From IMG/VR virus record IMGVR_UViG_3300031830_000001: DNA of 20,640 nt. One strand, 5' to 3'. The notes beneath the pieces were generated by a model. It saw only the letters and a list, made by a program, of their open reading frames with translations. It was not told the origin of the DNA and made no database searches. How positions within the stretch are numbered: position 1 is the stretch's first letter; each line of letters begins with the position of its first letter. Both the position numbers and the translations under genes were made by a program. This DNA is from an uncultured virus (IMG/VR IMGVR_UViG_3300031830_000001) (lineage: Duplodnaviria > Heunggongvirae > Uroviricota > Caudoviricetes). Below are positions 1 to 20,640 of this stretch, piece after piece.

Positions 1-1635
1 GCCTTTTCTCAGGTATTCTACAATAGGCGCGCCGATATTTGGAGCTTTCCTAATTCGCAAGTTGTCAACTAGAACAGTTCCTCTATATTTATATTCAGGC
101 TCTGGAGGCGGGGGTGAGGGAGTTCCAGAAAGATACTTTTGTTTAAATTCGGCAGTAGTAATATTTTTATCTACATGATTGCTCTCTAAGCCGTATAGTT
201 TACCTTCAAAGTTACCATCGGCGGAAAATTGCCACAACTCCCACTTTGTCCAATCTAAAGGTCGATAAGAATCTTTCTCACCGAACCAGGGCAAATCAGT
301 TCCGTATCTAGCTACCCATAACCCGTATCTAGACCAACCAGACCATCTACTAACATAGACATTCCACCATGAGCCTCTTGTATAAATCAAAGGCGGGTGT
401 AAATTATATTGCTTCAGCCACTCTTCTAGCAATTGAGCTAGTTTCTGAATTACGGAGGTAATTTTCTCTTTAGATTGCCCGTTATCAAATTCACAATCTA
501 AAGCAACTGGAAAATCTGGAATTTTATCGCCAAATGATTTCTTAAAAAACTCAAAATGAGCCTCAGCACTTACTTTAGGGTCAACAAAGATATAGCAACT
601 AACGGGTATCTTAGCATCTTTTAGAATTTGCCAAAACTCCTCAAATTTAGAGTCCTTAGTATAATCTCCTTGAGTACATTTGATAATGACCCCAATGACA
701 TTATTTTCTCTCATTTTATTTACATCTAAAATCCGACCATTCCACTTAGAAATATCTAGAATAACCTCCCGCCTATCAAATGGAATATCTATATTAAGAA
801 GGTTCATTATATTACTAATTTTACATCCTACGATGTACCCCCCTCCACCTGCGAAAAGAATACCAACTACTTTATTACTTCCCTGTTCTAAAATAGGGGA
901 GCCACTATCTCCAGGGGCGCCTCCCATTTTACAAATAAAGCAATCCTTTAATGTATAAGTTGTCCCATCATAATCAACATTAACTGTAACTCCGATAGCA
1001 GTAACAGAACCAAATGTAGCATCTGTAGAACGCCCATATTTCTTTACAGACATCCCAACTGAGGGGTCTTTCCACCCATTTACTGTAGGAAGTAAATTCC
1101 AGATTCCTGTCAAATATTTAGCGGTTGGTTTAGCCAGGGCTGCATCAACTGTTGTACCATTTTCCAATTTGATAAATTTATATAAAGTCCCCACAACCTC
1201 AGTACCCCCATCATATTTACCAGGTTGGTAAATGCTATCTCCAATTTGAGCTTTATTTGTATTAGCAAATACGTGATTATTTGACAAAAGTAAAAATTCA
1301 CCACTAGTTTTTTCCTGTACAACTAGAGAAAGAGTTCCCGCCGTAACTTTTTCATGCCCGATAGAAATACTCCCCTGTAAAGGTCGAATCTTAGCCGTCC
1401 TATTATAGGCTTTAAATGAATCTACTTTAATAACTTTAACTTTGCTTAGGCTATAACTATTTAGATAGGGAATGTCTTTATCTGTAAAGATAACTAATCC
1501 CTCATCATCATAACCCACTGCTAAAGCTCCACTCCTAATAAAAGAGTCCTCATGTTCTTCTTTAAGAGCTTTAATTTCCTCCTTAGATAAGCTCTTAAAG
1601 GCTCGTTTAAATTGATTAATATACTTTCTAACCAT
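1..1635 (-). CDS. Endolysin, partial (3' end outside window): S1/chymotrypsin-like serine protease + GH25 muramidase + Pro linker + start of SH3b-like domain
   Basis: Manual translation from ATG 1635 is open to position 1 (545 codons, MVRKYINQF...). Protease motifs: TAGTLS, LLSNNHV (His 1273-1275), YQPGKYDGG, VDAALA (Asp 1144-1146), KKYGRST, PGDSGSP (Ser 904-906), VVGILFAG. GH25 motifs: ILDISKWNG, IIKCTQG, VALDCE (DxE), PLIYT, LWVARY, WELWQFS, VDKN. These are followed by PSPPPPEPE and VLVDNLRIRKAPN...VEYLRKG. The start overlaps the holin end by 8 bp. Confidence 0.9.
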   Translation of the reverse strand, partial: MVRKYINQFKRAFKSLSKEEIKALKEEHEDSFIRSGALAVGYDDEGLVIFTDKDIPYLNSYSLSKVKVIKVDSFKAYNRTAKIRPLQGSISIGHEKVTAGTLSLVVQEKTSGEFLLLSNNHVFANTNKAQIGDSIYQPGKYDGGTEVVGTLYKFIKLENGTTVDAALAKPTAKYLTGIWNLLPTVNGWKDPSVGMSVKKYGRSTDATFGSVTAIGVTVNVDYDGTTYTLKDCFICKMGGAPGDSGSPILEQGSNKVVGILFAGGGGYIVGCKISNIMNLLNIDIPFDRREVILDISKWNGRILDVNKMRENNVIGVIIKCTQGDYTKDSKFEEFWQILKDAKIPVSCYIFVDPKVSAEAHFEFFKKSFGDKIPDFPVALDCEFDNGQSKEKITSVIQKLAQLLEEWLKQYNLHPPLIYTRGSWWNVYVSRWSGWSRYGLWVARYGTDLPWFGEKDSYRPLDWTKWELWQFSADGNFEGKLYGLESNHVDKNITTAEFKQKYLSGTPSPPPPEPEYKYRGTVLVDNLRIRKAPNIGAPIVEYLRKG

Positions 1636-1921
1636 AAGTCTTTTTCCTATTAGGGTCTAAACTATGCGCAGCTTGATTTAAGAAAATCATCCCAAACACA
1701 GAAGCTAAAACTTGAAAGTATGGCTCTAAAGTCCTTAAAATTTCCTGAGGGACAAAATTTGAAACCAATAAAGCTCCCAAACCTAGAAAAGCACTTAAAC
1801 CAAACTGCAAATATCTCTTTTGTTGGGGAGTTAAATTTTGAAACCAATCTACCTGCTCTAAAGCCCATGAGGCTGCAATAACACAACCACCACTGACGAG
1901 CCAAAGTAAAAATTCAGACAT
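1628..1921 (-). CDS. Putative holin
   Basis: 97 aa with three hydrophobic segments and a basic C-terminus (NRKKTYG). Strong AGGAGGT Shine-Dalgarno upstream. Lies directly before, and overlaps, the endolysin. Confidence 0.75.
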   Translation of the reverse strand: MSEFLLWLVSGGCVIAASWALEQVDWFQNLTPQQKRYLQFGLSAFLGLGALLVSNFVPQEILRTLEPYFQVLASVFGMIFLNQAAHSLDPNRKKTYG

Positions 1922-1958
1922 TTTATACCTCCTCTACTCAAAAATTATCTATAATTTA

Positions 1959-1978
1959 ATTTTACCACAGTAATTATA
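1959..1978 (-). promoter_or_regulatory. Possible sigma70-type promoter elements upstream of the lysis cassette
   Basis: The minus strand has TATAAT (1978-1973) and an extended -10 match TGTG-G-TAAAAT (1969-1959) in the 94-bp AT-rich gap. There is no good -35 at 17-bp spacing, so chance matches are possible. Confidence 0.3.
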
Positions 1979-2015
1979 ACCTAACATCTCTGTCGATTTT
2001 TTTTTTCATTTTCCC

Positions 2016-2474
2016 CTATTTAGGGGGATTAGGAAACGGTAATGTTACCACATCGTTATAAGTATAAATTTGCGATAAATCCACTTCTGGGTTGTCGGTA
2101 TCTAGCTTCCAGGTCGCTGGTAAATCCCGTAATCGTTGCCGATACGCTTGCCATGCAGGTTTGTTAGTTTGTACATCAGGTAAAACAGCAAAATCACTTT
2201 CGGTAAGTAGTTGATTGCGATACTCCCGAATCCAGCGTTTGATAGTTGATAATGTTGGTTTATCTTTTGGAATTTCGACTAAATTACCTTCTTCGTCTGG
2301 CATAAAGTTCATAGTTTGTTCGTATTCTACTTCTGCTTTTTGTAATTGTTCTAATAATTTTTTCTCTGCGGCTTCTTCTGTGTCCTTATCAGATAGTATT
2401 AATTCCACTCGCAAAGCGGGGTATTTTTTAGATTGTATATAAATTGAATTATGTCCTGTGCGATAAATGTCCAT
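2016..2474 (-). CDS. Tail fibre assembly chaperone
   Basis: Motif WIREYRNQLLTESDFAVLPD...WQAYRQRLRDLP...FPNPPK is typical of phage tail assembly chaperones. Immediately downstream of the fibre gene, with a GAGG RBS. Confidence 0.85.
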   Translation of the reverse strand: MDIYRTGHNSIYIQSKKYPALRVELILSDKDTEEAAEKKLLEQLQKAEVEYEQTMNFMPDEEGNLVEIPKDKPTLSTIKRWIREYRNQLLTESDFAVLPDVQTNKPAWQAYRQRLRDLPATWKLDTDNPEVDLSQIYTYNDVVTLPFPNPPK

Positions 2475-2482
2475 AAGACCTC

Positions 2483-4009
2483 TTAAAAATTTGTGTAATA
2501 GAAATGAAAATAACCTGCCCTGGGACCCGTGCTGGTTCGATTACGAACAAATATACCATGTCGGGTGGGAGTAAAACTATAAGATGCAGACGCAGTAAAA
2601 CTGCTATGTACATCATCATTTGCATAAAGCCAAATTATTGATGATGTTCCAATAGTCATTCTCAAATAAAGGGCTTTTCCCCCAGGAAACGTACTAGATA
2701 GTTGTATTTCTGTTATTGTTGTTCCAGAACGTTCGCGTTTGAACAAAGCAGCATCATAAGAGCTGTAAGTTCCAACACCACCTCTGATGAAAAATTCGAC
2801 GGAGTATTCATTATTATTGTCTACATATCCATTATCAATTCTTATACCCACATCTACATTATTTGAGTCGGCAGCACACCACGCATTAATGTTACCATCG
2901 ATAGGTACGTTTTGACTTTTATACAAGAAACAAGTTATATTTACTTGAGAACTGCTTGGGGTAGCTTGTAATAAATGATTGATAACATTATAGACAGTCC
3001 AAGATGGCGTTGTTGTCCATCCAGTCCAATAAGACGACAAGTTACTAGTTGTGAAATGGTCTCTCATAGTGTGAGATGGAAACTTTGCAAAATACCCATT
3101 TGTATCCAACCCATACCCATTTAGTACCAAAGTCTTTCCAGTTTGAATCTGCACTCCATCCGAAATCTCACTCATTACACTATCCCCAATCGCATTCGTC
3201 CCCGTGAATTTGGGAATAGTATTAGTTGTCCCTGAACCCAACACTGCCGTTCCAGTTCCTGGCACGGTCATTGTATAATCCTTTGTGCGCACCGTGTTAG
3301 TGCGTTCATTTTTGAGCCCGTTTTCGTCAATCGTGACAGCAGTGACGGGAGTAGTACTTCCTGTTGGAGTGACTTCTACGTCCAGCTTTGTACCGTGTGC
3401 CGTGCTCGACCAGTTTTGTGCCGCTCGCAAATTTATTCTTACACGACTTCCACTAGCCCAATTAGTGCCGTCATGACCGAGAGCGGAAATCCGACCGAGC
3501 AGGTCGTTGTTCTGAACTGCTCCACTTCCGCTTTGGCGAGAGCGCCAAAAAGCCAAGAACGGATTATAACTATCGGTTATGCGTCGCACATCCACATAGC
3601 CGCGAGACCAGAAGGTCTCACCATAATCTCCGTAGATAGTGTCACCGATAAGTGCCAGAGCGTCCAAATCAGACTCATATTCGATACCCGTTATGGCTTT
3701 GAGCATGTTATTAACATCCCAGAAGACGACATGGTTTTGCGACCCTGTGCCTTGCGGGATGACTTTGAACTCCAAACCGTCTTCGGCAGAATTAACGGAG
3801 ACAACCTTGTTAGCGTGACCTGAGTAACTGTTCGGCGTATCCGTAAGACCGATAAACGTAGACGTCCCACCACTCAGGTCACCGTTTAGCTTTGTCAACG
3901 TGCCGTTGACGGTAATCGTATCATATTGCATCGCGTAAACTTGCAGCTCCTCTCCTGCCGCGACGAAAACCTTGTTAGCATAACTTCCGATTACCTTGAC
4001 CACAGCCAT
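2483..4009 (-). CDS. Tail fibre / receptor-binding protein
   Basis: 508 aa, Gly/Ser/Thr-rich. Fibre-type modules FIGLTDTPNSYSGHANKVVSVNSAEDGLEF, AVQNNDLLGRISALGHDG...QNWSSTAHGTKL and GSGTTNTIPKFTGTNAIGDS, then a beta-rich C-terminal domain. Followed by a chaperone. GGAGGT RBS 6 nt before the ATG. Confidence 0.8.
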   Translation of the reverse strand: MAVVKVIGSYANKVFVAAGEELQVYAMQYDTITVNGTLTKLNGDLSGGTSTFIGLTDTPNSYSGHANKVVSVNSAEDGLEFKVIPQGTGSQNHVVFWDVNNMLKAITGIEYESDLDALALIGDTIYGDYGETFWSRGYVDVRRITDSYNPFLAFWRSRQSGSGAVQNNDLLGRISALGHDGTNWASGSRVRINLRAAQNWSSTAHGTKLDVEVTPTGSTTPVTAVTIDENGLKNERTNTVRTKDYTMTVPGTGTAVLGSGTTNTIPKFTGTNAIGDSVMSEISDGVQIQTGKTLVLNGYGLDTNGYFAKFPSHTMRDHFTTSNLSSYWTGWTTTPSWTVYNVINHLLQATPSSSQVNITCFLYKSQNVPIDGNINAWCAADSNNVDVGIRIDNGYVDNNNEYSVEFFIRGGVGTYSSYDAALFKRERSGTTITEIQLSSTFPGGKALYLRMTIGTSSIIWLYANDDVHSSFTASASYSFTPTRHGIFVRNRTSTGPRAGYFHFYYTNF

Positions 4010-4789
4010 CTATCCACCTCCAAAACTTGCTATTTGCAATCCATAAGTCGTACCGTTGAAACCACAATGTGCGATTTGACCTGTACAAGAATAAGTAATG
4101 CATCCATACCCTTGTCCAGAAGTAGAAATCCCTTCGAAGTAACACAAATCCGCGTAAAGCGTTGTTGCATGGGGTCCCATAACTAAACCAGCAGCCGTTC
4201 CAGAAGAAGCTGAAGCAAATGCGTAAACTCGACTAAAGGCAGCCGAGTAAGCAACCTGGATTGCATAAGTCGTCCCTGAACTGCTGTTGTTGACATAAAC
4301 CAGCAAATCCCGAAAGGAGTAACCCGACAATGAACAAGAAATTCCACGTACAGGATTCGTGGAGTTCGCATTGAACAAAAACGCAAGGTTATCCAGCGCA
4401 ACCTGTCCAGTAGTGATAGAGACTAAGTTTCCACTCACAAACCCAGGAGCATTACTGATTACGGCTCCTTTGTGATAAGTGTCCAAAGAAACGTTCCGCA
4501 CAGGGTCTCGAACTCCGATAAGTTTTATCTTCTTGTGGATACTTAGCGTACTGTTGAGTTGGATATGTACAGCAGGGATGGTAATCGTATCGTAGTCGGC
4601 AGCGGCACCAATCGCCGCACGCAATCCGTCCTCATCTGCCGTGTACCTGCGAACCTTCGAACCATAAAGCACGATTTCCGCCCCTCCCTCGCTGCTAGAA
4701 GTGCGCTTGGCAAGGTTGGCAAGCTGCTCGATGTCCCGCATGGCGAAGGGACGTAAGCGCTCCCAGAGTTCATGCGCCGTTTCCGTCAT
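4010..4789 (-). CDS. Tail-tip protein with probable right-handed beta-helix (tailspike-like)
   Basis: 259 aa. DGLRAAIGAAADYDTITIPAVHIQLNSTLSIHKKIKLIG resembles a beta-helix cap plus first rungs, followed by periodic beta-strands. TGATG overlap with the upstream gene. Confidence 0.65.
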   Translation of the reverse strand: MTETAHELWERLRPFAMRDIEQLANLAKRTSSSEGGAEIVLYGSKVRRYTADEDGLRAAIGAAADYDTITIPAVHIQLNSTLSIHKKIKLIGVRDPVRNVSLDTYHKGAVISNAPGFVSGNLVSITTGQVALDNLAFLFNANSTNPVRGISCSLSGYSFRDLLVYVNNSSSGTTYAIQVAYSAAFSRVYAFASASSGTAAGLVMGPHATTLYADLCYFEGISTSGQGYGCITYSCTGQIAHCGFNGTTYGLQIASFGGG

Positions 4790-6279
4790 CAGTACACCTC
4801 CCCCAGCAGGTAAGGACTGCTGCGTCCGGCAATCCGACTAATGCGCCATCTTCCACCCTGATACTCGACTTCTTCCGGCAAGAAGCCGACCTTCAACCTG
4901 GCATCTTCGAGCAAGTAGTACTCGCCGAGTTTGACGCCGGCGAAAACGTCTGCTCGATAGCGCGTCTTTCCATCCCTGCGCAGATAATAGTAATCGCTTT
5001 CCGTAGATGGTTCGGAGGGGAGAAGTTTACAAACCAGCTTGCGATTAGAATCTACGTAAGCAATTGCCCGATTGCTCTCCAGCTTGAGCAGTTCTTTCAA
5101 CTCGTAAAGAGCCGTGTTATATCCCTCGCGGAATACCCTGGTCTCTGTGCCGAAACTGCTCTGGAATTCTACACCATTCAAAAATTGTCCGCAGGTCGTG
5201 ACGATGTTCTCGATTTGCTCCTTCACGCTCCCCATGCCGATAAGCTCGAAGTTCAGGTCTCCCTTCTGCGGCGCGTGCTTCCAAGCCGATAAGTTGGTGT
5301 ACCAAAGGTACAGGTCGCCCCGCGGATAGCCTAAATCCAGATTGGTGTCGACCATGAAATATTTGCTTGCATCTACCGACCCGGAGCGCTCAACCGTTAT
5401 CCAGTATATCGTGCCCGGCGACAGGTTGACCGCGCTTGCAAACTCCTTCTCCGTCCAATCGGAAGATGTCCCGATTTCACCCGCCGGGATGGTTACGGTT
5501 GCCAGAGCCGTGCCGGGGACACCACCGGCATCCTGACATAGCTTGACAACCAGGTTATCGGTCGGGGGATTGGCTTCCGGGTACTTCCACGGTCGGATGC
5601 GGATTTTCTTTGCCGACCAGCCGGAAGTCGACGATAGTTGTATCTGCTGCGCGAGCTTCGGTCGGTCATCTTCCCCGATTTCCCGTCCGCCCGAACCGGT
5701 CTCGGAATAACCCTCATAACCTTTGTCGTTAGCATAGTACATCCAATCCAGGGTCTGCATCAGTCCGATAACGCCGATGACGACCTCATCCCCGCCCATA
5801 CCGGCAACGTCCAATCCGATATTCGGCTCTTTGTGCAGTTCAAGGTATTTGCCTGCCAGCGTATTTGTCTCGCCTTCGGTCTTTTCCGAGACGGTCAGGA
5901 GCTTTTGCTTGCGCCCGTATGTGGCAATGCTCACGACATCTTCTACCCAGTCCGTTTGGACGTTCTTCATGCCGAGGGCAGAAATCACCTTGACGCTGTT
6001 AGCCATATCATCCAGGCTCGCCTGCAGGGTCATCTGACCATGCGGAACGCGCACGTTGGTAATCAGACCGACCCAGCGTCCCAGCTCTTCCTCGTCCCAT
6101 AGCTCTACGTAGTTGCCGACAAGCGCTAAGTATTCCTCCTCTACTCCGGCAAACGGCAGGATAACCTCTGCGCTTACCAATCCGCCGAACGCGGCCAGGG
6201 TCATGCGCTCAACCCGCAGGTCGTCCTCCGTGAACAGCACGTAAAGCGATTGACGGCTGAGTATCTTTGCCCGTATCAT
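4789..6279 (-). CDS. Baseplate hub / Tal-like tail-tip protein with an inserted beta-sandwich domain
   Basis: 496 aa, second gene after the tape measure. Hub-type motifs WVGLITNV, LDDMANSVKV and DVVSIATYGRKQ. ATGA overlap with the upstream gene. Confidence 0.65.
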   Translation of the reverse strand: MIRAKILSRQSLYVLFTEDDLRVERMTLAAFGGLVSAEVILPFAGVEEEYLALVGNYVELWDEEELGRWVGLITNVRVPHGQMTLQASLDDMANSVKVISALGMKNVQTDWVEDVVSIATYGRKQKLLTVSEKTEGETNTLAGKYLELHKEPNIGLDVAGMGGDEVVIGVIGLMQTLDWMYYANDKGYEGYSETGSGGREIGEDDRPKLAQQIQLSSTSGWSAKKIRIRPWKYPEANPPTDNLVVKLCQDAGGVPGTALATVTIPAGEIGTSSDWTEKEFASAVNLSPGTIYWITVERSGSVDASKYFMVDTNLDLGYPRGDLYLWYTNLSAWKHAPQKGDLNFELIGMGSVKEQIENIVTTCGQFLNGVEFQSSFGTETRVFREGYNTALYELKELLKLESNRAIAYVDSNRKLVCKLLPSEPSTESDYYYLRRDGKTRYRADVFAGVKLGEYYLLEDARLKVGFLPEEVEYQGGRWRISRIAGRSSPYLLGEVY

Positions 6280-7613
6280 GCCCGCGTCCTTGCTCTCGCA
6301 AACACCTGCGCGTTGACCCGTTTCAACACATGTCCCGCGCCGCGCATCTTGATATAGATTACTGCGCCCGTTCCCGGAAGGCAGGTAAAACTTCCCCCGC
6401 CCCGGATTACCCAGTGGTCAATCACTTTGCCAGTGCCATCCTGGACGTATGCTCTGCGCTCTGCGCCATCGATGATAAGCTTCTCCCCGTTTGCAAGACC
6501 CCGCCCAGAAGCCGAAAAGACCTCGACCAGGTCTTGAGCGGGAAAAATTTCCAAGTAGTCTAGTTCGAGCGTTGTATTCGTCCCTGCTATGGCAAGCAGG
6601 GACAGATTGTAAGTCGTGTCGTATTTTGTGCTCAGGTCAAGCGCGGTAGTGCGCAGAATGCCCGTCTTTATCAGTTCGACAGATTCGGCTTCGGTCTGCC
6701 GCCATTCTGAGAAAACCGCCGAGCCTTTGCCGATGCGCACCCCAAGTCTCACATTTGCCGAGGGATTGAGCACCCGCGCCAGTACCAGAAGCGGGTCGTA
6801 CTCGAACATGCGTAAATCACTAATCGTCCAGCTTATCACGCTCGACCAGCTTGTACTAACGTTTAGCTCTTTGTAATATCCGTATTGATAATTGTTATAG
6901 TCTGCCGTCCCTGGCTTTTGCGTACCGCCCGCGCCGTCCTTTGCGTCGAAGACGCGCTGATTCTTGTCCCCGCTGTTCATCTGGTTGCCAACGGTCAGGA
7001 TAACCGCATCGATGGCGTTGCTGTCTTGAGAGGTCAACTCGATTTTCAGCGGATAGGGTAGATGGCTGGAAAAATCGTTTGTGTGCGCGGCGTAGTTATA
7101 GGTCAGATAGCTGTAGAAGTTTCCCAGCGTCCCGCCCTGATTGCTCGTCAGATTGTCAACCCGAATCGGGGAAGCCGTGTCGCCGGCGACGTGCGGGTTG
7201 TACATTTTCAATCCAACTTCGCCCGATTCCCAGTAAGCCGGGTGTTTCACTTTCAGCGTCACCTCCGGCTTGCGCCCGTTCAGGTCGCGGTAAAAGTCGC
7301 GGTCAAGCTCAATCTGCAGGTCATCAATCGGCGTGCGGTAATAATCTGTGCCGCTGTCGCTCACGTCACGTTCTAAATATACACGCGCAAAGCCGGAGTT
7401 TTTATTGTAATCCCTCACCCGCTCGGCCACCCATTCCAGGTCTCCAAGCAGGGAAAGGTTTTGTGTGGTCGATGTCCCAAGAAGAGCGAGCGTCAGCGCG
7501 TCCTCTTCTGCGCCGCATTCATAGTCCAGCACGCCGTAGCCGTTCGACGCCGTCAGGGTCAGCGTCTTGCTTGCCAGAACGACATCATCGAAGCGCAGGC
7601 GGAAGATGGTCAT
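6276..7613 (-). CDS. Distal tail (Dit-like) protein
   Basis: 445 aa, directly after the tape measure (TGATG overlap). Dit-like elements VTLKVKHPAYWES and LANGEKLIIDG...FTCLPG. Confidence 0.6.
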   Translation of the reverse strand: MTIFRLRFDDVVLASKTLTLTASNGYGVLDYECGAEEDALTLALLGTSTTQNLSLLGDLEWVAERVRDYNKNSGFARVYLERDVSDSGTDYYRTPIDDLQIELDRDFYRDLNGRKPEVTLKVKHPAYWESGEVGLKMYNPHVAGDTASPIRVDNLTSNQGGTLGNFYSYLTYNYAAHTNDFSSHLPYPLKIELTSQDSNAIDAVILTVGNQMNSGDKNQRVFDAKDGAGGTQKPGTADYNNYQYGYYKELNVSTSWSSVISWTISDLRMFEYDPLLVLARVLNPSANVRLGVRIGKGSAVFSEWRQTEAESVELIKTGILRTTALDLSTKYDTTYNLSLLAIAGTNTTLELDYLEIFPAQDLVEVFSASGRGLANGEKLIIDGAERRAYVQDGTGKVIDHWVIRGGGSFTCLPGTGAVIYIKMRGAGHVLKRVNAQVFARARTRA

Positions 7614-9970
7614 CAGATAATTGCTCCTCTTCCTTGCAGCGCCCGCATGCGGATTTCCTCCGCTACCCGCCGCGCCATAGTCTGCAAATCAATATCACTG
7701 CTCACTTGAGCGTTGATGACAACGCTGATACTGACCGGCGCCGGGGTTGCGGCAGGCAGAGAGGTCATCTTGACACCGGGGAGTGCTATCTCTCCCAGAC
7801 CGCGCTGATAGCCCAAAGCAAGCCCGGCCGCCATCTGCTGCCCAATCTGGGCGAACACCTTACTTGGCGACGAGATGCCAAGAAGAGCCTTGATGGCATT
7901 GATAACCGGGATGAGCGCTCCGTTGAAAGCCAGCGCAATACGGTAAGCGTTATCGAGTACTCCTTTGATGATGCCGTCCACGATGTCTTTTCCGATGCCA
8001 ACAAATCTCGCCGGGCTGAAGGCGGACTTGATTTTCTGGATAACGCCATCGGCGATACCCGCAAAGCGGTTTACCTGCCCGATAACGGCGTTATACATGC
8101 CGATAAAGCCGTTGATGACATTGGCTTTCATGGTCTCGATAGCGCCGGAAACTTTGAGCGTCAAAAGCTCCATCGCCATCCAAATATAAGTCCCAAAACC
8201 CGTGATGGCTTTGCGAGCATCGATTTCTATCCCCGTCAGCCACTTGATAAGGGGGGAGACGATTTTCTCTCCGATGTTTACCAACCACTCCCGCAAGTGC
8301 ATCCCGAACGCGTCAAAGTCGCCGCGGATAAGCGCCAAAACCATGCCAAACTGATGACGCATATTGACAAATGCAAACGCGAAATAGCCTGTGATAACGC
8401 CCCAAATCCTCTGCCAGTCGATGCCCATCTGTGACAGGGATAAGCTCAGTTCGCCGAATTTAAGTCTCATCGCCTCAAAGGTCGGCAGGATGCTCTCGTT
8501 GTAGAGTGCCGTCAACTGGTCACGCATTCCGGCAAAGTTTGTGTTCCACGCGAAGGCGAGAAGTCCAACCGTAAGGATGAGCAGCCCAATGGGGGAGAGC
8601 AGCGCCGTAAGCAAAGCCGAGAGCCCCGACAAAGCGCCTGAAACGATGGAAAAGGCTTTGACTGCCAGCAGCACCGCCCCAACGGCTTTTGCCGTCTCAA
8701 GCAGTGCTCCCCTGTTGGCGATAATCCACTCTATCGCCGGCTTTAGCCTGGATGACAGGTCGTCATAAACTTTGCCGAGAAGCGGAGAGAGGTCATAAAC
8801 CGATTTGCGGAAGGCATCGCTGAAGAACCCTTCGGCAAAAAGCGTTGAGAACAGGTTCTTGATTTTCCCCCCGAACTCCAAAAACTTCCTCCAGACATCC
8901 TCCAGCACCGGGATTATCCTATCCCGGTAGGTCTCGCCGAACCGCTCACTGACCAACTGCAGCGATTCGGCAAACTCTATCGACAGCGGGCCGGTCTGGA
9001 AGAATGCCGTCCCGATGCGGATAATTTTGTCTGTCAGCTCGCCAAGGCTCTTTCCGATGGCTTCCAGGCGCGCCAGTCCCGGACCCAAAATCCACTCCGT
9101 AAAACGAGCAACCAGAGGCTGCAAGACTTCCAGCGTCCCTTGAAACAGTTTCCGCAAGCCGATTTCCTTCACGTCCTGCAAAGCGCCTGCCAGACCTGCC
9201 CAGGATTTGGTCATGCGTTCGAGGTTTCCGGCGTAGTCCTCGCCCGCCACCTCGCGGAAGGCTTCGAGAAATGCCTTGGTCGAGATTCCGCCTTTGTCCT
9301 GCTTTTCCCGCAGGCTCTCGAAGCTCTCCCCCATGCGGTCGAGAATCGAGCGCACGTCAATCCCGGCGTTCATGAGCTGGCGCAAGTCCTGGATGAGCAG
9401 TTTGTCGGAAGCATATATCTGCCCCAGAGCATACGCAGCCCTGTTGAGCTCGGCAGTGGTCAAGCCGGAGCCCGCGCCCATATCGAGCAGTGCTTGTGTC
9501 ATCGCTTTGGCTTCCTCGATAGGAAAGCCGTAGCGCGCCATCTGGGCAAAGCTCTCCGTCACGGCAGACGTGGCATACGGAGAGCGGATGGCTAATTGTT
9601 CAATCCATTGCAAGAGTTCTTGAGACGCTCCCCCGGCTTGTTTGAGCGCGTCGCCATAGGACAGCGTTCCATCGGACGCGCGCTTGAGGTCCCTTGCCAC
9701 CATCCCCTCAAGCATGATACTCAAGCTCTCAAAATTCATCGTTGCGTTCAGCGCTTCGGCGCCGAGATTGCGCAGTGCCATCACACCGCTGTTGACAATT
9801 GTTGCAGAGATAAACCCCATCGCCGAAGCGGCCGCATCCCGCAAAAAGCCGAACACGCCGCCGACCGCGTGTCCCTCGGCTTGCAGAGACCGCAAAGACC
9901 CAGCCACTCCCCGGATGGCCGGGGAGGCAAGGTCTTTGGCGATGATATGTACCCTGATTTCTCCGGCCAT
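7613..9970 (-). CDS. Tape measure protein
   Basis: About 785 aa, helical and Ala/Gly/Leu-rich. Has the tape-measure N-terminal domain (LAIRSPY...AAYALGQI...DLRQLMNAGI), hydrophobic central segments and the C-terminal LGISSPSKVF motif. Start set at ATG 9970 because GAGGTG precedes it. Confidence 0.95.
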   Translation of the reverse strand: MAGEIRVHIIAKDLASPAIRGVAGSLRSLQAEGHAVGGVFGFLRDAAASAMGFISATIVNSGVMALRNLGAEALNATMNFESLSIMLEGMVARDLKRASDGTLSYGDALKQAGGASQELLQWIEQLAIRSPYATSAVTESFAQMARYGFPIEEAKAMTQALLDMGAGSGLTTAELNRAAYALGQIYASDKLLIQDLRQLMNAGIDVRSILDRMGESFESLREKQDKGGISTKAFLEAFREVAGEDYAGNLERMTKSWAGLAGALQDVKEIGLRKLFQGTLEVLQPLVARFTEWILGPGLARLEAIGKSLGELTDKIIRIGTAFFQTGPLSIEFAESLQLVSERFGETYRDRIIPVLEDVWRKFLEFGGKIKNLFSTLFAEGFFSDAFRKSVYDLSPLLGKVYDDLSSRLKPAIEWIIANRGALLETAKAVGAVLLAVKAFSIVSGALSGLSALLTALLSPIGLLILTVGLLAFAWNTNFAGMRDQLTALYNESILPTFEAMRLKFGELSLSLSQMGIDWQRIWGVITGYFAFAFVNMRHQFGMVLALIRGDFDAFGMHLREWLVNIGEKIVSPLIKWLTGIEIDARKAITGFGTYIWMAMELLTLKVSGAIETMKANVINGFIGMYNAVIGQVNRFAGIADGVIQKIKSAFSPARFVGIGKDIVDGIIKGVLDNAYRIALAFNGALIPVINAIKALLGISSPSKVFAQIGQQMAAGLALGYQRGLGEIALPGVKMTSLPAATPAPVSISVVINAQVSSDIDLQTMARRVAEEIRMRALQGRGAII

Positions 9971-9972
9971 TT

Positions 9973-10149
9973 TCACCTCTTGCGCGACAGTCTCTTCAGT
10001 TCGCGGTCGCGCTCTCGCGTAAACCTGACGAATGCTTCATACCAGTAGAGCGACAGCTCCCTTTCTACCTCCCAGGGGGGTGTACCCCATTCCTGGGCCA
10101 TTATCAGGATGCTTCTGGCGTAGTCCCATTCGTATTGCTCCCGAAAAAA
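9973..10149 (-). CDS. Tail assembly chaperone extension (gpT-like), reached by -1 frameshift
   Basis: The -1 frame from the slippery site reads FFREQYEWDYARSILIMAQEWGTPPWEVERELSLYWYEAFVRFTRERDRELKRLSRKR*, ending at TGA 9975-9973 just before the tape measure ATG. Not in the ORF track. Confidence 0.8.
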   Translation of the reverse strand, partial: FFREQYEWDYARSILIMAQEWGTPPWEVERELSLYWYEAFVRFTRERDRELKRLSRKR

Positions 10150-10496
10150 TGGCTGCTCCCGCCGATTCCGAGAACCTGACGGAACAGTTCGTCGGCTTCA
10201 TCGGCAGAGAGATTGTCCAGAGCTTCATCAATCGTTCCGCCCTCCACTTCGCACCCGATGCGCAAGACATGCTCAAGGAGCATGTCGTATTTGACGAACA
10301 GCTTCAAAGCCTCTTTCTGCGCTTTCTTGTCGTTTTGTGCCGCAAGTTCTTCCAGCTCCGCAGCTTGCGCCGACAGGCGAAAGAACTTCTGGCGCAGGCG
10401 AAGTGTGCCGGGCCTGCGGGTGAAACCCGGCCGGACGTGAATCCGAATATCACGAACGTTCTCGTTTTCGTTCTCGTTTTGGGGTTGCTCGCTCAT
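10104..10496 (-). CDS. Tail assembly chaperone (gpG-like)
   Basis: 130 aa, acidic and helical, between tail tube and tape measure. ATGA overlap with the tube gene, slippery site near the 3' end. Confidence 0.85.
   Translation of the reverse strand: MSEQPQNENENENVRDIRIHVRPGFTRRPGTLRLRQKFFRLSAQAAELEELAAQNDKKAQKEALKLFVKYDMLLEHVLRIGCEVEGGTIDEALDNLSADEADELFRQVLGIGGSSHFFGSNTNGTTPEAS
10143..10149 (-). other. Programmed -1 ribosomal frameshift heptamer T TTT TTC
   Basis: In-frame codons CAT TTT TTC GGG fit the X XXY YYZ pattern, at the canonical position before the tape measure gene. Confidence 0.8.
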
Positions 10497-11464
10497 AACG
10501 TACTCTTATCGTTCTTGACAATGATTTTCAATTGCGTTGCGAGCGTGGACTGGTAGATGGCTTTCCAGTTCATCTCGACCGTGGCATTGCCGTCCCGCTC
10601 AGAAAAGAGCGTAACCGGTTCGGCAAGTACGCCGGGCATCTGGATTTCAAACAGACGTTCGCCGGCGCCGCTGCCGGTCGTGAAGCTGACACAAATAAGA
10701 CGTTTTACCGTCCCGGTGGTCAGCTCATCCAGCAATGTCTTAGACGTACTGTTCCACTCATAAACCATCCGCAATCCGATGTCCCAGGCGCCCTCGCCGT
10801 AGCTTTCGGGCTGGGTCGCGCCGGAGATAAACTTCTTGAGATGGCGCGCCAAGTCCGCCGAAAGCTCGAACTCAATCAGCGTGCCGTTCACCTGGGTTGT
10901 CTTTATCGTCCCCGTGAAGGAGTCGAGATAAAACGAGCCGTGCCGGACGGAGACGTACTGGACATCTTCGAGCGTCAACGTCTGGAAAATCGACTGAGTC
11001 TCCAGCGTGCGCGCCAGTCCTTCAAAGGAAAGCATCACGTCTTCATCGGCATTGCCGGAGATGGTCAGGCTGTTCGCCAGAAGCCCGGCGGCTTTGTAAA
11101 TCCCGGCGCCGGAGAAGCCATAATAGGCAGTAAAAGACTTCGGGCTGGACGGCGCAGAATACGGCGCGTTGAACGTCCAGGTATAAGGCCCCGTGCCGGA
11201 TGGAGTCGGCTCGCCGAAAGCCATAGCCAGCGGATAAAGAACGTGTTGATAAGAAACGTCCATCTCGAACGACGCGCTCACCTCCGGGATGCGTTCCTTG
11301 ATGATGCTGGGCGTGAAATGTCCGACTTCTCCCTTCAGCTCGATGGCGGGGTCGAACTCAAACGATAGGTCGCTGATGCCGCGCAGTTCCAGAGTAGGCG
11401 TAACTGCCGTTCCCCAGGTTGTCTCTTTTCCAATCTGCATTTTACGCAGTCCGTAAACTGCCAT
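10493..11464 (-). CDS. Major tail (tube) protein
   Basis: 323 aa. N-terminal QIGKETTWGTAVTP and GTGPYTWTF...PKSFT motifs are typical of siphovirus tube proteins. AGGAGG RBS and the expected synteny. Confidence 0.85.
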   Translation of the reverse strand: MAVYGLRKMQIGKETTWGTAVTPTLELRGISDLSFEFDPAIELKGEVGHFTPSIIKERIPEVSASFEMDVSYQHVLYPLAMAFGEPTPSGTGPYTWTFNAPYSAPSSPKSFTAYYGFSGAGIYKAAGLLANSLTISGNADEDVMLSFEGLARTLETQSIFQTLTLEDVQYVSVRHGSFYLDSFTGTIKTTQVNGTLIEFELSADLARHLKKFISGATQPESYGEGAWDIGLRMVYEWNSTSKTLLDELTTGTVKRLICVSFTTGSGAGERLFEIQMPGVLAEPVTLFSERDGNATVEMNWKAIYQSTLATQLKIIVKNDKSTL

Positions 11465-11679
11465 TATTCACCTCCTTTGTGCGCCTCAGGCGCAACGATT
11501 TTGGTTTCGTGTTTCGCGTATTTGCTGACCGTCTGGTAGAGCAGGGTATTGATGAGCTGTTTGGCGGTCAGCCCTAATGCCCGCTCAATTTCTCGCAAGT
11601 CTTCATCGGTCAGGTCTCTTGCCGGTACACCCGGCAAGTATGCGCCCTTACCGATATATTTCAAGATAATTTCCGCCAT
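11464..11679 (-). CDS. Small hypothetical virion-module protein
   Basis: 71 aa with a GAGGAGG RBS and a TAATG overlap with the tube gene. Motif LKYIGKGAYLPGVPARDLT. Confidence 0.75.
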   Translation of the reverse strand: MAEIILKYIGKGAYLPGVPARDLTDEDLREIERALGLTAKQLINTLLYQTVSKYAKHETKIVAPEAHKGGE

Positions 11680-11691
11680 AAAACCTCCTCA

Positions 11692-12099
11692 TCACTTGAT
11701 GACATACGTTACGCGGAACAGCGCCGAGTAGTAGTCGGTTCCTCCGATAGCCAGCACATGCACGCCATCGCTGTCAATCGCGGTCAGATGGTCAACCTTG
11801 CCATCCAGGGTCGGGTTGGCAATCAAAGCATCGACCGCATCCTCCAGTTTGCCTTCTGCTATGGCGATAACGCTTTCCGGCGTGCTCTGCGCCACGGGGG
11901 AGATGAGCAGTTCGACTCGGAAGGTGAGGGTATAGACGACATTCCCGCCGATGCCGCGCGGCTCAAGTTCCAGCCGATGCAGGAGCAAGACGGCTATTGG
12001 CAAACCGGCGGTTGATACGTTGACCGGCGGATACCCCGTGGAGTTCACCACGCCGGAAAGGGTGTTTGCAATAGCCGTGCGGATGTCGCTCAGGTTCAT
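11692..12099 (-). CDS. Putative tail terminator / tail completion protein
   Basis: 135 aa. IRTAIANTL...PIAVL...DALIANPTLDG pattern, located between adaptor and tube genes. Confidence 0.65.
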   Translation of the reverse strand: MNLSDIRTAIANTLSGVVNSTGYPPVNVSTAGLPIAVLLLHRLELEPRGIGGNVVYTLTFRVELLISPVAQSTPESVIAIAEGKLEDAVDALIANPTLDGKVDHLTAIDSDGVHVLAIGGTDYYSALFRVTYVIK

Positions 12100-12647
12100 A
12101 GCAGGCTCACCTTGACATAAGGCTGTAACATCTTTGCCACATCCAACGGAATGCCCTTCTGAATGACCAGTTGCCCTACCCCCTCCATGTAAGCCGCGTC
12201 GAATACCTGAGCGTCCTTGAGACGATAAAGATAGCCCGCCCAGCGCAGACAGGCCATCTTGATGTCATGCGGGGGAGAAGCCGAATAGCCCCAAAGACCG
12301 GCTACCGACCAAGTCTGCTCATAAGTATTCCAGGTGACACCAGATGGAATCTCATAGACGACAATCCATGCCTTCGGCGTCGTCTCAACCGGAAACAAGC
12401 GGTACTCCGTAACAGCAACGCCGTTGAGTTTGAGCGAGGTCAGGGAATACAGGTCATCATCAAGCAATATCTTATTGCGTCCGTTGTAGAGATATTCCCG
12501 CGTCCCGCTTACCGCCTGGAAGACGCGTCGGGTATGTTTCTCGATTGCCGCGGTCGCTCCGTCAAGGCATGTGTTGAGCAGGGCATCTTCGGAAGTTCCG
12601 CTGATGCCGAGATAGCTTTTTAGTTCCGCAAGTGTCGCGTAAGCCAT
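12096..12647 (-). CDS. Head-tail adaptor (HK97 gp6 / SPP1 gp15-like, long form)
   Basis: 183 aa. MAYATLAELKSYLGI...EDALL...AIEKHTRRVF...WGYS...PHDIKMACL...MLQPY. Confidence 0.88.
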   Translation of the reverse strand: MAYATLAELKSYLGISGTSEDALLNTCLDGATAAIEKHTRRVFQAVSGTREYLYNGRNKILLDDDLYSLTSLKLNGVAVTEYRLFPVETTPKAWIVVYEIPSGVTWNTYEQTWSVAGLWGYSASPPHDIKMACLRWAGYLYRLKDAQVFDAAYMEGVGQLVIQKGIPLDVAKMLQPYVKVSLL

Positions 12648-12666
12648 ATTCTGCTCCCTGCGCCGC

Positions 12667-12697
12667 GGGGGTAGGGTGGGAGGAGCACCCTACCCCC
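12667..12697. promoter_or_regulatory. Perfect 12-bp GC-rich stem-loop between head and neck genes
   Basis: GGGGGTAGGGTG (12667-12678), 7-nt loop, CACCCTACCCCC (12686-12697). No U-tract follows on the transcribed minus strand, so it is an atypical terminator or an mRNA stabiliser. Confidence 0.7.
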
Positions 12698-12718
12698 TTT
12701 CGCGCCAGGCAGGTGAAG

Positions 12719-13081
12719 CTAAATCATGCGCGCCTTACCAACCGCAACGCAGGCAACCCCAAAGACCGGGCTTGTCCCGCCGACGGTTACAACCGCCCGC
12801 ACATAGCGCTTGGTCGGAGTGACGCCGATTTCCTGATTGCCGGTTGCCGTGACCTGAGCGAAAGCCGCGCCAGCGATGTCAGCAAAACCACTACCAGCCG
12901 CGTCGCTCTGCTGGATTTTGACATCCAGAGTTGGGCTTGTGCCGGAGACCGAGCCGACCGAGAGGAAGAAGCGCAGTTCTCCTTTGCCAACATAATCCTG
13001 CAGGTCAACTGCCGAACCGTTGGTGTTGGCGTTATAGGTTTTGGCAGGCAACAACTCAAAGATTTTTACGCCCGTATTCAT
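12719..13081 (-). CDS. Probable capsid decoration/cement protein
   Basis: 120 aa, all-beta pattern (NGSAVDL...GTSPTLDVKIQQSD...KRYVRAVVTVGG), immediately after the major capsid gene. AAGGAG RBS. Confidence 0.6.
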   Translation of the reverse strand: MNTGVKIFELLPAKTYNANTNGSAVDLQDYVGKGELRFFLSVGSVSGTSPTLDVKIQQSDAAGSGFADIAGAAFAQVTATGNQEIGVTPTKRYVRAVVTVGGTSPVFGVACVAVGKARMI

Positions 13082-13099
13082 CGCTCATTCTCCTTTCTG

Positions 13100-14458
13100 C
13101 TAGCTGGCAGCTACCTTCTGAACCTTGATGCGGTATGGTTCGACCAGTTGCCCGCCGACTCGCTTGCGGGCTAAAATCAGCAATTGGTTGAGTTCGGCAT
13201 AGCTCGCATCGTTCAGACGCTGGATGGACAACCCAACCCGGTCAACGATGACATAACCGCTCAGGTCGCCGAAGATGATGGGATAGCTGTTCGCGGCGAC
13301 AGCAGGGACAAATTCATCATGCAGAACCGGGTAGCCAAGCAGGTCATTCGGGGCAGATGCGAAGCCGCTGCCGGAGGCAATCGGCCAGATGTACTCCGCA
13401 TTAGAGCCGTAGGTCAGCTTACGGATTTCTTTCTCCGTTGCCTTGCTCATCACCCAGACCGCCCGCTGGTCGTATTGTGCCGGTAAGGCATAGGCAAGGT
13501 CGATAATGCCACCGGCAGTCAAGGCACTTGCATTACCGCTGATTACAGATGCCGGTCCGTCTCCGTCGACATCGGCCAGGATACCCATCGGCTGTCCTGC
13601 GCCTGTGCCGTTGATGAAAGCGTTGTCTTCGCCCAAGGCGAAGGCTTCTGCCAGCAGGTCTGAAGCAACGCCGACAACGTCAAAGGCGCTGTCCTCGATG
13701 AGGTCGAGGGAGATGGGCATGCTTGCCATCGCCGTATGCACGGCAACGTTCCAGATGCCGAAAACGGGGTCAGTCACGCGGTGAGCAGAACCGCTTGCCG
13801 GAGCTTCTCCCGTCCAAGTCAACCGTACGCCGGAAGTATATTTATCGTCTGTCGTGTAGTTGACCCGCGGCCACTGCACCACATCCCGCGCTGTCGTCAC
13901 TACCCGCGCCCGCGAGCGGATGACGGCCTGCGCCGCCACCTTGCGGATGATTTCGGTCTGGAAATCGGCCGGGACGAGGAAGCCGCCGGCCGTGTCCGAG
14001 CCTTCCAGCAAGGTCTTGCGGTCGTTCGGACCCATCCCGTCAAACCCCTTGCGCAGGTAGGCTTCAAAGGCATCGGGATAGCCCTTGACCTGGACGCGCA
14101 GAGGGACGTGGAAGCGGATGCGCTGCTTGTCGGTGATATACATCCCGCTCTTGACATCCCGGCGGACGAAAGGCACTTCCACTTCCCGCCAGGCTTGGAC
14201 GTCTACTTCTTCATCACCTTCGCCTTGCACGGCCGGACGCCATTTGACATCGCCTTTCGGCTCGTACAAGACCCGCTCGGCTTGTTCGCGCGCTTTCGCC
14301 GCTTCCAGCAGGGCGCGCAGAGAATCGACCTCTCCCATCAGCGCCACCAGCTTCTGGCGTACGTCTTCGGGAAAAGTCCTGTCTTTATACTGCGCTTCGA
14401 TGGCATCGGCTTCGCGCAGTTTCTGTTCGATTTGCAGTGCAATGCTCTGTTTATCCAT
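13100..14458 (-). CDS. Major capsid protein, HK97 family
   Basis: 452 aa. N-terminal coiled-coil delta domain, then GGFLVP, WTGEA, AFINGTGAGQPMGI, LLGYPV, IIFGDLSGY and RVGG motifs. Confidence 0.97.
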   Translation of the reverse strand: MDKQSIALQIEQKLREADAIEAQYKDRTFPEDVRQKLVALMGEVDSLRALLEAAKAREQAERVLYEPKGDVKWRPAVQGEGDEEVDVQAWREVEVPFVRRDVKSGMYITDKQRIRFHVPLRVQVKGYPDAFEAYLRKGFDGMGPNDRKTLLEGSDTAGGFLVPADFQTEIIRKVAAQAVIRSRARVVTTARDVVQWPRVNYTTDDKYTSGVRLTWTGEAPASGSAHRVTDPVFGIWNVAVHTAMASMPISLDLIEDSAFDVVGVASDLLAEAFALGEDNAFINGTGAGQPMGILADVDGDGPASVISGNASALTAGGIIDLAYALPAQYDQRAVWVMSKATEKEIRKLTYGSNAEYIWPIASGSGFASAPNDLLGYPVLHDEFVPAVAANSYPIIFGDLSGYVIVDRVGLSIQRLNDASYAELNQLLILARKRVGGQLVEPYRIKVQKVAAS

Positions 14459-14460
14459 TG

Positions 14461-15531
14461 CTAACTCTCCTTCAATAAGTGGTGTTCAATCCGTTTTTTG
14501 GTCAGCATCAGCCGCAGGCGCAGGTCATCATCCCGGTCTGTGAGCGCCGTTTCCGGCGACTCGGCAGTGAGGAGTGACAACAGCTCTCCGGCTTTGCCCT
14601 GGATAACAGGGTTATCATGACGATAACCCTGCAGTTCCCAAATCAGCCTGCACGTTTTCAGGTCGGGGGGTTCTTTCCCGAACTGCTCGTAGTGACGCGC
14701 AAGATGGCGATAGACGGCTTCGCGCTCGTCTGCGGGGATGTCCACTCCGCCGCGCGCTCCGTTGAGGACGGCCATCGCGGCGCGCACGCCGTTCCAGTTT
14801 GCCGGACCAACGCCGGACTTGCGCGGCTCGTGATGGGGGAGCTTCAAGTCCGTAAAACGCTCCGGCACGGCTTCCGCGCTCCAGGCGAAATGCTCGCGGA
14901 TGCGCTTGCGCTCCGAAACGCTGAGCGAGGCAAAGTCTGTTTCGTCCGTGAAATCGGCGAGGGTCGGAGCCGACCACGCGCGTTCCTCGTCGGCGATGCC
15001 GTAGTCGGCAAACGGGACGGCCATCTTGACCAGCGCGACCGTAGCGGGGTTCATCCCCCAGTTGACATCGCTGATGTCCCACAAGCGGATTTCCTTCAGC
15101 ACGCGCACGATTTTTCCGTTCAGCTTGTCCATCTCGGACTTTATGGTGTCGTAGCCGAAGCTCATTTCGGTAATCGCTCCGTGGAGGATGCCTTGCAGGA
15201 TTTCTTCCGCGCGGGGGGTCTCAAGATAGCGCCGTCTGACCAGAAGCCCCCCGGTTGCATTCGGGTACTGCTCGCGCAGAGCTTCGGGGAGCCTACTCGC
15301 CGGCAATTCCTGAAGTTCAAGGATAACCGCCGTCGGGGGCTGGCTGAAGTCATGCTGCCAGAGATGACGGATGCGCGGCAGTCTCTCTTTGATGGTCTTG
15401 CGGAAGGCGCCGTACTCGATGACGTCTCCGCCGTCATCCTCGATTCCCATCACGGCCGAGATGCCGGTGACAATCCGGCCGTCAACGTCTTCGATTTTTG
15501 CTGGATAACTCTTGTACTCTCTCACGTTCAT
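14461..15531 (-). CDS. HK97-type prohead protease with additional C-terminal domain
   Basis: DVIEYGAF, LWQHD (His), EMSFGY (Ser) and LWDISDVNWGMNP. Start reassigned to ATG 15531 (AGGAG RBS, MNVREYKS...), giving 356 aa; the longer track ORF overlaps the upstream gene. Confidence 0.92.
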   Translation of the reverse strand: MNVREYKSYPAKIEDVDGRIVTGISAVMGIEDDGGDVIEYGAFRKTIKERLPRIRHLWQHDFSQPPTAVILELQELPASRLPEALREQYPNATGGLLVRRRYLETPRAEEILQGILHGAITEMSFGYDTIKSEMDKLNGKIVRVLKEIRLWDISDVNWGMNPATVALVKMAVPFADYGIADEERAWSAPTLADFTDETDFASLSVSERKRIREHFAWSAEAVPERFTDLKLPHHEPRKSGVGPANWNGVRAAMAVLNGARGGVDIPADEREAVYRHLARHYEQFGKEPPDLKTCRLIWELQGYRHDNPVIQGKAGELLSLLTAESPETALTDRDDDLRLRLMLTKKRIEHHLLKES

Positions 15532-15541
15532 CTTCTCTCTC

Positions 15542-15979
15542 CTACAAACCCAACCCATCGGCAAGGGCTTTGAAGAACCCGGTACTGTACTCAACCACGA
15601 TGCGGTCTTGATTGTCCTCAATGACATCCTGCAGCGTCCACCAGCCGTTCTGGCGGTGAAACCAGGCTTGACGGTCGCGGTCGATGACCCAGCGCGCATA
15701 TTTGACCTTCGTCCCGACATAGCCGCGCACTTCCCCGAAGCCGGTCTCTATGCCCGACCAAGACAGCGGATGCGTCTTGGTCGTGATTGAGCGCCAGAGC
15801 GTCATCGTCCGCCGGTACTTGGAGGTCGGCGGCTTCGGGGGATAGTCCGGGATGGCGGAGTGGACGAATATCAAGGCGCGTTCCATGCCAAGCACCATCG
15901 CACGCGTCGAAGCAGACGAGTAAGCCATCAGCTTGAGCAGGAGTTCTTGAAGTCCGGCAAACTGTATTGACAGATTCAC
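15542..15979 (-). CDS. HK97 gp10-like neck/tail-completion-type protein
   Basis: IQFAGLQELLLKL...YRRTMTLWRSIT...GYVGTKVKYARWV matches the gp10-like pattern. Start set at GTG 15979 after AAGGAGG (145 aa). Confidence 0.65.
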   Translation of the reverse strand: MNLSIQFAGLQELLLKLMAYSSASTRAMVLGMERALIFVHSAIPDYPPKPPTSKYRRTMTLWRSITTKTHPLSWSGIETGFGEVRGYVGTKVKYARWVIDRDRQAWFHRQNGWWTLQDVIEDNQDRIVVEYSTGFFKALADGLGL

Positions 15980-15993
15980 GTCCTGCGCCTCCT

Positions 15994-17931
15994 TTACAGC
16001 ACCGGGCGTACGGCACAACGACAACGCACATGCGCCGGGGGACGCTCGGCGGTCAGCGGATGCGGATTGGCAGATGATTTCGCCGAGCAGATGGGACAGA
16101 CCAGCTCGTCAACCGCCGTCACCCAGTCAAACGCCTTGACGTATTCCAGGGTTGACCAGTACTCCAGGTTGGCGTTGGCATAGGCGCGGGTTGTCTCGGT
16201 GACGGCAATCATCTCGGCGCGGACGGGAGAGTAATACTGCTCTAATGCCTTGATGAGCGCATCCAGCCGTTCTCCGCTCTCTACCCAGCGCTCGAATTCC
16301 GCCAGAAAGCCGTTCATGGACGTTTTCGAGACCTGCGCCACGACCTGAGCGGTGTGTTGCTTTGCCCAGTCGATGGCGTAAGAGTTATACAAGTCCCAGT
16401 CAATCGCCACTGGCGGGGCGGGGAGAGTGTCATAAGCGAGTTTGACCAGACGCTTGTAAATCTCTATCATGACCGGCAAGAGCATGGCATAAAACTGCTC
16501 TTCGCTCTGCGCCCAGAAGCCTGCGGGGGTTGTCTGCTTCTCCTGGCGCAGGGCTTCGATAAGTTCGCTCTCCTGCAGGCGCTTGAATTCGTCTTCAAGA
16601 TGCCTTTCGGCAACTGCGGAAATCTTGCGCTCCGCCCAGGCGCGGTTCTCGTCCTCGTCTGGATTATAAGTCGGCTGTCCGGCTTTGACCCGTTCGGGAA
16701 GGCGGGCCCCTTTGCCGTTTGAGGACTCGATTGTGGTCTCAATCACGTTGCCCGGCAGGTAATAGACCTCGCCGGCTTCGCCGAGTTCCGGAAGACCCCA
16801 CAGACGGTTGAACTCGTTGCGCGTGATTGCGCCGTAGCGGAAGGCTTCGATGGCAATCTTGCGCCGGGAATTGACGTCTTCCGAGAGGGCATAGACATCC
16901 GAGTAATCAAAGCTGAAACGATTGTCTCCAAGCTCATCGGCAAATGCCAGGTTGAGTTCGTCCTCGATGGTCTCATAAATCGGAATCAGGTCGTTGACCC
17001 ACCAGTTGCGGTGGAAGCCGACGATATTTGCCTCCAGGGCGCGCTGCAGGCCGATGCGCACCCCAACAACCGCCGGGGGAACTTTGAGCACGGCGCAGAT
17101 GCGCGCTTCTGCACGTTCGTCCAGGATTTCAAGCCCCATCTCGTTCACACCCAGTCCGGTCTTCTGGTAAGTCGTGTCGTCGCCGAGCACCAGCGGCGCA
17201 CTCCAGGCTTTGTATCCGCCGTACTGCTCAAGGTACATCTCGCGGATTTGCTGGGCAATGGCTTTGGTGATTGACTTGGTGGTCTTGAGGATACCAGGCG
17301 GTACGCCGCCCTCGGCGAAGATGGCGCGTAGGTAGTCGGTAATCATGTTATCCATGTCGCCGGTATGCGCTAGAACCGCAACCGGCGGGTAGCCGAACTT
17401 GCTCCCAAGGGGGTCAAAATGCGAGAAAATGATGACATCGCGCGGCTCGTAGAGCATCTCAACGTACTCCCCGCCGGAGCGCACAGAGTACTTATATCCG
17501 CGGATTTGTCCCTCTCGGTCAAGCTCAATAGAGAGCCAGTCGGGGCGCAAAGGGTATAAGGCAAGCGTCAAACCCGCCTGGCTGCGATGCTTGACGAACG
17601 GGGCAAATCCGGCCAGGTCTTGGAAAATGATGATTGCCTTGAGGAAAGTGGACATGCTCATATCGCGGTTCGGGCGCTCAACCAGACGCTGGAGACGATG
17701 TCCGGCAAGGGGTCTGCCGTCCGGGTCGACCACGCGCAGATAGACCTGGGATGCCGTCTCGGCTTTCTTGGAGATGCAGGCATAGATGAGCTCATTGCGC
17801 CGCCAACCGCTTCTGACCAGCGCTTCGTAAGATGTACTTGGGGAGGTTGGGGACGTGTAACGGACGTGCTCGCTGACGACAACCGAGAACGTCTTACGCC
17901 ATAATCCGGATAGACGCTCGATGATGGACAT
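15994..17931 (-). CDS. Portal protein (HK97 family) fused to MuF / SPP1 gp7-like head morphogenesis domain
   Basis: Portal motifs IYACISKKA, LYPLRPDW, GGVPPGIL, ICAVLKVPP and GAITRNE. MuF motifs RAEMIAVTETTRAY, WVTAVDELVCPIC and PPAHVRCRC. One uninterrupted ORF; start set at ATG 17931 after GGAG (645 aa). Confidence 0.92.
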   Translation of the reverse strand: MSIIERLSGLWRKTFSVVVSEHVRYTSPTSPSTSYEALVRSGWRRNELIYACISKKAETASQVYLRVVDPDGRPLAGHRLQRLVERPNRDMSMSTFLKAIIIFQDLAGFAPFVKHRSQAGLTLALYPLRPDWLSIELDREGQIRGYKYSVRSGGEYVEMLYEPRDVIIFSHFDPLGSKFGYPPVAVLAHTGDMDNMITDYLRAIFAEGGVPPGILKTTKSITKAIAQQIREMYLEQYGGYKAWSAPLVLGDDTTYQKTGLGVNEMGLEILDERAEARICAVLKVPPAVVGVRIGLQRALEANIVGFHRNWWVNDLIPIYETIEDELNLAFADELGDNRFSFDYSDVYALSEDVNSRRKIAIEAFRYGAITRNEFNRLWGLPELGEAGEVYYLPGNVIETTIESSNGKGARLPERVKAGQPTYNPDEDENRAWAERKISAVAERHLEDEFKRLQESELIEALRQEKQTTPAGFWAQSEEQFYAMLLPVMIEIYKRLVKLAYDTLPAPPVAIDWDLYNSYAIDWAKQHTAQVVAQVSKTSMNGFLAEFERWVESGERLDALIKALEQYYSPVRAEMIAVTETTRAYANANLEYWSTLEYVKAFDWVTAVDELVCPICSAKSSANPHPLTAERPPAHVRCRCAVRPVL

Positions 17932-17976
17932 CTTGTCTCCACTATAGCATAACTTTTGATGGTCTGTCAATAGCCT

Positions 17977-19239
17977 TCAATAGATGGACGGGAAGATACC
18001 CTCGCGCATGAGATACGTTATCGCCCAGACGAGGGCATCCAGGCGGTTCGGTGAGGCATCGCCGGGCGTCCAGAGGCAGAGTTCGTCTTCGAGACGGGGG
18101 AAACTGCCGACATGGTGAACCTTGCCTTGCTGGTACAGAACCGAGACGGGCTCGGCGCGTACGGCTTTACTGCGCCTCGCCATGACCATCTGCACGGGAG
18201 CTTGTGGGTCGATGTCGCGGATGACCTGTAAGACCATCTCCCCGCCTTGATTACCTTCGGCAACGATTTTATCGGCATCATGCAGACGGTAGGCTTTGAT
18301 AACTTCAGATGCCCACTCCAGGGGCATGCCCTGAAGCGAGTAATCCCCAAGCACATAGTACTCATCGGCGAGCACTCCGACTGCAACGATGCCGGTTTCA
18401 TCCCCGGCCGAGGTTGCGGCCGGGTCAACGCCGATTGCCACGGCGTCAAACGCTTCCGGGAGACGCAGGACGCGATGTCGTTCGATGTCCTCTCTGCGCC
18501 AGAGGGCGCCGGGGGCTTCTTCTACGTCCTCGGCGAGGATTTCCTGCCGGTAAGCCAGAGCGGTCATGTCAGAGGCAATGTCGTCCAGGGCATCGCGGGA
18601 AATGTAAGGGTTGTCAAAGCTGGTGGCGGTCACGACCTGCCAGCGCGGCGGCGACCCTTTATCCTTTGCAGTCTGGATTTCCTGCACGGCGCGGGCGAAG
18701 AGACGGGAGACAAAACGCGGGTCATGGGCTTTGCTCGCGGCACGCGTGCGCAGGCTCGGCGGGGTGTAGATGAACAAAGCATCTCCGCCGGTGTCTAAAA
18801 GCATCGGCGCGCCGACCGTGTTCCAGGTGCTCTCGTTCATGAGCTGGAACTCGTCCAGGATGAGCAGGTCGGCGTAGTCGCCGCGCAGCATATCGGCGTT
18901 CCAGGCCGTCTTGGCACGGATGGAAGCATTGGAGTCGCCGGGAAACTGGATGACCTTACGGCTGATATTGCGCAGGAAGATGCCCGCGGCGATGGGTTCG
19001 GCGAGGAAGCGGTTGACCAGCGTCCAGAACCACTCCAACTGGTCGGTGGTCGGCGCGGCGTAAAGGACGCGCTTGCCATCCAGGAAGCGCTCGACGGCGA
19101 TGTCGGCCGCAAGCCAGGTCTTGCCGAAACGCCGTCCGGCGCGCAGGATGTTGCGCTTGGTGAAATCCTTGAGGAACCGCGCCTGGAGGGGGTGGAGTTT
19201 GGGAAGCTTGACCTCAAGCGTTATCGATGTTTCCGGCAT
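17977..19239 (-). CDS. terL: Terminase large subunit
   Basis: Walker A AGRRFGKT, Walker B LILDE, motif SFDNPY, and nuclease motifs IGVDPA and DALVWA. Confidence 0.96.
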   Translation of the reverse strand: MPETSITLEVKLPKLHPLQARFLKDFTKRNILRAGRRFGKTWLAADIAVERFLDGKRVLYAAPTTDQLEWFWTLVNRFLAEPIAAGIFLRNISRKVIQFPGDSNASIRAKTAWNADMLRGDYADLLILDEFQLMNESTWNTVGAPMLLDTGGDALFIYTPPSLRTRAASKAHDPRFVSRLFARAVQEIQTAKDKGSPPRWQVVTATSFDNPYISRDALDDIASDMTALAYRQEILAEDVEEAPGALWRREDIERHRVLRLPEAFDAVAIGVDPAATSAGDETGIVAVGVLADEYYVLGDYSLQGMPLEWASEVIKAYRLHDADKIVAEGNQGGEMVLQVIRDIDPQAPVQMVMARRSKAVRAEPVSVLYQQGKVHHVGSFPRLEDELCLWTPGDASPNRLDALVWAITYLMREGIFPSIY

Positions 19240-19582
19240 CGGCTTGAGTTATGCCATCCTCGCGCACAACGCGGATGGTGATGGCGCCGCCGGCGGTCAG
19301 GTCCAAGTTGTCGCCGTAGACGTTGCGTCTGCGATGGGCTAACCACCAGCGCGCCACGGTCTCATCGCCGGCGCGGATTTTCGCGACCAGGACGCTCTCG
19401 GCCAGGTCGTTGATTATCTCCTCTTCGTTGCGCAGCATCTCGGAAAGCTCCGGGTCGTTGTGGATAAACTTGTACAGTCCATACCAGGAATAACCCGTTG
19501 CCCTGGCTATAGCCGAGATGACGCCACCGCTGCCGGGGATGGCATTTTTGACCTTTGTTCTGGATATCCGCTTGCGGGGCAT
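19214..19582 (-). CDS. Putative terminase small subunit
   Basis: HTH-like N-terminus (ISAIARATGYSWYGLYKFI), then helical DLAESVL...GDETVARWWL. Overlaps the terL start. Start set at ATG 19582 after AGGAGG. Confidence 0.75.
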   Translation of the reverse strand: MPRKRISRTKVKNAIPGSGGVISAIARATGYSWYGLYKFIHNDPELSEMLRNEEEIINDLAESVLVAKIRAGDETVARWWLAHRRRNVYGDNLDLTAGGAITIRVVREDGITQADAGNIDNA

Positions 19583-19604
19583 ATCCACCTCCTGTTACGT
19601 TCTA

Positions 19605-20640
19605 TCAACTATTCTTTCTTATGCGCTTTTCAACCATGTCTCCCAACATCTCCCGCGCCTGCTCCCGCGGGTACGGCTTGCCAACGTAACGAAAAGTCGC
19701 CGTCATGCGCTGGTTTCTCAGAGATTCTATGAGCCAACTTCTCCTCTTTGCGCTGGCACTAATACGCCTGTCGACTGTGCCCGGCTTTCTGGTCATCATC
19801 CAGTTTGGCGACTTCAAACGACTGCGTATCATCGCCGGATGAGCAGTCGTTGAAACATAGCGATAACCGAGACCGGCGAAAACAGATGCAACAAAATCAC
19901 TCAGGGCGTTCCCGATTCCGACGCCCTGGAAGTCCGGCAAACAGACGGTACGATGCTCGCGATATATAAACTCCATGCTATGTGGGTGAGGAATCGCGGC
20001 GGTGAAAGCAACCGGAACATCATTCCAGAAAGCTGCAAAGCAGATAGAGCCTGCTTTCAGGCTTGTGTTTAGATAATGATGACGGCGGAAGATTTCCCAA
20101 GCCGAACGATGGACTCGCCATATCTCAAGCCGGATTTCCGGTCGCCGAAGATACCTCCCACTATGGAACTCATTCGTTGCCGGATAGTAAATCCAGTCCG
20201 GTTCGAGCCACTCCAGGATGTCATAATGGCAGGAGATAGCAATAAAACGCTTATTGAGCTTACGAACGGTTTTGGAAATGGCAGCGCTTCCGATACGGGC
20301 AACGTTGCGGTCAACAACGCTGGTGAATTCATCGACAACCGCGAGTTCTCTACTTTCCGCAAGTACTCTTGCGATATAGACGCGGAACTTCTCGCCGTTG
20401 GAGAGAACACGATAAAGACGCAGCCACGACGGAGGGGAAGAAAAGCCAACCGAGGAAAGCAGTTCGCAGATTTGGCCGATACCCATCTCTTTCGGGAAGG
20501 AATCCAGAATGCTTTTGTCCTCATCCCAATCAAAGCCATCGACAATATACTCGCCAAAGAGCTCGCGCGCAATCGTAGTCTTGCCGCTTCCAGAAGGGCC
20601 AACGATGACTCCGATGTTCCAAGTTTCGGGGAGTGGAAGG
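19605..20640 (-). CDS. ABC-type ATPase fused to GNAT (Mom-like) acyltransferase, partial (5' end outside window)
   Basis: The frame stays open upstream of the track ATG to the window edge: ...WNIGVIVGPSGSGKTT (Walker A, about 20577-20600). Then LSNGEKFR (ABC signature), VVDEFTS (Walker B), SCH (H-loop), FRRHHYL and the acetyl-CoA motif RTVCLPDFQGVGIG. Confidence 0.85.
   Translation of the reverse strand, partial: LPLPETWNIGVIVGPSGSGKTTIARELFGEYIVDGFDWDEDKSILDSFPKEMGIGQICELLSSVGFSSPPSWLRLYRVLSNGEKFRVYIARVLAESRELAVVDEFTSVVDRNVARIGSAAISKTVRKLNKRFIAISCHYDILEWLEPDWIYYPATNEFHSGRYLRRPEIRLEIWRVHRSAWEIFRRHHYLNTSLKAGSICFAAFWNDVPVAFTAAIPHPHSMEFIYREHRTVCLPDFQGVGIGNALSDFVASVFAGLGYRYVSTTAHPAMIRSRLKSPNWMMTRKPGTVDRRISASAKRRSWLIESLRNQRMTATFRYVGKPYPREQAREMLGDMVEKRIRKNS

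What the first reader, a model, noticed from the sequence alone, without database searches (positions are those of the whole stretch)
1..1635. Endolysin is a serine protease-GH25 muramidase-SH3b fusion: candidate dual protein-layer/peptidoglycan lysis enzyme
Seen: one open frame of at least 545 codons right after the holin, absent from the ORF track. It has about 80 N-terminal residues, a chymotrypsin-fold domain with a complete triad (H121 in SNNHV, D164 in VDAALA, S244 in GDSGSP), a GH25 domain with its acidic residues (D294 in DISKW, D380-x-E382), a PSPPPPEPE linker and an SH3b-like start. Established: peptidase domains in endolysins are usually CHAP/NlpC, M15 or M23 enzymes that cut peptidoglycan stems, whereas S1 proteases cut ordinary proteins. 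I do not recall this pairing as a standard endolysin architecture. Inference: the protease may breach a proteinaceous envelope layer (S-layer or filament sheath) in a role analogous to spanins or LysB, or it may autoprocess to activate the muramidase. The N-terminal segment could be an inhibitory pro-region.
Basis: partly seen in the sequence, partly recalled or inferred. Interest (0 to 1): 0.82.

Follow-up and report, generated by a model that had tools for sequence, protein, structure and literature searches.

The report
Serine protease–lysozyme fusion phage endolysin
A hot-spring phage's cell-bursting enzyme has an intact serine protease of the plant NAL1 type fused in front of its ordinary wall-cutting lysozyme, a pairing that recurs in a small family of uncultured phages and that I could not find described.

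Summary
On the minus strand (1635..1) lies a 545-codon frame cut off by the window edge. Near-identical contigs give the full 657-aa protein. It has four parts: an N-terminal NAL1_N-like subdomain, an S1 serine protease (H121/D164/S244), a GH25 muramidase (D294, D380-x-E382), and a Pro-rich linker followed by two SH3b domains. Its ATG overlaps the end of a small holin-like membrane-protein gene.

The fusion is not an assembly artefact. Contigs from four sequencing runs and three IMG/VR contigs bridge the domain junction. 25 of 25 aligned fusion proteins (32-66% identical to the window's) keep all six catalytic residues. Their protease domains form one clade, and dN/dS is 0.06-0.14.

The protease is closest to rice NAL1 and its prokaryotic relatives, then to streptogrisin and alpha-lytic proteases. 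The first 80 residues are a family subdomain, not a pro-region.

What the protease cuts is unresolved: peptidoglycan peptides (about 0.4), an envelope protein layer or tether (about 0.3), or itself (about 0.1). The host is unknown. No such architecture turned up in the GenBank phages, in the BFVD rows shown, in the species-genome hits kept, or in four literature searches.

Verdict: a new variant of the modular endolysin.

The window is also a GC mosaic joined inside the tail-fibre gene.

The parts
1..1635 (-). Endolysin gene, residues 1-545 of a 657-aa protein, cut by the window edge
   Evidence: Open frame. The full length is taken from L002 and L003 at 96% and 95% identity. X1 record 1 runs 5683 nt beyond the window's left end.
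1384..1635 (-). N-terminal NAL1_N-like subdomain (residues 1-84)
   Evidence: hhalign against free-standing relatives includes this segment. The A2 profile aligns it with the N-terminal part of NAL1 chains. AF2 predicts helix 18-34 and strands 37-43, 46-51 and 65-70. This protein itself does not reach Pfam NAL1_N at E 0.01.
781..1383 (-). S1 (chymotrypsin-fold) serine protease domain, residues 85-285. Triad codons: H121 = 1273-1275, D164 = 1144-1146, S244 = 904-906.
   Evidence: Pfam Trypsin and PHROG 20754. Foldseek: NAL1 at E 3.6e-14; streptogrisins, alpha-lytic protease and Lysobacter L1/L5 at TMt 0.76-0.85. The triad is invariant in 25 of 25 fusions.
202..756 (-). GH25 muramidase domain, residues 294-478. 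D294 = 754-756, D380 = 496-498, E382 = 490-492.
   Evidence: Pfam PF01183, 99.3 bits. D294, D380 and E382 are invariant in 25 of 25.
94..120 (-). Pro-rich linker PSPPPPEPE (residues 506-514)
   Evidence: Pro-rich in the 10 fusions of A1.
1..81 (-). Start of the first SH3b (SH3_3) wall-binding domain, from residue 519. The rest lies outside the window.
   Evidence: SH3_3 at 524-576, with a second stretch further on, in P0002.
1628..1921 (-). Holin-like 97-aa membrane protein. Its stop overlaps the lysin's ATG.
   Evidence: Hydropathy, sequence, ribosome site and overlap. No family match.
2016..2474 (-). Tail-fibre assembly chaperone
   Evidence: Pfam PF16778, E 3.4e-9; PHROG 4912.
2483..4009 (-). 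Tail-fibre gene (508 aa) containing the GC and mosaic junction at nt 3238
   Evidence: GC is about 0.36 to the left and 0.49 or more to the right. The L002 match ends at 3238, G001 starts at 3085, and L004 spans the junction. The fork is seen in all four runs laid.

Best explanation
This is the phage's holin-dependent endolysin, built as a two-headed enzyme.

Shown:
- A NAL1-like S1 serine endopeptidase, with its family-typical N-terminal subdomain, is fused through a short linker to a GH25 muramidase.
- A Pro-rich linker and two SH3b wall-binding domains follow.
- There is no signal peptide or membrane segment.
- The gene is translationally coupled to a small holin-like membrane protein.
- Both catalytic centres are conserved under purifying selection in a monophyletic family.

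Inferred:
- After the holin opens the membrane, the SH3b domains hold the enzyme on the sacculus.
- GH25 cuts the glycan strands.
- The serine protease acts as a second lytic head that cuts peptide bonds of the wall. Most likely these are L-amino-acid or glycine cross-bridges or stems of the peptidoglycan. That is the job done by the CHAP domain in the B30/PlyGBS lysins (CHAP-lysozyme-SH3b) and by the S1-fold Lysobacter L1/L5 and alpha-lytic proteases.

My odds: real, active, two-headed endolysin about 0.85. Peptidoglycan peptides as the protease's substrate about 0.4.
For: - Position and coupling to a holin-like gene. No hydrophobic 19-mer above threshold in the lysin.
- Domain calls.
- H121, D164, S244, D294, D380 and E382 are invariant in 25 of 25 fusions that are 32-66% identical to the window's protein.
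- dN/dS among the window, L002 and L003: N-terminus plus protease 0.06-0.14, GH25 0.03-0.08.
- The 25 fusion protease domains form one side of a branch (SH-aLRT 99) against 92 other rows.
- Fold: after NAL1, the best PDB matches are streptogrisins, alpha-lytic protease and Lysobacter L1/L5 (TMt 0.76-0.85, rmsd 2.5-3.5 A; profile E 8e-9 to 2e-4). [quoted passage not shown]
- The same order of parts as the B30 lysin: N-terminal endopeptidase, middle lysozyme, C-terminal SH3b (PMC9378833, Table 1 and passages).
- A second, independent fusion of this protease family to a wall hydrolase. The 883-aa protein of L108 has a NAL1-like protease plus SpoIID (Pfam E 6e-20) and sits among free-standing proteases in the tree.
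- Residues 1-505 are modelled as one body (pTM 0.80, mean pLDDT 88).
Against: - No activity was measured and the host and its peptidoglycan type are unknown.
- S1 proteases cut after L-residues, so most peptidoglycan bonds (D-residues, iso-peptide links) are out of reach unless the host has L-amino-acid or glycine bridges (established knowledge).
- The closest family, NAL1, degrades proteins (PMC12012508, passages).
- Free-standing relatives occur in archaeal MAGs and in an archaeal virus, so the ancestral substrate is unlikely to be peptidoglycan.
- The low-GC relatives encode a separate M23-SH3b endopeptidase three genes downstream. It could already do the cross-link cutting.
- Only 1 of 42 free-standing viral homologues examined sits beside an endolysin-type gene.
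Confidence: 0.4

Rival explanations
1. The protease head cuts proteins of the envelope rather than peptidoglycan. Candidates are an S-layer, a sheath, or proteins that tether an outer layer to the wall. On this reading the lysin itself carries out the last step of lysis that spanins or LysB perform in other phages.
For: - NAL1, the closest solved relative, is a protein-degrading protease.
- Free-standing relatives occur in archaeal MAGs (Thermoplasmata, Archaeoglobaceae, 'Methanobacteriota') and in the Aeropyrum coil-shaped virus.
- The same lysis cluster already has an M23-SH3b endopeptidase.
- A 48%-identical M23-SH3b protein is recorded with the same longest-contig length (11,525 nt) as fusion P0006. 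This is suggestive only.
- No spanin-like pair lies downstream in L002. There is one 115-aa protein with a single hydrophobic segment and one 86-aa soluble protein without a lipobox-like start.
- The fusions lack the 38-40-residue insert between His and Asp that most free-standing relatives carry.
Against: - The host is unknown, so no protein layer is known to exist.
- No substrate evidence.
- The architecture mirrors peptidoglycan-only lysins such as B30.
- The SH3b domains aim the enzyme at peptidoglycan.
- Absence of recognisable spanins is weak evidence, because they are hard to recognise.
Confidence: 0.3
2. The protease works on the lysin itself or on a phage partner. It could release or activate the GH25-SH3b part, or time lysis. 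It would not act on the host envelope.
For: - Some chymotrypsin-fold viral proteases cut in cis (recalled).
- Weak phmmer rows to alphavirus capsid proteases (E 0.16-0.19) carry no weight.
- The protein has two linkers that could be cut.
Against: - The protease-GH25 linker is about 10 residues and not conserved among the 10 fusions of A1.
- Residues 1-505 are predicted as one body (pTM 0.80).
- The second linker is Pro-rich, a poor S1 substrate (established knowledge).
- Nothing in the sequence marks a conserved cleavage site.
Confidence: 0.1
3. It is a virion-associated wall hydrolase used at entry, not the endolysin. The gene lies right after the tail-fibre and chaperone genes.
For: Gene order is TMP, distal tail genes, fibre, chaperone, small membrane protein, this gene.
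Against: - A holin-like gene with an overlapping stop/start lies directly upstream.
- C-terminal SH3b domains and the lack of any tail-protein domain are typical of endolysins.
- Tail-then-lysis order is common in siphoviruses (established knowledge).
Confidence: 0.07
4. The fusion is an assembly or gene-calling artefact, or the protease head is a dead relic.
For: - The Pfam Trypsin score is only just above its cut-off (24.6 against 20.6).
- The window itself changes GC sharply at about 3100-3300.
Against: - The domain junction is bridged in four runs of four studies and in three IMG/VR contigs.
- 25 of 25 diverse fusions keep the triad.
- dN/dS is 0.06-0.14.
- The fusions form a single deep clade.
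Confidence: 0.03

Closest known systems
Streptococcus agalactiae phage B30 and PlyGBS lysins (CHAP endopeptidase, lysozyme, SH3b)
   Same: The same order of parts: N-terminal peptide-cutting head, central lysozyme-type glycosidase, C-terminal SH3b wall-binding module (PMC9378833, Table 1).
   Different: The N-terminal head here is a clan-PA S1 serine protease with a NAL1_N-like subdomain, not a cysteine CHAP domain. There are two SH3b copies. No sequence relation was found in the GenBank phage search.
Rice NARROW LEAF 1 (NAL1) and the prokaryotic NAL1-like S1 peptidases (Pfam NAL1_N plus Nal1_C, about 330 aa)
   Same: Best sequence-profile and fold matches (E 9e-12; Foldseek E 3.6e-14 over 340 columns; hhalign E 2.4e-72 to free-standing relatives). 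Same H-D-S triad and the same N-terminal subdomain.
   Different: Here it is fused to GH25 and SH3b. The His-Asp spacing is 43-48 residues, against a median of 87 in 54 free-standing relatives. This protein does not itself reach the Pfam NAL1_N or Nal1_C thresholds. NAL1's hexameric cage and ATP binding were not testable.
Alpha-lytic protease and Lysobacter L1/L5 bacteriolytic proteases; streptogrisins (S1E)
   Same: Compact bacterial chymotrypsin fold (TMt 0.76-0.85). The C-terminal barrel aligns over 77 residues around GDSG with streptogrisin B. L1 and L5 cut peptidoglycan peptide bridges (PMC12250508, abstract).
   Different: Those enzymes are secreted with a signal peptide and a large folding pro-region (recalled). 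This one has neither and sits inside a phage lysin.
GH25 (Cpl-1-type) endolysins of Clostridium, Geobacillus and Faecalibacterium phages
   Same: GH25 domain with the acidic residues. tblastn gives 25-29% identity over residues 288-504.
   Different: None of the 17 matching GenBank phage records covers more than 42% of the query. The GH25-SH3b half has only one non-fusion relative at E 1e-10 or better that exceeds 30% identity (P0278, 37%).
Spanins and mycobacteriophage LysB (functional analogues only, relevant to the protein-layer rival)
   Same: They would serve the same step: removing what is left of the envelope after peptidoglycan is cut.
   Different: No sequence or fold relation. Here the activity would be a protease built into the lysin. 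This comparison rests on recalled knowledge.

Membership tests
Peptidase family S1 (clan PA, chymotrypsin fold) | Double beta-barrel fold | tested here: met
   AF2 model of residues 1-290 has pLDDT 90. Foldseek hits to streptogrisins and alpha-lytic protease have TMt 0.76-0.85 and rmsd 2.5-3.5 A.
Peptidase family S1 (clan PA, chymotrypsin fold) | Catalytic triad in the order His, Asp, Ser, with a GDSG motif | tested here: met
   H121, D164 and S244 in GDSGS. Invariant in 25 of 25 fusions and in 54 of 54 free-standing relatives aligned. The 10-residue pLDDT blocks holding them score 97-98. Distances between the residues were not measured.
NAL1-like peptidases (Pfam NAL1_N plus Nal1_C) | Homology across the protease domain and the N-terminal subdomain | tested here: met
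   hhalign prob 100, E 2.4e-72, fusion columns 22-292 against standalone 8-335. PDB profile hits to NAL1 come in two stretches, one of them N-terminal. PHROG 20754 E 6.6e-40.
NAL1-like peptidases (Pfam NAL1_N plus Nal1_C) | Reaches Pfam's own thresholds for NAL1_N or Nal1_C | tested here: not met
   No hit at E 0.01 or better for the window's protein. Related fusions P0009 and P0010 have Nal1_C at 23-24 bits, below the 26.1 cut-off. P0126 and P0127 pass at 27.5 and 27.8 bits.
NAL1-like peptidases (Pfam NAL1_N plus Nal1_C) | Trimer or hexamer cage with active sites facing inward, and ATP binding (PMC12012508) | not testable with these tools
Glycoside hydrolase family 25 muramidase | Pfam PF01183 above threshold, with conserved acidic residues | tested here: met
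   99.3 bits against a cut-off of 27. D294, D380 and E382 are invariant in 25 of 25. Their assignment as the catalytic residues is recalled from Cpl-1, not tested.
SH3b (SH3_3) wall-binding module | Pfam PF08239 above threshold | tested here: met
   Two stretches, 48.6 bits, in the 96%-identical full-length P0002. Only the first 27 or so residues lie inside the window.
Canonical holin-dependent endolysin | Peptidoglycan hydrolase without an export signal, encoded next to a holin | tested here: inconclusive
   No hydrophobic segment in the lysin. The upstream 97-aa ORF has membrane segments and an overlapping stop/start but belongs to no holin family in Pfam or PHROGs. Lysis itself was not testable.
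B30/PlyGBS-type lysin | N-terminal CHAP cysteine peptidase | tested here: not met
   No CHAP hit. The head is an S1 protease.
S1E secreted bacteriolytic proteases (alpha-lytic protease, L1/L5) | Signal peptide and long folding pro-region | tested here: not met
   The N-terminus is hydrophilic. It is homologous to the NAL1_N-type subdomain of intracellular-type relatives.

The most novel reading that the evidence does not exclude
The serine protease head is a built-in breaker of a proteinaceous envelope layer. The target could be an S-layer, a sheath, or proteins that tether an outer layer to the wall. That would make this a third solution, beside spanins and LysB, to the last step of phage lysis, recruited from a protein-degrading protease family shared with plants, archaea and archaeal viruses.
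Probability: 0.3. Interest if true: 0.8.

Novelty: new variant of a known kind. Interest (0 to 1): 0.6.

Why it matters
Endolysin catalytic heads are usually drawn from a short list: glycosidases, amidases, and CHAP/NlpC, M15 or M23 peptidases. A conserved family with a clan-PA serine protease head would add a new class.

It gives a concrete protein for two tests. One is whether an S1 protease can serve as a peptidoglycan endopeptidase inside a lysin. The other is whether phages use proteases to clear protein layers at lysis.

It also links the little-understood prokaryotic NAL1-like proteases to a cell-envelope task. The source is hot-spring mats, so the enzyme may be heat-stable. That is an inference; nothing was measured.

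Tried and rejected
**Host identification failed.**
- DNA searches of 301, 401, 401, 401 and 401 sampled genomes were run, in the phyla of the genomes that hold L059 (Meiothermus MAG), L051 (Nostoc), L036 (Chloroflexia MAG), L047 (Thermanaeromonas MAG) and L010 (Chitinophagales MAG).
- They gave only short or distant hits. The best were 70% identity over 225 nt in the head-protease gene, and 74-76% over 158 nt in the terminase gene. A 26-nt exact match is not in a repeat array.
- Searches listed the same genome handles, so I cannot say that two different phyla were searched.
- The low-GC phage's DNA polymerase has no close cultured relative (32% or less).
- The nearest named relatives of the M23 core are Bacteroidota MAGs, at about 50% identity over half the protein. 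That is too weak to name a host.

**Other dead ends.**
- ESM Atlas: scores 0.75-0.77, uninformative.
- Earlier findings of this scan: none.
- S1-pocket specificity could not be read from the sequence alignments.

**Literature.**
- No paper held endolysin together with trypsin-like and 'serine protease domain', or with Glyco_hydro_25 and trypsin.
- Seven papers held endolysin, chymotrypsin-like and peptidoglycan. Judged by title and abstract, none is on such a lysin.
- Only one of the 12 papers listed of 19 holds 'endolysin', and by title and abstract start it is a review of lactic-acid-bacteria cell walls, not of such a lysin.
- The endolysin survey PMC5968864 has no 'trypsin' or 'serine protease' in its main text, nor in the two small supplement texts held. 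Its full tables were not visible to me.
- PMC9371310 has neither term.
Full report
**1. What is there**

The finding's frame lies on the minus strand, 1635..1. It is 545 codons long and is cut by the window edge, not by a stop.

Family matches for this protein:
- Pfam Glyco_hydro_25 at residues 294-478 (99.3 bits, cut-off 27).
- Pfam Trypsin at 114-265, just above its cut-off (24.6 against 20.6).
- PHROG 20754 'protease' at 78-284, E 6.6e-40.

A 96%-identical protein, P0002, gives the full length of 657 aa, with two SH3_3 stretches after the Pro-rich linker. The same gene appears in IMG/VR contigs L002 and L003.

Directly upstream lies a 97-aa ORF (1921..1628).
- It has a GAGGAGG ribosome site.
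- It has two clear hydrophobic segments plus a weaker third, and a basic tail.
- Its stop codon overlaps the lysin's ATG.
- It matches no Pfam or PHROG family, so 'holin' rests on shape and position.

The lysin has no hydrophobic segment.

Upstream of these come a tail-fibre chaperone, a 508-aa fibre, distal tail genes and a tape measure. Further up are the head-tail, capsid, portal and terminase genes. This is an ordinary siphovirus late region that ends in a lysis cassette.

**2. Is the fusion real?**

Yes. The protease/GH25 junction is bridged in two independent ways:
- By contigs of four sequencing runs from four studies: X1 record 1 (1-2393, no difference, on an 8,076-nt contig), X2 record 10, X5 record 17 and X9 record 25.
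- By three IMG/VR contigs.

The architecture also recurs in distant relatives.
- A word-indexed search listed 10 full-length fusions and one fragment among its best 120 hits.
- A profile search of 1.84 billion cluster representatives put 16 full-length fusions (564-718 aa) at the top of its 150 listed rows.
- All 15 of those that I scanned have GH25 above threshold. Most also carry SH3_3, a Flg_new_2 repeat, or both. Six of the 15 also reach a trypsin-type or Nal1_C family at E 0.001 or better.
- In an alignment of the window's protein with 24 of these (32-66% identity), H121, D164, S244, D294, D380 and E382 are invariant.

Selection and phylogeny point the same way.
- Among the window, L002 and L003, dN/dS is 0.06-0.14 for the N-terminus and protease, and 0.03-0.08 for GH25.
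- In a maximum-likelihood tree of 117 protease domains, the 25 fusions form one side of a branch with SH-aLRT 99. The other rows were P0275, P0222 and 90 free-standing proteins drawn at random from the roughly 225 other session proteins that span the domain. P0002 and P0142 were left out.
- The fusion is therefore old, has a single origin as far as this tree shows, and has been kept active.

**3. What kind of protease?**

A profile of the N-terminal 290 residues with 54 free-standing relatives hits rice NARROW LEAF 1 first (E about 9e-12, two stretches). Streptogrisins, alpha-lytic protease and the Lysobacter lytic endopeptidases follow.

The AF2 model of residues 1-290 has pLDDT 90 and pTM 0.77. 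The blocks holding the triad score 97-98. Foldseek gives the same order of matches:
- NAL1 at E 3.6e-14 over about 340 columns, which includes the N-terminal part.
- S1E proteases at TMt 0.76-0.85 and rmsd 2.5-3.5 A.

Free-standing relatives of about 330 aa carry Pfam NAL1_N and Nal1_C. They align with the fusion family from residue 22 to 292 (hhalign E 2.4e-72). The first 80 residues are therefore a family subdomain, not a pro-region. In NAL1 the corresponding region helps build the trimer, according to passages of PMC12012508.

One difference stands out. The fusions have the canonical His-Asp spacing of 43-48 residues. Most free-standing relatives carry an extra 38-40 residues there, with a median spacing of 87 in 54 proteins.

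The free-standing proteases are widespread in Bacillota, Chloroflexota, cyanobacteria and archaeal MAGs. They also occur in about 70 IMG/VR contigs.
- I examined 45 of the 71 non-fusion viral loci. I left out 26 with short or duplicated matches.
- 42 of the 45 gave an ORF.
- Only one (L110) has an endolysin-type neighbour. The other contexts are mixed.

One further viral protein, 883 aa on L108, joins a NAL1-like protease to a SpoIID wall-hydrolase domain. It sits among the free-standing proteases in the tree. It is a second, independent link between this protease family and cell-wall degradation.

**4. How rare, and is it known?**

I found no fusion in any of these:
- The 17 matching records among 50,697 GenBank phage records.
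- The 80 best of 596 confirmed matches in 185,579 species genomes.
- The 50 BFVD rows shown, where the best TMq is 0.44 and each hit covers one domain only.

IMG/VR holds three contigs with the fusion, all close relatives of the window.

Four literature searches and two endolysin papers gave no description of a trypsin-fold head in an endolysin. The full supplementary tables of the survey PMC5968864 were not visible to me.

The closest known architecture is the B30/PlyGBS lysin: CHAP endopeptidase, lysozyme, SH3b (PMC9378833).

**5. Mechanism**

Shown: a leaderless two-headed enzyme with wall-binding domains, coupled to a holin-like gene. Both catalytic centres are conserved. The two heads are modelled as one body (residues 1-505, pTM 0.80).

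Inferred: after holin action, GH25 cuts the glycan and the protease cuts peptide bonds in the envelope. Which bonds it cuts remains open.

For peptidoglycan peptides:
- The B30-like order of parts.
- S1-fold relatives (Lysobacter L1/L5) that cut peptidoglycan bridges (PMC12250508, abstract).
- The independent SpoIID fusion.
- The rigid coupling to GH25.

For envelope proteins:
- NAL1 degrades proteins.
- Relatives occur in archaea and in an archaeal virus.
- A separate M23-SH3b endopeptidase lies three genes downstream in L002 and L003.
- No recognisable spanins.
- S1 enzymes need L-residues at the cut site (established knowledge).

Self-processing has no positive support.

I put these at about 0.4, 0.3 and 0.1. 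The host, which would help decide, could not be identified.

**6. Context: a GC mosaic**

GC is about 0.36 from nt 1 to about 3100 and 0.49-0.61 beyond.

How the related contigs line up with the window:
- L002, a contig of 33-35% GC, matches the window from 2 to 3238 at 98.5% identity and then diverges completely. Its phage is estimated at about 85-90 kb and encodes its own polymerase, helicase, primase, UvsX and RNR.
- G001 is identical to the window from nt 3085 onward.
- L004, from another sample, spans nt 770-5048. It is 97.5% identical left of 3238 and 97.6% identical right of it.

The fork at 3238 appears in all four runs laid, and X2 record 13 and X5 record 22 bridge it.

This favours a real mosaic. 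On that reading, a high-GC siphovirus carries a fibre-tip, chaperone, holin and lysin module that it shares almost unchanged with an unrelated low-GC phage.

A repeated chimera is not fully excluded. In X1 the module's depth (39-40) equals that of a contig running on into the low-GC phage, while the high-GC part is at about 17.

Either way the lysin itself stands. It is intact in the low-GC phages, and in X9 it occurs without the high-GC backbone.

The four runs laid are labelled hot-spring or microbial-mat metagenomes.

**7. Verdict**

This is a new variant of the modular endolysin, with a catalytic head of a class I could not find reported. Its substrate is still to be determined. Interest 0.6.

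Noticed in passing
window 2483-4009, junction at about 3085-3238: There is a sharp GC step (0.36 to 0.5-0.6) inside the tail-fibre gene. Left of 3238 the window is 98.5% identical to a 33-35% GC phage contig (L002). Right of it the two show no similarity. A second strain (L004) has the same junction, with equal divergence on both sides (97.5% and 97.6%). This is probably a recent swap of a fibre-tip, chaperone, holin and lysin module between unrelated phages. A repeated assembly chimera is not fully excluded, because of the X1 depths.
   Followed up: partly
window 1-2750 against L002: Divergence from L002 is uneven inside the shared module. There are 3 differences in nt 1000-2750 but 39 in nt 1-1000 (the GH25 and SH3b part and the end of the protease). 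This suggests a further recombination break inside the lysin gene near residue 212.
   Followed up: no
L002 10380-11590 (downstream of the lysin; outside the window): The low-GC phage continues with three ORFs: a 115-aa ORF with one strong hydrophobic segment, an 86-aa soluble ORF, and a 192-aa M23 peptidase with its own SH3_3 domain, which is a second leaderless lysin. A 48%-identical M23-SH3b protein is recorded with the same longest-contig length (11,525 nt) as the distant fusion P0006.
   Followed up: partly
L108 5881-8532: An 883-aa viral protein joins, in order, a NAL1-like protease, a PPPP linker, an unassigned stretch of about 300 residues, a SpoIID domain, a second Pro-rich linker and a C-terminal tail. 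It looks like another multi-head lysin built on the same protease family.
   Followed up: partly
L094, L105, L106, L147 (viral contigs with a free-standing NAL1-like protease): In 4 of the 42 loci examined, the gene just downstream of the protease belongs to PHROG 5889 (unknown function). It may be a conserved partner.
   Followed up: no
P0142 (1643 aa) and P0222 (1992 aa), from the representatives search: These are giant proteins that begin with NAL1-like protease domains. P0142 has two to three protease copies plus CARDB repeats. Their function is unknown.
   Followed up: no
(tool behaviour): The phylum-wide searches centred on the Thermanaeromonas MAG and on the Chitinophagales MAG listed the same genome handles. 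The phylum actually sampled in those two calls is therefore uncertain.
   Followed up: no
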